This document shows, piece after piece, positions 1 through 64,000 of a stretch of 64,000 nt of DNA; positions within the stretch are counted from its first letter, which is position 1, and each line of letters opens with the position of its first letter. The notes under the pieces were generated by a model, which searched no databases, was not told the DNA's origin, and was given only the letters and a program-made list of their open reading frames with translations. Origin of the DNA: Candidatus Marinacidobacterales bacterium (GTDB lineage: Bacteria > Acidobacteriota > Vicinamibacteria > Marinacidobacterales > SMYC01); contig CBDCYI010000005.1 in NCBI GenBank assembly GCA_965224085.1, forward strand, positions 1,504,001-1,568,000, read 5' to 3'. Position numbers and translations under genes: made by a program.

Positions 1-39
1 GATCATGAGCAGCAGCCGGCCGTCGAGCGGCGTAGCGCT

Positions 40-1124
40 GCCTTGGTGCACAACTCGCGATCTCGGTCCACAATTGTCCTTTACTCACGGATTCGAGGTT
101 CCCCATGAGCATTTTCAAACGCACTCAGCGGAAGTATGTGAAGAAGGCCTATCGCGTGAGGAATTGGCGTGAATATGAGGCGGGTCTACGCAACCGTGGG
201 AGCCTGACCGTCTGGATCTCGCTCACCGCCGGCAAGCTTGTGAACTGGGACGCGCCCCGGCCGAGGAGGAGGAAACCGGGCCGTCAACGCAAGTACTCGA
301 ACCACGCCATCGAGACGGCTGTCACCCTGGGCATGGTGTTTCATCTGTCATCTAGACAGAGCGAGGGATTGCTGCGATCGTTGTTCGCTCTGATGAAGCT
401 AGACAATGATGTGCCCGATCACACCACGATCTCGAGGCGCAAGGCGAAGCTGGGTAAGGTCCCCTTCTACCAAGACAAGCAGAAGACGCCGTTGCACATC
501 TTGATCGACAGCAGCGGTCTCGCTGTCCACGCCGGCCAGCTGCGCAGAGCACCAAATAGCAGGGACTATCGCAAGCTCCATCTGTGTGTCGACGAGCAGA
601 CTGGCGAAGTCGTCGCCTGCGAGCTGACGAGCAAAAGAGCCCGCGATTCATCGCGGGTTGCATCGCTTGTCAGACAGATCGACAGTCCCATCTCATAGGC
701 CAGAGCTGACACCGCATACGACGCCAGCGGCGTCTATGAGGCAATCGAGAATCACAGCGCTCATCGCTCGCCGAGGGTGCTGATACCGCCGCGCAAGGGC
801 GCCCAGCTCGCATCGGGGCCGGCGAGCAGCCGACAGCGCAATCGCAACATTGCAGCACAAGCTCGGCTCGGCAAACGAAAGTGGCACACAGAATCGGGCT
901 ACAGCAAACGGAGCAAAGTCGAGACAACGTTCCATCGCTACAAGGCTATCGTGGGCTCAGCGATGCGAGCGAGAGGGTTGGCGGCACAGAGAGTCGAGGT
1001 AAGGATCGGGTGCAAGATTCTCAACACCATGACGGCGCTCGGGATGCCTGATAGCGAGATGATCGGATGATGGGAGTCGGGGCCAAGCGAGCTCTCGGCC
1101 TCTATCGGAGTTGTGCACCAAGGC
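40..1124 (+). mobile_element. IS5-family (IS903-like) insertion sequence, 1085 bp
   Basis: Perfect 17-bp terminal inverted repeats GCCTTGGTGCACAACTC (40-56) / GAGTTGTGCACCAAGGC (1108-1124) enclose a DDE transposase; no target duplication seen. Confidence 0.9.
105..1070 (+). pseudogene. IS5-family transposase interrupted by an in-frame TAG at 696-698
   Basis: YRVRNWREYEAGLRNRGSLTVW, IDSSGL, ADTAYD and RSKVET motifs; ORFs 105-698 and 777-1070 are in the same frame; the stop aligns with Ser of the intact homolog at 10799. Confidence 0.88.
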
Positions 1125-2512
1125 TCCGGAACGACGCCTACGACCCCGGCGCTGAGGACGGCGAGGGAAAGCGCCCAAACGACGGTCTCAAAGGTCACGC
1201 CCAAGTCGATCCAAAAGGGCATGAAGTCCAGCATCCAGCTGAATTGGCTCGAGATGTAATCGCCTAGCAGTAGGCCCACTCCGGCTGCCAAGACCGCGAA
1301 CACGAGCGCCTCCATGAACAGTTGGGAAACGATCCGCTTGCGACTTGCGCCTAGTGCCGTGCGCACCGCCAGCTCCCTCGACCGGGTCGCAGTGCGCGCG
1401 AAGATCAGCATTCCAACATTGGCACATGCGACCACGAGCACTAGCAGTGTAAGGACCTGGACCACGTAAAAGTCGAAGTTCGCTTGCATGCCCCCCTTTG
1501 GGAGGTCGAAAAACCCGATCGCGAACGGCACGACCTCGGGTTTTAGCCGCGCATGCGTGTCCGGAAACTCGATGGCCAAACGGCGACCCACCGTGGTTAG
1601 CTCTGCCTGAGCCTCCTCCGTCGACATGCCGTCCGACAAGCGCCCAAAGATCCGATGAGCCCGTCCTTGCCGAACCTCGTCGGGGGGCCCATTCACCTGC
1701 AGCGGTAGCCACAATTGGTCGCGGAAGGGGAAGAGGAACTCCTTTGGCATGACGCCGACCACAGTGTGCGGCGCGCGTCCGATTCGGATAGCTTTACCTA
1801 CGACGTCGCGGTCGCCGTCAAGACGCGATTGCCAAAGGTCGTACCCGATGACGACCACCGTCGGCGCACCGAACACTTCGTCCGTGGAAATGAGTGTCCG
1901 ACCGAGCAGCGGTGGCACCCGCAGGATATCGAACGCAGAGGCCGTGACCTCAGCACCCCGAATGGGTGCGGCACGCCCGTCGTCGGAGATGAGGTTATAG
2001 GAAGCCCCTATCGTCGCTGCGCCGAGAGCTTCAAACGTCGTCAACTCCTCGCGCCACATCAGAAAGTCATTCAACGACGGCGCCTCCAAGCCCGAGCTCG
2101 CCAGATTGACGTTCCTGAGCATCTGGATTCGACCGTCCTCGTCGAAAGGGAGCGAGGCTTGAACGGCGTTCACGAAATGCATCGGCGCCAAACCGGCCGG
2201 AATCGCGACCGCGAGCGCGAACACCGCAACGCACGTCAAGCCCGGGTGCTTCACGAGCAACCGCAATCCGAGCTTAACATTCAGCCAGGAGAAACCGAGG
2301 TTCGGCACCTGCCGTCGCGCACGCCAAACGCTGAATGCGGACCCGAACATGTTCACGGCATAGCGCCACCGCATACGCCACAACGGAATGCCTCGGGCGA
2401 GCTCACGCTCCAACGCATCATCCATGTCAGCCAAAATGAACGTGGCTTCGGGGCCTCGGATGAGAAAGGCTGCCAGCCGGCGCAGTACCCCGGGACCTCG
2501 AGAATCGAGCAC
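1125..2512 (-). pseudogene. ADOP/MacB-FtsX ABC permease, N-terminal half, truncated by the IS
   Basis: LLVLVVACANVGML, RSRELAVRTALGASRKRIVSQL and VVGVMP motifs; homology ends at GVVP at the IS right end, and the second FtsX half is missing. Confidence 0.85.
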
Positions 2513-2514
2513 GC

Positions 2515-2847
2515 TCAGCCCTCCGCGAGTTCGGTCAGTCTCGAGATCAGGCCACTGGCCATCGCTTGGATGGTGGAGTAGCTGGCCCTCAGCGCACGGG
2601 CACCTTCCGGTTCGAGCGAGTAATACTTCCGGGGCCGACCCGCCCGGCCCGCGATAGGCTCGCCGAGCCGCGATGTGACTAGATTCCGTTCGGCGAGGCG
2701 ACCGAGCGTAGTGTAGATGGCCCCCGAAGACACCAAACGGCCCGTCCTCCGTTCGATGGTCTCCCGGATCGCTCCACCGTAGGCATCGTCCCCGAGCTCA
2801 ACGATGGAAAACAAGATCAGTTGTTCGAATTCGCCGAGAGTGCCCAT
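2515..2847 (-). CDS. PadR-family transcriptional regulator (ADOP-associated type)
   Basis: LGEFEQLIL, AYG, GAIYTTLGRL, RPRKYYSL; AGGGAG RBS before ATG 2847; directly upstream of the permease. Confidence 0.92.
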   Translation of the reverse strand: MGTLGEFEQLILFSIVELGDDAYGGAIRETIERRTGRLVSSGAIYTTLGRLAERNLVTSRLGEPIAGRAGRPRKYYSLEPEGARALRASYSTIQAMASGLISRLTELAEG

Positions 2848-2908
2848 GCCGTTCTCCCTGTGCCCGCATTTGGAGTGCCGCCCGCCCAAAGCGTCCCATG
2901 GCGAGCAT

Positions 2909-2937
2909 ATTATACTACATTGTAGTTAAATAGTCAA
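2909..2937 (-). promoter_or_regulatory. Sigma-70 promoter of padR with a palindromic operator
   Basis: Minus strand TTGACT-17 bp-TATAAT; palindrome ACTACA-T-TGTAGT at 2914-2926 lies in the spacer, a likely PadR autorepression site. Confidence 0.75.
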
Positions 2938-3190
2938 GATAACGCGTCCGATCGTCTGACGCATCCAGCGCCCAGGGAGGAAACGGCACCCAAAAACTCG
3001 TCTTATATCTATATACGGGAGTCGCGTTCATGATTCTGGGCTTCAAGAACTATTTCTCGCACCTCGATCGACGCACACCTGCCGAGCTTTTGGGGCGGCG
3101 GTCGCGCTCGCGCTCGCGCTCAAGAAGAAGGATCGAAGAAGAAACTCGAAAGACGCCGGAAGCGAGAAAGTCAGCGCCAAACGCTCGAAT

Positions 3191-3216
3191 TGACACCTCG
3201 CGCGCGCGAGGTGTCA
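3191..3216. repeat. Perfect 26-bp palindrome
   Basis: TGACACCTCGCGCGCGCGAGGTGTCA is its own reverse complement. Confidence 0.8.
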
Positions 3217-3519
3217 CCAAAAGTAACAGAAGCCCCCTCCCACTATGTGGCGTGGGCAGTGCGCGAGCGTGTGTTCGCTCGCGCTCCGGCTAGTCGTCTG
3301 TCGGGACGAGACGCCCGTTGCGAGAACTGCGTTTCGAAAAAGGGTAGAGACGATCCGATCCGCCGTTTTAGTGACAGACCCACGCTCGAGACGATCTCGG
3401 CGCGACCAGCTCTCCGAATCCGGAGTGGCCGGGGCACAGTTCCCTAGAGTAGTGGTTTACTATGGCGTTTGTTTAAGAGTTCGCGAGACCGTTGTTTGGA
3501 AACGCAAGCGGAGGATCCG

Positions 3520-3919
3520 ATGAAAAACCGAGCATCGATGTGGGCGATACTAGCGGCAATTATCGTCTTCGGGAGCCATGCAATAAGCGGGGCGCTAGCT
3601 GGAGTCAATATCACTAGTCCACTACCTCCAATTCTCGAGAATCAGGAAATGCGGAATTGTTACTGTGGATCTCGCCTCGGGACAGTCCTCTCCGCCGCAT
3701 CGCCACAACGCTCATGTGTTCGTGTACGTGTTGGAGGGCACCGTAGAGATGCAAGTGCGCGGCGGCCCATTGACTCGGCTGCGACCAGGCGACACTTTTT
3801 ATGAATCACCAGACAACATTCATGAGGTCTCGAGAAACGCGAGCACGACGGAAACGGCGAAGTTCTTGGTACACATGCTCAAGACCGTCGGCGCTCCAAC
3901 CAGTGTCCCCGTCGAGTGA
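3520..3919 (+). CDS. Secreted cupin-domain protein, frameshifted near 3654
   Basis: GGAGG RBS and signal peptide MKNRASMWAILAAIIVFG in one frame; PPHRHNAHVFVYVLEG and GDTFYESPDNIH cupin motifs in the next frame. Confidence 0.8.
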
Positions 3920-4015
3920 CGGAGGGGCAGCGCTAGACGTTCCGAGCGGCGTCCTTTCGATGTATTTGAAAAGCCCCCACTAACCACGCAAAGGGAAAGG
4001 AGCTCTGGACGAGCG

Positions 4016-4101
4016 CTCAATAACCTGACGTCATTTCGCGCGGAAGGCGGAACGCTAGCTCAATAACCTGACGTCATTTCGCGCGGAAGGCGGAACGCTA
4101 G
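4016..4101. repeat. Exact 43-bp tandem duplication of the 3' end of the PQQ dehydrogenase gene
   Basis: CTCAATAACCTGACGTCATTTCGCGCGGAAGGCGGAACGCTAG at 4016-4058 and 4059-4101. Confidence 0.9.
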
Positions 4102-6090
4102 TAGCTCGCCGGAATAGCCCGCGCCGCTGACCGCGACAACTAGATACTGCTGGCCCTCCACCATGTAGGTCATCGGCGAGCCGGTTTGGGGTGCGGGCAT
4201 GTAAACGGCACCGACTTCCTTTCCAGTGGCTTTATCATAAGCGCGCAGCATCGCGCCGCGAACGCGCGACGGCGTCGGCCCGAAGCTGCTCTCGCCCGCG
4301 ATGAGCAAGGTTTTGGTGACTAGCGTTCCCACACTTCCGGCTCGTCCGGTGCGCGGAATCGTCACACCTTCGAGCGCGGGGTGACGGCGAATGAAGTTCG
4401 GAGTGTCTCCGTGCGCCACCTGCCAGAGGATCTCACCTCGGTCCAAGTCGATGGCGGTGATTTGTCCGTACGGCGGCTTGACGAGCGGGAGCCCTCGCAC
4501 GTCGAGTCTCGCGCGGGTCCCGACGCCGCTGCCTTCCGAGCCGGCGCCTCCCGAGCGCCGCACGCCGGTGAGAACCGTGCCTTGATGGTAGCGGAACTCG
4601 GTAACCTCTTCGGGCGGCGGCATGAGGCCGAGCATCGAGAGCTCTCTCTGCGACGATACGTACAAGACATGCGTTTCGGGATCGTACGAGCCGCCTTGCC
4701 AGTTGGTGGCGGCGCGCTGGGCGGCGAGCGCGAGCGTCGCGATAGGGCCCTCCGCTTTGCTGAGCACGGGCGGTGTGAAGATGGGGCCGATACGGTACTT
4801 CGAAACGAGCGCTTCGGCTTCGGCCCGCAGCTCGGGGGTGAAGTCGATGAGGTCGTCGATCGCGAGACCTTGACGGTCGTAGGCGGGAGGACGTGTCGGA
4901 TGCGGCTGGGTAGGGGAGTACCATTCGCCGGGGACGTCGCCACGCGGAACGGGACGCTCCTCGATGGGCCACACCGGCTCGCCGGTCTCGCGGTCCAAGA
5001 CGTAGAGAAAGCCTTGCTTGGTCGGCTGAGCGAGCGCTTTGATAGCGCGACCGTCGACTTCGATGTCGGCGAGGATTGGCGCGCAGGGAATGTCCATATC
5101 CCAGATGCCGTGGTGCACGAGCTGGAAGTGCCAGCGGCGCTCGCCCGTCTCGATGTCGACGGCGACAATGCTCTCGCTGTAGAGGTTTTTGCCGGGCCGG
5201 TCACCGCCATAGTAATCGCCGGTGGGAAGCTCGACCGGGAGATAAGCGAGCCCGAGCGATGCGTCGGCGGACAACTGCGCCCACACGCCGGCGTTTCCAG
5301 TGTACTTGGCGGAGCCGTTCTCCCACGTGTCGTAGCCGTGCTCACCCGGGCGCGGAATCGTATGAAAGATCCATCGGCGCCGTCCTGTCCGTACGTCGTA
5401 ACCGCGCACATAACCCTTCACGTTTTTCCGGCTCTGTGGGTTCGCGCCCGTCTCGTGCGCGGCGCCTACGATCACGACCTCACCGGCCACCAGGGGCGAA
5501 GCATGGAGCCCGACGGCACCGCCTAGCGGATCGACCTCCTGATCGAAGTCCCTCTTGAGATCGACCAGCCCGTCGATTCCGAACTCGGGCGTGCGGCGTC
5601 CTGTCTTCGCGTCGATCGACACGAGCTGGTACCCGGGCGTGACGTACAGGATGCGGCCTTCGGTGCCGTCGCTCCAATAGGAAAGGCCGCGGCCCGAGTA
5701 CCGACGCGGCGCGGCTTCACCCCGCGCGCCCTCGTTCTCGCGGTGCATCCAAATCATCTCACCCGTTCGGGCGTCGAGGGCGACCACGGCCCGGCGCGTG
5801 CCCGCGGTCGAGTAGACCACGCCCTCCACCATCAAAGGCGTCGATTGAAACATGTACTCCGGCCGGGGACCCAGAAAGTCCGTCTTCAAGCGCCAGGCGA
5901 TCTCAAGCTCTTCGAAGTTCGAGGCGTTGATCTGGTCGAGCGGCGCGTAACGCGTGGACGCGAGATCGGCGCCGTAGGCTCGCCACTCGTGCTCTATTGG
6001 CGCGGGGCTCGATTGGGCAGACGACGAAGGGCTCACCCAGGAACCAGTAAACGTGGCGAAGAGAAGCAACAGGGCCGGACGACCGCTCAT
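4060..6090 (-). CDS. PQQ-dependent dehydrogenase (glucose/quinate/shikimate family), secreted
   Basis: WRAYG..RYAPLDQIN, QSTPL, WHFQLVHHGIWDMD, KPPYG and GSPMTY..G.QY beta-propeller motifs; signal peptide. Confidence 0.92.
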   Translation of the reverse strand: MSGRPALLLLFATFTGSWVSPSSSAQSSPAPIEHEWRAYGADLASTRYAPLDQINASNFEELEIAWRLKTDFLGPRPEYMFQSTPLMVEGVVYSTAGTRRAVVALDARTGEMIWMHRENEGARGEAAPRRYSGRGLSYWSDGTEGRILYVTPGYQLVSIDAKTGRRTPEFGIDGLVDLKRDFDQEVDPLGGAVGLHASPLVAGEVVIVGAAHETGANPQSRKNVKGYVRGYDVRTGRRRWIFHTIPRPGEHGYDTWENGSAKYTGNAGVWAQLSADASLGLAYLPVELPTGDYYGGDRPGKNLYSESIVAVDIETGERRWHFQLVHHGIWDMDIPCAPILADIEVDGRAIKALAQPTKQGFLYVLDRETGEPVWPIEERPVPRGDVPGEWYSPTQPHPTRPPAYDRQGLAIDDLIDFTPELRAEAEALVSKYRIGPIFTPPVLSKAEGPIATLALAAQRAATNWQGGSYDPETHVLYVSSQRELSMLGLMPPPEEVTEFRYHQGTVLTGVRRSGGAGSEGSGVGTRARLDVRGLPLVKPPYGQITAIDLDRGEILWQVAHGDTPNFIRRHPALEGVTIPRTGRAGSVGTLVTKTLLIAGESSFGPTPSRVRGAMLRAYDKATGKEVGAVYMPAPQTGSPMTYMVEGQQYLVVAVSGAGYSGELLAFRLPREMTSGY

Positions 6091-6251
6091 GAGAACGATT
6101 CGTAACACAAGCGACCCGCGAGAGGGAAGTCGAAGCCAGGCCAAAATTGTGGACTCATAGCTCTTAATTAAAAACCGGCTCTTTCTCGACGCCAGCGTGC
6201 TCTTCTCGGCTGCTTACCGCGAACATTCCGGTTTTCGCCGACTCTGGGAGC

Positions 6252-6590
6252 TTATCCTGAGTGCCGATCGAAGAAGTCCAGCACGAGGTGGTTGAACGTC
6301 TCCGGACGCTCCCAGTAAACCGAGTGGCCCGCCTCCGGAACGACGTGGAGCTCGCTTACAGGCACTCTGGAATGCAGATACCGGTACATCGACGGCGGCG
6401 CGTAGAGATCCGCATCGCCGGCGATCAGAAGAGCCGGGAACAACCGCGATTCCATGTCGGCTCAGCTGACCTCGACACCAGGCGGGTGGGCAACGCTCAC
6501 GGGCGATTCCCGTGCTCGAGCTCGACCCATGCCGCCAGTCCTTCGGGGTTTGCCCAGCTTACTCGTCTGGCGGAACCGTACCCCATCTGG
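6252..6590 (-). pseudogene. Alpha/beta hydrolase C-terminal remnant
   Basis: PALLIAGDADLYAPP and EAGHSVYWERPETFN; an upstream piece ANPEGLAAWVELEH is in another frame; the N-terminus is absent. Confidence 0.7.
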
Positions 6591-6696
6591 AGGAGAAGAG
6601 AACAAAGTTTCGAACTGAAATTCGCGGCAATTAGAACCACCCTCGCCCACCCTCTTGACTTGTCGCGCCGAACGCGAGACGCTAGCATCCGACAAT

Positions 6697-6772
6697 ACGC
6701 CTAGGGGTGGCCGCTCGGCCTGAGAGCAAACCCTCGGAACCTGATCCGGTTGATACCGGCGTAGGGAAGGGC
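6697..6772 (+). ncRNA. TPP riboswitch (THI element)
   Basis: AGGGGTGGCC..GGCCTGAGA..ACCC..GAACCTGATCCGGTTGATACCGGCGTAGGGAAG matches the conserved TPP aptamer; upstream of a TonB receptor and pnuC. Confidence 0.95.
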
Positions 6773-6842
6773 AGCTGGCTCTTCTAGCACCAAAGAAGAA
6801 CGGCATTCTCGAGCGAGTCGGTCATCTCCGGCATTTCGGAGA

Positions 6843-9224
6843 ATGACGATGTTCGCTAGGAAAATCCACAATTCCCTTCTCTCCCGGATCCATGTGAGGG
6901 GTCTCGCTTTCACGATGATGCTCGTCGCGGGGATCCCGCCAACGGCGGCGGCGCGAGCGCCGATTCGGGTGCAGGGAGTCGTCCTCGCCCCCACCGGCGA
7001 ACCAGTAGCGGCAGCCCGCATCGAGGTGGACGGGATGGACGGCCGAAAGCCGGTGACCACCACCGACGAGAATGGACACTTTCGGCTTTCGCTTTCGCCG
7101 GGTGAGTGGGAGCTCAGCGTTTCACACCCCACCTATCGGTTGTTGCGCCACCGCGTGAACGTTGCGTCTCAAAATCTCGAGCTCGAGCTTCGGCTCGAAT
7201 GGGTGACCTCGGTCGAAGAGTCGATCACCGTCGTCGGGATTCGAGCGGGAGAAGAAGTCCCGGTGACCAAGCGCAACATGGACCGTGAGGAGATCGAGAA
7301 ATTCAGCTACGGACAGGATGTTCCCGACCTCCTCGAGCACACTCCGTCGATGAACTGGTACTCGGACTCGGGCATCGGGGCTAACTACTCGTATTTCAGC
7401 ATGCGCGGGATCCAACAAACGCGCATCAGCATGACCCTCGACGGGGCCCCTCTCAACGACCCCGCGGAGCACGCGCTGTTCTTCAACAATTTTCACGACT
7501 TCTTGAGCGCTGTCGACAGCATTCAAATCCAGCGTGGCGTGGGCACCTCGTCGGTCGGCTCGCCCGCCTATGGCGGTTCGGTGAACTTCGCGAGCGCGGC
7601 GCCGCCTCGACACAACCGGGGTGATGCTCGGTTGGTAGTCGGCTCGTACGACACCACTCGCGCATCCATTGGCTACGAGTCGGGCGTTTTCGACAACGGG
7701 CTCTACGTCTCCGGACGGTTCTCCTACGCCAAAACCGAGGGTTATCGCGAGCGCTCCGGCGCCGATCATCACACGTTTTTTGTGAACGCGGGTTGGCAGC
7801 AAGAGCGATCGTCTTTGTCGCTGGTCGCCTTCTCGGGCGACGAGAAGTCGCAGCTTGCCTATCTTGCGGTCGACCCGGACACCCTGAGCGAGAACCGCCG
7901 GTTCAACCCGCTCACCGAGGAAGACCGCGACAACTTCGGACAGGACTTCGCCCAAATCAAGTACCTGCGCGAGCTCGGGAGCGATTCGTTGCTGAGCGCA
8001 TCGTTCTATTACAACGGCGCCGACGGTTGGTTCCAGTTGTGGGACGATCCGGTGGCGCAAAACGACTTGCTGCGATTCGGCATCGACCAGGGATTCTTCG
8101 GCAGCATGGTCACGCTGAGCACGAACGTGGACAATCTTTCGGCAACGGTGGGTGTGCACTATAACGACTTCAGCGGCGACCATTTCCTCGATAGCGACGC
8201 CGGCGGTCGGGTGTACAAGAACACCGGCTTCAAGCAGACGACGAACGCCTTCGGCAAGCTCGAGTACCGTCTCGGAGACACGCTCCTTTTCGGCGACGTC
8301 CAATGGCGCTGGGCCGGCTTCTCCTACGAAGGTGACGTCGAGTTGGAGTCGATCGACTGGAACTTTCTCGATCCCAAGTTCGGCGTGCGACAAACGCTCT
8401 CGCCGGGGTTGAGTCTTTACACCTCGATCGGGCGAGCACAGCGCGAGCCGGCGCGCCTCGATCTTCTGCTGGGCGAGGACAACGCCACCGTGCCGCATGA
8501 TCCCGAAGCGGTGAAACCCGAATCGGTGGTGAACTTCGAGGGCGGCGTCACTTGGAACACGCCCCGGCTCGGCTTGCAGGCCAATGTCTATCTGATGGAG
8601 TTCCGGAACGAGATCGCCTTGACCGGCGAGCTGTCGGCAGTCGGTCTGCCGCTACGGCAAAACGTCGACCGCTCCTACCGGCGCGGTATCGAAGTCGATC
8701 TGAAGTGGATGCCGATACCGAAGTGGTCGGTGTTGCACAGTTTGAACCTGAGCAAGAACCGCATCCGAGAATGGGCGCAGTTCTACGATGTCTTCGACGA
8801 GCAGGGGATGTGGATCGGGAGCGAGCCGATCACCTACGAAAACGTACGGCCGCTACTCACGCCCGAGGTCTTGTTCAACCTCGGCGTCGAATGGTCGCAT
8901 CGCGACACCAGCATCGGACTCATGGGTCGCTATGTCGCCGAATCCCAGCTCGACAACACCGGACTCGCCGAATTCCGGACGCTGTCGTTCACCAACTTAG
9001 ACGTGCGGGCGTCGCAAAGCCTGGGTCGCTGGTGGCAAGGTGTCGACGCGCGCGTCACATTGTTCGTCAACAACGTGCTCGACAACCGCGACCAGTTTCC
9101 TAGCGGCTACAGTTATCAATTTCTCGTTCGCAACAACGCCGGCATGGACAGTCTCGACGGCATTCCCTTCTACTATCCGTTGGCGACACGCAACGTCGTT
9201 GTCTCGCTTCAGGTCGGCTTCTGA
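6843..9224 (+). CDS. TonB-dependent receptor, probable thiamine uptake
   Basis: Carboxypeptidase-regulatory-like N-domain; plug motifs MRGIQQTRI..DGAPLND and IQIQRGVGTS..GGSVN; C-terminal Phe; under TPP riboswitch. Confidence 0.9.
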   Translation: MTMFARKIHNSLLSRIHVRGLAFTMMLVAGIPPTAAARAPIRVQGVVLAPTGEPVAAARIEVDGMDGRKPVTTTDENGHFRLSLSPGEWELSVSHPTYRLLRHRVNVASQNLELELRLEWVTSVEESITVVGIRAGEEVPVTKRNMDREEIEKFSYGQDVPDLLEHTPSMNWYSDSGIGANYSYFSMRGIQQTRISMTLDGAPLNDPAEHALFFNNFHDFLSAVDSIQIQRGVGTSSVGSPAYGGSVNFASAAPPRHNRGDARLVVGSYDTTRASIGYESGVFDNGLYVSGRFSYAKTEGYRERSGADHHTFFVNAGWQQERSSLSLVAFSGDEKSQLAYLAVDPDTLSENRRFNPLTEEDRDNFGQDFAQIKYLRELGSDSLLSASFYYNGADGWFQLWDDPVAQNDLLRFGIDQGFFGSMVTLSTNVDNLSATVGVHYNDFSGDHFLDSDAGGRVYKNTGFKQTTNAFGKLEYRLGDTLLFGDVQWRWAGFSYEGDVELESIDWNFLDPKFGVRQTLSPGLSLYTSIGRAQREPARLDLLLGEDNATVPHDPEAVKPESVVNFEGGVTWNTPRLGLQANVYLMEFRNEIALTGELSAVGLPLRQNVDRSYRRGIEVDLKWMPIPKWSVLHSLNLSKNRIREWAQFYDVFDEQGMWIGSEPITYENVRPLLTPEVLFNLGVEWSHRDTSIGLMGRYVAESQLDNTGLAEFRTLSFTNLDVRASQSLGRWWQGVDARVTLFVNNVLDNRDQFPSGYSYQFLVRNNAGMDSLDGIPFYYPLATRNVVVSLQVGF

Positions 9225-9230
9225 GTCGTC

Positions 9231-9803
9231 GTGTTGTCTCTCGAGCTCGTCGCTGTCGTCCTCACGCTGGCGGCGGTCTACCTGACGGTGCGCCAGATCA
9301 TCTGGTGCTGGCCGCTCGCCTTGATCAGCGTGGCATTGTACGCGCGGGTTTTCTACGACGCGCGGCTGTACGCCGATATGGGGCTGCAGGGGTTGTACTT
9401 CGGACTGGCCGTCTACGGCTGGTGGTCCTGGTTGCACGGTGGTGAGGATGACGGCGAGCTCGAGGTTTCGCTGACACCGCCGAGGACACGCGCGGTGGCC
9501 TTGCTGGTCGCGACACTTGGCGGGATTCTACTGGGTCAGACGTTAACGCGCTTCACCAACGCGTCGCTGCCGTTCATGGACTCGACGCTGACCTCGTTCA
9601 GCATCGCCGCCCAATGGATGCAGACCCAAAAGCTCCTCGAATCCTGGCTCGTGTGGCTCGCCGTCGATGTCTTCTACGTCGGCATGTTCTTGTACAAAGA
9701 GCTCTATCTCACCGCCGGACTTTACGCCGTCTTTCTCGTGCTCGCCGCCATGGGTTTCGCCGAGTGGCGACGGTCGATGAGAGGGCCGGAGCCGGCGTCG
9801 TGA
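9231..9803 (+). CDS. pnuC: PnuC-family vitamin transporter (probably PnuT, thiamine)
   Basis: LYADMGLQ..YGWWSW, PFMDS..SIAAQW..KLLESWLVW..VD; hydrophobic. Confidence 0.92.
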   Translation: MLSLELVAVVLTLAAVYLTVRQIIWCWPLALISVALYARVFYDARLYADMGLQGLYFGLAVYGWWSWLHGGEDDGELEVSLTPPRTRAVALLVATLGGILLGQTLTRFTNASLPFMDSTLTSFSIAAQWMQTQKLLESWLVWLAVDVFYVGMFLYKELYLTAGLYAVFLVLAAMGFAEWRRSMRGPEPAS

Positions 9804-10333
9804 TCCGCGTGGCGGTGATTGGCTCTGAATGTACGGGCAAGACAACGCTCGCGACGGCACTTGCCACGCACTACGAGACCGTCTGGGTGCCTGAGTTTGC
9901 ACGCCAGTTCGTGATCGACAAGGGCGCCGCTCCCGAGCTCGAAGATGTCGATGCCATTGCCCGCGGCCAAATCGCCGGCGAGGACGAAAAAGCCGGCGAG
10001 GCTTCCCGTCTTCTTATTCAGGATACCGACCTATTCAGCACGATCCTCTACGCTCGCCACTACTACGGCGATTGCCCTCGCTGGATCGAGGATGCGTTGG
10101 ATAAACGCGCCGCGGACCTCTACCTCCTGGCCGACATCGACATCCCCTGGGTCCCCGACGGGGAGCAGCGTGATCGCGGCCACCGGCGCGAAGAGATGCA
10201 CGAGCTCTTCCGCTGCACTCTCGTCGATCGCCGCCTGACATTCACCGAGATCCATGGCTCACGCAGGGAGCGATTAGAGGTGGCGGTGTCGTTGATCGAC
10301 AGCCTATTGCGTGGAACTGCCAGCTATGTCTGA
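9800..10333 (+). CDS. NadR-like P-loop kinase (AAA_28)
   Basis: GSECTGKTTLA Walker A, VPEFAR, QDTD, DIPWVPDG.QRD; GTGA overlap with the pnuC stop. Confidence 0.88.
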   Translation: MIRVAVIGSECTGKTTLATALATHYETVWVPEFARQFVIDKGAAPELEDVDAIARGQIAGEDEKAGEASRLLIQDTDLFSTILYARHYYGDCPRWIEDALDKRAADLYLLADIDIPWVPDGEQRDRGHRREEMHELFRCTLVDRRLTFTEIHGSRRERLEVAVSLIDSLLRGTASYV

Positions 10334-10352
10334 AAGTTTTCCACCGCAAGCA

Positions 10353-10729
10353 CTAGCACGGAAAACCCGCAAGCTTGATGTTCTCGGGCTTCAAATCCCG
10401 ATGAACAATCCCCGCCTGATGGGCTTTCGCCAATCCCTCCGTTATCTGGGTCGCGTAGCGGTCGTACAAGGCGGGCGTGATGAGTGGTGGGACGAATCCC
10501 GCGCCGCCCCCCTCGATGTGGTGAGTGCCGGGCGGGTTCCCTGCTATCACTGCTGATTCTGCGGGTTCAACGATCGTGCGAATCAGGTCGGGCCAGACTT
10601 TGGTCAGCGCCTGTGTCGTGCCGACGAAAGCACCGCCCACGTACATGCATACGCCGTGAATCTCACCGTCGAGCTGCGTCGCTATCTCCTCACCGATCCC
10701 ACGATATGGTACTTTCGACTGACACTCCC
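10353..10729 (-). pseudogene. Chimeric remnant: cysteine synthase-like fragment fused to a Ser/Thr kinase fragment
   Basis: GEEIATQLDG..VEPAESAVI..PGTHHIEGGGAGFVP (CysK-like), then QITEGLAKAHQAGIVHRDLKPENI (Hanks kinase); abuts the IS left end. Confidence 0.75.
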
Positions 10730-11816
10730 GGCGTTGTTGCACCGCTCTTGGCTGAGCGCGAAATCTACCTATGGTGGTGGCCGAGGTAATGTTCGACCAT
10801 GAAGTATCCCAAGCGCAGCCAGTACAAACACGCGAAGCAGAAGAAGTACCACGTTTCCAACTGGGCGGAATACAACGAAGGGCTGCGCCGCCGGGGCGAT
10901 TTGACGGTCTGGTTTGACGAGGAGGCAATCGCGAACTGGAAGGCCGACAAGAGCGGTAAGCCTGGCGGTCAACGGGTCTATTCAGAGATGGCGATTGAAA
11001 CGGGCCTGGTTGTCCGGATGGTGTACAAGCTTGCCTACCGCCAAACCGAAGGCTTCTTGCACTCGATCGCCTCGCTTCTCCGACTGTGTATCGAGATCCC
11101 GGACTACTCGACGTTGTGTCGGCGGTCGAGGCTGCTCCGCAAGAAGCTGCGGATTGGGAAAGCCGCAAGCAATCAACCAATCCACCTGATGATCGATAGC
11201 ACGGGCTTGAGGATTCATGTTGGAACCACCCGCAAACCGCCAAAGCAGCGCGCCTGGCGCAAGTTGCACATCGCCGTTGATCGCAAGACCGGCAACATTG
11301 TTGCGTCCGAACTGACGGCGTCACGAGCTCGCGACGCAACGCGAGTCCCCCCTTTGCTAACACAGATTCAAGCACCTATAGCGTCGGTGGCGGCGGACAG
11401 TGCATACGACAAGGAAGCGGTCTACGAAGCCATCGAAGCGCACAGCCCTGGACGAAGGACGCGCGTGGTGATTCCGCCGCAACGAAACGCCACGCTCAGT
11501 CAGAATTCGAACACCGCCATGCGGGAACGCGACCGCCATATTCGTGCCATCGAAAGACACGGCCGACGTGAATGGTACAAGCTCTCAGGCTGCACCGAGC
11601 GAAGCATGGTGGAGAACGCGGTCTATCGTTACAAGGCGATCATGAGGCCCGAGATGCGGGCTCGAACGTTGGCGAGGCAACGAGTTGAACACCGAATTGG
11701 GTGCGAGATACTCAACAAGATGACCGCGCTCGGTATGCCCGATACTTACTGCGCCGGGTGACTCTCCGACCGGCACAGGGAGGTCAGCGATTTGCTCCGG
11801 GCCGTGCAACAACGCC
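10730..11816 (+). mobile_element. IS5-family (IS903-like) insertion sequence, 1087 bp
   Basis: 13-bp perfect TIRs GGCGTTGTTGCAC (10730-10742) / GTGCAACAACGCC (11804-11816); no target duplication seen. Confidence 0.9.
10799..11761 (+). CDS. IS5-family transposase, intact
   Basis: NWAEYNEGLRRRGDLTVW, IDSTGL, WRKLH, ADSAYD, RSMVE. Confidence 0.93.
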   Translation: MKYPKRSQYKHAKQKKYHVSNWAEYNEGLRRRGDLTVWFDEEAIANWKADKSGKPGGQRVYSEMAIETGLVVRMVYKLAYRQTEGFLHSIASLLRLCIEIPDYSTLCRRSRLLRKKLRIGKAASNQPIHLMIDSTGLRIHVGTTRKPPKQRAWRKLHIAVDRKTGNIVASELTASRARDATRVPPLLTQIQAPIASVAADSAYDKEAVYEAIEAHSPGRRTRVVIPPQRNATLSQNSNTAMRERDRHIRAIERHGRREWYKLSGCTERSMVENAVYRYKAIMRPEMRARTLARQRVEHRIGCEILNKMTALGMPDTYCAG

Positions 11817-11929
11817 AGTCTTTTATAAACAATATGATGAGAGAGCGCACCCCGTACCACCTGCTGTCCCAGCCAGACAAGACGCCAGAGTATAAACCAG
11901 ACCCGACGACGTCCCTAGTCCAGAACCTA

Positions 11930-11963
11930 AATACTTGACAAAAGTGTCAGGTATTGAAAAAAT
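11930..11963 (+). promoter_or_regulatory. Rrf2-type operator palindrome overlapping a -35 box
   Basis: AATACTTGACA-AAAG-TGTCAGGTATT (11930-11955) resembles IscR-type sites; TTGACA-17 bp-AAAAAT ends 7 nt before ATG 11971. Confidence 0.7.
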
Positions 11964-11970
11964 AGAGTCG

Positions 11971-12462
11971 ATGAAGATCACTGCGCAAGAAGAGTACGGT
12001 CTCAGGTGCCTCCTCCAATTGGCCCGCCACGCTGACAGAGCACGCCCCACCACTGTACGGGAGGTCGCAACGAGTGAAGGCCTTTCGATCGCTTACGCGG
12101 AGAAGCTCTTGTACCAATTATCCAAAGCCGGCCTGGTAGAGTCGGTGCGCGGTGTCCGTGGCGGTTTTCGTTTCAAGGGCCGTCCGGATGAAGTCTCCGT
12201 AGGCGATGCGGTGCGAGCGCTTGGCAGCTTTCTCACCCATGCCGCCATCTGCCAGCGCTATACGGGCGAAGAAAGCCAATGTGTCCACAACAAGAACTGT
12301 GGATTGCGGCCGGTCTGGACCACGGTGAACTACCACATCCAAAAACTTCTGGACAACATGCCCCTTGCACTCCTTTTGCAAGACGAACGGCAAGGGCGCC
12401 AGGCGATCGTGGAGATGGCGTCGTTTCCGTTCACACCCGAATCAGCAGGCGGTGTCGTATGA
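11971..12462 (+). CDS. Rrf2-family Fe-S-binding transcriptional regulator
   Basis: MKITAQEEYGLRCLLQLA, LVESVRGVRGGF; three C-terminal Cys (CQRYTGEESQCVHNKNC). Confidence 0.92.
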   Translation: MKITAQEEYGLRCLLQLARHADRARPTTVREVATSEGLSIAYAEKLLYQLSKAGLVESVRGVRGGFRFKGRPDEVSVGDAVRALGSFLTHAAICQRYTGEESQCVHNKNCGLRPVWTTVNYHIQKLLDNMPLALLLQDERQGRQAIVEMASFPFTPESAGGVV

Positions 12463-13553
12463 AAACGGACGTCGATTTCGAATTTCTCTCGCCACCGGTA
12501 TACAAGGTCGAGTCGAGTAGCCTCCAGTTTCAAGAACAGAGTGATCTCGGCTATTTCATGAAGATGGCCGGCCGTGGCAAGCTCCTGAACGCCGAGTCAG
12601 AGCGTGAGCTCGGCAAGCGTCTATGGATCGCGCGCCGGCGCCTCCTGCGGATTCTCAGGGCATCACGCAGCGAGGACCTTCGCGCCAACGTATTCGAGGT
12701 TCTCCCGTCGAAAAGAGCGGTCACGGCGTCGACCCGCCGCCGGTTGGCGAAAGTCGAGCGCTGTGCACGGGACGTCGCGCTGACATCAAGCTGTCTCCGC
12801 GACGCGCTCTCCGAAACGCTCGCGGAGATGGACGACATCCGGCGCATTTTCGTCGAGTGCAACTTGAGGCTCGTCGTGTGGGTCGCCAAACGATTTCGAG
12901 GCCGCGGCTTCGACTTCATCGACTTGATTCAAGAAGGGAGCCTCGGCTTGATGCGAGCGGTCGATCGTTTCGACCCCGCTGTGGGGGCTCGTTTTTCGAC
13001 TTTCGCGACCCATTGGATCCAGCAAGGGATTCGCCGTGCGCTCGCCGAAAAAGCGCGCATGATCCGTATCCCGGTGAACCGCATACCGGAGGTGCGCCAG
13101 ACGCTCCTCGCACGGGCCAAGATCGCCCAGAAGCTGGGACGCCCCGCCCTTCCTGAGGAAATCGCGGACGCCATCGGCCTTCCTAAACACAAAGTCGAAG
13201 AGCTGCTGCCAGCCATCGCCCCCATCGCTTCGATCGATTCGCCATTGTCAGCCTCTGAGTTGAAGATCGGCGACACCATCGAAGATCGGAAAACACCCAC
13301 ACCTCTGGACAAAGCGATGGAGGATGAGACCCGCCGCGCCATCGCAGCCGTCCTCGACGCGCTCCCTCCACGTCAACGCGTCATCCTATCGATGCGCCAC
13401 GGCATCGGCTATCCAAAAGAGTGCACTCTCGAAGAAATCGGAGACGCGCTAGGCCTATCCCGCGAACGCATCCGCCAGGTAGAAAAAGTCGCCTGCGCCT
13501 CCGTTCGAGAACGCCTCCAAAAAGATCGGCCCAAACTCGCGGCTCCCGTCTAA
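12459..13553 (+). CDS. Sigma-70 family (RpoD/RpoS-like, no region 1.1) sigma factor
   Basis: NLRLVVWVAKRF, DLIQEGSLGLMRAVDRFD, FSTFATHWIQQGI, TLEEIG..LSRERIRQVE; ATGA overlap with the Rrf2 gene. Confidence 0.92.
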   Translation: MKTDVDFEFLSPPVYKVESSSLQFQEQSDLGYFMKMAGRGKLLNAESERELGKRLWIARRRLLRILRASRSEDLRANVFEVLPSKRAVTASTRRRLAKVERCARDVALTSSCLRDALSETLAEMDDIRRIFVECNLRLVVWVAKRFRGRGFDFIDLIQEGSLGLMRAVDRFDPAVGARFSTFATHWIQQGIRRALAEKARMIRIPVNRIPEVRQTLLARAKIAQKLGRPALPEEIADAIGLPKHKVEELLPAIAPIASIDSPLSASELKIGDTIEDRKTPTPLDKAMEDETRRAIAAVLDALPPRQRVILSMRHGIGYPKECTLEEIGDALGLSRERIRQVEKVACASVRERLQKDRPKLAAPV

Positions 13554-13650
13554 GTCGATGTGCAAGAAAACGGAGATGTGGAGGTAAGCTAGACATCCCG
13601 TTATCCCCCTCCTTTCCTTACACTTCCCTTTGACGATTTTTGAGAGAGCA

Positions 13651-14553
13651 CTAGTCTCGGAGCGCTTTTCCCGTCAGCTGTAGAAAGACGTCGCCTAGGT
13701 TGGGGCGATGGATCTTTAGCTCTTGGACTTCGTTGCCCTCGGATGCTACGCGCGCGAGTAGGTCTGGGAGGGAGCGCATGGCGGCTTTTCCGGTGAGCGA
13801 ATAGGTTCGCGCGTTTTGAGGGTGCGCGCCGAGTGCCCTCAGGCGACGTGCGAGCGTCTCGTTCGGCGGGCGTTCGAGCTGGAGCTCGAGGCTTCGCTCG
13901 AGGGAGGAGTGCGCGACGAGGTCTTCGACCGAGCCTTTCGCGATCAGGCAGCCTTCATCCAAGATCACGAGGCGGTCGCACAAACGCTCGGCTTCGTCCA
14001 TATAGTGGGTCGTGAGTAGTATCGCCATGCCTTCGGCGGCCAAGGCTGATAACGAATCGTAAATCCGCTCGCGCGACTGTGGGTCGACTCCGACCGTCGG
14101 CTCGTCGAGGAGCAGCACCTCGGGGGTGTGCACCACGCCGCATGCGAGGTTGAGGCGTCGTTTCATTCCGCCTGAGAACTCGCTGACGGGTTGTTGAGCT
14201 CTTATTGAAAGCCCTGAAAACTCGAGCAAGTGGTTGCGGCGAGCACGCGCATGGCTCTTAGACAAGCCGTAAAGACGTCCGAAGAAATCGAGGTTCTCCT
14301 CGGCGGTCAGAGACGGGTAGAGTGCTACGCGCTGCGGGACGAGACCGAGCGCCCCCGCGCATTGCACGGTGCCGCTAGACGGCGCGAGAATGCCGGCGAT
14401 CATCCCGATCGTCGTCGTCTTACCCGCCCCGTTCGGCCCGAGGAGGCCAAAGACTTCACCGCGCCTCAGCGAAAAGGAGACGGACCGCACCGCCTCGCGC
14501 TCGCCGTAGTTCTTAGAGAGCGCCTGCACCTCGAGAACGGGTTCGGCTTTCAT
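13651..14553 (-). CDS. ABC-2/DrrA-type transporter ATP-binding protein
   Basis: [32 protein letters not shown]-terminal [15 protein letters not shown]. Confidence 0.92.
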
Positions 14554-14563
14554 CGAGCCGATT

Positions 14564-16576
14564 CTACAAAAGACGCTTCACGGTCCCGGCGACGCTACCC
14601 GCGGTCAAGCCCAGCTTCTCGAACACGGTGTTTCCCGGCGCAGAGGCGCCGAAACGATCGATGCCGATCGCCCGGCCCATCTCGCCCAAGTAGCGCTCCC
14701 AACCAAGCGTAACGCCGGCTTCGACCGAGACGCGGGCTTTGACAGCTTGGGGTAGCACGCTCTCGCGATATTCGTGCGTCTCCGCCTCGAAGAGCTCCCA
14801 GCAGGGCATCGAGACCACTCGGGCGCGAACGCCGCTCTGGCTCAGAAGATCGCGCGCGGCGAGCGCAAGCGTGACTTCCGATCCGGTCGCAATGAGGATG
14901 GCTTCCGGCAAGCTTTCGCCTTCGGCGTCGGCCAGGACGTAAGCCCCACGGCGCGTACCCGCGGCGCTACCGTTCCCTTCCCGATCGAACGTGGCAATCT
15001 TTTGACGTGTCAGGACGAGCGCGGTGGGACCCTCGGTCCTCTCGATCGCGACGCGCCACGCCTCCGCCGTTTCGTTGGCATCCGCCGGACGCAGCACATG
15101 GAGATTCGGCACGACGCGAAGCGCCATGAGGTGCTCGACCGGTTGGTGGGTCGGCCCGTCTTCTCCGACGCCTACCGAATCATGCGTCCACACGTAAATT
15201 GCCGGCAATTTGCTCAGCGCTGCGAGACGAATGGATGGCCGCATGTAGTCGGAGAACACGAAAAACGTCGATGCATAGGCGCGCACACCGCCGTGATAGG
15301 CCATGCCGTTGACGAGGCTTCCCATCGCGTGCTCGCGGACGCCGAAATGAACGTTCCGGCCCTCGCCCGTCTGTCCGTTGAAGGAGCCCATATCTGTGAG
15401 CGCCGTCTTGGTCGACGAGGAGAGATCCGCGTCGCCGCCCACTAGCTCGGGCACGGTCGACGCGATCGCGTTCAAGACTTTCCCCGAGCTTTCCCGCGTG
15501 GCCAGTTTCTCGCCTGCGTCGAAGCTCGGAAGCGCTTTATTCCAACCGGCGGGTAGCTCATTACGGTGCCGCCGTTCCCATTCCGCGGCCAGCTCCGGAT
15601 AGGCCTCGCGGTAGTGCGCGAAGCGCTTCCGCCAATCGGCTTCGACGGCCTCGCCTCGTTCGAAGGCTTGTTTGAACTGCGCCTTGGCTTCGTCGGGAAC
15701 GTAGAACTCGTGCTTCGGATCCCAACCGAAACCCTCCTTCGTGAGCGCGACTTCTTCGGCGCCGAGCGGCGCGCCATGCGCGGAGGACGAGCCTTGCTTG
15801 TTCGGCGAGCCATAGCCGATCGTCGTGTACACGATGATGAGCGATGGTTGCGCAGTTTCCGCTTTAGCCTCTCGAATCGCCGTGTCGATAGACTCGAGAT
15901 CATGATCGCCGTCTCGAACGCGTTGCACGTGCCATCCATAGGCCTCGTAGCGACGCTCCACGTCCTCGGTCGAGAACGTGAGCGAGGCGGGGCCATCGAG
16001 AGTCACGTCATTGGCATCGTACAAGTAGAGTAGCTTCCCAAGCCGAAACTGTCCCGCGATGGAAGCCGCTTCGCCCGAGATCCCTTCCATCAGATCGCCA
16101 TCGGAGACCAGTGCATAGGTGTAGTGGTCGACGACGGAATGGTCCGGGCGGTTGAAACGATGATGAAGCATCCGCTCCGCCATCGCCATTCCCACGGCGT
16201 TGGCGGTACCCTGGCCGAGCGGCCCGGTCGTTGCTTCGACTCCCGGTGTCTCGTTCGATTCGGGGTGTCCGGGCGTCCGGCTGCCCCACTGGCGGAAGGC
16301 GAGAAGATCGTCCATCGTGACGTCATATCCGCTCAAATGCAGCAGCGCATAGAGCAACATCGAACCATGGCCCGCCGAGAGAACGAAGCGATCGCGATCC
16401 GGCCAGTCAGGGTTATTGGGATTGTGGCGAAGGTGGTTTTGCCACAAAACGTAGGCCATCGGCGCCGCACCCATCGGAAGCCCCGGATGGCCCGAGTTTG
16501 CCTTTTGAACCGCATCGATGGCCAGGGTGCGGATGGTGTTGACGCACAGCTGGTCAAGCGAGATGGCGGTGCTCAT
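14564..16576 (-). CDS. tkt: Transketolase
   Basis: [49 protein letters not shown]; GGAGG RBS. Confidence 0.97.
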
Positions 16577-16822
16577 AATCTCCCTCCTCCAAACGCGATT
16601 TCGCCATCGGCTCCCTGCCAAATCGTCATAGCGACGCGACCCCTCGTTCTGAATCTACAGTTTGTGAACCTCAAAAGAAGCGGGAGAATATCAAGACCGG
16701 GGCGCTGGCACAACCCAAGGCTAATCACATATTCAGCAACCATTTACAGCTATTCACCGAAAAACTGCAATTAGTTAAGTTTTTCACAGTCTACGGGAAG
16801 CAAAGGCCGCTACCGTGCCTGT

Positions 16823-17536
16823 ATGGCGACGCTACTCCGATCTACCGAGGATGACTCTACAGTTTCTCCGCACGAACGACGTTCCAGCCACCCGCAGACG
16901 TACAGAGAGATTCCGATCCTTTGTGACCTGTCGGACGCTGAGCTCGACGAGCTCGTCGCATCGAGCAGACCTCACCACGTCGAGCGGCATCAAGTCGTGT
17001 ATTGCGCCAGCGAGCGATTGAGCGAGCTCTATGTCGTTCAGCACGGGAGCTTCAAGCTTATCCGCCACTCCGAGGAAGGCAAAGAGCTCATCGTCGCGCT
17101 CGTCGGGGCTTCAAAGTCCTTCGGCGCCTATGCGGAACCGGCCGATTCGCTCACAATGGCACAAGCTCTGGAACCATCGGCGTTTCTCGCCATCCCGACG
17201 ACGGTCATCCGGCGTACGATCTCCCGGAATCCGGATTTCGCGGTTCGGCTGCTCGCCCATGCGCTCGACCGGCAGCGGGAGGCGGAAACAGCTGCGGCGC
17301 GGCTGGCCTTGGAGACCGTCCCCGCACGACTCGCGCACTTTCTTCTCGATCTTTCGGACGCGAGGTCCGGAGCCATGTCGTTTCCTTTGAACCAGACCGA
17401 AATCGCCAATCTCATCGGAAGTAGCCGCGAAACGGTATGCTCGATTTTGAACCAGTTTCGTCGCGGAGGATGGCTCGAGAACGAGCGTGGCCGCATCCGA
17501 GTCATCGATCGAACGGGTCTCGGAGCGGCGTGCTAA
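16823..17536 (+). CDS. Crp/Fnr-family transcriptional regulator
   Basis: cNMP-binding-like domain and HTH LNQTEIANLIGSSRETV. Confidence 0.9.
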   Translation: MATLLRSTEDDSTVSPHERRSSHPQTYREIPILCDLSDAELDELVASSRPHHVERHQVVYCASERLSELYVVQHGSFKLIRHSEEGKELIVALVGASKSFGAYAEPADSLTMAQALEPSAFLAIPTTVIRRTISRNPDFAVRLLAHALDRQREAETAAARLALETVPARLAHFLLDLSDARSGAMSFPLNQTEIANLIGSSRETVCSILNQFRRGGWLENERGRIRVIDRTGLGAAC

Positions 17537-17629
17537 TGGTGCGATCGGCAAGGGTGGGCATATCCCCACGGTCTCGAGCTCCACAAGAAAATCGCTAAAG
17601 GTTCCGCACTCGTCGGCCGATAACCCGGT

Positions 17630-19837
17630 GTGGACCGCCCGCTAACCATACGCACCCAAACTTCGGAGCCCAGTGCCGAGCTCGAGCACGAAGAGCTGAT
17701 AGGACAGACCCGGACCGCGGAGCACGCCGATCGACGTATCCTTTATGTAGACGATGAAGCGTCCGCTCGGGAGGCCTTCGCCGACGCGGCGAGATCCTTC
17801 GGCTATAGCGTGGACACCGCGCAGAGTGGTGGAGACGCGCTCACGATGGCCAGCCAGAGACACTACGAAGTCATCGCCGCCGATTTGCGCATGCCTACCT
17901 TGAACGGGCTCGCGCTGATCCAGCTTTTGCGACCCAAGCGGCCGGACGCGAGCTACCTCATCGTCACGGGAGCGTCCCATCTCGAACTTCCCGAGCAAGC
18001 CAGCGGCGAGCCACTAGTGGACGAAGTCGTTTCCAAGCCATGGTCGCTCAGCGACCTCGCAAAAATTCTGAAACGCGCTGTCGATCGGTCGCACCATCGA
18101 CGAGCAGAAAGTTCGGGCCAAAAACGGAATCTTCCCATTCTCATCCTCGGAGAGAGCGCCGAAGGCGGGACCTTCGTGAGAAGGCTGCTCGCCGAGGCGT
18201 CGCCCGAGATCGACACTCACCTAGTCCACGACCTTTCTGAAGCCGTGGAAGCTTCGCAGCAGAGGGCCTTTCAGTTGATCGTCGTCGAGCTCGAGACCGC
18301 GGACCATAGCGGGCCCGAGACGATTTCCGGCCTTCGGCGCGCGTCGCCCGAGCTTCCTCTCATCGCGATTGGCAACTCCGACGACGATGGCATCGAACGA
18401 CAAGTGCTCGCGGCAGGTGCGTCGGACTGCATCGCCAAAAAGAAAATGGACGGCTACCATCTGCGGCGTTCTTTACGATTGGCGTCCGAGCGCAAAGGCC
18501 TCGAGGATCGCCTCGCCTATTTTGCCGAGCGGGATCCCGTGACCGGGCTAGCGAATCGCGCGGCGCTCCGCGATCAGCTTTCGCGTGCGATAGCACGTGT
18601 CCATCAACAGGACAGCCGGCTCGGCTTGTTGCTGCTCGATCTCGATCGCTTCAAAACCGTCAACGAGTCGCTGGGACACGACTTGGGCGACCGCCTGCTC
18701 CAAGTCGTTGCGGACCGCCTGCAGGAAAATCTCCGCGACGTGGATGTCGCCGCTCGTCTCGGCGGCGACGAGTTCGCCATCGTGCTCGAAGGAATTCGCA
18801 GCGAAGAGGAAGCGGTCGCGACCGCGCGACGTCTTCTCGAAGCCCTCACCCCGCCCGCGCGCCTTCAAGGCTACGAGATTGCTTGCACCGGAAGCATCGG
18901 GATCGCGATCTATCCCGATCACAGCGAGACGGGCGGTGAGCTCTTGCAACATGCCGATCGCGCCATGTACCGCGCGAAAAAGAATGGCCGCGACGGCTAT
19001 CAACTCTATAGCGACAAGGATGGAGAATCCCGATCTGGCGTTCTCGAGCGTCTCCAATTCGAAAGCTCCATCCGGCACGCACTCGAACACGACCAATATG
19101 TCGTGTACTTCCAGCCGCAGATTACGCTCGACCGCAAACGGCTCGTGGGGATGGAAGCTCTCGTGCGGTGGCAGCATCCCGAGCTCGGGCTCGTACCGCC
19201 GGGGCGCTTCATGCCTTTTCTGGAAAGCTCGGGCCTCATCAAAGGCGTGGGAGAGTGGGTGCTGCGGACAGCCTGCCGGCAAGTCAAGCAATGGCAGGAC
19301 TACCTGTTTCCCGACCTGCGCATCTCGGTGAACCTCTCAGCGCGGCAATTCGAAGGCTCCGACCTCGTCGCTTCGGTGGAACGCGCGCTCGCCGAGTCCG
19401 GTCTTCCGCCCACACAACTCGAGCTCGAGATTACCGAGAGCTTGTTGATGAAGGATACCGAGCGTACACGCTCGACCCTCCTGGATCTCAAGGCCCTGGG
19501 CGTGCGTATCGCCATCGACGATTTCGGAACCGGGTATTCCTCTCTCGCCTACCTCACGACCTTTCCACTCGACTGCCTCAAGATCGATCGAAGCTTCGTA
19601 CACGACATCACGACGAATGAGGACGACCGCACCGTGGCCGACGCCATCATCGGTCTCGGCCACAGCTTGAGGCTCGATGTCATGGCAGAAGGAGTCGAGA
19701 CTGAGGAGCAGCTGGAATTGTTGAATGGCTGCGACGGTTTTCAAGGCTTCTTGGTAAGCCGGCCCGAGCCCTCCAAGACCGCAAGGGCGTTCCTCGAGCA
19801 ATACCGCAAGGCTGTGCCCGCGTCTAGACAGCCCTGA
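17630..19837 (+). CDS. REC-REC-GGDEF-EAL c-di-GMP signalling protein
   Basis: ILYVDDE..DLRMP..KPW receiver; second degenerate receiver; RDVD-x5-GGDEF; MEAL, IDDFGTGYSSL. Confidence 0.93.
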   Translation: MDRPLTIRTQTSEPSAELEHEELIGQTRTAEHADRRILYVDDEASAREAFADAARSFGYSVDTAQSGGDALTMASQRHYEVIAADLRMPTLNGLALIQLLRPKRPDASYLIVTGASHLELPEQASGEPLVDEVVSKPWSLSDLAKILKRAVDRSHHRRAESSGQKRNLPILILGESAEGGTFVRRLLAEASPEIDTHLVHDLSEAVEASQQRAFQLIVVELETADHSGPETISGLRRASPELPLIAIGNSDDDGIERQVLAAGASDCIAKKKMDGYHLRRSLRLASERKGLEDRLAYFAERDPVTGLANRAALRDQLSRAIARVHQQDSRLGLLLLDLDRFKTVNESLGHDLGDRLLQVVADRLQENLRDVDVAARLGGDEFAIVLEGIRSEEEAVATARRLLEALTPPARLQGYEIACTGSIGIAIYPDHSETGGELLQHADRAMYRAKKNGRDGYQLYSDKDGESRSGVLERLQFESSIRHALEHDQYVVYFQPQITLDRKRLVGMEALVRWQHPELGLVPPGRFMPFLESSGLIKGVGEWVLRTACRQVKQWQDYLFPDLRISVNLSARQFEGSDLVASVERALAESGLPPTQLELEITESLLMKDTERTRSTLLDLKALGVRIAIDDFGTGYSSLAYLTTFPLDCLKIDRSFVHDITTNEDDRTVADAIIGLGHSLRLDVMAEGVETEEQLELLNGCDGFQGFLVSRPEPSKTARAFLEQYRKAVPASRQP

Positions 19838-19905
19838 GCTCATCGAACGCGTTTCGGATTTCCCTTCCCAGGCAGGAGTGACGATGTCTATTCAGCGGCA
19901 CTGCA

Positions 19906-20358
19906 CTAGTATCCCGAGCTCTTTTGAAATACCATACGGTTGCCGCTCGGGAAGTGAATGGTCATCTTCTCCTCGCCCACTTCGGCCCGACACGGCTCCT
20001 CCGCCGCATCCTCCATTTGTTTGACACTCATCCGAAGCGGTGACGCCGCGATGGGTCCGATTTCATCCCCGGCGGACAAGTGATAGAAATGCGTGAAAGT
20101 CAAAGTGTCGCCCACGAGCGAATAGGTGCCGCCTTCACCAGATCCCCGCCGGGGATCACCGTTTTTATCCTCGACGAAGAAGAGCACGGTCCAATCGCTC
20201 TTGGTAAAGAAGATCAAGCCCGAGACGTCGAGCTCCGTCCCATCTTTGAGAACATATTGTTCAGGATGCCAAGCCCCGAAAATGTCGGCCGCGCCCGCTT
20301 CCCCTGATTCTATCGATACCAACAGGACGGCCGCGGCCAAGAGATTCGAGATGCGCAT
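19906..20358 (-). CDS. Secreted hypothetical protein, lipocalin-like
   Basis: Signal peptide, IFGAW, GGTYSLVGDTLT; GGAGG RBS. Confidence 0.65.
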   Translation of the reverse strand: MRISNLLAAAVLLVSIESGEAGAADIFGAWHPEQYVLKDGTELDVSGLIFFTKSDWTVLFFVEDKNGDPRRGSGEGGTYSLVGDTLTFTHFYHLSAGDEIGPIAASPLRMSVKQMEDAAEEPCRAEVGEEKMTIHFPSGNRMVFQKSSGY

Positions 20359-20419
20359 GGTTTCCTCCCGACGACGATTCTTGCATTCGGGGCACGCTCT
20401 TGACTACTGATACATGGGA

Positions 20420-20446
20420 GAGGAATGAGCGCGCACTGAGCACTAG
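20420..20446 (+). repeat. Copy of a short intergenic repeat
   Basis: GAGGAATGAGCGCGCACTGAGCAC is 23/24 identical to 47602-47625. Confidence 0.65.
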
Positions 20447-20467
20447 AATGTAAACTCGGAGGTCCTT

Positions 20468-20977
20468 ATGACGGTTGGTGAAGCTCTCATCCAGGAGTCC
20501 AAACGCCACTTGCTCGAAGAATCCTGGCCGAGGATCGACAAGTGCGTGGCCGCGCTGAGTGAGACCGAGCTCTGGCAGCGCGACAACGCTCATACGAACA
20601 GCGTCGGGAACTTGTTGCTTCATCTGTCGGGAAATGTCCGGCAGTGGATCGTCTCGGGTCTCGGTACCGCTGCCGACGAACGTGTGCGCTCGAGCGAGTT
20701 CGAAGAGCAAGGGCCAGTGCCGGCGGCGGAGCTTTTGACACGGCTCCAATCGACGCTTTCCGAGGCGGGTGCCGTGCTCGACCGCCTCGATCCCAACCAA
20801 CTGCTCGAGGCCCGAACCATCCAAGGTTTCGATACGACCGGCGTTCGCGCGCTCGTCCATGTCGTCGAGCATTTCTCCTACCATGTCGGTCAGATCACGC
20901 ACATGGTCAAAGCGATCAAAGATATCGATATGAAGTACTACGACGGTAAGAAACTCGACGCAAGGAATCGTCCGTAG
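20468..20977 (+). CDS. DinB-family protein
   Basis: NSVGNLLLHLSGNVRQWI, HVVEHFSYHVGQI. Confidence 0.88.
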   Translation: MTVGEALIQESKRHLLEESWPRIDKCVAALSETELWQRDNAHTNSVGNLLLHLSGNVRQWIVSGLGTAADERVRSSEFEEQGPVPAAELLTRLQSTLSEAGAVLDRLDPNQLLEARTIQGFDTTGVRALVHVVEHFSYHVGQITHMVKAIKDIDMKYYDGKKLDARNRP

Positions 20978-21028
20978 TTTTACATGCATCGGGCTACGGG
21001 GTACGATCGAGTTCTCTTCGAGCCTCGA

Positions 21029-21928
21029 ATGAAACGACTAGTTGCCATCTCGATCCTTCTCGGGCTTTCCGGTTGCTCGCTCAAAGCGCGCGCCGTCGAC
21101 ACTCTCGCGGAGGTGCTCGGCGAGGCGGAGAGCGTTTATTTGTCCGACGAAGATCCAGAGCTCGTCGCCGCAGCGCTTCCATTCAATCTCAAAACGATGG
21201 AGACACTGCTCGCGTCCAACCCGAATCATGTCGAGCTTCTTCTGACGGCGACGAAATCGTTCATTCTGTATGCGTATAGCTTTGTCGAGCCAGAAGTGCG
21301 CGGCTACGAATATACGGAGTTCGAGCGTGCCGAGGCGGTACGCCATCGTGCCGCGAGGCTCTATCGCCGCGCCTATGACTTCGGCATCCGCGGCGTCTCG
21401 GTCGGTCATCCGGGGATCGAGGAGCGTCTACGGAGAGAGCCCGATCAAGCGGTCGCCGAGCTCGAGCTCGAGGACGTGCCTCTCACGGTTTGGACCGCGG
21501 CAGCGCTCGGCGGGGCCATCAGCGTCAGCAAGGACGACCCGGAATCCACCGCCGACATCGCCGTCGTTGGGGCGCTCCTCAACCGCGCGCTCACTCTCGA
21601 CCCGGATTACGACCACGGCACGATCCACGAATTTCTCTTCGTTTATGAAACGGGTCGGGTCGGCGGCTCGATGGAAGTAGCCCGGAAGCACTACGAGCGC
21701 GCTCTTGCTCTCGGACCAGCGAAGATGCCCTCATTGTGGCTAAACTGGGCAGAGAGCGTATCCGTGACCGAGCAGAATCGAGCGGAGTTCATAGAGCTAG
21801 CCGACAAAGTCCTGGCCTTCGACGTCGCGCGCTATCCGGAGAATCGGCTCCTCAATTTGCTTGCGAAACGACGCGCCTCGTGGTTGAAAGAGAATGTCGA
21901 CGAGTTCTTCCTGGATAGTGGAACCTGA
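21029..21928 (+). CDS. tatT: TPAT/TRAP transporter TatT lipoprotein
   Basis: Lipobox LSGC, DEDPELVAAALPFNLK, TPR-like helices; precedes dctP. Confidence 0.85.
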   Translation: MKRLVAISILLGLSGCSLKARAVDTLAEVLGEAESVYLSDEDPELVAAALPFNLKTMETLLASNPNHVELLLTATKSFILYAYSFVEPEVRGYEYTEFERAEAVRHRAARLYRRAYDFGIRGVSVGHPGIEERLRREPDQAVAELELEDVPLTVWTAAALGGAISVSKDDPESTADIAVVGALLNRALTLDPDYDHGTIHEFLFVYETGRVGGSMEVARKHYERALALGPAKMPSLWLNWAESVSVTEQNRAEFIELADKVLAFDVARYPENRLLNLLAKRRASWLKENVDEFFLDSGT

Positions 21929-21929
21929 T

Positions 21930-22922
21930 ATGAAGCTTTGCATGGCCGCAGCGATGGCCGCTTTGCTCTCGACCCTCCTCCGTGCCGAGGCTCGGGTCAC
22001 CATTCGACTCGGCACCGTCGCCCCCAAAGGCTCCTCGTGGGAGTTCTTGCTGCGCCGCATGGGCGCGGATTGGGGCAAAGCGACCGGCGGCGACGTCCGC
22101 CTCCGCATCTACCCGGGCGGCACGGTCGGCGACGAGGGCGAGATGATACGCAAGATGCGCATCGGACAATTACAGGCCGCGGCGATCTCGAACGCCGGGC
22201 TCGCGGAGATCGATCGCAGAGCTTACGGCCTCATGCTGCCGATGATGTTCGACTCCTATGACGAGTGGGACCATGTGCGCAAGGAGCTAAACCCTATCCT
22301 CGAGGCGAACTTGAAGCAAAAAGGCTTTATCGTGCTCACTTGGACGGATTTGGGGTGGGTCTATTTCTTCACGAAAGAGGCGATGCGGACCCCCGCAGAT
22401 CTCGCGGGCATGAAGCTCGCGGCTTCGCACTCAGAGACCGAGACCATCGATATCTTCAAATGGGCCGGTTTCAACCCAGTACCGATATCGTTCGTGGACA
22501 TGATGACCGGCTTTCAAACGGGGCTCATCGACTCGACCTACGCCCCCGTGATCCTCGCGGAAGGCTCCCAGTTCTACCGTCAGGTCTCGAATATGACCGA
22601 CCTGAAATGGGCGCCTCTCCAAGGAGCGGTCGTGATGCACGAAAAGGGTTGGAACCAGCTGAGCCCGGGGCAGCAAGAAGAGATGTTACGCATCACGCGA
22701 CAAGTCGGCGAAGGGCTTCGCAGTTCGAACCGCGAACAGGAGCAACGCTCCCTCGACGCCATGACCAAACGTGGGCTCAAGATTGTCAAAATCTCGGACG
22801 AAGTTCTTTCCGAGTGGCGTGAGGTCGTCGAGAAGGCCTATCCACGGGTGCGCGAAAACCTCGTAACACCCGCGATCTTTGATCGCGTGCAGAAGCTTCG
22901 GGACGAGTTCCGCGCGCGCTGA
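21930..22922 (+). CDS. dctP: TRAP substrate-binding protein DctP (TatP)
   Basis: LGTVAPKGSSW, IYPGGTVGDEGEMIRKMRIGQL. Confidence 0.9.
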   Translation: MKLCMAAAMAALLSTLLRAEARVTIRLGTVAPKGSSWEFLLRRMGADWGKATGGDVRLRIYPGGTVGDEGEMIRKMRIGQLQAAAISNAGLAEIDRRAYGLMLPMMFDSYDEWDHVRKELNPILEANLKQKGFIVLTWTDLGWVYFFTKEAMRTPADLAGMKLAASHSETETIDIFKWAGFNPVPISFVDMMTGFQTGLIDSTYAPVILAEGSQFYRQVSNMTDLKWAPLQGAVVMHEKGWNQLSPGQQEEMLRITRQVGEGLRSSNREQEQRSLDAMTKRGLKIVKISDEVLSEWREVVEKAYPRVRENLVTPAIFDRVQKLRDEFRAR

Positions 22923-22934
22923 GCCCACTGATCA

Positions 22935-24734
22935 GTGAAGCGCTCCCTGGACAGCTTCGAGAACGGCCTCTCCGTTCTTGCATTGTTCACGATGGCGCTT
23001 CTCCCTTTGCTCGAAGCGGTCGTCCGCACGTTTTACCCTAGCGGCATCTCCGGCTCGACGATTTGGGTTCAACACATGGCCCTCTGGGTCACCTTTTTCG
23101 GCGCGGCCATCGCGGCGCGGCGCGGCGAGCTTCTTTCGCTCACGGCCGGAGCGCAGCTCGCGAGCGATAAATCGAAAGCGAGAATCCACCTCGTCGTAGG
23201 CGGCATAAGCTTCGCCGTCTGCGTCGTGCTCGTCCATGGAAGCCTCGAGCTCGTGAGCGTCGAGCGCGAAGGCGGTCGAGCGCTCGCTTTCGGGTTTCCT
23301 GTATGGGTCGCGCAATCCGTCATGCCCATCGGCTTTGCAGTCATCGGCTGGAGGCTCATGTACCGCGCGGCGTCAACGTGGCGCGGACGCGCGCTCGCCG
23401 CGAGCTTTGCCCTCGTTCCCGTTTTGCTCTACCGCTTCGAGGCACTCCAGGAGACCAGCATCTACTTGGCACTCGTACTCCTCTTGGTCGCCGCAACGGC
23501 GCTCGGAGCGCCTATCTTCGTCGGCATCGGAGGCGTGGCGGCGGTGCTCTTGTGGCACGATCTCTTCCCTGTCTCCGCGATCCCCACCGAGACATACAAC
23601 CTCGCGATCAAACCGATCCTCCCGACGATCCCGCTCTTCACCCTCGCGGGCTTCATTCTTGCCGAGGGGGGAACACCGCGAAGGCTCGTGGAGCTCTTCC
23701 GTGCGCTCGTGGGTTGGCTTCCAGGCGGCTTTGCGATTGTCGCCATAGTGGTGTGCGCATTTTTCACGAGCTTCACGGGCGGCAGCGGCGTCACCATCCT
23801 CGCGATGGGCGGGCTCTTGTTCCCGATGCTACGCGAGCGAAAATACTCGCCGAAATTCACGACTGGGCTTCTGACGTCGGCGGGATCCCTCGGGCTGTTG
23901 TTCCCGCCTTCGCTCGCCGTCATTCTTTATGGGCTCGTGGCCGGCGTCGAGCTCCGACGTCTGTTCGTGAGCGGCTTCGTCCCGGCAATCCTCCAGGTCG
24001 GGCTCGTCGCAGCCTTCGCGCTCTACGCGGCAAAGAATGTGGGTATCGAGCGCGTGTCCTTCGATGTTCGTCGAAGTCTCACGGCCATCTGGAACGCCAA
24101 GTGGGAAATCGCTATCCCGGTCGTCGTGCTCGGGAGCATCCTCGGCGGATTCGCCACCCTCGTCGAGGCCGCTGCGGTCACGGTTCTCTATGCTTTCGTC
24201 CTCGAATTCGTCATCCACCGCGACTTGAAAATCACGAAAGATCTGTTGCGCGTGGGAGCGGACGCGGCGACATTGATCGGCGGCGTGCTCATCATCCTCG
24301 GAGTTGCACTTGGTTTGACCAACTATCTCATCTTCGCCGAGATCCCCCAGCTCGGGGTCGACTGGGTACAGACAATCGTAAGCTCTCCGCTCGTCTTCTT
24401 GCTTCTGCTGAATCTGTTTTTGTTGATCGTCGGCTGTCTGATGGACATCTATTCGGCCATCGTCGTCGTCGTGCCGCTCATCACGCCCCTCGGAATCGTC
24501 TTCGGCATCGACCCCTTTCACCTCGGGATCATCTTTCTCACGAACATGGAGCTCGGCTACCTGACGCCGCCCGTGGGTATGAACCTTTTTCTCGCGTCCT
24601 ACCGGTTCAAACAGCCGCTGCCGGACGTCTATCGCGCGGCACTTCCATTTCTCGCGATCCGTGCCGTCGCGGTCGTTTTCGTAACCTACGTTCCATGGCT
24701 CACGCAATTTCTCCCAGCGCTTCTATTCGAATAA
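22935..24734 (+). CDS. TRAP fused small/large permease DctQM
   Basis: IPLFTLAG, FTGGSGVTILA, GLLFPPS, ELGYLTPPVGMNLF. Confidence 0.92.
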   Translation: MKRSLDSFENGLSVLALFTMALLPLLEAVVRTFYPSGISGSTIWVQHMALWVTFFGAAIAARRGELLSLTAGAQLASDKSKARIHLVVGGISFAVCVVLVHGSLELVSVEREGGRALAFGFPVWVAQSVMPIGFAVIGWRLMYRAASTWRGRALAASFALVPVLLYRFEALQETSIYLALVLLLVAATALGAPIFVGIGGVAAVLLWHDLFPVSAIPTETYNLAIKPILPTIPLFTLAGFILAEGGTPRRLVELFRALVGWLPGGFAIVAIVVCAFFTSFTGGSGVTILAMGGLLFPMLRERKYSPKFTTGLLTSAGSLGLLFPPSLAVILYGLVAGVELRRLFVSGFVPAILQVGLVAAFALYAAKNVGIERVSFDVRRSLTAIWNAKWEIAIPVVVLGSILGGFATLVEAAAVTVLYAFVLEFVIHRDLKITKDLLRVGADAATLIGGVLIILGVALGLTNYLIFAEIPQLGVDWVQTIVSSPLVFLLLLNLFLLIVGCLMDIYSAIVVVVPLITPLGIVFGIDPFHLGIIFLTNMELGYLTPPVGMNLFLASYRFKQPLPDVYRAALPFLAIRAVAVVFVTYVPWLTQFLPALLFE

Positions 24735-24890
24735 AGCAACCCAGCCGGGCCCTCACCCGTCTAACCTTGTTCGAGACTGGGATCGGCGGCGTCCCAAAAG
24801 CGCACAAGAAGTGTTGGGATCTAAGGGGTGGTAAACCCACATCCTGTTACTATTAAGTAACTTAGAAGACACCAAGTTTTATGGAACAAA

Positions 24891-24906
24891 TGGCACGTCG
24901 TTTGCG
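24891..24906 (+). promoter_or_regulatory. Sigma-54 (-24/-12) promoter
   Basis: TGGCACG-TCGT-TTGC matches the consensus, shortly upstream of the AGGAGG RBS of the HlyD gene. Confidence 0.8.
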
Positions 24907-24933
24907 CATATAAGACCGGTAGGAGGAGTTGGT

Positions 24934-26193
24934 TTGGACGTCAAACGTGAAGGGTTCGCCCGAAAAAAACGCATCCGCATGGTCGTGATCGCGAGCGCCG
25001 TGCTCGCTGGCATCGCTGCCATCAGCTTTGGATTGTCCCGGCTCGAGCCCGCCGCCCCGTCCGTCAACCGCGCGACGGTCTGGATGGACGGCGTGGAGCG
25101 AGGCGAGATGATCCGCCAGGTACGCGGTCCTGGAACGCTCGAAGTGCTTCCCGAGGCCATCCGCTGGGTCGCGGCCCGCACCCGCGGCCGGGTGGAGCGG
25201 CGCATTCTTCTGCCGGGGGTCGAGGTCGAGCCCTCGACCATCATTCTCGAGCTATCGAATCCCGAGCTCGATCAAGAGCTTCGAGATGCCGAGTTTCAAC
25301 TTCAGGCTCAGGAAGCCGAGATGGCCGATCTGCGGGTCACGGTCGAGAGCCAATTGCTGAACCAAAAGTCCATGGCCGCGACCGTCGCTTCCGAGTTCAA
25401 CCAAGCGAAACTTCAAGCAGCGGCGGACGAACGACTCTTCGCCGAAGAGCTCATCGGAGACTTGATCCTCAAGCGCTCGAGGGTCCGCGCCGAGGAGCTC
25501 GCCGTACGGAACGATTTAGAGCGAAAGCGGCTCGAGATCGCCTCCGCCTCGGTGGAAGCGCAGCTCGCCGCCAAACGCGCCACCGTCGAACAGTTCAAGG
25601 CACTGTACGAGCTTCGTCGCAGCCAGGAAGCCGCGTTGACGGTCCGCGCCGGCATTCGTGGCGTGTTGCAGGGAGTACCGGTGGAGGTCGGCCAGGAGGT
25701 CACGCCCGGGCAGAACCTGGCGCGCGTGGCGCAGCCCGACAAGCTCAAAGCGCAGCTGCGGATCGCCGAGACGCAGGCAAAAGACATCGAAGTCGGCCAA
25801 AAGGCCATCGTCGACACGCGCAACGGCATCATCGAGGGCAAAGTCATCCGGATCGACCCCGCCGTCCAAGAAGGAACCGTCACCGTCGACATCGCACTCC
25901 TAGGAGCGCTTCCCAAAGGCGCCCGGCCGGACTTGAGCGTCGACGGCACGATCGAGCTCGAGCGCTTGCACGATGTGCTCTATGTCGGCCGGCCCGCTTA
26001 TGGACAGGCCGAGAGCACGATTGGGCTGTTCAAGCTGCTCGAAGACGGCGAGACGGCAGTGCGGGCGCAAGTCCGGCTCGGCCGCAGCTCCGTGAACACC
26101 ATAGAGGTCATCCAAGGTTTGAACGAAGGCGACCAGGTCATCTTGTCCGACACGTCGGCCTGGGACGCCTACGATCGCATTCGACTTTACTAG
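24934..26193 (+). CDS. HlyD/MacA-family periplasmic adaptor
   Basis: N-terminal TM, VRGPGTL, lipoyl-like halves, coiled coil, RPDLSVDG. Confidence 0.9.
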   Translation: MDVKREGFARKKRIRMVVIASAVLAGIAAISFGLSRLEPAAPSVNRATVWMDGVERGEMIRQVRGPGTLEVLPEAIRWVAARTRGRVERRILLPGVEVEPSTIILELSNPELDQELRDAEFQLQAQEAEMADLRVTVESQLLNQKSMAATVASEFNQAKLQAAADERLFAEELIGDLILKRSRVRAEELAVRNDLERKRLEIASASVEAQLAAKRATVEQFKALYELRRSQEAALTVRAGIRGVLQGVPVEVGQEVTPGQNLARVAQPDKLKAQLRIAETQAKDIEVGQKAIVDTRNGIIEGKVIRIDPAVQEGTVTVDIALLGALPKGARPDLSVDGTIELERLHDVLYVGRPAYGQAESTIGLFKLLEDGETAVRAQVRLGRSSVNTIEVIQGLNEGDQVILSDTSAWDAYDRIRLY

Positions 26194-26233
26194 GTTTCAT
26201 TAATCAAAGAATTAGAGGAAGGGGCTACATTCC

Positions 26234-26929
26234 ATGGCTGAAGACACTGCACTCATCCACCTCGAAGGCGTCACGAAAGTCTTCTACACCGACGAGGTGG
26301 AGACACACGCTCTCGCGGGCATCCATCTCGATATCCAAAAGGGCGAGTATGTGTCCATCTCCGGTCCGTCCGGCTGCGGCAAATCGACGCTCTTGTCGAT
26401 CCTCGGCCTTCTCGATACGCCGACGGGCGGAACCTATATCTTGAACGATACGTCGGTCGACAACCTCAGCCTGTCGCAGCGCGCCCGGATCCGGAACCGC
26501 GAAGTGGGTTTCATCTTTCAGGCGTTCAACTTGATTGGCGACCTTACCGTTTACGAGAACGTCGAGCTTCCTTTGACTTATCGGGGCATGCCTTCCGCCG
26601 AGCGCAAAACTCGCGTGAACGACGCGCTCGAGAAAGTAGGCATGGCGCATCGCACCAAGCATTTCCCGTCCCAGCTCTCCGGTGGTCAGCAGCAGCGCGT
26701 CGCCGTCGCCCGAGCTGTGGTCGGCGAGCCTTCCATCCTTCTCGCGGACGAGCCCACGGGCAACTTGGATTCGACGAACGGCGAGGCCGTCATGGATCTC
26801 ATGCGCGAGCTTCATGACGGCGGCGCGACCATCTGCATGGTGACGCATGACCCGCGCTACGCTGAATATGCGGAGCGGAACATCTCGCTTTTCGACGGAC
26901 GCATCGTCGAGGAAAAAGTCGAAGCCTAG
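26234..26929 (+). CDS. MacB/LolD-type ABC ATP-binding protein
   Basis: GPSGCGKST, LSGGQQQRVA, ADEPTGNLD, MVTHD. Confidence 0.95.
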   Translation: MAEDTALIHLEGVTKVFYTDEVETHALAGIHLDIQKGEYVSISGPSGCGKSTLLSILGLLDTPTGGTYILNDTSVDNLSLSQRARIRNREVGFIFQAFNLIGDLTVYENVELPLTYRGMPSAERKTRVNDALEKVGMAHRTKHFPSQLSGGQQQRVAVARAVVGEPSILLADEPTGNLDSTNGEAVMDLMRELHDGGATICMVTHDPRYAEYAERNISLFDGRIVEEKVEA

Positions 26930-27029
26930 CGGGTCTACCAATCAACCGGCACTGGCTCCCTAGTCTGCGCCCTGCCATGGCTTGGGAGCCAATACCCGCT
27001 TAACCTGAGTTTAAAGATTGGATTGAGGC

Positions 27030-29487
27030 ATGAATTTCCTGCAGGATTTGCGTTTTAGTCTCCGAACCCTCGTCAAGAGCCCGGCCTTCGCCATCGTGGC
27101 GGTGGCCTCGCTCGCGCTGGGGATTGGTGCGAACACGACGATCTTCTCGATCGTCAACGCGTTGTTTCTCAATCCCCTTCCTGTCGAAAAGTCCAAGGAG
27201 CTCGTGGCCGTCTTCACTGTGGACGAAACGAACCCCGCACTGGGCTTCACACAACTCTCGTACCCCAATTACAAGGATTACCGCGACCAAAACGAAGTCT
27301 TCGACGGAACCATCGCGTGGGGGGGTTCCCTTTCCCGGCAAGCATGCTCGAAGGCGAAGAGCCCGAGCAAGTCTTTACCGAGACAGTGACAGGAAACTAT
27401 TTCGGCGTGCTCGGGGTCGAGCCGGCACTCGGACGGTTCATCCTTCCTGAGGAAGATCGCGCTGAAGGTGCCAACCCGGTCGTTGTCTTGAGCTACAAGC
27501 TCTGGACACGGCGTTTCGGCCAGGACGCCGCGATCCTCGGCCGCAGGCTCATCCTCAACGGCACGACCTTCGACGTGATCGGGGTTGCCCCGCAAGGATT
27601 TCAAGGTGTGAACGCGCTCTTCAGCCCCGATCTGTGGGTGCCGATGATGATGTACCCCCAGGTGCTTCCGGAGCAGTTTCGACGGTGGATCGAAGATCGT
27701 CGCGCGCTTTTCGTCAACGTGGCTGGGCGTCTCAAAGACGGCGTCTCGACGGAGGAAGCGACCGCGCACCTGAAGACCCTAGCGAGCGCCCTGGAGCAGG
27801 AATATCCCGAGCCGAACAAAGGTCGCACCGTCGAGCTTCGGCCGCTGACCGAAGCCACGATTTTTCCACAAGTGCGCGGCGCTCTGACCATAGGAAGCGC
27901 TGTTCTCATGATCGCGGTCGGCCTCGTGCTTCTCATCGCCTGCTTCAACGTAGCGAACTTGATGATGGCGAAAGCCACCGGGCGCCGCAAAGAAATCGCC
28001 GTGCGCCTGTCTCTCGGCGCCGGACGGATGCGGCTCATCCGCCAGCTCTTGACCGAAAGCATCTTGTTGTCGATCGTTGGCGGCGTGGCGGGTTTGGTCG
28101 TAGCGGTCTGGGGCATGGATCTCATCTGGTCGATGCGGCCATCGTTCATCGGTCAGAACATGTTTCAGCCCGTCATCGACGCTCGCGTCCTCGTGTTCAC
28201 GCTCGTGGTGTCGGTTGTTACCGGTGCCATCTTCGGCCTGCTCCCCGCGATTCAGAGCTCGCGCCCGCGCGTCGTGGACGCTCTCAAAGAGGAAACGCGC
28301 GCCGGCGGGCGCTCACGCGGCGCGTCTTTCGTGCGCAACACGCTCGTGGTCGTGCAAGTCACGCTCTCTATCGTCGTGCTCGTCGCGGCGGGGCTCTTCT
28401 TGCGCAGTCTCTCGAGCGCACACGATATCGATCCCGGCTTCGAGACCGAGAAGCTCGCGGTAATCATGGTGAATCCGGGACAGGCCGGCTACGATCAAGC
28501 GCGAGCCGAGCAGTTCTACGATCGCATCGTCGAACGCTTGCGGACAGAGCCCATGGTGCGCTCGGTAGCCTGGGCCACCAATGCTCCGCTCTTCGGCGGA
28601 TTTCAGCGCACCGTTTATCTCGAAGGCCAGCCTCGCGACGAAGGCGCCCGCATCTTCGCCACCGTGAACAATATCGAGGACGGCTATTTCGAGACCATCG
28701 GCACTGAGTTCCGAAGCGGCCGTGATTTCACAACGGCCGACCGCGAGGACTCCGTTCCCGTGGCTATCGTCAACGCAGCCATGGTCGAGCAGTACTTTCC
28801 GGAGACCGATCCTATCGGGAAGCGCTTTCAGTTCTACGGAGACGATTTCTACCGCGAGATATCGTCGGGGTCGTCGCAACGGCGAAATACGGGACACTCG
28901 GTGAAGATCCCGTTGCTGTGATCTTCAGCCCGAGGCGACAAACCTATGGGGACGCGATGGTGCTGCACATCCGGACCAACGGAGAGGCCGCCAAAGCACT
29001 CGCGAGCGCGCAACGGGTCCTGCGGGAGGCGGATTCCACGGTGCCCGTTCAATTCGCCTGGACGATCGAGGAGCTCATCGATCAATCGCTCTGGGCCCCC
29101 AAGATGGCTGGGGTGCTCCTTGGCGTGCTCGGTATCTTGGCACTCGTACTCGCGTCGATCGGGCTCTACGGCGTCATGGCGTTCATGGTTAGCCAACGCA
29201 ACCGCGAGATCGGGCTGCGGATGGCCCTTGGAGCGGCTCAAGGCGACGTAGTGTCGATGGTGTTGAAGCACGCCATGATCTTGGTGGGCATCGGGACGTT
29301 TCTCGGCCTCACGGCGGCGTATGCGGTCTCGAACCTCGTCGCGACCATCCTCTACGGAAGCGCGCGCGACCCGGTGACGTTTGTGGGCGTGGCGGTCATG
29401 CTAGCCGCGGTGGCGTTTCTGGCCACTCTCGTTCCAGCGCTCAAAGCGAGCCGGGTCGATCCGCTCATCGCGCTGCGATACGAATGA
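27030..29487 (+). CDS. ADOP duplicated MacB/FtsX permease with two frameshifts (G-run 27319-27325 and about 28859)
   Basis: LALGIGANTTIFS, LLIACFNVANL, EIAVRLSLGA, EIGLRMALGA, VDPLIALRYE spread over three frames. Confidence 0.85.
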
Positions 29488-29512
29488 TCGAAGGTCCGGC
29501 AACGCCAGGCCT

Positions 29513-30010
29513 TCAATTTCCCGCGAGTGCTCCCCGGATGTGTCTCACGAGATCCGCAGAGATATGCGCCTTGTCCCCCGCATCGTAATAATACTCGTCC
29601 GCCCAGATCCGCGGCCGGTCTCCCGGCTTGACGACATAGACCGAAAGCCGAAGACGGCCTTGCTCGCGCTCCACGCTCCCCGCGAGCGCGTAGTCTGCGC
29701 CGAGCGACGCGGCGATGGCCTCGATCCCGTCCGAGAGCCCCTGGTGCTGTAGCGCGGTCTCGCGAGGCACCAACTCGTAGGCTTCGACCCATACGAGGGC
29801 CTCCGTGATCGCCACCGTGACGTCCGCCGCGATGAGCTCGAGCTCCTCATCACCGTCCAGATTTTCGAAGGGCAAAACAACCAGCATCGGTTTCAAGGTC
29901 GGCGTGTGCGGCTTCAGACGCACGATCGGCTGGCCGAAGTAAGCTACCGCCGCCAAAACCGCCCCGAACAGGAGCAGCGCCAACACGACATTCTTGCCAG
30001 ATGTAACCAT
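29513..30010 (-). CDS. Membrane-anchored TolB-N-like domain protein
   Basis: N-terminal TM; VVLPFENLDGD, LGADYALAGSV, IWADEY. Confidence 0.7.
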   Translation of the reverse strand: MVTSGKNVVLALLLFGAVLAAVAYFGQPIVRLKPHTPTLKPMLVVLPFENLDGDEELELIAADVTVAITEALVWVEAYELVPRETALQHQGLSDGIEAIAASLGADYALAGSVEREQGRLRLSVYVVKPGDRPRIWADEYYYDAGDKAHISADLVRHIRGALAGN

Positions 30011-30049
30011 AGGTTGACCGAATCGACCGAAGCAGTATCATACTTGGTC

Positions 30050-30841
30050 ATGAAGTCACTTGTTTTGGTCAAATACGTCCCAGACAGCAACTCGGGTTTT
30101 CGTATCAAGAGCGATGGCACCTGGGTCGATGAAAGCAGCCTTTCTTTCAACATCAACGAATTCGACCGCTACGCTCTCGAAGCGCTCCTCGCGCTCAAGG
30201 ATGCTGGCACCGTCGAGGAAGTCATAGCGCTCACCGTCGGCCCCGCCGAGGCGAGTTCGGCGCTCAGAACCTGCCTTGCGACCGGGGCCGATCGCGCCAT
30301 CCACGTGAAGGACGAAGCACTCGTGGGCGCGGATCCGCTCTCGCTCGCGCGCGTCATTCACGCCGCCATCAAGGACGAAGAGCTCTCCATCATTCTCGCG
30401 GGCCTCCAGGCAGATGACGACAATTACACGCAAGTGGGTGGGCTCGTCGCCGGTCTTTTGGACTGGCCGTGCGCGAGCGCTGCGATGAGCCTGAACGCCC
30501 AGGGAGATACCCTCCGCGTCGAGCGCGAGCTCGAGAACAACGAGCTCCAAGTCGTCGATCTGACACTTCCAGCCGTGGTAACGGTCCAAACAGGTATCAA
30601 CACACCCCGCTATGCCAGCCTCAAAGGCATCATGGCGGCGAAGAAGAAGCCGGTCGCCACAATTGGGCTTTCCGACATCGGGCTCGACGCTGCGGAGGTG
30701 GGTGGCGACGCGGCCAAGCTCCGTACCGTCCGTCTCTCGCAGCCGGCCAAGGGCAAAGGAGCGGAGATCTTGTCTGGAAGCGCGGACGAAATCGCCGCCG
30801 CGCTCGTCAACCGCATTCGCGAGAACACCGGAGTTATCTGA
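30050..30841 (+). CDS. etfB: Electron transfer flavoprotein beta subunit
   Basis: VKYVPD, NEFDRYALE, GADRA, NTPRYASLKGIMAAKKK. Confidence 0.95.
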   Translation: MKSLVLVKYVPDSNSGFRIKSDGTWVDESSLSFNINEFDRYALEALLALKDAGTVEEVIALTVGPAEASSALRTCLATGADRAIHVKDEALVGADPLSLARVIHAAIKDEELSIILAGLQADDDNYTQVGGLVAGLLDWPCASAAMSLNAQGDTLRVERELENNELQVVDLTLPAVVTVQTGINTPRYASLKGIMAAKKKPVATIGLSDIGLDAAEVGGDAAKLRTVRLSQPAKGKGAEILSGSADEIAAALVNRIRENTGVI

Positions 30842-30844
30842 CAC

Positions 30845-31840
30845 ATGGCGAAGACAATTCTCATCCTCGCCGAGCATGACGGCTCGGCGCTCAAAGACAT
30901 TACCTTCGAGCTTCTCGGGATGGCGCATCGTGTGGCCGAAGGTACTCTCGTGAAAGCACTTCTCCTGGGAAGCGGTGTGGACGGGCTCGCCTCGGAGCTT
31001 GCGGCTCGGGGCGCGTCCGAAGTCATCTACATGGAAGGCACCGCTGTCGCCGAGTACACGAGTGACGGTTATCGGAAAGCCATCGAGGCGGTGTTGAACG
31101 AGGAAAGCCCCGATCTTTTTCTCATCGGCAACACGCCCAACGGCTGGGACGTTGCCCCGCTCGTCTCGGCGCGGCTTCGGGTGCCGCTCGCAACAGGCTG
31201 CTCAGCAGTGACGCTCGAAAGTGGCGGTCCTGATCGCGCGATGCGCGGCGCTCTTTTCCACCGCAAAGCTTTCAATGGCAAGTTCGTCCACGAGGTGGCC
31301 GTCGCCGATGCGCGCCCGCTCTTCGCGACCATCGACAAAGGGGCTTCGGCTGTCTTCGAAGGCGAGACGTCGGGCACGGTGCGCAAGATCGAAAGCCCGG
31401 TACGAGAGAGCGACCTCCGCTCGCGCTTCGTCGAAACCAAGAAAGGCGCCTCGAGTGGGCTCGATTTGACGCAGGCCAACGTCATCGTTTCCGGCGGGCG
31501 CGGCGTTGGCGACCCGGAGAAGTTCGACGTGATTGGAGAGCTCGCAGAGGCCCTTTCAGGCCAAGTCGGGGCTTCGCGCGCCGTGACCGACGCGGGGTGG
31601 CTCCCGCACGAGCATCAGATTGGCAGCAGCGGTGTGACCGTGAGTCCGAAGCTCTACGTGGCTTGTGGGATATCGGGCGCCATCCAGCACGTCGTGGGGA
31701 TGAAGGGCTCGGGCTACATCGTGGCGATCAATAAAGACGCGGACGCGCCGATTTTCGGCATCGCGGATGTCGGGGTCGTCGGGGATCTCTTCGAAATCGT
31801 CCCGGCCCTCACGAAGGCCCTGAAGGCCCTGACGGGATGA
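30845..31840 (+). CDS. etfA: Electron transfer flavoprotein alpha subunit
   Basis: VSGGRG, GASRA, QIGSSG, GISGAIQH, AINKD. Confidence 0.95.
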   Translation: MAKTILILAEHDGSALKDITFELLGMAHRVAEGTLVKALLLGSGVDGLASELAARGASEVIYMEGTAVAEYTSDGYRKAIEAVLNEESPDLFLIGNTPNGWDVAPLVSARLRVPLATGCSAVTLESGGPDRAMRGALFHRKAFNGKFVHEVAVADARPLFATIDKGASAVFEGETSGTVRKIESPVRESDLRSRFVETKKGASSGLDLTQANVIVSGGRGVGDPEKFDVIGELAEALSGQVGASRAVTDAGWLPHEHQIGSSGVTVSPKLYVACGISGAIQHVVGMKGSGYIVAINKDADAPIFGIADVGVVGDLFEIVPALTKALKALTG

Positions 31841-31844
31841 CGGC

Positions 31845-33356
31845 CTAGCTTACTTTCTCTTTCTTACCTTTTCCCTGGGGCTCGCCGTCATCCGTCTTTC
31901 GTTCTGGAATCCGGACATCCGGATCGACGGCACGAGCTTGATCGAACGTCCGCTCGGCGCGCTCGCGCAGGCCCTCCTGGTCGTAGAGCTGTCCTAGCGA
32001 GATCAGGAAGCGTGGCTCCCACGGCTCGAGCTTGATCGCGATCTTCAGATTGGCCTCCGCGTCTTTGCGCCACCTGGGATTTTCAGCGAGGGCCCGCGCA
32101 AGAAGGTGATAGCGCGCGGGGATAGGCTCGCCATCGAGCTCGATCGACTCGCGGCAGAGCTCGATCGTTCTCCAAAAATCCGCCTCCCTGAACGCGCGCT
32201 TCGCTTGGTTGAAAAGGCCCGTCGCCCTTTCCGGATCTTTCGCCCGCTCCCATCCCGAAGGCTCCATTTTCTCCGAGGCAACGTTTTCCCATCCTTGCTT
32301 GCCTTCCTGGTATTGATTCTCGTGCTCATCGAGCTCGCTATAGACGTTGGCCGAGGTCTGCGATGAGAGCGTCAGGTAAGCTTCTTTGACACGCGTCCTC
32401 ACGAAAGAGAGCTTCTCTTGAAAAACTTCGTCGGCAACGTGCTCCCACTGTTCGGGATCGAAACGGTGAAAGAGCTCGCTATAGGCAGCCTCGACCGCAT
32501 GGTAGCCCACGTCACGCGCCAAGCCGAGGACTTGCCAGTGGTTCTGACACTGCATGTCGTTGTAGATAGCGATAAGCTCCCTCTCGAACGGATCCGAGCC
32601 TTCCGAGCTCTTCACGGGTTGCGGTCCGGCGACCGGCTCTTCCTGCGGTTTGCGCTCCGTGTGGGCTACGACGCCGGCCTGATGGAGCGCGATCAAGATG
32701 CGGATCGTCTGCTCTTCTTCGACCGGCGACGCGGTGACGATGTCGCGGACGGCATGGGCTCCGTCGACGAGGTCCAATATCGTCGCCTCACTCGTCGAAA
32801 GCTCCATCCCCGATGCGAGGGCTAGAGCGCCATCCGTCTGCGTGAGCAAGTAGTCGTCGAGCAAGATTTCGTCGCGATAGAACTTCAAGTCGGGAAGCCG
32901 CTGGACGGCCGTCAGAAATACCGCGCCGATCGAGATCGGTGAGAGCGTCGTCGCTTCGACTTCCAGAATCTCCGAGAAGACGAGCCGCGTGGACGGGGAC
33001 TTCAGAGCGGCGCAAGCGATGTCGAGAATTTGTACGCGGACATATTTTTCGATCTCGCCAGTCTTCAAGTAGCCGAGCTCGACAAGAATCGCCCCGAGTT
33101 TGCGCCCGGTGCGGACGAAGTCGAGGGCCTTGTCGAGCTCGGCCTCAGTGATGCGCCCCTCGCGGACGAGGACGGAGCCGAGCCGAGCTTCAGCAAGGTT
33201 CGACCGCGCGCCGACGAGATCCCCGTTCTCGAAGAAAACAAGACGCTTGGCTTCGGGGCTGTCACAAACAAGAGCCCCTTTTTTCGCGCCGTCGAACGCA
33301 CTCCGCATGGCGCGGGCGACTTTAGCATTGAACTCACTCAATAAGGGATCTCCCAA
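31845..33356 (-). CDS. DUF4388-like / degenerate J-domain / TPR protein
   Basis: RLGSVLVREGRIT, KLGAILVELG, NHWQVLGL..AY..FDPE, C-terminal TPRs. Confidence 0.7.
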   Translation of the reverse strand: MGDPLLSEFNAKVARAMRSAFDGAKKGALVCDSPEAKRLVFFENGDLVGARSNLAEARLGSVLVREGRITEAELDKALDFVRTGRKLGAILVELGYLKTGEIEKYVRVQILDIACAALKSPSTRLVFSEILEVEATTLSPISIGAVFLTAVQRLPDLKFYRDEILLDDYLLTQTDGALALASGMELSTSEATILDLVDGAHAVRDIVTASPVEEEQTIRILIALHQAGVVAHTERKPQEEPVAGPQPVKSSEGSDPFERELIAIYNDMQCQNHWQVLGLARDVGYHAVEAAYSELFHRFDPEQWEHVADEVFQEKLSFVRTRVKEAYLTLSSQTSANVYSELDEHENQYQEGKQGWENVASEKMEPSGWERAKDPERATGLFNQAKRAFREADFWRTIELCRESIELDGEPIPARYHLLARALAENPRWRKDAEANLKIAIKLEPWEPRFLISLGQLYDQEGLRERAERTFDQARAVDPDVRIPERKTDDGEPQGKGKKEKVS

Positions 33357-33481
33357 CCTCGACAGTGCAATTTCCGGGCCAGCAAGAGAGACCCACCGGC
33401 AGGATTAACCGTTTTGTTTTTTGTGAGATACGATTGCCAAGCGGTGGCGTCGCAAGCACGGTGGGGCGAAAGCCCCACACC

Positions 33482-33928
33482 TCAGTCGTTCGTCGCACGC
33501 CAGAGCTTCACGCGCTCCGGTGTGATCTTGATGACAGGGCGCTGGCCGATACCGGAGCTCTGGTATTGCGGGTATCGGGCGCGGAGCTTCCGCACGACCT
33601 CGGCATGCTCTTTCGCGAAGCGGCCCCGGGGAGACAGCGTCTCCGCCACTCCAGATATGAGAATATAGCAGAGGGCCGTCCAATCGGCCTCGTAGTGATC
33701 GATGACGAGCGAAACGGCCGGGTTTGCCTCGATATTGCGGAGCCGCTTCAAGCGTCCCCAAGAGACACTCTTTCGTTTCTCGTCGATCGGCGAGTAGAAA
33801 TAGCCGTCGAGGAGCACGAAACAAACAGGCACGACCGATGGACGACCACGTGCATCGGCCGTCGCGAGGCGCGCCACGAGCTGTCGTTTCACGAAGGCAA
33901 CCACTTCGGGCTCGATGGCGACAGGCAT
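33482..33928 (-). CDS. PPOX-class (Rv0121-like) probable F420-dependent oxidoreductase
   Basis: VARLATAD..P.VVPVCF, IDEKRK, LKRLRNIEANPAVSLVIDHYEADW, RYPQY. Confidence 0.85.
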   Translation of the reverse strand: MPVAIEPEVVAFVKRQLVARLATADARGRPSVVPVCFVLLDGYFYSPIDEKRKSVSWGRLKRLRNIEANPAVSLVIDHYEADWTALCYILISGVAETLSPRGRFAKEHAEVVRKLRARYPQYQSSGIGQRPVIKITPERVKLWRATND

Positions 33929-34068
33929 GGACTTGAGTGCCTATAATGGCGACGCGGCGACGCGACGTCAATGAGAAGCTCGAGAGAAGCGAGAAAGAGT
34001 TGGCGCGGCAAACGAACGCTTGCCCGTGGCCGCGAGTCGTTTTGGAGCCCGTTGAACATTTGTTCGAG

Positions 34069-34491
34069 ATGAGACGTTTTGGGTCCTTGGCCGCTTTTGC
34101 ACTCGCGGTGGTCATCGATGCTAGCGGTTGTGCTGGCGGAGGGAGCCCCATGCCTACAGGCCCTTCAGCGGTCTTGGCCGAAGTCGAGTTCGCGTACGAG
34201 GCTATCTCTTCGTCCACGGACACATTGTCCACCGAGGACCTCGGGTGCTCCGGCGTCGCGCGCATCTATCCGAGTTGGTGGGGCTTCACCCACGCGACGA
34301 TGATCCCGGCCGGGCCGGGAAATTGGGCGGCGCTATTCGAGGATGTCCCCGTCGGCCAGCAATCGGTTAGCATCGAGCCACCCATCGGCTGTGCCACCAC
34401 GGGTCTCACGGCGAACGCCTTGCCGTTGAAACTTGCGGAGAACGGCGCGTTCACGTTCACCGTCCACCCCGACGGCAGTGTCACCGACTGA
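34069..34491 (+). CDS. Hypothetical lipoprotein
   Basis: Hydrophobic signal with ASGC lipobox-like motif. Confidence 0.55.
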   Translation: MRRFGSLAAFALAVVIDASGCAGGGSPMPTGPSAVLAEVEFAYEAISSSTDTLSTEDLGCSGVARIYPSWWGFTHATMIPAGPGNWAALFEDVPVGQQSVSIEPPIGCATTGLTANALPLKLAENGAFTFTVHPDGSVTD

Positions 34492-35311
34492 AACGACCGC
34501 GACCGTCTCGGTCGTGATCCCAACTTGCAATCGCGCCGATCTCATCCTGCGCGCGCTCGCGTCGGTACGCGCTCAGACGCGGCCCCCCACCGAAATCCTC
34601 GTCGTAGATGACGGCTCGACCGACGCGACGGTCGATCGTGTCCGCGCCTCGTTTCCCGAGGTGACGCTTCTAGAGCAAGAAAACACAGGTGTCAGTGCGG
34701 CCCGCAATGCCGGAATACAAAAAGCGCGCGGATCTTTCATTGCGCTCCTCGACTCCGACGACGAGTGGCTACCGCAAAAACTAGACCGTCAACTCGGCGC
34801 CATGCAACACGACAACGACACCTTCCTGTGCCACACGGACGAGACCTGGATCCGTGATGGCCGCCGCGTCAACCCGATGAAAAAGCACCAAAAATATGGC
34901 GGGCGCATCTTCGAGCGCTGTCTCCCACGCTGTTTGATCTCGCCCTCCTCCGTGCTTTTGCATCGAAACGTGTTCGAGACGATCGGCCTGTTCGACGAAA
35001 ACCTTCCTGTTTGTGAGGACTACGATCTGTGGCTGCGCGTGACGGCGCGCTATCCCGTTGTCTATCTCGACGAGCCCCTCATCGTGAAATATGGCGGTCA
35101 CGCGGACCAGCTGTCGCACAAATATTGGGGTATGGATCGGTTTCGCATCGCGGCGCTCCTAAAGATCCTCGCAAGCGACGCGCTCGGCGAGCGCGAGCAA
35201 GCTGCCGCGCAAGCCATGCTGGCGAGCAAGATCGCGATTTACGCGCACGGGGCGCGCAAGCGCGGTAAACACGCCGAAGCCGAGCGCTACGAGCAAAGGC
35301 TCGCACGATGA
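34478..35311 (+). CDS. Glycosyltransferase family 2
   Basis: VSVVIPT, VVDDGSTD, GVSAARN, LDSDD, EDYDLWLR. Confidence 0.93.
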   Translation: MSPTETTATVSVVIPTCNRADLILRALASVRAQTRPPTEILVVDDGSTDATVDRVRASFPEVTLLEQENTGVSAARNAGIQKARGSFIALLDSDDEWLPQKLDRQLGAMQHDNDTFLCHTDETWIRDGRRVNPMKKHQKYGGRIFERCLPRCLISPSSVLLHRNVFETIGLFDENLPVCEDYDLWLRVTARYPVVYLDEPLIVKYGGHADQLSHKYWGMDRFRIAALLKILASDALGEREQAAAQAMLASKIAIYAHGARKRGKHAEAERYEQRLAR

Positions 35312-36123
35312 TCGCCTTCGTCACGGCGGTCGCATCGGAGGCGCGGCCGCTTATCGAGCACTACCGCATGGAGCCTCTCGAGGGCGCGTTTCGTCTCTTC
35401 GGGTCCGAAGGCTACAGGCTCGTCATTTCCGGGATCGGTAAAGTCGCAGCCGCCGCGGCGACGGGTTACGTGCACGCGCGCTCTGGCGAAGCACCTTACG
35501 GAGTCTTCTTGAACGTCGGGATCGCCGGCCATCGAAGCCGCGCGCCCGGAGAGATCTTCCAGACCCACACAGTCCTGGATGCAGCGACGAACGCGGTTTA
35601 CTACCCGACGCTTCTCGGGTTCAAAGAGCTCGAAGGCGCGGCGCTCACGACCGTCGACACGGCTGAGCACGAATTTTCAGCAGACACGCTGTACGACATG
35701 GAAGCCTCCGCGTTCTACGCTGCCGCACTTCGCTTCTCCACTTCGGAGTTCGTCCAATGCCTCAAAGTCGTGAGCGACAATCGCAAGACGGGCACTGGGG
35801 GTGACGGCCTTTCGAAGGAGCACGTGTCGGAGCTCATCGGCACCCATCTGCCGATCATCGACCGATTTGCGGCGCACTCGCTAGCACTCGCCGCGGAGCT
35901 CGACCCGCTGCGGCGACACCCGGAGTCGCTCGAAGGCTTCCAAAATCGGTGGCGGTTCACAACGAGCGAGAAACGTCAGCTCTCCAGGCTCCTGACCCGT
36001 TGTCTCGCCCTCGGCGACCGGCCGCGTCCCGAAGACTACGACGCCGTCCCCAAAGCGTCGATCGTGTTGCGCGAGCTCGATGGACGCGCGCGGGCTTTGG
36101 CTCTCGAAGAGCATGGGTTCTGA
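35308..36123 (+). CDS. Nucleoside phosphorylase/MTAN-like protein
   Basis: SGIGKVAAA, NVGIAG, DMEASA, KVVSD; ATGA-coupled to the GT2 gene. Confidence 0.8.
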   Translation: MIAFVTAVASEARPLIEHYRMEPLEGAFRLFGSEGYRLVISGIGKVAAAAATGYVHARSGEAPYGVFLNVGIAGHRSRAPGEIFQTHTVLDAATNAVYYPTLLGFKELEGAALTTVDTAEHEFSADTLYDMEASAFYAAALRFSTSEFVQCLKVVSDNRKTGTGGDGLSKEHVSELIGTHLPIIDRFAAHSLALAAELDPLRRHPESLEGFQNRWRFTTSEKRQLSRLLTRCLALGDRPRPEDYDAVPKASIVLRELDGRARALALEEHGF

Positions 36124-36126
36124 CGC

Positions 36127-36849
36127 GTGCCGCTGGATTTGATCGGAGCCTCCGCAGTCGTCATGGCGGGAGCGATCCTTCAAGGCTCAGTGGGTTTCGG
36201 TCTCGGCATGCTAGCCGCTCCGCTTCTCGTCTTGATCGATCCCAAGCTCGTGCCGGCGCCGCTTCTTCTCGCCGTGCTTGCGCTCACCCTTCTTGTCGCG
36301 TTCGGCGAGCGCGACTCGATCGACCTGAAGGGCGTTGGCTGGGCACTCGTCGGGCGTATCCCTGGAACCTTGATAGGTGCTGCCACGCTGACGGTGGCGT
36401 CACGAGACGCCACGACCATCCTCGTCGGTATCTTCGTCTTCGTTGCCATCGGCCTCATTGGCTCGGGCGTGAACCTCTCGCGAACACCGCCCGTGCTCTT
36501 TTTTGCGGGCACTTTGTCCGGGTTCATGGGAACGACGACGTCGATCGGGGGGCCTCCCATCGTGGCGCTGTATCACAATGAACCAGGCGCCGAAATACGC
36601 GCGACGATGGCCAGCTTTTTCATGGTCGGCCTCGTCGTGTCGCTGAGCGCGCTCGCCTTCGTGGGCCGCTTCGGGATCGAGGAGCTCTATGCCGGCGGCT
36701 TTCTTCTCCCTGGGGTCATCGCAGGCTTCGCGCTCTCGCGACGGATCACGCCTACCCTCGATCGCGGCTATACGCGGATCGCCGTGTTCTCAGTTTCCGC
36801 GCTCGCGGGCCTTTCGGTCATCGTCCAGGTGCTGGACAAAAATTCGTGA
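36127..36849 (+). CDS. TauE/SafE-family membrane transporter
   Basis: QGSVGFGLG, GRIPG, SIGGPP; multiple TM segments. Confidence 0.88.
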   Translation: MPLDLIGASAVVMAGAILQGSVGFGLGMLAAPLLVLIDPKLVPAPLLLAVLALTLLVAFGERDSIDLKGVGWALVGRIPGTLIGAATLTVASRDATTILVGIFVFVAIGLIGSGVNLSRTPPVLFFAGTLSGFMGTTTSIGGPPIVALYHNEPGAEIRATMASFFMVGLVVSLSALAFVGRFGIEELYAGGFLLPGVIAGFALSRRITPTLDRGYTRIAVFSVSALAGLSVIVQVLDKNS

Positions 36850-37835
36850 TCGAGACGATTTATGTCGAAGAGGCGCAACGCGCGCATCCCCGGGTGCGCA
36901 CCATCCTCGCACGCTTCGCAAAAGCGACGATCGTACCCATCACGCGCTACGGCGAAGTCTTCAACCGCAACCAACAAAGCTTCCGGCTTCAAAAAAAACA
37001 CCCATCTCTGATCCTCGCCGAGAAAAAGAGCAACCAAGTCCTACCCGCTCCCGAAGGCTACGGCATCGGAAGCGCCGCAAACTTCTATTTTTCGCACGTG
37101 CTCAACTGCCTCTACGACTGCCGCTATTGTTTTCTTCAAGGGATGTTCCGCTCGGCGCATTACGTTCTCTTCGTGAACTATGAGGACTTCCAGCAGAGAA
37201 TCGCCGAAACGGTCGAGGCACATCCAGGGGAAGACGTCTACTTCTTTTCCGGCTATGACGGCGACAGCCTCGCGCTCGAGAGCATCACTGGTTTCGTCGA
37301 AGCGTTCGTGCCCTTCATGGCGCGGCATCCGCGCGCGGTTCTCGAGCTGCGCACCAAATCCGCAGCGGTGCAGCCGCTGCTCGACCATGAGCCCCTCGAA
37401 AACGTCGTCGTGGCTTTCAGCTTCACTCCCGACGCCGCCAGCGAAGCGCTCGAGCACGGCGTGCCTCCCATTACTGTACGTCTAAAGGCGATGGCCCGCC
37501 TCGCCGAAAAGGGCTTCCGACTCGGGCTGCGTTTCGATCCGTTGCTCTACGTCAAAGACTACCGGGATCACTATCGTGGTCTTTTCCATAGCGTGCTGGG
37601 CGCCATCGACGTGGACGCGCTCCACTCGGTGAGCTTCGGGCCGTTCAGGATGCCGCGCGATTATTTCCAGCGCATGCGAAAACTCTATCCCGAGGAGAAG
37701 CTCTTTGCGGGTCCGCTCGAAGAGTCGCAGGTGGTGTCCTATCCGAGCGAGCTCGAGGCCGAGATGCGCGCGTTTTGCGAAGAGGAGCTGTCGCAGCTCG
37801 TGCCCGCGTCTATCCTCTTCCCGTGTCGTGTTTAA
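36846..37835 (+). CDS. Spore photoproduct lyase-like radical SAM protein
   Basis: NCLYDCRYCFLQG (CxxxCxxC), ELRTKS, GLRFDP. Confidence 0.88.
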   Translation: MIETIYVEEAQRAHPRVRTILARFAKATIVPITRYGEVFNRNQQSFRLQKKHPSLILAEKKSNQVLPAPEGYGIGSAANFYFSHVLNCLYDCRYCFLQGMFRSAHYVLFVNYEDFQQRIAETVEAHPGEDVYFFSGYDGDSLALESITGFVEAFVPFMARHPRAVLELRTKSAAVQPLLDHEPLENVVVAFSFTPDAASEALEHGVPPITVRLKAMARLAEKGFRLGLRFDPLLYVKDYRDHYRGLFHSVLGAIDVDALHSVSFGPFRMPRDYFQRMRKLYPEEKLFAGPLEESQVVSYPSELEAEMRAFCEEELSQLVPASILFPCRV

Positions 37836-37952
37836 CGGGAGTGTCCGCGGCAGAACAAAAAACTGTCCTAAAGCGTACAGATCCTTTACGGGCTATACCA
37901 CATTACAATCCATAACTGATTTGTTTTCAGTATTTTGCACAAATTGAATCGG

Positions 37953-37968
37953 TGGCATGGAAGTTGTA
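37953..37968 (+). promoter_or_regulatory. Possible sigma-54 promoter
   Basis: TGGCATG-GAAG-TTGT with an imperfect -12 element, in an AT-rich intergenic region. Confidence 0.4.
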
Positions 37969-37983
37969 TAGGTCTACCCTATC

Positions 37984-38265
37984 GTGAGAGACCAACCGGG
38001 ACCGTGGGCCGCGATCGCGCTGGTTCTGCTGGCCGTTTTGTCAACGCCAGCGGCGGCTCAAGTCGACCTCATATGCCCCGGTTGTGAAGCGGCTTCCGTT
38101 CTTCGTCTCTCCGAGGTACTCGATCTCGTTTTTGGGACGCTGCTCCGGCAAGGCATTGCGCTCTTGCTCGTAGGTTCAGTAGCCGTCGTCGCGCTCCCGT
38201 GGACCATCGCCGCAGCGGCCATGGCAGTCATTTACGTCCCCCGCCGGCTCAAGCCTTCGTCTTGA
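37984..38265 (+). CDS. Small hypothetical membrane/secreted protein
   Basis: Signal peptide ending AAA-Q, CPGC motif, C-terminal hydrophobic segment. Confidence 0.45.
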   Translation: MRDQPGPWAAIALVLLAVLSTPAAAQVDLICPGCEAASVLRLSEVLDLVFGTLLRQGIALLLVGSVAVVALPWTIAAAAMAVIYVPRRLKPSS

Positions 38266-38269
38266 CGGC

Positions 38270-38425
38270 TTGGAAGCGCTCGAAGAGCTCGGCGTGACCG
38301 TACTCGGGAGCGAATATGGGGAGCGTGTGGAGCTCTCCTTGCGCCTGCCGGAAGACCGGTGGCTCCAAATCTCGAAATCCCTTCTCGAGCGGACAAGTGG
38401 GCGCGCGAAACTCGTTGCGGTATAG
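38270..38425 (+). pseudogene. Orphan C-terminal fragment resembling the YigZ/IMPACT C-domain
   Basis: Manual translation ALEELGVTVLGSEYGERVELSLRLPEDRWLQISKSLLERTSGRA; no N-terminal domain. Confidence 0.5.
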
Positions 38426-38485
38426 TTAGGCGCTCCGCGCTACCGTTGCTAGCTCAGTGCTAGCCCCGAATCGACAGGAGACCAC

Positions 38486-39013
38486 ATGAAGAGCTACCTC
38501 CCCTTCGTTTTTGCGCTCGGAACCGCCCTTTGCTGGGGCCTCTACGGCCCGACGCTCGGCAAGGCACGGCTCGCCGACGCCTCCCTCTCGCCGTTCAAGC
38601 CCTATGTCGGGATCGGCATCGCCTATCTCGTCATCGCCATCGTGGGCGGGCTCATCGGGATGTGGTACAAGGGCGATAGCTTCGAGCCGACGGGGGCCAG
38701 TGGGCTCTGGGGACTCGCCGCCGGCACGCTCGGAGCTCTCGGCGCGTTGAGTCTCACATTGTGCATGTTCAGCGGCGGCGCGCGCATCCCCCATGCGGTG
38801 ATGCCCGTCGTCTTCGGCGGAGCTGTGACCATCACAGCGCTTTATACGATCTATTCGTCCGGGGGTAGGCTTCAGGCAAGCCCCTTTCTTTGGCTCGGCA
38901 TCGTCGGCATGCTCGCCTCTGTCGTCGTGATTACGATGAACACCCCCCATGCGCCGCCGAGTGGCGGAGCCACTCAGCACAGTCCGGCGGAAAGCGCTGA
39001 ATCGGAACATTGA
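38486..39013 (+). CDS. Conserved hypothetical membrane protein
   Basis: AGGAG RBS; about 5 TM segments, LCWGLYGP, VMPVVFGGA. Confidence 0.75.
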   Translation: MKSYLPFVFALGTALCWGLYGPTLGKARLADASLSPFKPYVGIGIAYLVIAIVGGLIGMWYKGDSFEPTGASGLWGLAAGTLGALGALSLTLCMFSGGARIPHAVMPVVFGGAVTITALYTIYSSGGRLQASPFLWLGIVGMLASVVVITMNTPHAPPSGGATQHSPAESAESEH

Positions 39014-39672
39014 GCGAGCGGCGCAACCTCTACTGCTGGTTCGACACCGAATATACCCGTCTCGAGCTCGAAACCGCGCAGCTCCTCGAGGTCGCCCTCA
39101 TCGTGACGGACACCGAGCTCCGTCCGATCCCGCAGCGACCCAAGGCTATTCCGCAGGAGCTTGTGAGGCGTGACGGCTTCACCGCCTGCTTGACGCTGCC
39201 GCCCCAAGCAGAGATCTCGGAACACGTGCTCGAGAACTATCAACCGCTTCTCGCGCGCTGCAAGAGTGAGGGTCTTCCGGTCTCCGAGATCGAGCGCTAT
39301 CTTGCGCTCTACATGGACGCGTTTCCGGAGACGCGCGATGAAGACATCCGATCGCGACCGGTCATCGCCGGCAACAGTATCTACGCCGACTACTTCCTGG
39401 CGCGAAAATTTCTACCCGAGTTCCTGTCCCATCTGAGCTACCGGCATCTTGACGTCACCTCGCTGAAGATCGAATGGACGTTTCATCATCGTGGTCCGCG
39501 ATTCGAAAAGATGGGTCACCCAGACAAGATCAAAGCCTATTATCGGGGCCAAGACGACATCGTCGGCGACAAGCACGATGCTTATTTCGACGTGCAGGCG
39601 TCAATGGCCGAGCTCGCCTATTACCGGTCACGGTTTAGGCGCATTGAGAGTGACGAGGGACGCGTGAAATGA
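39010..39672 (+). CDS. orn: Oligoribonuclease-like DEDDh exonuclease
   Basis: WFDTE, AGNSI..D, LSYRHLDVTSLK, HDA..D..S..EL.YYR. Confidence 0.8.
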   Translation: MSERRNLYCWFDTEYTRLELETAQLLEVALIVTDTELRPIPQRPKAIPQELVRRDGFTACLTLPPQAEISEHVLENYQPLLARCKSEGLPVSEIERYLALYMDAFPETRDEDIRSRPVIAGNSIYADYFLARKFLPEFLSHLSYRHLDVTSLKIEWTFHHRGPRFEKMGHPDKIKAYYRGQDDIVGDKHDAYFDVQASMAELAYYRSRFRRIESDEGRVK

Positions 39673-41051
39673 ACATCATCGACGAGCGCCACGAAACGTC
39701 GATACCGCTTCGCCCGATCCAAAAGGACGCGCTATCGAGCTGGCTCGAAACCCAGCCCGCCGCAGTGAAGCGATGGGTCGAGAGTCTGGGGTTCGAAGCG
39801 AGCGCAGCGAACGCCGGACGGAGTCTGGCGATCCCGGACGAGCACGGCAATATTCGCGAAGTGCTCTTTCTCGTCGGCGACAGCTTGTGGGACTGGTCGA
39901 CGCTTCCAAACGATCTTCCCGCCCATGCTTACCACGTCGATGCAGAGCTCACAGAAGACGAATCGAACCGCGCGGCCCTCGGTTGGGCGCTCGGCACGTA
40001 TCGCTTCGATCGCATGCGCGCCTCCAAAGAGAAAGAGCACGGCGAGCTCGCATGGCCCGAGGGATGCGATCGAGCTCACGTAGAATCCGTGGCCCGCGCG
40101 ACTTTTCTCGTGCGCGACCTCATCAACACACCCGCCTCCGACATGGGACCGGCCGATCTCGCCGAGTCTGCGAAAGCCGCGGCGGATGACGGCGGGGCAA
40201 CGACTCGCATCCTCGTCGGCGAGAAGCTCCTCGACAAAGGATTCCCCGCGATCCACGCGGTTGGTCGCGCCGCAGCGCCCGACCGTGCCCCGCGCCTCAT
40301 CGATTTCACTTGGGGGGACGGCGAAAGTCCCAAGGTGACGCTCGTCGGTAAAGGCGTGTGCTTCGACAGCGGCGGACTCGATTTGAAGCCGGCCGCCAAC
40401 ATGAAGCTCATGAAAAAGGACATGGGCGGTGGCGCGCATGTCCTTGGGCTCGCGAGCATGATCATGGACGCAAAGCTTCCCGTGCGTCTGCGGGTGCTCA
40501 TCCCTGCTGTCGAGAACAGCGTGAGCAGCGACGCCTTGCGACCGCTCGACGTCGTGCCCACCCGCAAAGGCATCAGCATCGAGATTGGCAACACGGATGC
40601 CGAAGGTCGCGTCATTCTGGCGGACGCGCTCGCAGAGGCATCGAGCGACGAGCCGGATTTGATCGTGGACTTCGCAACGCTGACGGGCGCCGCTCGAGTG
40701 GCGCTCGGCACCGAGCTCCCGGCGTTCTACACGAACGATGACGACATCGCCGAAGCGCTCGCCAAGCACGGCACCCACGTGTCGGACCCACTCTGGCGCA
40801 TGCCGCTATTTAAGCCCTACCGCAAGCTCATCGACGGCAAAGTCGCCGACATCACGAACTCTGCCAACACATCACTCGGTGGCTCGATCACGGCCGCCTT
40901 GTTCCTTCAAGAGTTCGTCGAGCCCGAGATCCCGTGGGTGCATATCGACCTGATGGCCTGGAACACGAGCTCGCGCCCCGGCCGACCGGAGGGTGGTGAA
41001 GCGATGGGGATGCGCGCCGTCTACGCGCTCATCGCCGAGCGTTTCACTTGA
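39669..41051 (+). CDS. M17 leucyl aminopeptidase
   Basis: VGKGVCFDSGGLDLK, MKKDMGG, NTDAEGR, ATLTGA. Confidence 0.95.
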   Translation: MNIIDERHETSIPLRPIQKDALSSWLETQPAAVKRWVESLGFEASAANAGRSLAIPDEHGNIREVLFLVGDSLWDWSTLPNDLPAHAYHVDAELTEDESNRAALGWALGTYRFDRMRASKEKEHGELAWPEGCDRAHVESVARATFLVRDLINTPASDMGPADLAESAKAAADDGGATTRILVGEKLLDKGFPAIHAVGRAAAPDRAPRLIDFTWGDGESPKVTLVGKGVCFDSGGLDLKPAANMKLMKKDMGGGAHVLGLASMIMDAKLPVRLRVLIPAVENSVSSDALRPLDVVPTRKGISIEIGNTDAEGRVILADALAEASSDEPDLIVDFATLTGAARVALGTELPAFYTNDDDIAEALAKHGTHVSDPLWRMPLFKPYRKLIDGKVADITNSANTSLGGSITAALFLQEFVEPEIPWVHIDLMAWNTSSRPGRPEGGEAMGMRAVYALIAERFT

Positions 41052-41059
41052 GAAAGCGT

Positions 41060-43288
41060 TCACGCCCGCGCTTCGACGGGTGCTCCGTCGTCACGCGCCG
41101 CAGTGACTTCTCCGATGTCGGTCAAGTTAGAGAGCCTGGCAAAAGCTGCGCCGACCCGGTCAGCTGGCAGGCCGAATAAAAGCCCTCCCGAAGTCTGGGG
41201 GTCGAACAGAAGCTCGAGCCGCGGGTCTTTCTGCGCGTCCGGACGGATGATGATGCCCTTTTTGGCCTTCTCGTTTTCCGGATGGAAGGTGCTGCGGAAC
41301 CCCTGGGCCAAGAGCTCGACGGTGCCGGGGAGCGCGGGGAGTTGCGAAACGTCGAGCACTGCGCTGACGCCGCTCGCGCGCAACATCTCGGCGAGATGCC
41401 CCATGAGCCCGAAGCCGGTGATGTCGGTGACCGCTTTCGCACCGAGCTCGACCGCGATCCGCGCGGCTTCGGCGTTGCTCGAGAGCATCGTATCGATCGT
41501 CGCTTGGAGCCAGGGTCCCGAGACACGACCTTGCATATCGGCGTGGAGCAAGACGCCTGTCCCGAGGCTCTTGGTGAGCAAGAGGCGGTTGCCCACCTCC
41601 AAACCATCGATAGCGAGAAGGTGCTCACCGGCGTAGCCGTCGACGGTGAAGCCGACGATGAGCTCCGTCGCCGTCGTCGTGTGGCCGCCTAGTAGCGTAA
41701 TGCCTTCCGGATCGAAAACAGCGCGCGCGCCCGCAAGGACTTGATAGAGAATGTCCTCCGCTTGATCGGGCGGCGCATCCTTGGGGATGGCGACGATGGC
41801 GAGCGCGTAGCGAGGCTTAGCCCCAGTGGCGTAGAGATCCGAGACCGAGTTGATAGCCGCGACGCGTCCGACGAGGTACGGGTCGTCGAAAAACGCACGG
41901 AAGGCATCGACGCTCGAGACGATGACATCGCCTTTGGGGGTCTCGTAGGCCGCAGCGTCGTCCGGCTCTTCGAGTCCGAGCTTCACCGTCTTGTCCGGGC
42001 GCCGTTGGTCGAGCCGGCCGAGCGCGCGCTCGAGAACACTCTGGCCGACTTTCGCCGCGCAGCCGCCGCAGAGCATCTCCATCTCTTTCGACATGTCCGG
42101 AAGCTTTTCGAACGCGTCGGTCATGGCCCCTTCACGATTCAAGACCTGGAAGCGTGTCATGAAGCGGCGGTCGATCCAGTCCTTGAGATCCATCACCCAC
42201 TTGCCTTCGAACGAGCGTCCCCATTTCGCGCCGAGTGCTCTGCCGTCGCCGAGATTCAACAGCGTGAGGAAATCTCCCTGCGGCCGATAAGCTTTGACCG
42301 GCCGCCCTGCGATCCGCGCGCGAAGGTTGTCGATGAGATAGGGTCCCTGTCGCACCGCGTAGACGCCCGCTTTCGGCGTTTTCGGGTAATCGTTCATCGT
42401 GGCGCAATCGCCGACGGCAAAGAGATCGTCGTAGCCTTCGACTTGGAGCGTCGAGCGCGTGCGGATGAAACCGCGCTCTTCGACGGGAAGGTCGGAGGCG
42501 CGCGAGAATGGATGGCTCACCGCGCCGGTGACCCAGACGAGGGCGTCGTAGGGCATCGTCTCGCCGTTGTCGAAGATAACGCTCGCGGGGGTCGCCTCCG
42601 CAGCGCGGCGGTTCCCGACGATGGTGATGTGGCGCGTCTCGGCGTTTCTGTAGACGCGGTCGATGAGGCTCTGCGGGTAGCCTGCGAGCACCTGGTCGAG
42701 AGCATGTACCAGGGTCATCTGAATCGCCCGATCGTGACGCGCAGCGACGCGCTCCCAAAGCGTGAACATGAGCTCGACGCCCCCCGCTCCCCCGCCGACG
42801 ATCACGATGTGAAAAGGCGAGCCCGCCGCTCGGCTGCGAACTTTCTCGACGAGGGCGTCGGTCTGGCGGACAAGATCCACAATCGGACGCGTCGCGACGG
42901 CGTGCTCGCGAACGCCCGGTAGGTCCAACCCCGCCACGGTCGAGCCGATATCCACCGAGGCCACGTCGTAGCGGATCGGAGGACGATCCTCGAGATATAT
43001 GAGGCGTTTGTCGGCATCCAGGCGGGTCGCGGCCGAAAGTATGACGCGCGCCATCGCGCGGCGGGCGAGCGGGACGACGTCGATCTCGAGCTCTTCGGCG
43101 CGATATTGGCCGGCAACGAAACCGGGCACCATGCCGGAATAAACGGCGACGGGATGGTCGACCACGACGGTCAGGTGCGTCAAAGGTGGAGGCTTCATCG
43201 CGAAGCGGCGGATCACTTGCACATGCGAGTGGCCGCCTCCGACAAGCACTAGCTCGGTCTGCGGGTAGGTGTTTTTCTGCTTCGACAA
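41060..43288 (-). CDS. selD: Selenide,water dikinase fused to an N-terminal NADH dehydrogenase-like FAD domain
   Basis: LVGGGHSH, YSGMVPG, GGGAGG, PKAGVYAVRQG; then CGGCAAKV, DDAA, TDITGFGL.GH, DPQTSGGLL. Confidence 0.93.
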   Translation of the reverse strand: MSKQKNTYPQTELVLVGGGHSHVQVIRRFAMKPPPLTHLTVVVDHPVAVYSGMVPGFVAGQYRAEELEIDVVPLARRAMARVILSAATRLDADKRLIYLEDRPPIRYDVASVDIGSTVAGLDLPGVREHAVATRPIVDLVRQTDALVEKVRSRAAGSPFHIVIVGGGAGGVELMFTLWERVAARHDRAIQMTLVHALDQVLAGYPQSLIDRVYRNAETRHITIVGNRRAAEATPASVIFDNGETMPYDALVWVTGAVSHPFSRASDLPVEERGFIRTRSTLQVEGYDDLFAVGDCATMNDYPKTPKAGVYAVRQGPYLIDNLRARIAGRPVKAYRPQGDFLTLLNLGDGRALGAKWGRSFEGKWVMDLKDWIDRRFMTRFQVLNREGAMTDAFEKLPDMSKEMEMLCGGCAAKVGQSVLERALGRLDQRRPDKTVKLGLEEPDDAAAYETPKGDVIVSSVDAFRAFFDDPYLVGRVAAINSVSDLYATGAKPRYALAIVAIPKDAPPDQAEDILYQVLAGARAVFDPEGITLLGGHTTTATELIVGFTVDGYAGEHLLAIDGLEVGNRLLLTKSLGTGVLLHADMQGRVSGPWLQATIDTMLSSNAEAARIAVELGAKAVTDITGFGLMGHLAEMLRASGVSAVLDVSQLPALPGTVELLAQGFRSTFHPENEKAKKGIIIRPDAQKDPRLELLFDPQTSGGLLFGLPADRVGAAFARLSNLTDIGEVTAARDDGAPVEARA

Positions 43289-43394
43289 AACGGACTTATT
43301 GTATCGCTCTTGAACGCGACCGTCCGCATAGCGCTCGGCGCCGAGGTAAGACCCATGGCAGCGCTTCGCGAAGACTGAGCTAATCTAGGACTTA

Positions 43395-44072
43395 ATGGCC
43401 TACCCGCCAATCCCGTACGCCCAATTGGAAACGGTGTTCCTCGACGTCGGGAACACCCTCGTCTCGATGGACTATGCCTGGATTTTGGACGAGCTCGCGA
43501 AACGCGGCGTCGACGTGTCTTTCGAAACCTTGAAGCGCGCTGAAGCGGCGTCGCGGCCCGCACTATCGCGGTCTATCGCAAGTGAGGCGTCGACGGAGGA
43601 TCTCACGACGTTCGAGCTCTACTTGAAGCTGATCGTAGCGAACCTCGGCGTCGCGCCCAAGCGGAGTGCGGTTCTCGTTCGCGAGCTCGTTCCTGTCTTT
43701 CGCGGTCCGGGGCGCGAGAAGCTCTGGAGCACCGTGTTACCGGGCGTTCCCGAAGCGCTCGAAGAGCTGAAGGCACTCGGTTTGCGCCTCGTCGTCGTCA
43801 GTAATTCCGACGGCTCCGTGGAACGGATCCTCATCAACCTCGGGCTGCGCCCCTATCTCGAGCGGGTGTTCGATTCTCATATCGTCGGCTTCGAGAAGCC
43901 CGACCCGCGATTATTTCAGCACGCGCTCGAGGCGATCGGTGCGAAAGCAGAGACGACGTTGCACATCGGGGATCTCTACTCCGCGGATATCGAAGGGGGT
44001 CGCGCTGCGGGCGTTCACACGGCGCTCGTCGATCCTTTCGACGACTGGAAAGGCGTGGACTGCACACGGTTT
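43395..44072 (+). CDS. HAD-family hydrolase with its 3' end replaced by IS sequence
   Basis: FLDVGNTL, VVSNSD, KPDP, HIGD..DI.G; the ORF reads on into the transposase region to 44417. Confidence 0.85.
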
Positions 44073-45456
44073 CGCGAGCGATGTTGGTCGTGGGGGAATG
44101 AGCGCGGAGCAGGTTCTCCGGGCGTTGTTGGTCAAGCAGCTGAATCAGTTCACCTATCGGGAGCTGGCGTTTCACTTGGCAGACTCTCGAAGCTATCGGA
44201 CGTTTTGCCAGCTCGGCATCATAGAGCCGAGCCCGTCGAAGTCGACCCTAGCAGCAAACATCAAAGCCGTGAAGTTCGAAACGCTGGAGAAAATCAACCG
44301 AGAGTTGGTGAGTGTTGCCGAGAAGACCGCGATCGAAAAAGGAAGAAAAGTACGAGTGGACTGCACGGTAGTGGAGTCGAATATTCATTCTCCTACGGAC
44401 TCCGAGCTTCTTTATGACTGCGTCCGAGTTCTCACTCGCCTCATGTGCCGAACTCGCGAACTGCTGGGTACAGTAGTGGTCTTCGGCAATCGAACGCGTC
44501 GAGCGAAGAGACGTCGACTGGGAGTTCTAAACGCGAAGGATAAGGAACAAAGGCGTCGCGTTCTATCGAGATCTACTGAAGGTGTCGGAAGAAACCTATC
44601 GCTCCGCTCAACGCGTTGCAGACCAGTTGGACGAGTCCGGCTTGACCGAGCCGGTGAAGCGAGCGAGTGCGGAGAAGATCGCCGCGGATTTTAAGCACTT
44701 TCTCGTCCTCACCGAAAAAGTCATCAACCAAACTCGGCGTAGAGTGATTGATGAAGAGCGTGTGCCTGCGGAGGAAAAGGTCGTTTCGATCTTCGAAGAA
44801 CACACCGACATTATTCGCAAAGACCGGCGCGAGACTCTCTACGGTCACAAGGTGTGTTTGACTGGTGGCTCGTCCTCGATGATTTTGGATTGCGTGATCT
44901 TGGATGGGAATCCGTCCGATTCAACTCTCGCGGAAACCATGATCGACCGTCAAGTCGAACTCTACGAACGGGCCCCGCGCCAGGTTGCCTACGATGGCGC
45001 GTTTTCTTCAAAGGCAAACTTGGAAGCCATCAAAGGCAAGGGAGTTGAAGATGTTGCCTTTACCAAGGCTCACTTCGCGGTGACCGATATGGTCAAGAGT
45101 TCCTGGGTCTATCAACGCCTACGGCGATTTCGCTGCGGAATCGAAGGCGTCATTTCGTTCTTGAAACGAGTCTTTGGTCTCGACCGATGCACATGGCGCT
45201 CATTGCCTTCTTTCAAATCCTACGTATGGAGTTCCATCATCACCTGCAACCTGTTGGTAATGGCAAGGCACCTATTACGATAATAATGATTACTCTTACT
45301 GCGTTTATAGCCATGGATTGCTGACGATTCGCCTCTCGTTTCGTCCAAGATTTTCATTCGCTTCCGAGCCTACGAGGTGCCGGCTGAAAACGTATAATAC
45401 CCACATCTTCGATAGGCCTCTCGTACACCACAAGTTATGGTGTTTCTGGACAGGAA
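44073..45456 (+). mobile_element. ISNCY/IS5-like element, 5'-truncated, transposase frameshifted near 44565 and ending at 45283
   Basis: GMSAEQVLRALLVKQ, RVDCTVVESNIHSPTDS, KVVSIFEEHTDII, DGAF, GIEGVISFLKR; probable right end GTTTCTGGACAGGAA followed by CTAG. Confidence 0.8.
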
Positions 45457-45648
45457 CTAGCTAGAGCCTGTTGCAAAACGTAACCGCTTTCACCGTTGGT
45501 TTCAATCCGCGTCCAATCGGGCAGCTGACAGATCTGTGATTTGCCGGCGCCAAACGCGCCTGGATCGATCCGCAAGAATTTTCCCAACTATTTTGTATTT
45601 GGTCGTTTTTTTCTTGACTTGTAGCCTAAGGGATGATATTTATTAGGC

Positions 45649-47090
45649 GTTATAGGGACCGTTACCAGGCAGTCCGCCCTCTTCTACGTCAACTTCTCCA
45701 AACAGGCGTCGCTCATCAAGGATGATCTACTCGAACCCGTCGACACGCTCCTCGAGGACCCCGAGCTGATAGAACTGACGAGAGAATCGCTCGCTGGTCG
45801 TTTCCCGCTCTCACCGCGTACCGGCCGGGTGAGTATCGCGCCTGACCGCTTGCTCCGCAGCTGTGTACTCAAGCACATCAAAGGATGGTCCTTCCGAGTC
45901 CTCGAGCGGGAGATCCGTTCTAGCCTCGTGTATCGGCGCTTCACTCGCTTCGACGACGATTCGATTCCCAACTACTCCACATTCAGTCGCAACTTTTCCC
46001 TACTCGGTGATGCGTTCGTAGAGAAAATCCATGCCCGTGTGGTCGCTCAGGCTCGAGACGAAAAGGTGGCTACGGGACGCAAGTTACGCACGGATACGAC
46101 GGTAGTGGAGAGCAACATCCATTACCCCACAGATAGCTCACTGCTTGCCGATGGCATCCGGGTGCTCACCCGTAGTCTGAAGTGTATTGCAAAGGCTTGT
46201 GCTCAAGGTGCGCTCAAGGTGGTGGACCACAGCCGATCAACGAAAAACAGGCAGCTTGAGATCGACCGCGCCAGCAAGTCGTTCACCGAATCGAGCCAAG
46301 TCAAGTTCAAGCAAAGTTATCGCAAGCTCATGGGCACGGCGCGCAGCGTGGTCCGGCAAGCCGACGAGGTTATTCAGTCGCTCAAGAGCGGAAAGCTTCC
46401 GGTCGTGGGTTCGCTGGTGAGCATCATAAGCAATCAGAGCCAACTCGAACATTATCTGCCACTGTGCAAAAAGGTGTTAGCTCAGACAAAGGCCCGTGTT
46501 TTAGGGGGCCATCGTCACCATCCGGACAAGATCGTCAGCCTGTTCGAGGAGCATACGGCCGTGATCCGAAAAGGCAAAACATGGAAGCCGACCGAGTTTG
46601 GACGACTCGTGCGAATTGATGAGGTGGAGAACGGCATTGTTAGCCACTACGAAGTTGCCGCAGGCAATCCGGCGGACCAAACTCAGTGGATGCCCGCGCT
46701 GGAGCAACACAAAAAACAGTTCGCTCGTGCGCCGGAGATGGCGACCGCTGACCGCGGATTCTTTTCGGCAGACAATGAACGCAAGGCCATAGATCTCGGT
46801 GTAAAGAAAGTGGTGTTGCCGGCTCGAGGACGACCCTCGAAAAAACGAGCCAAGGTTCAAAAAAAGCGCTGGTTCCGTCGAGCCCTCAAGTGGCGCGGGG
46901 GCGTCGAGTCCCGCATCAGCACCCTCAAGCACCGCTTCGCTATGCTTCGCGCCACCTACAAGGGCGACCGAGGATTCAAGCGTTACGTCGGGTGGTGCGT
47001 TATCAGCCAAAACCTCATATCGATCGCTCGAGTCAAGCGGCGAAGAAAGGACAGCGAAAATGCCGAACCCTTCATTCCGATCCACGTAAA
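45649..47090 (+). CDS. DDE transposase; start codon non-canonical and 3' end affected by a frameshift
   Basis: Frame open from about 45649 (IGTVTRQ..DDLLEPVD); RTDTTVVESNIHYPTDS, TEFG, ADRGF, GVESRISTLK. Confidence 0.85.
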
Positions 47091-47405
47091 CGTCGGGACC
47101 AGCTCCTACAACAGATTCAACAATATGCGCGAAGGGCGATCTTCGGCACACCCTCCGAAACCTATCGTACCTGCGGTACGCCCACTTGTCGGTGCCACGG
47201 GCCCGGGCCAAAGCATGGCCCTCACCTCTATATCAATTTTCGTGGCAAGCACGGCAAGACTACCGGCTACTATGTGCCCCAAGCCGCACACAAGCGTATC
47301 CGCGAAGGCGTCGCCGCATGGCAGAGCTTGCAGGATTGTCTGCGAGAACTCGCGGACATCAACAAGCAAAATACGCTCGACCGTGCCCGACAGGCGCGTT
47401 CCTAA
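47060..47405 (+). CDS. DUF6788-like IS accessory protein, frameshift near 47083
   Basis: GTPSETYRTCGTPTCRCH..HGPHLY; ATG 47060 is out of frame with the body. Confidence 0.7.
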
Positions 47406-47491
47406 CAAGCAGTACAACCAACGGCCTCACTCCTGTGCTCAAACAAATGAACGCCTTGACGCTAAACGGGCTTTTGCAACAGCCTCTAGCT

Positions 47492-47625
47492 AGCAGGGTG
47501 CTGAAAAACTCATCTGCACCCTGCTGCTCGCAACGCTCCCCCGGCCCGACAGGGCCGACAGCGGAAAGCCGAGCGAAGAGCGAGGCGTCAAGCGCGCTCA
47601 CGAGGAGTGAGCGCGCACTGAGCAC
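47492..47625 (+). repeat. Structured intergenic repeat (REP/MITE-like), copy 1
   Basis: Hairpins AGCAGGGTGC/GCACCCTGCT and CGGCCC-GACA-GGGCCG; homologous to 50292-50439 on the minus strand. Confidence 0.75.
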
Positions 47626-47690
47626 GAGAGACGCACTCGCAGTCGATCTCGCCCTCGTTCTGCGTGTAGAGTAGCGGACTATAGGAGGAA

Positions 47691-48155
47691 ATGATGCGAA
47701 ACCTTACGATAGCTGCTCTCGCCGTCGTTTTGATCGCTGGCTTTGCCGTTCTCACGGTCGAGGAGACCCGCGGCGCCACAGAGCACAAGTTCATGAACGT
47801 CCCGGGCCGTAGTGACAACAACCCTTACAGCAACGCCGTTCTCGTGGGCGACACGCTCTACCTCGCCGGGTCCATCGGCATCGACGCCGCAACCGGGGCG
47901 CCGCCGCCGAAGATCGAGGACGAAGTGCGGATCGTCATGGACGGGATGAAGGCACGGCTCGAAATGGCCGGCATGTCCATGAGCGACCTCGTGATGGTGA
48001 ACGTCCACTGCCCCGATTTATCGCTCTATGGTGCGTTCAACGACGTCTACCGCACCTATTTCGACGATCACTTCCCGGCGCGCGCATTTCTGGGCTCGGG
48101 CCCGCTCCTAGCGAACGGTCACTTCGAAGTCACGGGCATCGCGGTCAAACCATAA
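47691..48155 (+). CDS. RidA/YjgF-family protein with an N-terminal signal peptide
   Basis: PYSNAVLVGDTLYLAG, FNDVYRTYF..PAR, FEVTGIA; AGGAGG RBS. Confidence 0.88.
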   Translation: MMRNLTIAALAVVLIAGFAVLTVEETRGATEHKFMNVPGRSDNNPYSNAVLVGDTLYLAGSIGIDAATGAPPPKIEDEVRIVMDGMKARLEMAGMSMSDLVMVNVHCPDLSLYGAFNDVYRTYFDDHFPARAFLGSGPLLANGHFEVTGIAVKP

Positions 48156-48159
48156 AAAC

Positions 48160-48313
48160 GCCAAAAGGGGAGGAAGAAAACGTCGAGGAAGATTCTGAGG
48201 ATCGCGAGACTCTCGGGGGGTTGCGGCTCGAACGAGAGCGTCCACCAACGCTCCCTACTGCTTTGCGCGAGCTGAGTCAAGCTCGAGGCTGCGGTTGGTG
48301 CGTTCAGAGACAC
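48160..48313 (-). pseudogene. Possible N-terminal remnant of an HTTM-like membrane protein
   Basis: WWTLSFEPQPPESLAILRIF resembles HTTM N-termini; weak match. Confidence 0.3.
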
Positions 48314-48371
48314 GGTTCGTCTCGCGACAGATGATAAGCCACGAGGCGGCCGACGCTATACCGCTAAACGC

Positions 48372-48400
48372 AAAAGGGGCCCGACCTTTCGGCCGAGCCC
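48372..48400 (-). terminator. Intrinsic terminator after the PEP-CTERM gene
   Basis: Minus strand GGGCTCGGCC-GAAA-GGTCGGGCCC followed by CTTTT. Confidence 0.7.
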
Positions 48401-48427
48401 ATTGATTGTTGATTGGACGCGAAAACT

Positions 48428-49006
48428 TTAGCGGCGTCTCGCTCGCGCGAGCCCCACGAGTGCGGTTCCGAGAAGCAGCATCGTAGCAGGCTCCGGGACT
48501 CCCGGCCCAGGCCCCGGCCCAGGAAAAGTCGGGAACTGGTTCAGCGCGAAGAGGCCACCGCGGGCAGCCGCGACGTTGACCGTGATGATGACGTCCGTCA
48601 TCTGGCCACCGCCGGATGACACGGTGCCCATATCGACATCGGCGGTGGTCACACCCAAATTCCCGTTGGTAAAAGGCGCAAACCCGGTAATGCTAACAAA
48701 AGTAACGTTGCCTGACTCTTCCGTGAGAAACCAGTGGAAATCGCTCCAGTCGAAATCATCCATGTTGGTGATCGTTTCGGTGATGACGTAATTGCCGCCT
48801 GTGTCGACATCGAGGGTCAGCGACATCTCACCGTCCTCGTCATACGATTTCGTACCGGTGCATGTGAATCCACCTAGGGGGCAATCCGCACTAAACGATC
48901 CGATATTCCCGTTAAAGGCTGAGAAACCCGTAATGCCCGCCACCGCGGTGCCTGGCAACGCCAAAGCTAAGAGCAAGATTGCCAAATACTTATAGCTGAA
49001 TCTCAT
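48428..49006 (-). CDS. PEP-CTERM sorting-domain protein
   Basis: Signal peptide; PGPGPGPG linker; VPEPATMLLLGTALVGLARARRR. Confidence 0.93.
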   Translation of the reverse strand: MRFSYKYLAILLLALALPGTAVAGITGFSAFNGNIGSFSADCPLGGFTCTGTKSYDEDGEMSLTLDVDTGGNYVITETITNMDDFDWSDFHWFLTEESGNVTFVSITGFAPFTNGNLGVTTADVDMGTVSSGGGQMTDVIITVNVAAARGGLFALNQFPTFPGPGPGPGVPEPATMLLLGTALVGLARARRR

Positions 49007-49115
49007 TTCGATGTCCCCTCTGACTCGCGGTCGGGGCCGCGGCCTTGATGTTTTCCCTGAAGCATGACCCCTTTTCCTTGTTCCGCACCTTTGGCAGCGG
49101 CTCGCCGTTTAGTAA

Positions 49116-49212
49116 TGCAATGACGGTACCAAACTGGTTAGTGCCTTTGTAATCAATAGCTTAAAGGAGATTCGCGTCGATACTTCGCTAGAAGACGTAA
49201 GTTTTTCCGACA
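49116..49212 (-). promoter_or_regulatory. Sigma-54 promoter with IHF site and enhancer-like box for the PEP-CTERM gene
   Basis: Minus TGGTACC-GTCA-TTGCA (49116-49131); AATCAATAGCTTA matches IHF consensus WATCAANNNNTTR (49151-49163); CGT-N11-ACA box (49196-49212). Confidence 0.75.
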
Positions 49213-49296
49213 CCCATTCAAATGCAACTCAACGCAAACACTTTGTTTTCATCAAATTAAGAAATTAGGGGCTTTCCGTAACGAGAACCGACAGCT

Positions 49297-50283
49297 TCAC
49301 CGGAGGACGTCGTCCTGGTAGGCGTAGAGCGCTGGAGAGCCGCCAGTATGGAGAAAAAGGACGTTTTCGTCCTCTTTCAGGAAGCCTTTTCGCGTCAGGT
49401 CGACCAGACCGGCCATCGTTTTTCCCGTATAGACTGGATCCAGCAGAATACCTTCGAGCCTCGCGAGCATCTGCACCGCTTCGGCCATCTCCGGAGTCGG
49501 CCGGGAATACCCGGGGCCGACATACTCGTCGAAGCACAAAATGGCCGTGCTTGGGATCGCTCCGCGGCCGACCCGCTCGGCAGTGGCCTCGACGAGACCG
49601 TACACGAGCTCCTCTTGGGCGTCCTTCGGCCGGCTGACGTCGATGCCGACGACAGGGATGTCGCCATAGAGGCCGGTGACGAGGCCAGCGTGCGTTCCCG
49701 AGCTTCCGCTTGCGGTGACGACGCGGTCGATCTGAAGCCCCTCCTCGAACGTTTGCGTCAGGATCTCCTGAGCGCAGGCCACGTAGCCGGTGGCGCCGAT
49801 GGGGTTGGAGCCGCCACCCGGTATGACATAGGGCTTGTGTCCCGCGGATGCGACTTCGCCAGCCACCGCCTCCATCTCCGCCGTCATGTCCGAGCCCGCC
49901 GGGACGACACGGACCGATTCCACGCCCAGCAAACGAAATAGAAAGTTATTGCCGCTCGCGTCCTCGGAATAGCTTCCCGGCACCCGCTCTTCCAGCACGA
50001 GGCGGCATTTCATCCTCTCTTTCACCGCAGCGGACAAGGTCAAACGACAATGGTTGGATTGGACGGCGCCGCAAGTAACGAGCGTGTCCGCTCCCTGGGC
50101 GAGCGCATCGGCGACGAGGAACTCGAGCTTGCGCGTCTTGTTCCCGCCGCCGGCGAGGCCGAGCAAGTCGTCGCGCTTGATATAGATGGTCGGGCCGCCG
50201 AGCTCGGCGGAAAGTCGGGGTAGTTTTTCGATCGGGGTCCGGCCATTCGTGTAGCGGCGGCGTGGGAATCGGGCAAGATTCAT
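49297..50283 (-). CDS. dcyD: D-cysteine desulfhydrase (ACC deaminase family, PLP)
   Basis: KRDD..GGNKTRKLEFL, QSNHCR, GSSGTHAG, LDPVYTGK, FLHTGG. Confidence 0.92.
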   Translation of the reverse strand: MNLARFPRRRYTNGRTPIEKLPRLSAELGGPTIYIKRDDLLGLAGGGNKTRKLEFLVADALAQGADTLVTCGAVQSNHCRLTLSAAVKERMKCRLVLEERVPGSYSEDASGNNFLFRLLGVESVRVVPAGSDMTAEMEAVAGEVASAGHKPYVIPGGGSNPIGATGYVACAQEILTQTFEEGLQIDRVVTASGSSGTHAGLVTGLYGDIPVVGIDVSRPKDAQEELVYGLVEATAERVGRGAIPSTAILCFDEYVGPGYSRPTPEMAEAVQMLARLEGILLDPVYTGKTMAGLVDLTRKGFLKEDENVLFLHTGGSPALYAYQDDVLR

Positions 50284-50291
50284 CGTTCCTC

Positions 50292-50439
50292 CTAATGCTT
50301 AATGCTCGCTCTCTCTTGAACTTGCGCCGAGCTCGCCCGGCGTGCCATCGGCCCATTCGGGCCGGGCTCGCTCCGCTCGCAGCAGGGTGCAGCTGCCTTT
50401 CGTCAGCACCCTGCTAATGCTTAATGCTCGCACTCTCTT
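50292..50439 (-). repeat. Structured intergenic repeat, copy 2, flanked by 26-bp direct repeats
   Basis: CTAATGCTTAATGCTCGC(T/A)CTCTCTT at 50292-50317 and 50414-50439; same two hairpins as copy 1. Confidence 0.78.
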
Positions 50440-50486
50440 CGAGCATCGCTGAGTCGCCATCTTATCCGAATCCCGAAGCCACCTCC

Positions 50487-51203
50487 TTACTCGTAACGGA
50501 GCGCGCGTACGGGGCTCACGCTCGCGGCCCGCCGCGCCGGGATGTAGCTCGCCAGGGCGGCTACCCCGAGAAGGAACAAGGACAGGACGGCAAAGGTCGC
50601 CGGGTCATGACTCCCGACGCGAACAAGAGTGCCGTCATCCACCGCGTGGCGACCAAAGCCAAGGACACGCCTAGAGCCGCGATGTGCATCCCTTGAGCAA
50701 CGACCATGCGGCTCACGCCCGAGCGGTCCGCGCCGAGCGCCATGCGGATCCCGATCTCGCGCGTTCTCTGGCTCACGGGTCATCCTCTTGCTCGGTAAAG
50801 CTACGGCCAAGGAGTGGGGCTACGCCGAGCACTTCGAACAAAGACGCCGTCGCTGCCGCGGTGTCGATGCGGACAGACTCGCCGACTTCCGTCAAGCTCA
50901 TCGAAAAACCACCGTTCGACAGACCGACTTCCAAGAACGATTCCGCAAGCTCCCGATAGACGGTATAGGTCGCGTTGGACTGTTCGATCTGAGGGATGCC
51001 AATCCCGTGGCCGGTATGCCAAAGCCCGTAGAGCTCTTGCGGCCGCTCGAGGGGAAGCGGCGTGAGGAGCACCGCGTGCACGACGGTGAAATGGCGGTAT
51101 TGGCGCCGATCCCGAGAGCGAGGGTCAAGGCGATCGCGCTGAAACATGGGCTCCTCAGTAGTTTACGCCAGACGAGACTGAGCTGTTGGCCTATGGATAT
51201 CAT
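50487..51203 (-). pseudogene. ADOP permease with a large internal deletion and frameshifts
   Basis: N-terminus [20 protein letters not shown] joined near 50775 to the C-terminus [33 protein letters not shown]. Confidence 0.85.
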
Positions 51204-51256
51204 CGAGAAAGGAAACGGGAAAAACCTCGCGAAGGTTCCGCGAAAGGCGGCTCCAA

Positions 51257-51724
51257 TCAGGGTCGCCGGATCCGCATGCCGCGTCCCGCCTCTTCGGGAA
51301 CAGGAAGCTCGCGATGCTCTTCGCGCAGATTGGAGAGCGCTCGAAAGACGTCGTCGGGAAGCTTCGCGGAGCGCCTGTCGCCCATGTCGATGAATATCGA
51401 AAGATGCTCGTTCGTGGCGGCGAGGAAGTGTTCCTCCGCGTGATACATGCGCAGAAAGTAATGCGCCCGCTTCTCGTCGAAATCGAGGAGCTGCAGCGTG
51501 ATGCGGATGGGGTCGCCGAGCCTGAGCTCGTTTTGATAGGTCAAGTGATCTTCGAGCGCGAACATCGATCCCGATTCGCGTGATAGGTAATCCTCGCCGA
51601 GACCGAGAGACTCGAGGAAGCGGTCCGTCGATCGGTCGAAGGCCATGTGGTAATAGGCAACGTTCATGTGGCCGTTATAGTCGATCCACTCGGCCTCGAC
51701 CTTTCCCGTCCAAAGCTCCATCAT
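51257..51724 (-). CDS. Hotdog-fold acyl-CoA thioesterase (4HBT-like)
   Basis: EWIDYNGHMNVAYY, QLLDFDEKRAH. Confidence 0.88.
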   Translation of the reverse strand: MMELWTGKVEAEWIDYNGHMNVAYYHMAFDRSTDRFLESLGLGEDYLSRESGSMFALEDHLTYQNELRLGDPIRITLQLLDFDEKRAHYFLRMYHAEEHFLAATNEHLSIFIDMGDRRSAKLPDDVFRALSNLREEHRELPVPEEAGRGMRIRRP

Positions 51725-51798
51725 TACGCGATTCTATCCGAGCCCGTCACCGTGATAGAAATCGAGAAATCGAGGCGCAAAACTTGGAGGCTCGCTCA

Positions 51799-52259
51799 TT
51801 GAAAAAAGCAATCGGTCGTCGTCAGTTTCTCGGAACCACCGTCGCTCTCGGCGCAAGCACGCGGCTCAACGCAGCACCGAACGGCAATATCGGGCGCGGC
51901 ATGAAAGTCGGCAAAGAAGAAATCATCGCACTCGTCGTCGCACTCGAAGCCTATGTGAAGCGCGACCACGATCAGACATTCGTACGTGGAACGAGAGAGC
52001 GCGGTGGCTGGCAAACGAGCTCCAGAACGTGCCGGGATTGACGGCGGAGTACGCGGTCAACACGAAAGGCTACGGCGATGTCGATCTCAGCTGGGACGAA
52101 AAGGTGATCCCGTTGACGCATGCCGAGCTGCGTCAGCGGCTGATGGCTGGAAGCCCCCGTATGACTTATGACGGGACGACGGTTCGTGTGAGACAAATCA
52201 CAGACGGCGAGGTGCGCGTGGTGGCGCGTCGACTTCGTACGGTTTTCGAGGAACTTTGA
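51799..52259 (+). pseudogene. SelA-like PLP enzyme with a Tat signal; most of the gene is deleted
   Basis: GGAGG RBS; GRRQFL twin-Arg joined directly to IGRGMKVGKEEI; frameshift near 51980. Confidence 0.7.
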
Positions 52260-52364
52260 TGCGCCCGCCCATTAACACCAACAACAAGACACCGTATGGC
52301 ACGGGTCTCGGGATGGGGGCGTGATCTAGTACCGATAGTTAGGCTATAGTCGCGCTCACGAATT

Positions 52365-53378
52365 ATGGGCCAAACGATACTCGTCACCGGCGGAGCCGGG
52401 TTCATCGGCAGCGGCTTCATTCACTACCTCACGACCGCTCATCCTGACTGGTTGATCCTCAATATCGACAAGCTGACTTATGCCGGGAATCTCGAGAACC
52501 TTCGTGAAATCGAGGACCGGCCCAACTATCGTTTCATCCAAGGCGACATTTGTGACCGGGAAACGGTCGAGCCGCTCGTCGCCGAAGCCGATTGGCTCGT
52601 GAACTTCGCGGCGGAAACGCACGTCGATCGTTCGATACACGACGCCGGCGACTTCATCATCACGGATGTATTCGGAACCTACGTCCTGCTCGAAGCGTTT
52701 CGCGCGGCGGATCGCCCCAAGCGTTTTATCCAGATCTCGACCGACGAAGTCTACGGTGCCATCGAAACGGGCTCGGCGCGCGAAACCGACATTCTCGCGC
52801 CGCGCAATCCCTATTCCGCGAGCAAGCTGGGCGCCGATCGCCTCGCTTATTCCTACTTCGTCACCTACGGTGTTCCCGTGATCGTGACGCGGGCATCCAA
52901 TAATTACGGCCCACGTCAATATCCCGAGAAAGTGATCCCGCTCTTCGTGACGAACGCCCTCGAAGACCGTCCACTGCCACTATACGGAGACGGCCTGCAA
53001 ATGCGCGACTGGCTCCACGTCGACGACCACTGTCGCGCGATCGACCTAGTGCTCGAGCACGGTATCGACGGCGAAACCTACAATATCGGCGGCGGGCACG
53101 AGCTCACCAACCTGGAGCTCACGAAGACCATCCTTGCACTTCTTGGAAAACCCGAAAGCCTCATCGAGCCCGTCACCGATCGCCCGGGCCACGACCGGCG
53201 CTATAGCGTGGACACCGAAAAGCTGTGCGGTCTCGGATGGAATCCGGAGATACCCTTCGCGAGCGGCCTCGAGGGCACGGTTCGGTGGTATCGCGAGAAC
53301 CCGGAATGGTGGCAGGCGATCAAGAACAAAAGCAAGGAGTATCATGAATTTCAGAAAAAGCACTACGGCACATCCTAG
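52365..53378 (+). CDS. rfbB: dTDP-glucose 4,6-dehydratase
   Basis: VTGGAGFIGS, DKLTYAGN, AAETHVDRSI, STDEVYG, YSASK, DRPGHDRRY. Confidence 0.96.
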   Translation: MGQTILVTGGAGFIGSGFIHYLTTAHPDWLILNIDKLTYAGNLENLREIEDRPNYRFIQGDICDRETVEPLVAEADWLVNFAAETHVDRSIHDAGDFIITDVFGTYVLLEAFRAADRPKRFIQISTDEVYGAIETGSARETDILAPRNPYSASKLGADRLAYSYFVTYGVPVIVTRASNNYGPRQYPEKVIPLFVTNALEDRPLPLYGDGLQMRDWLHVDDHCRAIDLVLEHGIDGETYNIGGGHELTNLELTKTILALLGKPESLIEPVTDRPGHDRRYSVDTEKLCGLGWNPEIPFASGLEGTVRWYRENPEWWQAIKNKSKEYHEFQKKHYGTS

Positions 53379-53977
53379 CGTCGCAACCGCCGCTTTGTTG
53401 ATGATCGCATCAACTCTCACGCTCTCATGCTCGTCCCGCAGCGAGCTCTTCGGTACGTGGAGAGAGCCGGACGCATCCCCAGGCCCCTACCGCCGCGTCG
53501 TCGCCATAGCACTCGCTCGCGACGAGAGCACGCGCCGCGTCGCCGAAGACGAGTTCACACGCCGCCTTCCCAAAAGCACGGTAGGCTTCAAGTCCTACGA
53601 GATCGTGCCGAAAGAAGATGAAGGCGACGTCGACAAAGTCTTGGCCAAGCTACGGGCGGAAGGCATCGACGGCGCCGCGGTCATGCGGCTCATCGAGGAG
53701 AACAACAGCGTCGCCTATGACCCAGGCTCATTCTCGCGACCCTACAACACGTTTCACGACTACTACGGCGGGGTTTGGGCATCTTAATTACGACCCGGGT
53801 TATCTGACGACCGAGATTGCGGTGCGCGTCGAGACCGCGTTCTATTCCGTGGCTGACGCCAAGCTCGTCTGGACGGGCTACAGCCAAACGATGAACCCGA
53901 AATCTTCACGCGTCGTCATCGACGACGTCGCCCGCCTCGTGGTCCAAGAACTGAAGCGCGAGCAGATTGTTCGGTAA
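53344..53977 (+). CDS. Lipoprotein (DUF4136-like), frameshift near 53775
   Basis: Lipobox TLSC; RRVAEDEF; continuation YDPGY..VET..KLVWTG in another frame; start uncertain. Confidence 0.65.
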
Positions 53978-54000
53978 TCAGCGGTCAGCAGAATGCTGAT

Positions 54001-54903
54001 CTAATATCTCCAGCTGAGCGTGTTGGCTAGTCGCTCGCCGCCTTTCAGGGTGACGGTCGCCGTCAAGACAACGGCGCCTTGTTCGTGGGCGGGCGTCCAT
54101 CGTCCCCCAACAGAATAGAGCACGGCGCTTTCACGCGCGCCGACATGGGCGATATCGAGGGGCACGCCGCCGCCCGTTTTCTTGCCCGCGAAGGACCAGT
54201 CGAGACGCAGGCTCGTCGCGTCCAAAGCACGGTTGCTGCGATTTACGAGACGGACCTCGAGCTCGTAACTTTGGCCTAGCGCGACTTTGTCCGGGCTCAG
54301 CTCGACCAGAAGATGGGCGGGGCTGGCAGGAAGCGCGGTGGCCCGGTGAACCTTTTCGTCTTCGACGACGAAGCCGGGGACTTCGCTCCATGCCGCCGTC
54401 GGGTCTTCGAATCTTGTTTCGCCGAGCCGAAACCGCTTCTCCGGGCTTTCGATGCGTTGGCTCGACTCGGACGGGGACCGCTCCTCGATAGCGTCGAGCA
54501 GATCCTCACGTTGTGTAGCGAGCTCGGACCAAAGAGCCTGATTGGCCTCGCGAAGCGCCGCGAGCTCTTTTTTGGGGTCGCGGATGGAGGCGATCTTGCG
54601 GTTGGCTTCCTTAATGGCCGTGAGATCCCGGGTGGCGGCGTTTCGAATCGCCGTCAGCTCTCGCTGCTGCCGAGTAAGGTCGAGCGACAGCGCTCGCGTC
54701 CTCGTGTGCGAGTCTTCGTTCACCGCCGAAACGTCGCGCTGCAGCTGCCACATCTGATCGCCGAGTCGCCAGCCGTAAAAACCGACCAACCCCACGGAAA
54801 CGAGCGCGCTCAGACCGATCACAGACAGCGCAGCCACGAGATAGACGTGATTCCGCCGCAGCTGCTCCCTAAGCTCCTCGAGTTCTTGCTCTAGTTTGCT
54901 CAG
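54001..54903 (-). CDS. Hypothetical membrane-anchored coiled-coil protein
   Basis: Frame open from about 54903; one TM segment, coiled coil, beta-rich C-terminal domain; start uncertain. Confidence 0.6.
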   Translation of the reverse strand: MSKLEQELEELREQLRRNHVYLVAALSVIGLSALVSVGLVGFYGWRLGDQMWQLQRDVSAVNEDSHTRTRALSLDLTRQQRELTAIRNAATRDLTAIKEANRKIASIRDPKKELAALREANQALWSELATQREDLLDAIEERSPSESSQRIESPEKRFRLGETRFEDPTAAWSEVPGFVVEDEKVHRATALPASPAHLLVELSPDKVALGQSYELEVRLVNRSNRALDATSLRLDWSFAGKKTGGGVPLDIAHVGARESAVLYSVGGRWTPAHEQGAVVLTATVTLKGGERLANTLSWRY

Positions 54904-55214
54904 AATATGGCTCCGGGTTCGGTTCGGTCTAAAGGGCTTAGGGGTATTGTGGAAGTTTCAGTTTCTGGTTGCAAGCTTCTGTCGGAAGGTCCGCCTTGCT
55001 GCTGCCGGCTACCTGATACCCGGCGCTCCTGTCTCTAGATATGGAACGTCGTCGAGCGCTGCCCGAAGCTCGGCCCCGTCGGCCGCCCGAAGTATCGCGA
55101 CCGCACCATTCGTCGAACCAGAGCGGTAGCTCGCGACGAGCGCGAGATAATCGCTGGGCGTGAGCGCCAGAAGATACGCCCTTTCATGGGAGAACCGACT
55201 CGGGCAGCTTCACG

Positions 55215-55379
55215 CTAGTCCCCTGGAACAGAGGTTCGTGGCCTAAGGCTCGAGGTCATTTTGTGGGCTGGCAAGGCGTGACGACGAAGTCATATTGGGA
55301 TATTTCGAGGAGAAACAACGCAGCCAGCGCGCAAAAGAGCCCGAGATTTAGGTTACGAATCTCTGTTCCAGGGGACTAG
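55215..55379. mobile_element. MITE (165 bp including CTAG at both ends)
   Basis: About 38-bp imperfect TIRs CTAGTCCCCTGGAACAGAG(G/A)TTCGT(GG/AA)CCTAA; no ORF; sits in the 3' end of the esterase gene. Confidence 0.85.
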
Positions 55380-56099
55380 CTCATCGAGATATTGCGGGAA
55401 CATCTTCCGCCACGTGACCCAGTCGTGGTGCCATTGCTTGCCCCAAGAATCGACACGGTTCGGAATGCCTTTCGCGCCCAGGAGTTTCGCCATCCCCCAA
55501 GACTCCTCGATGTCTTCGGCCTCACCTTCCCCGGAAGCCAAAAGCACGAAACGCGACCTGAGCTTCTCCAGAAGCTCTCCTTCGAGCCCAGGAAGGAAAT
55601 GAAGCGGCGAGGAGAAATGCCAGTCCTCGGTAGCCTCGGCCCGCAAGAAGCGGTCGAGATTGTAGGTCCCGCTCAAACACACGGCATGGGTGAACGCGTC
55701 CGGGTAGCGGGCCAAAGCCGCTAATGCGTTGAACGCGCCAATGGAAGATCCCGCAGTGATGATACCGATATCATTCGACTGACAGTCTTTCCGGATCGCG
55801 GGGACGAGCTCGTGATACACAAACTGCTCAAACTGATTCTGAACCCGCATGCGGTACGCCGGCGTTCCCTCTTCCATCAACAGCGACTGCCCCGCAACGC
55901 TTTCGCAGGAAAAAATCTTCACACGACCAGCTTCAAGAAGAGGTCCTATAGCGTCTATGACGTGGAAGCGTTCGATCTCCTCGGCATCACCGCCCGCTGT
56001 CGGGAACAGGAGCACCGGCGTTCCCATCTCGCCCCAGCGCACAACACCCACGTCGGTACCGAGGCGCTGTGAGTGCCAGACGGTCTTCTGCTTCGTCAC
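55353..56099 (-). CDS. Putative esterase (alpha/beta hydrolase)
   Basis: GTPVLLFPTAGG, GSSIG nucleophile elbow, HDWVTWR. Confidence 0.88.
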   Translation of the reverse strand: MTKQKTVWHSQRLGTDVGVVRWGEMGTPVLLFPTAGGDAEEIERFHVIDAIGPLLEAGRVKIFSCESVAGQSLLMEEGTPAYRMRVQNQFEQFVYHELVPAIRKDCQSNDIGIITAGSSIGAFNALAALARYPDAFTHAVCLSGTYNLDRFLRAEATEDWHFSSPLHFLPGLEGELLEKLRSRFVLLASGEGEAEDIEESWGMAKLLGAKGIPNRVDSWGKQWHHDWVTWRKMFPQYLDELVPWNRDS

Positions 56100-57266
56100 C
56101 TATTCGTAAACCATCCAAAGCGGTCCGGGAAAGAGCCATGAAAGCCCCTCGCGCAGGCGATCCCGCCAATTCTCCCAGTTGTGCCCATCCCGAGCTTCGA
56201 CATAGCGGACCTCCATTCCCGTCTTTTGCAGGAACGGAACGATCGATCGATTCTCGTAGATATTCGCTTCATAGGTCCCGCAGCTGATGAAGACTTTCTC
56301 GCTCACGGATTTAGGCTCCGCGCGATAGGCGTTCATGAACTCGACCACAGGATCGAAGGCCGGACCACGCTGATGCTCGCCGATGTCGCTGAACGCGAAC
56401 GAGCCCGATTGCAGCAGAAGACGTCCGTAAAAACCGGGATACCGCCAGGCTGTCGAGAGCGAAGCTACCGCGCCGAAGCTAGCGCCCATGAGTCCGCGAT
56501 AGCGCGGCTGGTTGAGAAGCGGAAGCTCCGATTCGAGAAACGGGACGAGCTCCTCCGTGAGGTAGCGAGCGTGGGGTTGATGGTTCGCGTATTCGGCCAA
56601 GCGTTTTTCCGGATGGGTGAGCGCCACGATCATGCCCGGGATCTCGAGCCGATAAATCAAGTTGTCGAGCACCGTCTTCATGCCCGAATATCTCAGATAT
56701 TCCGGTCCATCATGGACGAGCAGCAACGGATAGCGCCGCGTTGTCCGGAATCGCGCCGGCAAATAGAGCATCACTTTTCTCGCACTACCGAGCGCCGGGC
56801 TCTCGAAAACCATTTCTTTGAGCGTACCCGGGCGCGCCTCCGGGTCTGGCTGGGCCCATTCCGGTATCTCGTATCCCGCTGTATGGCACACCGAGTTCTC
56901 GCCGAACGGATCCGAGGCTTTGTGACTGTTCAGCGGATCGAGCAGCCATTCCATTTTTCCGTGATGAGTTCTCTGGAGCTTGTACTCGATACGTGAGTCC
57001 GGAGGGAGTTCCATGACGAGATACCACAGGTCGGTTCCGACGACGTGCTTGAACTGCTGGGACGAAGGAAGACCGTAGATCCAATGTCCTAGATAGACGG
57101 CTTCCGCAGGTCCTCGGTAGACGAACGTCGTGTAGGAGCCTTCGACGAGGGGAAACTCGTGCGACTCAATGAACGCGTCGATCTCCCCGCGCGTCGGTTT
57201 CTTGTCAGAGACGTCGTGGATCGCGAGCTCCCGCTCGGTGATATCCTCTCGCTCTCGCGTTACCAC
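56100..57266 (-). CDS. Fes-like esterase with an N-terminal Ig/CBM48-like domain
   Basis: TFVYRG..LWY..EYKL..DPLN..FGENS N-domain; VMLYLP, YPLLLVHDG, GASFG, GHNWENWR. Confidence 0.88.
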   Translation of the reverse strand: MVTREREDITERELAIHDVSDKKPTRGEIDAFIESHEFPLVEGSYTTFVYRGPAEAVYLGHWIYGLPSSQQFKHVVGTDLWYLVMELPPDSRIEYKLQRTHHGKMEWLLDPLNSHKASDPFGENSVCHTAGYEIPEWAQPDPEARPGTLKEMVFESPALGSARKVMLYLPARFRTTRRYPLLLVHDGPEYLRYSGMKTVLDNLIYRLEIPGMIVALTHPEKRLAEYANHQPHARYLTEELVPFLESELPLLNQPRYRGLMGASFGAVASLSTAWRYPGFYGRLLLQSGSFAFSDIGEHQRGPAFDPVVEFMNAYRAEPKSVSEKVFISCGTYEANIYENRSIVPFLQKTGMEVRYVEARDGHNWENWRDRLREGLSWLFPGPLWMVYE

Positions 57267-58204
57267 GATGTCACTTTCTCCACGGTGCCGTTGGGGCTGA
57301 GACGAAGCACTTCTTTTTTCGCCGAGAACGTCTCGCCATCGAACGCGATGCAGTCGCCGTCCCCCATGACGACGCAATAATCGGGAAGAAACCGGCTCGC
57401 GAACGAGGCGACCCCATCCTCCTCACTCAAATCGAGACGTTTTTTGCCATCGGGAAGCGCCACGAGTCGCGGGCAGAGACCGAGCCCCTCCTCCAAGACC
57501 TCGGCATTGCCTGGGCCTTGCGGGGGATGGTCGTGAAAGAGGACCACCCGCTCAGTGAGCACCATAGCGCCCGCCGACCACGCGACGATCGTCTTGCCTT
57601 GCGCAAGCTCTTGCATCCCGAACAGACGAAGCCGGTTGAGAAGAACCGCAACATGTCCTCCGGTGATCACTAGCGCAGGCGCGCCTTTGAGAATCGTGCG
57701 TATCTCCTCGCGCTCGCGTGCGATCGCTTCCCGCTCGAGAGGCTTCCACGTCGTCTCGAACTCTCCTCGAATATCGAGAATGCGCTTCAAATGCCAGACG
57801 TCGAGCTCTCGCAGTTGCTCGATCGCATGTTCTTGTTCCGGACGCAGTAGCTCTTCGTGCCCTTCGGCCTTTAGAAGGCGCCTAACGCTCTCGACGACAT
57901 ACGAAAGGCGCAAGTCGTAAAGCCCTTCGATCTCCCGCAGCTTGCGCTGCATCTCACGATGAGCCTCACGGAATTTCGGGTCGTCCCGGAATACCCGATC
58001 GGCGCGGCGGTAGAGTTCGAGATCCAGTGAGCGGCCGCCGAGATACCCGTCGAGCTCTTCGTCCTCGCCTTCACGCTCTTGCCAACCGGCAGTCACGACG
58101 GCGATCGGGCCGTCGGGTAGATCGAGCTTCTCGTAGAGTTCGCCTAGAGTCGGCCTGTGGTATTGCGGCCCCAAGAGCCAGACCGTGCGGTTTTTGGATG
58201 TCAC
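57260..58204 (-). CDS. Peptidase S51/cyanophycinase-like class I GATase-fold protein
   Basis: VTAGWQERE, TGGHV, WSAGAM nucleophile motif. Confidence 0.75.
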   Translation of the reverse strand: MTSKNRTVWLLGPQYHRPTLGELYEKLDLPDGPIAVVTAGWQEREGEDEELDGYLGGRSLDLELYRRADRVFRDDPKFREAHREMQRKLREIEGLYDLRLSYVVESVRRLLKAEGHEELLRPEQEHAIEQLRELDVWHLKRILDIRGEFETTWKPLEREAIAREREEIRTILKGAPALVITGGHVAVLLNRLRLFGMQELAQGKTIVAWSAGAMVLTERVVLFHDHPPQGPGNAEVLEEGLGLCPRLVALPDGKKRLDLSEEDGVASFASRFLPDYCVVMGDGDCIAFDGETFSAKKEVLRLSPNGTVEKVTSW

Positions 58205-59424
58205 TCTGCTCGGACCTTCACGGTTTCGCCGACGCGGTTCAACATTTGGCGGAGCTCATCGAATTTCGGATGGCGCATGCGGATCCACGCATTCGCCATA
58301 TAGCCGGCCTCGACGGGCTGGGTCGGTTCTCCCGCACGCGGAAGATGATAGTCGATGATCCACTGACCGAGCTCGCTCTCGATCGAGGCGATGCCCTCGT
58401 AGCCGATGATCCTTCCATCTCGTTCGGGACGCAGCGTGATGATACCGGCCGCGTAGGCACGCGACGCCTTCTGGCTCGTGCTCTTGGCTGTGACGGCGAC
58501 GGCCCACTCGCGATAGAGGTCCATCTCGTTGCCGACACTATAGAGATCCCAGGCGCCGACACCTGGCGGCCGGCAGCCGATCTCCGAGAACTTGAGACCC
58601 TTTGGCCCGAAAAACCACTCCATGTGGGTCGACGAGGTTTCGATCCCGAGCAGCGAGATGACTTTCTTGCCCATCTCCCGCACTTGCTTGTAGTCAGGGG
58701 CGGTATCCACTTGATTCGTCGCGATGAACTGCGGCGAGATCCAACGCTCGCGCATCGCTTCGAGAACATTCGGGTAGTAGTGTGAGATGAAGTCGTGAGC
58801 CACTTCACCATCGATGGTGATGGTGTCGTAAAAGCCCTCATGGCCCTCGATGAACTCCTCGACCGCCACGCTCGCGCCTTGATCCACTCCCATCTCGTGG
58901 AGCGCAGCGTCGAGCGCGTCGTCGTTATCGGCACGGGCGGTGCCGGCCGCACCCGCCCCGCTCGGCGGTTTAATGATAACGGGATAGCCCACGGCCGCAA
59001 CGAAATCGCGAATTTCCGATCGGGAGCTGCTGCCCATCGATGGCGCGCAAGCAATGCCACCCTCGCGAAGGACTTGTTTCATCGCGGGCTTGTCGCGGCA
59101 CAAGAAGGCTGTCTTCGTGGACGTCCCCGCGATAGCGCACGCCTCCCGCACATGGGCGGCAGGCAAGATATGCGCCTCGATCGTCGCTTCGAGCCGATCG
59201 ATGGGGAGCTTCGATTGAAGCCAGCGAACCTTCTCAGAAACAGCGCCCTCGTCCACGACCGACGGCACTTGCTCGTAGTGGGTCAACCAGCGCCGGAGCT
59301 CGTCATCGAGCGCTTCTTTCGGGCGCTCGCCAACGCCGGTAACGGTTGCGCCGACTTCGTGGAGGGCTCGGGCGAACTCCCGCTGGTTCTTGGGAAAGCA
59401 AGGCTCGATAAGAACGACATGCAC
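58201..59424 (-). CDS. ATP-grasp ligase A
   Basis: RDKPAMK, YPVIIKP..GAG, EEFIEGHE, THMEWF, SEIGCRPPG. Confidence 0.9.
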   Translation of the reverse strand: MHVVLIEPCFPKNQREFARALHEVGATVTGVGERPKEALDDELRRWLTHYEQVPSVVDEGAVSEKVRWLQSKLPIDRLEATIEAHILPAAHVREACAIAGTSTKTAFLCRDKPAMKQVLREGGIACAPSMGSSSRSEIRDFVAAVGYPVIIKPPSGAGAAGTARADNDDALDAALHEMGVDQGASVAVEEFIEGHEGFYDTITIDGEVAHDFISHYYPNVLEAMRERWISPQFIATNQVDTAPDYKQVREMGKKVISLLGIETSSTHMEWFFGPKGLKFSEIGCRPPGVGAWDLYSVGNEMDLYREWAVAVTAKSTSQKASRAYAAGIITLRPERDGRIIGYEGIASIESELGQWIIDYHLPRAGEPTQPVEAGYMANAWIRMRHPKFDELRQMLNRVGETVKVRAE

Positions 59425-59528
59425 GGCGGCGCCCCACTACAGAGTAGAAGAAGCGCCAATCTATCAGGAACTAGTGACGTTTGGCGACAACCCGCGCGAC
59501 GCTTTATTCCCCGAGCTCTTGAAGCACT

Positions 59529-60944
59529 CTATGGGCCCGAGAGTCGCCGATAGATCGCTACATAGGTCTCAGCCTGGCGTTCCCAGGAAAAATCCTGCGC
59601 CATCCCGTTCGCGACGAGCCGGCGCCAGGACGGGCGGTCACGGTAGAGCTCGAGTGCAGCACCGAGGGCCCAGCGGACACCGTCGGGCTTGTAGTGCTCG
59701 AACACGATTCCCGTGCCCTCGCCGGTAGCGGGATCGAAGAGCTTCACGCTATCAGCAAGACCGCCCGTCTTGCGAACGATAGGAACCGTCCCATATTTGA
59801 GGCTGTACATCTGGTTGAGACCACAGGGCTCGTAGCGGGAAGGCATGAGAAACATGTCCGCCGCCGCCTCGATCCAATGCGCGAGCGGGTTGTGAAAGCC
59901 ACGATAGAAACAGAGGCGATCGGGGTAGTCTCTTTGGAGCGAGGCAAAAAACTCTTCGTATGGCGCCTCGCCGGTGCCGAGGACGACGAGTGACCAGGAC
60001 TCGCGTGACAAGAGCTCGGGAAGAGTCTCGACGAGCAAGTCGAGGCCTTTTTGCGCGGACAAGCGCGTCACCATGCCGACGAGCGGCACATCCTCCGGTT
60101 GCGAAAGGCTCAACTCCTTCAAAAGAGCTTTTTTGTTCTGGTTCTTTCCGTCGAGATTCTTTTCCGTGTAGCGGAACGGAATGAGCGTGTCATTCGCGGG
60201 GCTCCACGTTTCGTAGTCCACGCCGTTCAGAATCCCGACGAGCGCAGCGCGTCGACGTCGCAGGAGCGCATCGAGACCGTATCCTTGCTCGGGGGTCTGG
60301 ATCTCCTCGGCATATGTCGGGCTCACGGTGGAAAGATGATCCGCGTGCACGAGCCCGGTCTTGAGGAAATTGACGATACCGTCCTTTGAATCCCGGGCGT
60401 CGAACGACGACGGGCCTTCGATGCCAATGGCTTTCACGATTTCCGCGAAAAAAACACCTTGGTAGGCGAGGTTGTGTATCGTGAAGAGCGTCTTCGCCTT
60501 GTCAAAGAGGCTCGATGCGGCCCTCTTCAAAAGCAGGGGCACGAGCGCCGTTTGCCAATCGTTCAGATGAAAAATCTCCGGCGCAAAGGCCAAATGGTGG
60601 CAGGCCTCGAGCACCGCACGGCAAAAAAACAAGAAGCGGAACGGCTCGTCCTCGTCGTTCGTATATATGGCCTCTCGTGCGAAAAATCGAGGAGCATCAA
60701 TGAAGTAGACCGGCACGCTGGATCGCGGGAGCATCCCCTTTCTGAGCGCGAAGCCCTCCGTGCTTACTTCGACGGGTTCGAGTCCGTGCGCGGCGCCATC
60801 GATGCTGCCATAGAGCGGCACGAAAACACGCACGTCGTGTCCGAGCTTCCCGAGCGTTCGGGGAAGCGCCTCAGCCACATCGGCGAGGCCGCCTGTCTTC
60901 GCGAAGGGCGTGAGCTCCGACGCGAGAAAAGCGATCCGGAGCAT
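59529..60944 (-). CDS. glgA: Glycogen synthase (GT5)
   Basis: KTGGLADV, HLNDWQT, TIHNLAYQG, TVSPTYA, MPSRYEPCGLNQMY, TGGLAD. Confidence 0.96.
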   Translation of the reverse strand: MLRIAFLASELTPFAKTGGLADVAEALPRTLGKLGHDVRVFVPLYGSIDGAAHGLEPVEVSTEGFALRKGMLPRSSVPVYFIDAPRFFAREAIYTNDEDEPFRFLFFCRAVLEACHHLAFAPEIFHLNDWQTALVPLLLKRAASSLFDKAKTLFTIHNLAYQGVFFAEIVKAIGIEGPSSFDARDSKDGIVNFLKTGLVHADHLSTVSPTYAEEIQTPEQGYGLDALLRRRRAALVGILNGVDYETWSPANDTLIPFRYTEKNLDGKNQNKKALLKELSLSQPEDVPLVGMVTRLSAQKGLDLLVETLPELLSRESWSLVVLGTGEAPYEEFFASLQRDYPDRLCFYRGFHNPLAHWIEAAADMFLMPSRYEPCGLNQMYSLKYGTVPIVRKTGGLADSVKLFDPATGEGTGIVFEHYKPDGVRWALGAALELYRDRPSWRRLVANGMAQDFSWERQAETYVAIYRRLSGP

Positions 60945-60969
60945 GAGAGGGATTATAATCCCTCCCATG
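60942..60969. promoter_or_regulatory. Symmetric bidirectional -10 promoter with probable leaderless starts
   Basis: CATGAGAGGGATTATAATCCCTCCCATG; perfect 18-bp palindrome 60947-60964; TATAAT on each strand lies 7 nt before an ATG. Confidence 0.8.
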
Positions 60970-62190
60970 ACGAACGTGGTTTTCGTCGCGCCCTATTTCG
61001 CCGAAACGACGCTTCGCTTCATAAGCGCTGCGGCGGGTCTTCACAACGTACGACTCGGCCTCATCAGCCAGGATCCCGAAGAGAAGCTCCCCGAGAGTTT
61101 GCGTAAACAGCTGGCGGGCCACTACCGCGTCGAAGCGGGTCTTTCGCGAAGCGCCATCGAGAAGGCCACGCGCGCGATGAAGCGCACCTTCGGCTCGGTC
61201 GATCGTTTGCTCGGAACGCTCGAGCAGCTTCAAGTGCCCCTTGGTCAAATTCGCGACGAGCTCGGTATCTCCGGCATGGGCGCCGAAGCCGCGCGGAATT
61301 TTCGTGACAAAGCGCTCATGAAAACGCTGCTCGCACGCCATGGGCTCCCTTGCGCACGCCATCGCCTCGTGCGCGACACGAGAGAGGCATTCGCCTTCGT
61401 GCGAGAGGTCGGCTTCCCGCTCGTCATAAAGCCGCCCGCGGGCGCAGGGGCGCAGTCGACATTTCGCCTCGATGACGATCGGGCGCTCTCGGAATGTCTC
61501 GCTTCGATGCCGCCCTCGGATACGAGACCAACGCTCCTCGAAGAGTTCATCGTCGGGGAGGAACATTCTTTCGACAGCGTGGTGCTCGCCGGAGAGCTCA
61601 CGTGGTACTCGATCAACGATTACTACCCCGCACCCATCGAAGTCTTGCGCCATCCTTGGATTCAGTGGAGCGTGGTCTCGCCCATCGAGCTCGACCATCC
61701 GCGTTATTCGGCCATCCGGAAGGTCGCGGGCCCAGCTCTATCCGTTCTCGGTCTCGAGAACGGCCTGAGCCACATGGAGTGGTTCGCGCGCACAGACGGA
61801 AGCGTTGCGATCTCGGAGGTGGGCGCCCGACCTCCCGGTGCGCAGTTCGCGACGCTTCTTTCTTATGCCCATGATTTTGATTTCTACAGCGCTTGGGCGC
61901 GGCTCATGGTCGAGGACGTCTTCGAGCCGCCGCCACGGCGATACGCCGTGGGTGCGGCCTATTTGCGTGGTCAGGGCACGGGCGCACGCGTTACCGGCAT
62001 TCGCGGGCTCGAACAAGCGCAGCGCGACGTCGGCGATCTCGTCGCCGAGGTCAAGCTTCCGGAGCTAGGCCAATCGCCGTCGGGAACTTACGAAGGCGAG
62101 GGCTTTGTCATCCTGCGTCACGAAGACACCGATGTCGTGAAGCGAGGCATCAAACGTGTCCTCGAGCAAGTCTACGTGCAGCTGGCCTAA
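60967..62190 (+). CDS. ATP-grasp ligase B
   Basis: FRDKALMK, FPLVIKP..GAG, EEFIVGEE, SHMEWF, SEVGARPPG. Confidence 0.9.
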   Translation: MTNVVFVAPYFAETTLRFISAAAGLHNVRLGLISQDPEEKLPESLRKQLAGHYRVEAGLSRSAIEKATRAMKRTFGSVDRLLGTLEQLQVPLGQIRDELGISGMGAEAARNFRDKALMKTLLARHGLPCARHRLVRDTREAFAFVREVGFPLVIKPPAGAGAQSTFRLDDDRALSECLASMPPSDTRPTLLEEFIVGEEHSFDSVVLAGELTWYSINDYYPAPIEVLRHPWIQWSVVSPIELDHPRYSAIRKVAGPALSVLGLENGLSHMEWFARTDGSVAISEVGARPPGAQFATLLSYAHDFDFYSAWARLMVEDVFEPPPRRYAVGAAYLRGQGTGARVTGIRGLEQAQRDVGDLVAEVKLPELGQSPSGTYEGEGFVILRHEDTDVVKRGIKRVLEQVYVQLA

Positions 62191-62207
62191 GCCCCAAAGA
62201 GGGTCCT

Positions 62208-63440
62208 ATGAACGTCCTCATGATGAGTCCGGGTTTTCCGGCGGAGATGCCTTTTTTCACGCGCGGGCTCGCGCGCGTTGGCGCAAACGCCATCGGAATA
62301 GGTGATCAAGCGCAATCGGCGCTCCCCGAGCTCGCGCGCGATAGCCTCAGCGCTTACTTCCAAATCCCGTCTTTCACCGACACTGACGAAGACGCGATCT
62401 TTCGGCAAGTCGAGGCCATCCACCAAAAAGCGCGACTCGACCGCATCGAATGCCTCTGGGAGCCTTTCATGCTCCTCGCGGCGAAGCTTCGGGAGCATCT
62501 CGGCATAGCGGGTATGACGGTCGAAGAGACGATCCCGTTCCGTGACAAAGAGATCATGAAAAAGCGGCTCGACGACGCAGGTATCCGTACGCCGCGACAT
62601 GCGAGCGTCACCACCGTCGAGGGCTGCCGGAAGGCCGCGGCCGCGATCGGTTTTCCGGAAAGGTCGGTCGTCGTCAAGCCCATCGCGGGGGCCGGAGCGG
62701 CCGACACCTATCACGTACGAAGCGCCGACGAGCTCGAAGCCGTGCTCCCAGCGCTCGGCCACGTGGCCGAAGTGAGCGTCGAGGAGTTCATTGACGGCGA
62801 CGACTATACCTACGAGACGATTTGCATCGACGGCAAGATCGAGCATTTCAGCATCTCTTTTTATCGACCTCGAGCGCTTCAAGCACGGACTCATGAGTGG
62901 ATAAGCCCGCAAACCGTCGTTGTGCGCCTTGTTCAGGACGAAGCGCTTCGACCCGGCTGCAAGATGGGCGAGGCGGTCGTAAAAGCATTGAACTTTAAGA
63001 CGGGCTTTACGCACATGGAGTGGTTCAAAACCCCTTCCGGTGAAGCCGTGTTCGGCGAGATCGCCGCTCGGCCACCGGGTGCGCACCTCGTCGACCTCAT
63101 CAACTACGCCTCTGATATCGATGTTTTCACAGGCTGGGCCGAGGCCATTTGCCACGGCCGCTTCACTCAAACCGTCGATCGCAAATACAACGCCGCCTGG
63201 ATCTACAAACGCGCCGAGGGCGAGGGTGTCATCCACAAGATCGACGGCCTCGCGACTTTGATGGCCGAGCTCGGCGAGCACGTGATGTTATTGGACCTCC
63301 TTCCGATAGGGGCGCCCCGCCGCAACTGGAAACAAACCCTCGTTTCAGACGGGATGATCATCGTGCGCCACCCCAACCTCGAGCGCACGTTGGAGATCGC
63401 CGATCGCTTCGCAACCGAGCTCAGAATGTATGCGCGCTGA
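62208..63440 (+). CDS. ATP-grasp ligase C
   Basis: FRDKEIMK, VVKPIAGAG, EEFIDG, THMEWF, GEIAARPPG. Confidence 0.9.
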   Translation: MNVLMMSPGFPAEMPFFTRGLARVGANAIGIGDQAQSALPELARDSLSAYFQIPSFTDTDEDAIFRQVEAIHQKARLDRIECLWEPFMLLAAKLREHLGIAGMTVEETIPFRDKEIMKKRLDDAGIRTPRHASVTTVEGCRKAAAAIGFPERSVVVKPIAGAGAADTYHVRSADELEAVLPALGHVAEVSVEEFIDGDDYTYETICIDGKIEHFSISFYRPRALQARTHEWISPQTVVVRLVQDEALRPGCKMGEAVVKALNFKTGFTHMEWFKTPSGEAVFGEIAARPPGAHLVDLINYASDIDVFTGWAEAICHGRFTQTVDRKYNAAWIYKRAEGEGVIHKIDGLATLMAELGEHVMLLDLLPIGAPRRNWKQTLVSDGMIIVRHPNLERTLEIADRFATELRMYAR

Positions 63441-63446
63441 CGCTTG

Positions 63447-64000
63447 TCACTTGGAAAAGGCTCGTCGGATCTCTTCGGCGAGGATCGCGATACCCTTTCG
63501 GACGATGTCGTCGTCTTGGGAATAACTCACTCGCAAACATTCCTGTTTGTGACGCCACAGCTCGTCGAGGCCGGGAAAGAAGTAGTGCCCGGGAACGACG
63601 AGAACGCCGCGCTTTTTGAGACGTTCGTAAAGGACGGTTGACGTGACCGGCATGTTCTCGAGCCAGAGCCAGAAAAAGAACGTGCCCTCGGGCTTGTGCA
63701 CGCGATAGGGCAAGCCCTTCATCGCTTCGCGAAGCCAACCGAGCGCAAGTTGCGACTTGCGCTCGTAGAACGGCCGGATTTTTTTTCGAGAGAGCTCGAG
63801 CACATCTCCGCTCGCCACGAGATCGCGGGCCAAGACCGCCCCGAAGCTTCCAGGTGCGAGGCTCACGATGGCGTTCATCGCAGAGACGGCTCTGATTATC
63901 ATCTCATTTGCGATGACGATCCCGGTGCGAACGCCAGGAAGGCCGAGCTTCGAGAGACTCATCGACAAGATGATGTTCTCGTTCCAGATCGGCCCGGCAT
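63447..64000 (-). CDS. avtA: Valine-pyruvate transaminase, C-terminal part, running off the window
   Basis: [46 protein letters not shown]. Confidence 0.9.

Follow-up and report, generated by a model that had tools for sequence, protein, structure and literature searches.

The window, the 64,000-nucleotide stretch of an acidobacterial genome analyzed here, is best explained as holding most of a widely conserved gene module that shares a pathway with glycogen synthesis. Gene families, intact catalytic motifs, synteny, co-inheritance and a link to the glycogen synthase GlgA make up its observed basis. The module comprises five kinds of ligase and three or four hydrolases with no assigned product, and in at least several hundred loci of many phyla, including culturable myxobacteria, at least eight genes travel with the genes for glycogen synthase and branching enzyme. 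We propose, with a probability of about 0.4, that the linked glucan receives amino-acid or short-peptide groups from the ligases, partly via ester bonds, and that the hydrolases remove them. We hold still more tentatively that glycogen in these lineages is reversibly decorated in this way, through ester (and amide) bonds, by four ATP-grasp ligases and with carbohydrate-esterase-like and S51-type erasers. If true, the storage granule would hold nitrogen as well as carbon, or would carry a chemical mark that sets its solubility or accessibility.

Organization of the gene cluster

An ORF check of the window revealed seven intact ORFs at 55353-63440, each where the first-pass annotation had placed it. 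Together with a palindrome between two of them, the features are:

55353-56099, minus strand: estS, predicted alpha/beta-hydrolase esterase of 248 aa without an N-domain (PF00756, 42.9 bits)
56100-57266, minus strand: estL, predicted 388-aa esterase with a beta-rich N-terminal domain of ~150 aa (PF00756, 81.8 bits)
57260-58204, minus strand: S51-like protein, predicted S51 fold, cyanophycinase/peptidase E-like (PF03575, 26.0 bits vs cut-off 23.9)
58201-59424, minus strand: agA, predicted ATP-grasp ligase (generic PF02222 match, ~30-32 bits)
59529-60944, minus strand: glgA, predicted ADP-glucose-type glycogen synthase (longest ORF to 60968; likely start ATG 60944)
60949-60962, both strands: perfect 14-bp palindrome GGGATTATAATCCC, read directly from the sequence, separating the likely start codons of glgA and agB
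60967-62190, plus strand: agB, predicted ATP-grasp ligase paralogue (longest ORF from 60910; likely start ATG 60967; PF02222, ~30-32 bits)
62208-63440, plus strand: agC, predicted ATP-grasp ligase paralogue with ATPgrasp_N (PF02222, 30.3 bits; PF18130, 28.6 bits)

The left-arm genes had been described as abutting or overlapping at 58201/58204, 57260/57266 and 56099/56100, and all three junctions can be read from the sequence. The agA and S51 genes overlap by 4 nt (58201-58204), estL starts with a GTG at 57266 and overlaps the S51 stop codon (57262-57260), and the end of estL at 56100 abuts the start of estS at 56099. Likewise, glgA does sit amid the cluster, its longest ORF spanning 59529-60968 on the minus strand between agA and agB. 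The longest ORFs of glgA and agB overlap by 59 nt at their 5′ ends, and hence the two genes cannot both use the longest ORF; family alignment makes starts at 60944 for glgA and 60967 for agB likely. The N-terminal peptides of these longest ORFs are near-identical because of the palindrome, which gives TATAAT on either strand.

Conservation of the module and its link to glgA

The seven genes, glgA included, are supported as one system. Synteny was followed in 80 loci around agA homologues, which bear about nine phylum labels (Acidobacteriota, Myxococcota, Gemmatimonadota, Planctomycetota, Binatia, Eisenbacteria, Krumholzibacteriia, Acidimicrobiia and Mycobacteriales), and all ORFs were compared against each other in the 38 loci that span 20 kb or more. 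The recurrent order in the 80 loci is agC-agB-(glgA)-agA-S51-estL-X-estS, where X denotes a fourth, divergent ATP-grasp gene. The full form reads GlgB-agC-agB-GlgA-agA-S51-estL-X-estS, often with genes for a GCS2-CBS ligase and for an AstE/AspA-like deacylase after it. As this order recurs in 80 loci of many phyla, the clustering is far beyond chance. S51 homologues are present in 62 loci, estL in 59, agB in 40 (many truncated) and agC in 33, and estS homologues lie 3′ of estL or X in 48. The module is often split into two sub-operons, glgA-agA and S51-estL-X.

The first-pass annotation had proposed a neighborhood survey for glgA and glgB. Both co-occur with the module: glgA is found in 49 of the 80 loci, and GlgB neighbors the module in nine. 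In 34 loci glgA is located at most 500 bp upstream of agA, either co-directional (19 loci, with gaps down to 6-35 bp) or divergent (15 loci). It is missing from the examined stretch in 31 of the 80 loci and in 17 of the 45 that extend at least 5 kb on both flanks. In a relative with 94% identity (L002), glgA is broken by insertion sequences, and agA, S51 and estL remain.

Orthologues of agA, X and S51 occur in an identical set of eight of 151 Acidobacteriota genomes and are absent from the other 143, and this co-occurrence holds even when the genes are on different contigs or 487 kb apart. All eight genomes also encode GlgA. In the seven other than the source genome, the sole GlgA invariably adjoins a module ligase, namely agA in five and an agB/agC paralogue in two.

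By sequence, the window glgA encodes a true ADP-glucose GlgA: it reaches 534 bits with TIGR02095 (cut-off 328.45), aligned from residue 11, and 250.7 bits with PF08323, has the full-length GT5 and GT1 architecture, and contains the KTGGL motif, whose residues K24, G26, G27 and L28 do not vary among 36 linked GlgA proteins. In a quick IQ-TREE phylogeny with midpoint root, in which rows L069 and L065 were kept despite an internal stop in their tblastn-derived translations, the window GlgA falls within a 40-row clade of linked GlgA with six phylum labels (SH-aLRT 99). None of the five second GlgA copies from these genomes belongs to this clade. Of the linked GlgA rows, four from Gemmatimonadota and three of Nannocystaceae type (Myxococcota) lie outside it; judged from the tree, more than one GlgA lineage is linked to the module. 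Linked GlgA proteins are 46-64% identical across phyla vs 40-44% to the second copy of their own genome; the window GlgA shows 46-52% identity to its linked counterparts from other phyla and 42% to the other GlgA copy in the source genome. Taken together, the synteny in 49 of 80 loci, the distinct linked GlgA lineage and the sole GlgA beside a module ligase in seven of seven genomes bear out the earlier grouping of these genes into one system that includes glgA.

GlgB, the GCS2-CBS ligase and the AstE/AspA-like deacylase, frequent extra neighbors, had not been listed before. The GCS2-CBS gene lies near the module in 25 of the 80 loci; it was rejected as module-specific, being present in 29 of the 151 genomes, 21 of which are devoid of the module. 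Four flanking genes were rejected as members since they are common to the closest relatives only: the aminotransferase (63447-end), the penicillin amidase beyond the window, the epimerase (52365-53378) and the ORF at 54001-54837. The M20 amidohydrolase beside X in the source genome was rejected too, having no counterpart in the 80 loci.

The ligases

The first-pass annotation had noted three paralogous ATP-grasp proteins sharing RDK..MK, HMEWF and RPPG, and all these motifs are readable in the translations of agA, agB and agC. All three score above the cut-off of PF02222 and have an ATP-grasp core with intact nucleotide- and Mg-binding motifs. AgC and AgB are 35% and 32% identical to AgA, respectively, and sequence comparison revealed no further agA paralogue in the genome. 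AgA is the most conserved module member, with 62-95% identity across phyla, and its motifs are intact (Lys, EEF, HMEWF and E..RPPG). Its nearest solved structures are L-amino-acid ligases (4wd3, 1.2e-14; BL00235, 3vot, 1.8e-08; BacD, 3vmm/3wnz, 7e-05). With its ATP-grasp core, intact motifs and nearest relatives, AgA appears to be of the L-amino-acid ligase type. A complex prediction for AgA and linked GlgA (alignments A4 and A3) scored 0.07 (mark 0.32), which speaks neither way.

The count of three ligases holds for the window; the module, however, is not complete with three, as X lies elsewhere in the genome. This gene, which was missing from the earlier list, is located in the source genome on a different contig from the window, adjoined by a transposase. 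The best structural matches of its product are ArgX/LysX and RimK (E ~1e-9, TM 0.6 by target, 15-16% identity), with the ATP-grasp kinase ITPK1 at rank 4 and the graspetide macrolactone synthetases MdnB and PsnB also among the matches. X has no Pfam match, its sole NCBIfam match is Ddl with 20 bits, far under the cut-off of 262, and it carries an extra C-terminal helical bundle of ~110 aa. Membership in a RimK/LysX-type family was rejected, given that the fold alone is similar, a Pfam match is lacking and no small ORF is conserved. Indeed, no conserved ORF of 35-170 aa that could encode a carrier or precursor peptide was found within the module or up to 1.5 kb away in the 80 loci; the largest small-ORF family covers five of them and looks like an off-frame artefact. 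A graspetide (RiPP) system was likewise discarded, since a precursor peptide gene of this size beside the ATP-grasp gene is absent from the 80 loci.

The hydrolases

The esterases contain the nucleophile motifs GSSIG (EstS) and GASFG (EstL). Among solved structures, EstL comes closest to ferulic acid esterases of family CE1 that carry a CBM48 at their N-terminus, and to Fes (8bbp/6rzn, 3e-11; 2b20, 4e-10; 7b5v). Identification of EstL as Fes was rejected, as it scores 94.6 bits with the enterochelin esterase equivalog NF007758 (cut-off 222) and remains sub-threshold with Enterochelin_N (PF11806; 21.3 bits vs 27.1). The N-terminal domain had been termed Ig/CBM48-like, which we could not establish: EstL shows no PF02922 match, and a profile of the N-domain (29 sequences) compared with four neighboring GlgB proteins aligned at the GlgB CBM48 region with an hhalign probability of 0.5% (E 0.11).

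The AF2 model of the S51-like protein (pLDDT 89.7), together with its above-cut-off PF03575 match, predicts an S51 fold into which a two-helix hairpin of ~80 residues is inserted. Foldseek returned 20 PDB matches at E ≤ 0.001, with cyanophycinase and pseudo-CphB among the best. The S51 catalytic triad is Ser-His-Glu. In a profile alignment to D. radiodurans peptidase E, AWSAGAM pairs with the SAG serine and LPH with the PHA histidine, and 27 of 29 homologues retain the nucleophile Ser. At the position of the canonical His, only 15 of the 29 have His; the window protein has Asp there and does not conform to the triad in this alignment; the nearly invariant FHD motif (H224, D225) might stand in for the canonical His. 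The earlier label of an S51-like protein is therefore justified for the fold, all 20 Foldseek matches being S51 enzymes, but not for the family His.

Proposed function and alternatives

From these families we infer the chemical steps, the substrates and the attachment to glucan as follows. The linked GlgA, with GlgB, would synthesize an alpha-1,4/1,6-glucan. The four ATP-grasp ligases would convert amino-acid-type carboxylates to acyl phosphates and assemble a short and defined substituent of amino-acid or peptide nature, in which one bond or more is an ester with a hydroxyl group of glucose. That there are five different types of ligase speaks for a defined product made in several steps and against a homopolymer. 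The ester bonds would be cut by the two CE1/Fes-like esterases, and the amide bonds by the S51-fold enzyme and, where present, the AstE-like enzyme. The decoration would thus be written and erased while glycogen is laid down and consumed. The write-and-erase logic had been suggested before, and the ligase and hydrolase families found are consistent with it.

Decoration of the glucan is supported by the synteny with glgA, the several linked GlgA lineages, the co-inheritance and the GlgB neighbors, as well as by the CE1 carbohydrate esterases with N-terminal CBM48 among the solved relatives of EstL. ATP-grasp enzymes are able to form esters, as exemplified by the macrolactone synthetases MdnB and PsnB, and the presence of both among the structural matches of X points in the same direction. 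Conversely, aminoacyl esters are labile at neutral pH, which weakens the proposal, as does the lack of a significant CBM48 match for the EstL N-domain. Further arguments against it are the loci without glgA (31 of 80) or with a broken one (L002), the GCS2-CBS gene that is not module-specific, and the S51, L-amino-acid-ligase, AstE and GCS2 families, which are typical of free peptide metabolism. In addition, the available part of a 2024 alpha-glucan review mentions no esterified or aminoacylated glycogen, and the terms esterified, acylated, esterase and ATP-grasp occur 0 times therein.

The main rival is a free amino-acid compound, such as a cyanophycin-like polymer, a depsipeptide or a small peptide solute, which would be unattached and co-regulated with glycogen as a companion store of nitrogen or carbon. 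AgA is nearest to enzymes that join free amino acids, the S51-like protein shares its fold with cyanophycinase and peptidase E, and AstE/AspA-like and GCS2-type enzymes are often neighbors; moreover, the module persists in the loci where glgA is not adjacent or is disrupted, and frequently splits into its two sub-operons. A pure polyamide would, however, leave two conserved esterases unexplained, the architecture of cyanophycin synthetase is absent, and glgA-agA gaps of 6-35 bp in several phyla together with several GlgA lineages exceed, in our judgement, usual co-regulation. We regard a free compound as possible, though on the unlikely side.

The similarity of X to ArgX/LysX and RimK, whose targets are protein C-termini, would fit a protein modification, in which amino-acid tails are added to the glycogen machinery or a carrier protein and removed by the hydrolases. 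This is improbable given that no 35-170 aa ORF is conserved in or near the module, that linked GlgA lacks an acidic C-terminal tail, and that AgA, AgB and AgC resemble enzymes of free amino acids. Quite improbable, too, is that at least one ATP-grasp member (X) is a glucan or sugar kinase and that the module controls glycogen solubility or turnover by means of phosphate or further groups that are not amino acids. An ATP-grasp-type fold is known from the nucleotide-binding domains of glucan-water dikinases, and the rank of ITPK1 would agree with a kinase; yet X matches ligases equally well, the module contains no conserved phosphatase, and the peptidase-type hydrolases would be left without a role. 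A chance or lineage-specific juxtaposition of unrelated genes, as in the flanking genes whose local synteny is mere descent among the closest Acidobacteriota relatives, is already refuted by the conserved order of seven genes in loci of about nine phylum labels and by the co-inheritance of agA, X and S51 in eight of eight genomes and none of the other 143.

Relation to known systems

Bacterial glycogen metabolism is treated as a closed set of GlgC, GlgA, GlgB, GlgP and GlgX plus the GlgE route. Like the GlgA of the GlgC-GlgA-GlgB pathway, the linked GlgA scores above the cut-off of the ADP-glucose glycogen synthase model and retains KTGGL and other invariant residues; unlike in that pathway, the module glgA is flanked by ligases and hydrolases. 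In accordance with the first-pass annotation, no characterized pathway of this composition turned up in the literature searched, to which the 2009 Iyer-Aravind amidoligase survey (PMC3268129) does not belong.

With cyanophycin metabolism (CphA1 and CphB) the module shares a make-and-break logic, in that the same locus combines an ATP-grasp ligase and an S51-fold hydrolase. However, it has four separate ligases, two esterases and GlgA/GlgB, and, in contrast to CphB, the window S51 protein contains a long helical hairpin and lacks the canonical His. Cyanophycin synthetase itself, which consists of G, Mur-ligase-like M and N domains, was rejected: a Mur-ligase-like domain is absent from all module proteins, and TIGR02068 and NF010623 match the ATP-grasp core alone of AgA, AgB and AgC, scoring 29-37 bits (31-36 bits for TIGR02068) where the respective cut-offs are 850 and 877.

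AgA, AgB and AgC resemble L-amino-acid ligases in their length of ~400 aa and three domains, with ATPgrasp_N in AgC, but none reaches an NCBIfam equivalog (BacD model, 24-30 bits vs cut-off 850). Characterized L-amino-acid ligases are found in antibiotic or dipeptide clusters and, to our knowledge, not with glycogen genes. X shares the fold of RimK and LysX/ArgX, but differs by negligible sequence similarity, the extra C-terminal bundle and the lack of a conserved carrier or substrate gene nearby. EstL has the two-domain layout and GxSxG nucleophile motif of the CE1 CBM48 esterases and Fes; in contrast to these, the module proteins are cytoplasmic by context, xylan or siderophore genes are absent around them, and the EstL N-domain could not be established as a CBM48.

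Every individual enzyme family is already known, and the novelty lies at the system level, provisionally until the product is found; the system is rated new because none of the systems we could name fits it by its defining features. A glucan-bound product would add a new class to the known modifications of polysaccharides and put ATP-grasp enzymes to a new use, and a free product would be a reserve or stress compound not described so far, with a coupling to carbon storage.

A seven-gene module around glgA

The region 55353-63440 holds seven intact genes, five on the minus strand and two on the plus strand.

Genes of the module in the window (coordinates, strand, gene, best profile match)
55353-56099, minus, estS, short esterase; PF00756, 42.9 bits
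56100-57266, minus, estL, long esterase with an N-terminal domain of ~150 aa; PF00756, 81.8 bits
57260-58204, minus, S51-like gene; PF03575, 26 bits (cut-off 23.9)
58201-59424, minus, agA; ATP-grasp
59529-60944/60968, minus, glgA; TIGR02095, 534 bits (cut-off 328)
60910/60967-62190, plus, agB; ATP-grasp
62208-63440, plus, agC; ATP-grasp

All three ATP-grasp proteins are paralogous: agA shares 35% identity with agC and 32% with agB, and no further copy exists in the genome of the window. The motifs that the first-pass annotation named as common to the three are present, and the nucleotide- and metal-binding motifs are intact as well. The gene overlaps that it listed are likewise real, with the GTG at 57266 overlapping the stop codon of the S51-like gene.

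A perfect 14-bp palindrome, GGGATTATAATCCC, is located at 60949-60962 between the likely starts of glgA (60944) and agB (60967). As judged from its sequence and position, it is a possible candidate for a shared operator or bidirectional promoter element. TATAAT can be read on both of its strands, it is flanked by GAGAGGG and CCCTCCC, and glgA and agB are divergent. Beyond estS, the stretch 54001-54894 contains two overlapping ORFs without a Pfam match on opposite strands (minus, 278 aa; plus, 193 aa). Homologues of the minus-strand ORF lie downstream of estS in two relatives of the window (loci L001, 88%, and L004, 51%), and it may accompany the module only within one clade. The ~450 bp directly downstream of estS (54900-55350) are without a notable ORF.

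The gene order is conserved across phyla

With each species represented by a single genome, a scan for relatives of agA yielded at least 568 stretches, of which the best 80 were fetched as loci. These 80 carry the labels Acidobacteriota, Myxococcota (including Myxococcus, Archangium, Sorangium and Enhygromyxa), Gemmatimonadota, Planctomycetota, Binatia, Eisenbacteria, Krumholzibacteriia, Acidimicrobiia and Mycobacteriales, with agA identities of 62-95% across the labels. Culturable carriers of the module include the Enhygromyxa salina strains behind L011 and L054, and Myxococcus (L069). When they were searched with the seven window proteins by tblastn, the order agC-agB-(glgA)-agA-S51-estL-[X]-estS recurred, where X denotes a fourth, divergent ATP-grasp gene. 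Since many loci are ended early by contig ends, counts are given both for all 80 and for the 45 whose two flanks each reach 5 kb or more.

Occurrence of module genes in the best 80 of at least 568 loci (all loci; loci with 5 kb or more on each flank)
S51-like gene: 62/80; 40/45
estL: 59/80; 41/45
estS: 48/80; 34/45
agB: 40/80; 30/45
agC: 33/80; 26/45
glgA: 49/80; 28/45

Within the same best 80 of at least 568 loci, further neighbours are a glutamate-cysteine-ligase family 2 protein with CBS domains (GCS2-CBS; 25/80), an AstE/AspA-like deacylase (13/80) and GlgB (9/80). Loci labelled Binatia and Planctomycetota show the full order GlgB-agC-agB-GlgA-agA-S51-estL-X-estS-GCS2CBS-AstE, which an unclassified bacterium (L007) shares, but without glgA. 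The genome of the window encodes a GCS2-CBS orthologue (57% identity) and an AstE-like orthologue (44%) at two other sites, both on contig 4.

The module seems to be decaying in L002, the closest relative among the best 80 of at least 568 loci (94% agA identity). Here, agC was not detected, glgA is broken by ISL3-family and DDE_Tnp_1 transposase genes (L002:6120-9697), and the second of these ORFs is fused to what is left of the starch-synthase domain. The counts and the alignment of X include unpublished data, namely locus L052 and genomes G004, G029 and G054, the last two belonging to the 151-genome sample described below; no claim rests solely on them.

A fourth ATP-grasp ligase

The three ATP-grasp genes of the first-pass annotation are confirmed, and a fourth, X, which lies outside the window, had been overlooked. 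Most loci have this extra gene of ~412 aa between estL and estS; it is present in 50 of the best 80 of at least 568 loci. X has no Pfam match, and a PDB search with a profile of 31 X sequences gave weak ATP-grasp matches only. Its predicted model (pLDDT 87.2) matches ArgX/LysX, RimK, ITPK1, Ddl/VanA and graspetide cyclases at E ~1e-9, and ends in a predicted C-terminal helical bundle of ~110 aa. The protein atlas cluster holding X comprises 8,601 'putative ATP-grasp' proteins.

In the genome of the window, X has been moved to another contig (G000:C4:1809525-1810736; L082:9517-10752), whereas most other lineages have it between estL and estS. There it is 57% identical to the Myxococcus copy, and its neighbours encode a DDE transposase (DDE_Tnp_ISAZ013) and an M20 amidohydrolase. 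In L001, L003 and L004, loci from close relatives of the window, estL and estS abut with no X between them.

Co-inheritance of agA, X and the S51-like gene

Of 151 evenly sampled Acidobacteriota genomes, eight carry an agA orthologue (at least 59% identity), and exactly these eight carry an X orthologue. The S51-like gene is found in these eight as well, with one additional partial match (G020). This co-presence holds although the genes frequently lie on separate contigs or, in G098, 487 kb apart. The searches with agA and with X each returned a ninth genome with a match of only 34%, which is at paralogue level. Within the class to which the window belongs, 11 genomes were sampled; none of them has any of the three genes, although eight encode GlgA. 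The distribution is therefore patchy, and the module may have entered the window's lineage by horizontal transfer. The GCS2-CBS gene is present in 29 of the 151 genomes, comprising all eight with the module and 21 without it; it is a frequent companion of the module and not a specific member.

Linkage to glycogen synthase

The neighbourhood survey proposed in the first-pass annotation bears out the association with glgA. In 34 of the best 80 of at least 568 loci glgA is located no more than 500 bp upstream of agA, being co-directional in 19 (with gaps down to 6-35 bp) and divergent in 15. Against the association, glgA was not found in 31 of the 80 fetched loci, and in L002 it is disrupted as described above. 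A quick maximum-likelihood tree built from 52 GlgA rows groups 40 linked GlgA sequences, i.e. those encoded near module genes, in one clade that spans six phylum labels (SH-aLRT 99) and leaves out all five second GlgA copies from the same genomes. Four Gemmatimonadota and three Nannocystaceae-type GlgA fall outside this clade despite lying near the module, indicating that more than one GlgA lineage came to sit beside it. Across phyla, linked GlgA proteins share 46-64% identity, as opposed to just 40-44% with the second copy of their own genome.

Two GlgA above the cut-off are encoded in the genome of the window and in four others checked. The second GlgA of the former (G000:C11:785298-786722; L084:9296-10744) is full-length (TIGR02095, 533.6 bits), only 42% identical to the linked enzyme, and adjoins genes for M48 and M50 peptidases and for a transposase, with no other glg genes. 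The other seven module-bearing Acidobacteriota each have a single GlgA, adjoining agA in five and an agB/agC paralogue in two, so the linked enzyme is often the only glycogen synthase of the cell. GlgA is encoded in 98 of the 151 sampled Acidobacteriota genomes and in all eight with the module; as the sampled genomes are related to one another, these counts are descriptive and carry no statistical test.

Enzyme families of the module

Among solved structures, agA is by sequence closest to L-amino-acid ligases (4wd3, 1.2e-14, followed by 3vot and BacD); none of agA, agB and agC reached an NCBIfam equivalog. The closest solved relatives of estL are CE1 ferulic acid esterases with an N-terminal CBM48, together with the enterochelin esterase Fes. 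Its own N-terminal domain matches Enterochelin_N below threshold only and aligns with the CBM48 region of the neighbouring GlgB at an hhalign probability of only 0.5%.

The model of the S51-like protein (pLDDT 89.7) gave 20 significant structural matches, all of them S51 enzymes, namely an actinobacterial peptidase, pseudo-CphB, cyanophycinase and peptidase E. Its predicted fold carries an inserted pair of long helices (residues 76-112 and 117-153). With respect to the residue roles of the canonical S51 catalytic triad, a profile alignment with peptidase E places the serine of AWSAGAM at the nucleophile position, where it is kept in 27 of 29 homologues, and LPH at the histidine position. The latter is Asp in the window protein and His in only 15 of the 29 homologues, hence the canonical triad is not constant in this subfamily. 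The FHD motif (H224/D225), which hardly varies among the homologues, is a putative candidate to stand in for the histidine.

A possible product of the module

Taken together, the module combines two types of ATP-grasp ligase with predicted hydrolases of amide bonds (S51, AstE-like) and of ester bonds (two CE1/Fes-like enzymes), and its operonic linkage to GlgA and GlgB is conserved. All four ligases are intact; three are L-amino-acid-ligase-like and one has a RimK/LysX-like fold. We tentatively favor attachment of the product to the glucan that the linked GlgA synthesizes, at a probability of roughly 40%. That the ligases and hydrolases instead serve a free peptide-like reserve or solute is somewhat less probable. 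The remaining share falls to protein modification, phosphorylation or an option not thought of so far. A carrier-protein or RiPP mechanism is argued against by the lack of any conserved small ORF in or around the module among the best 80 of at least 568 loci.

A full-text literature search, whose coverage excluded a 2009 amidoligase survey, found no published account of such an ATP-grasp/glycogen gene cluster. Likewise, in the accessible part of a 2024 Chemical Reviews article surveying the alpha-glucan enzymes of prokaryotes, the terms ATP-grasp, esterase, esterified and acylated have 0 occurrences each.

The ligases would assemble a defined amino-acid-derived group in a stepwise manner. Because two esterases are conserved, at least one ester bond would be involved, and ATP-grasp enzymes are able to make esters, as exemplified by the graspetides.
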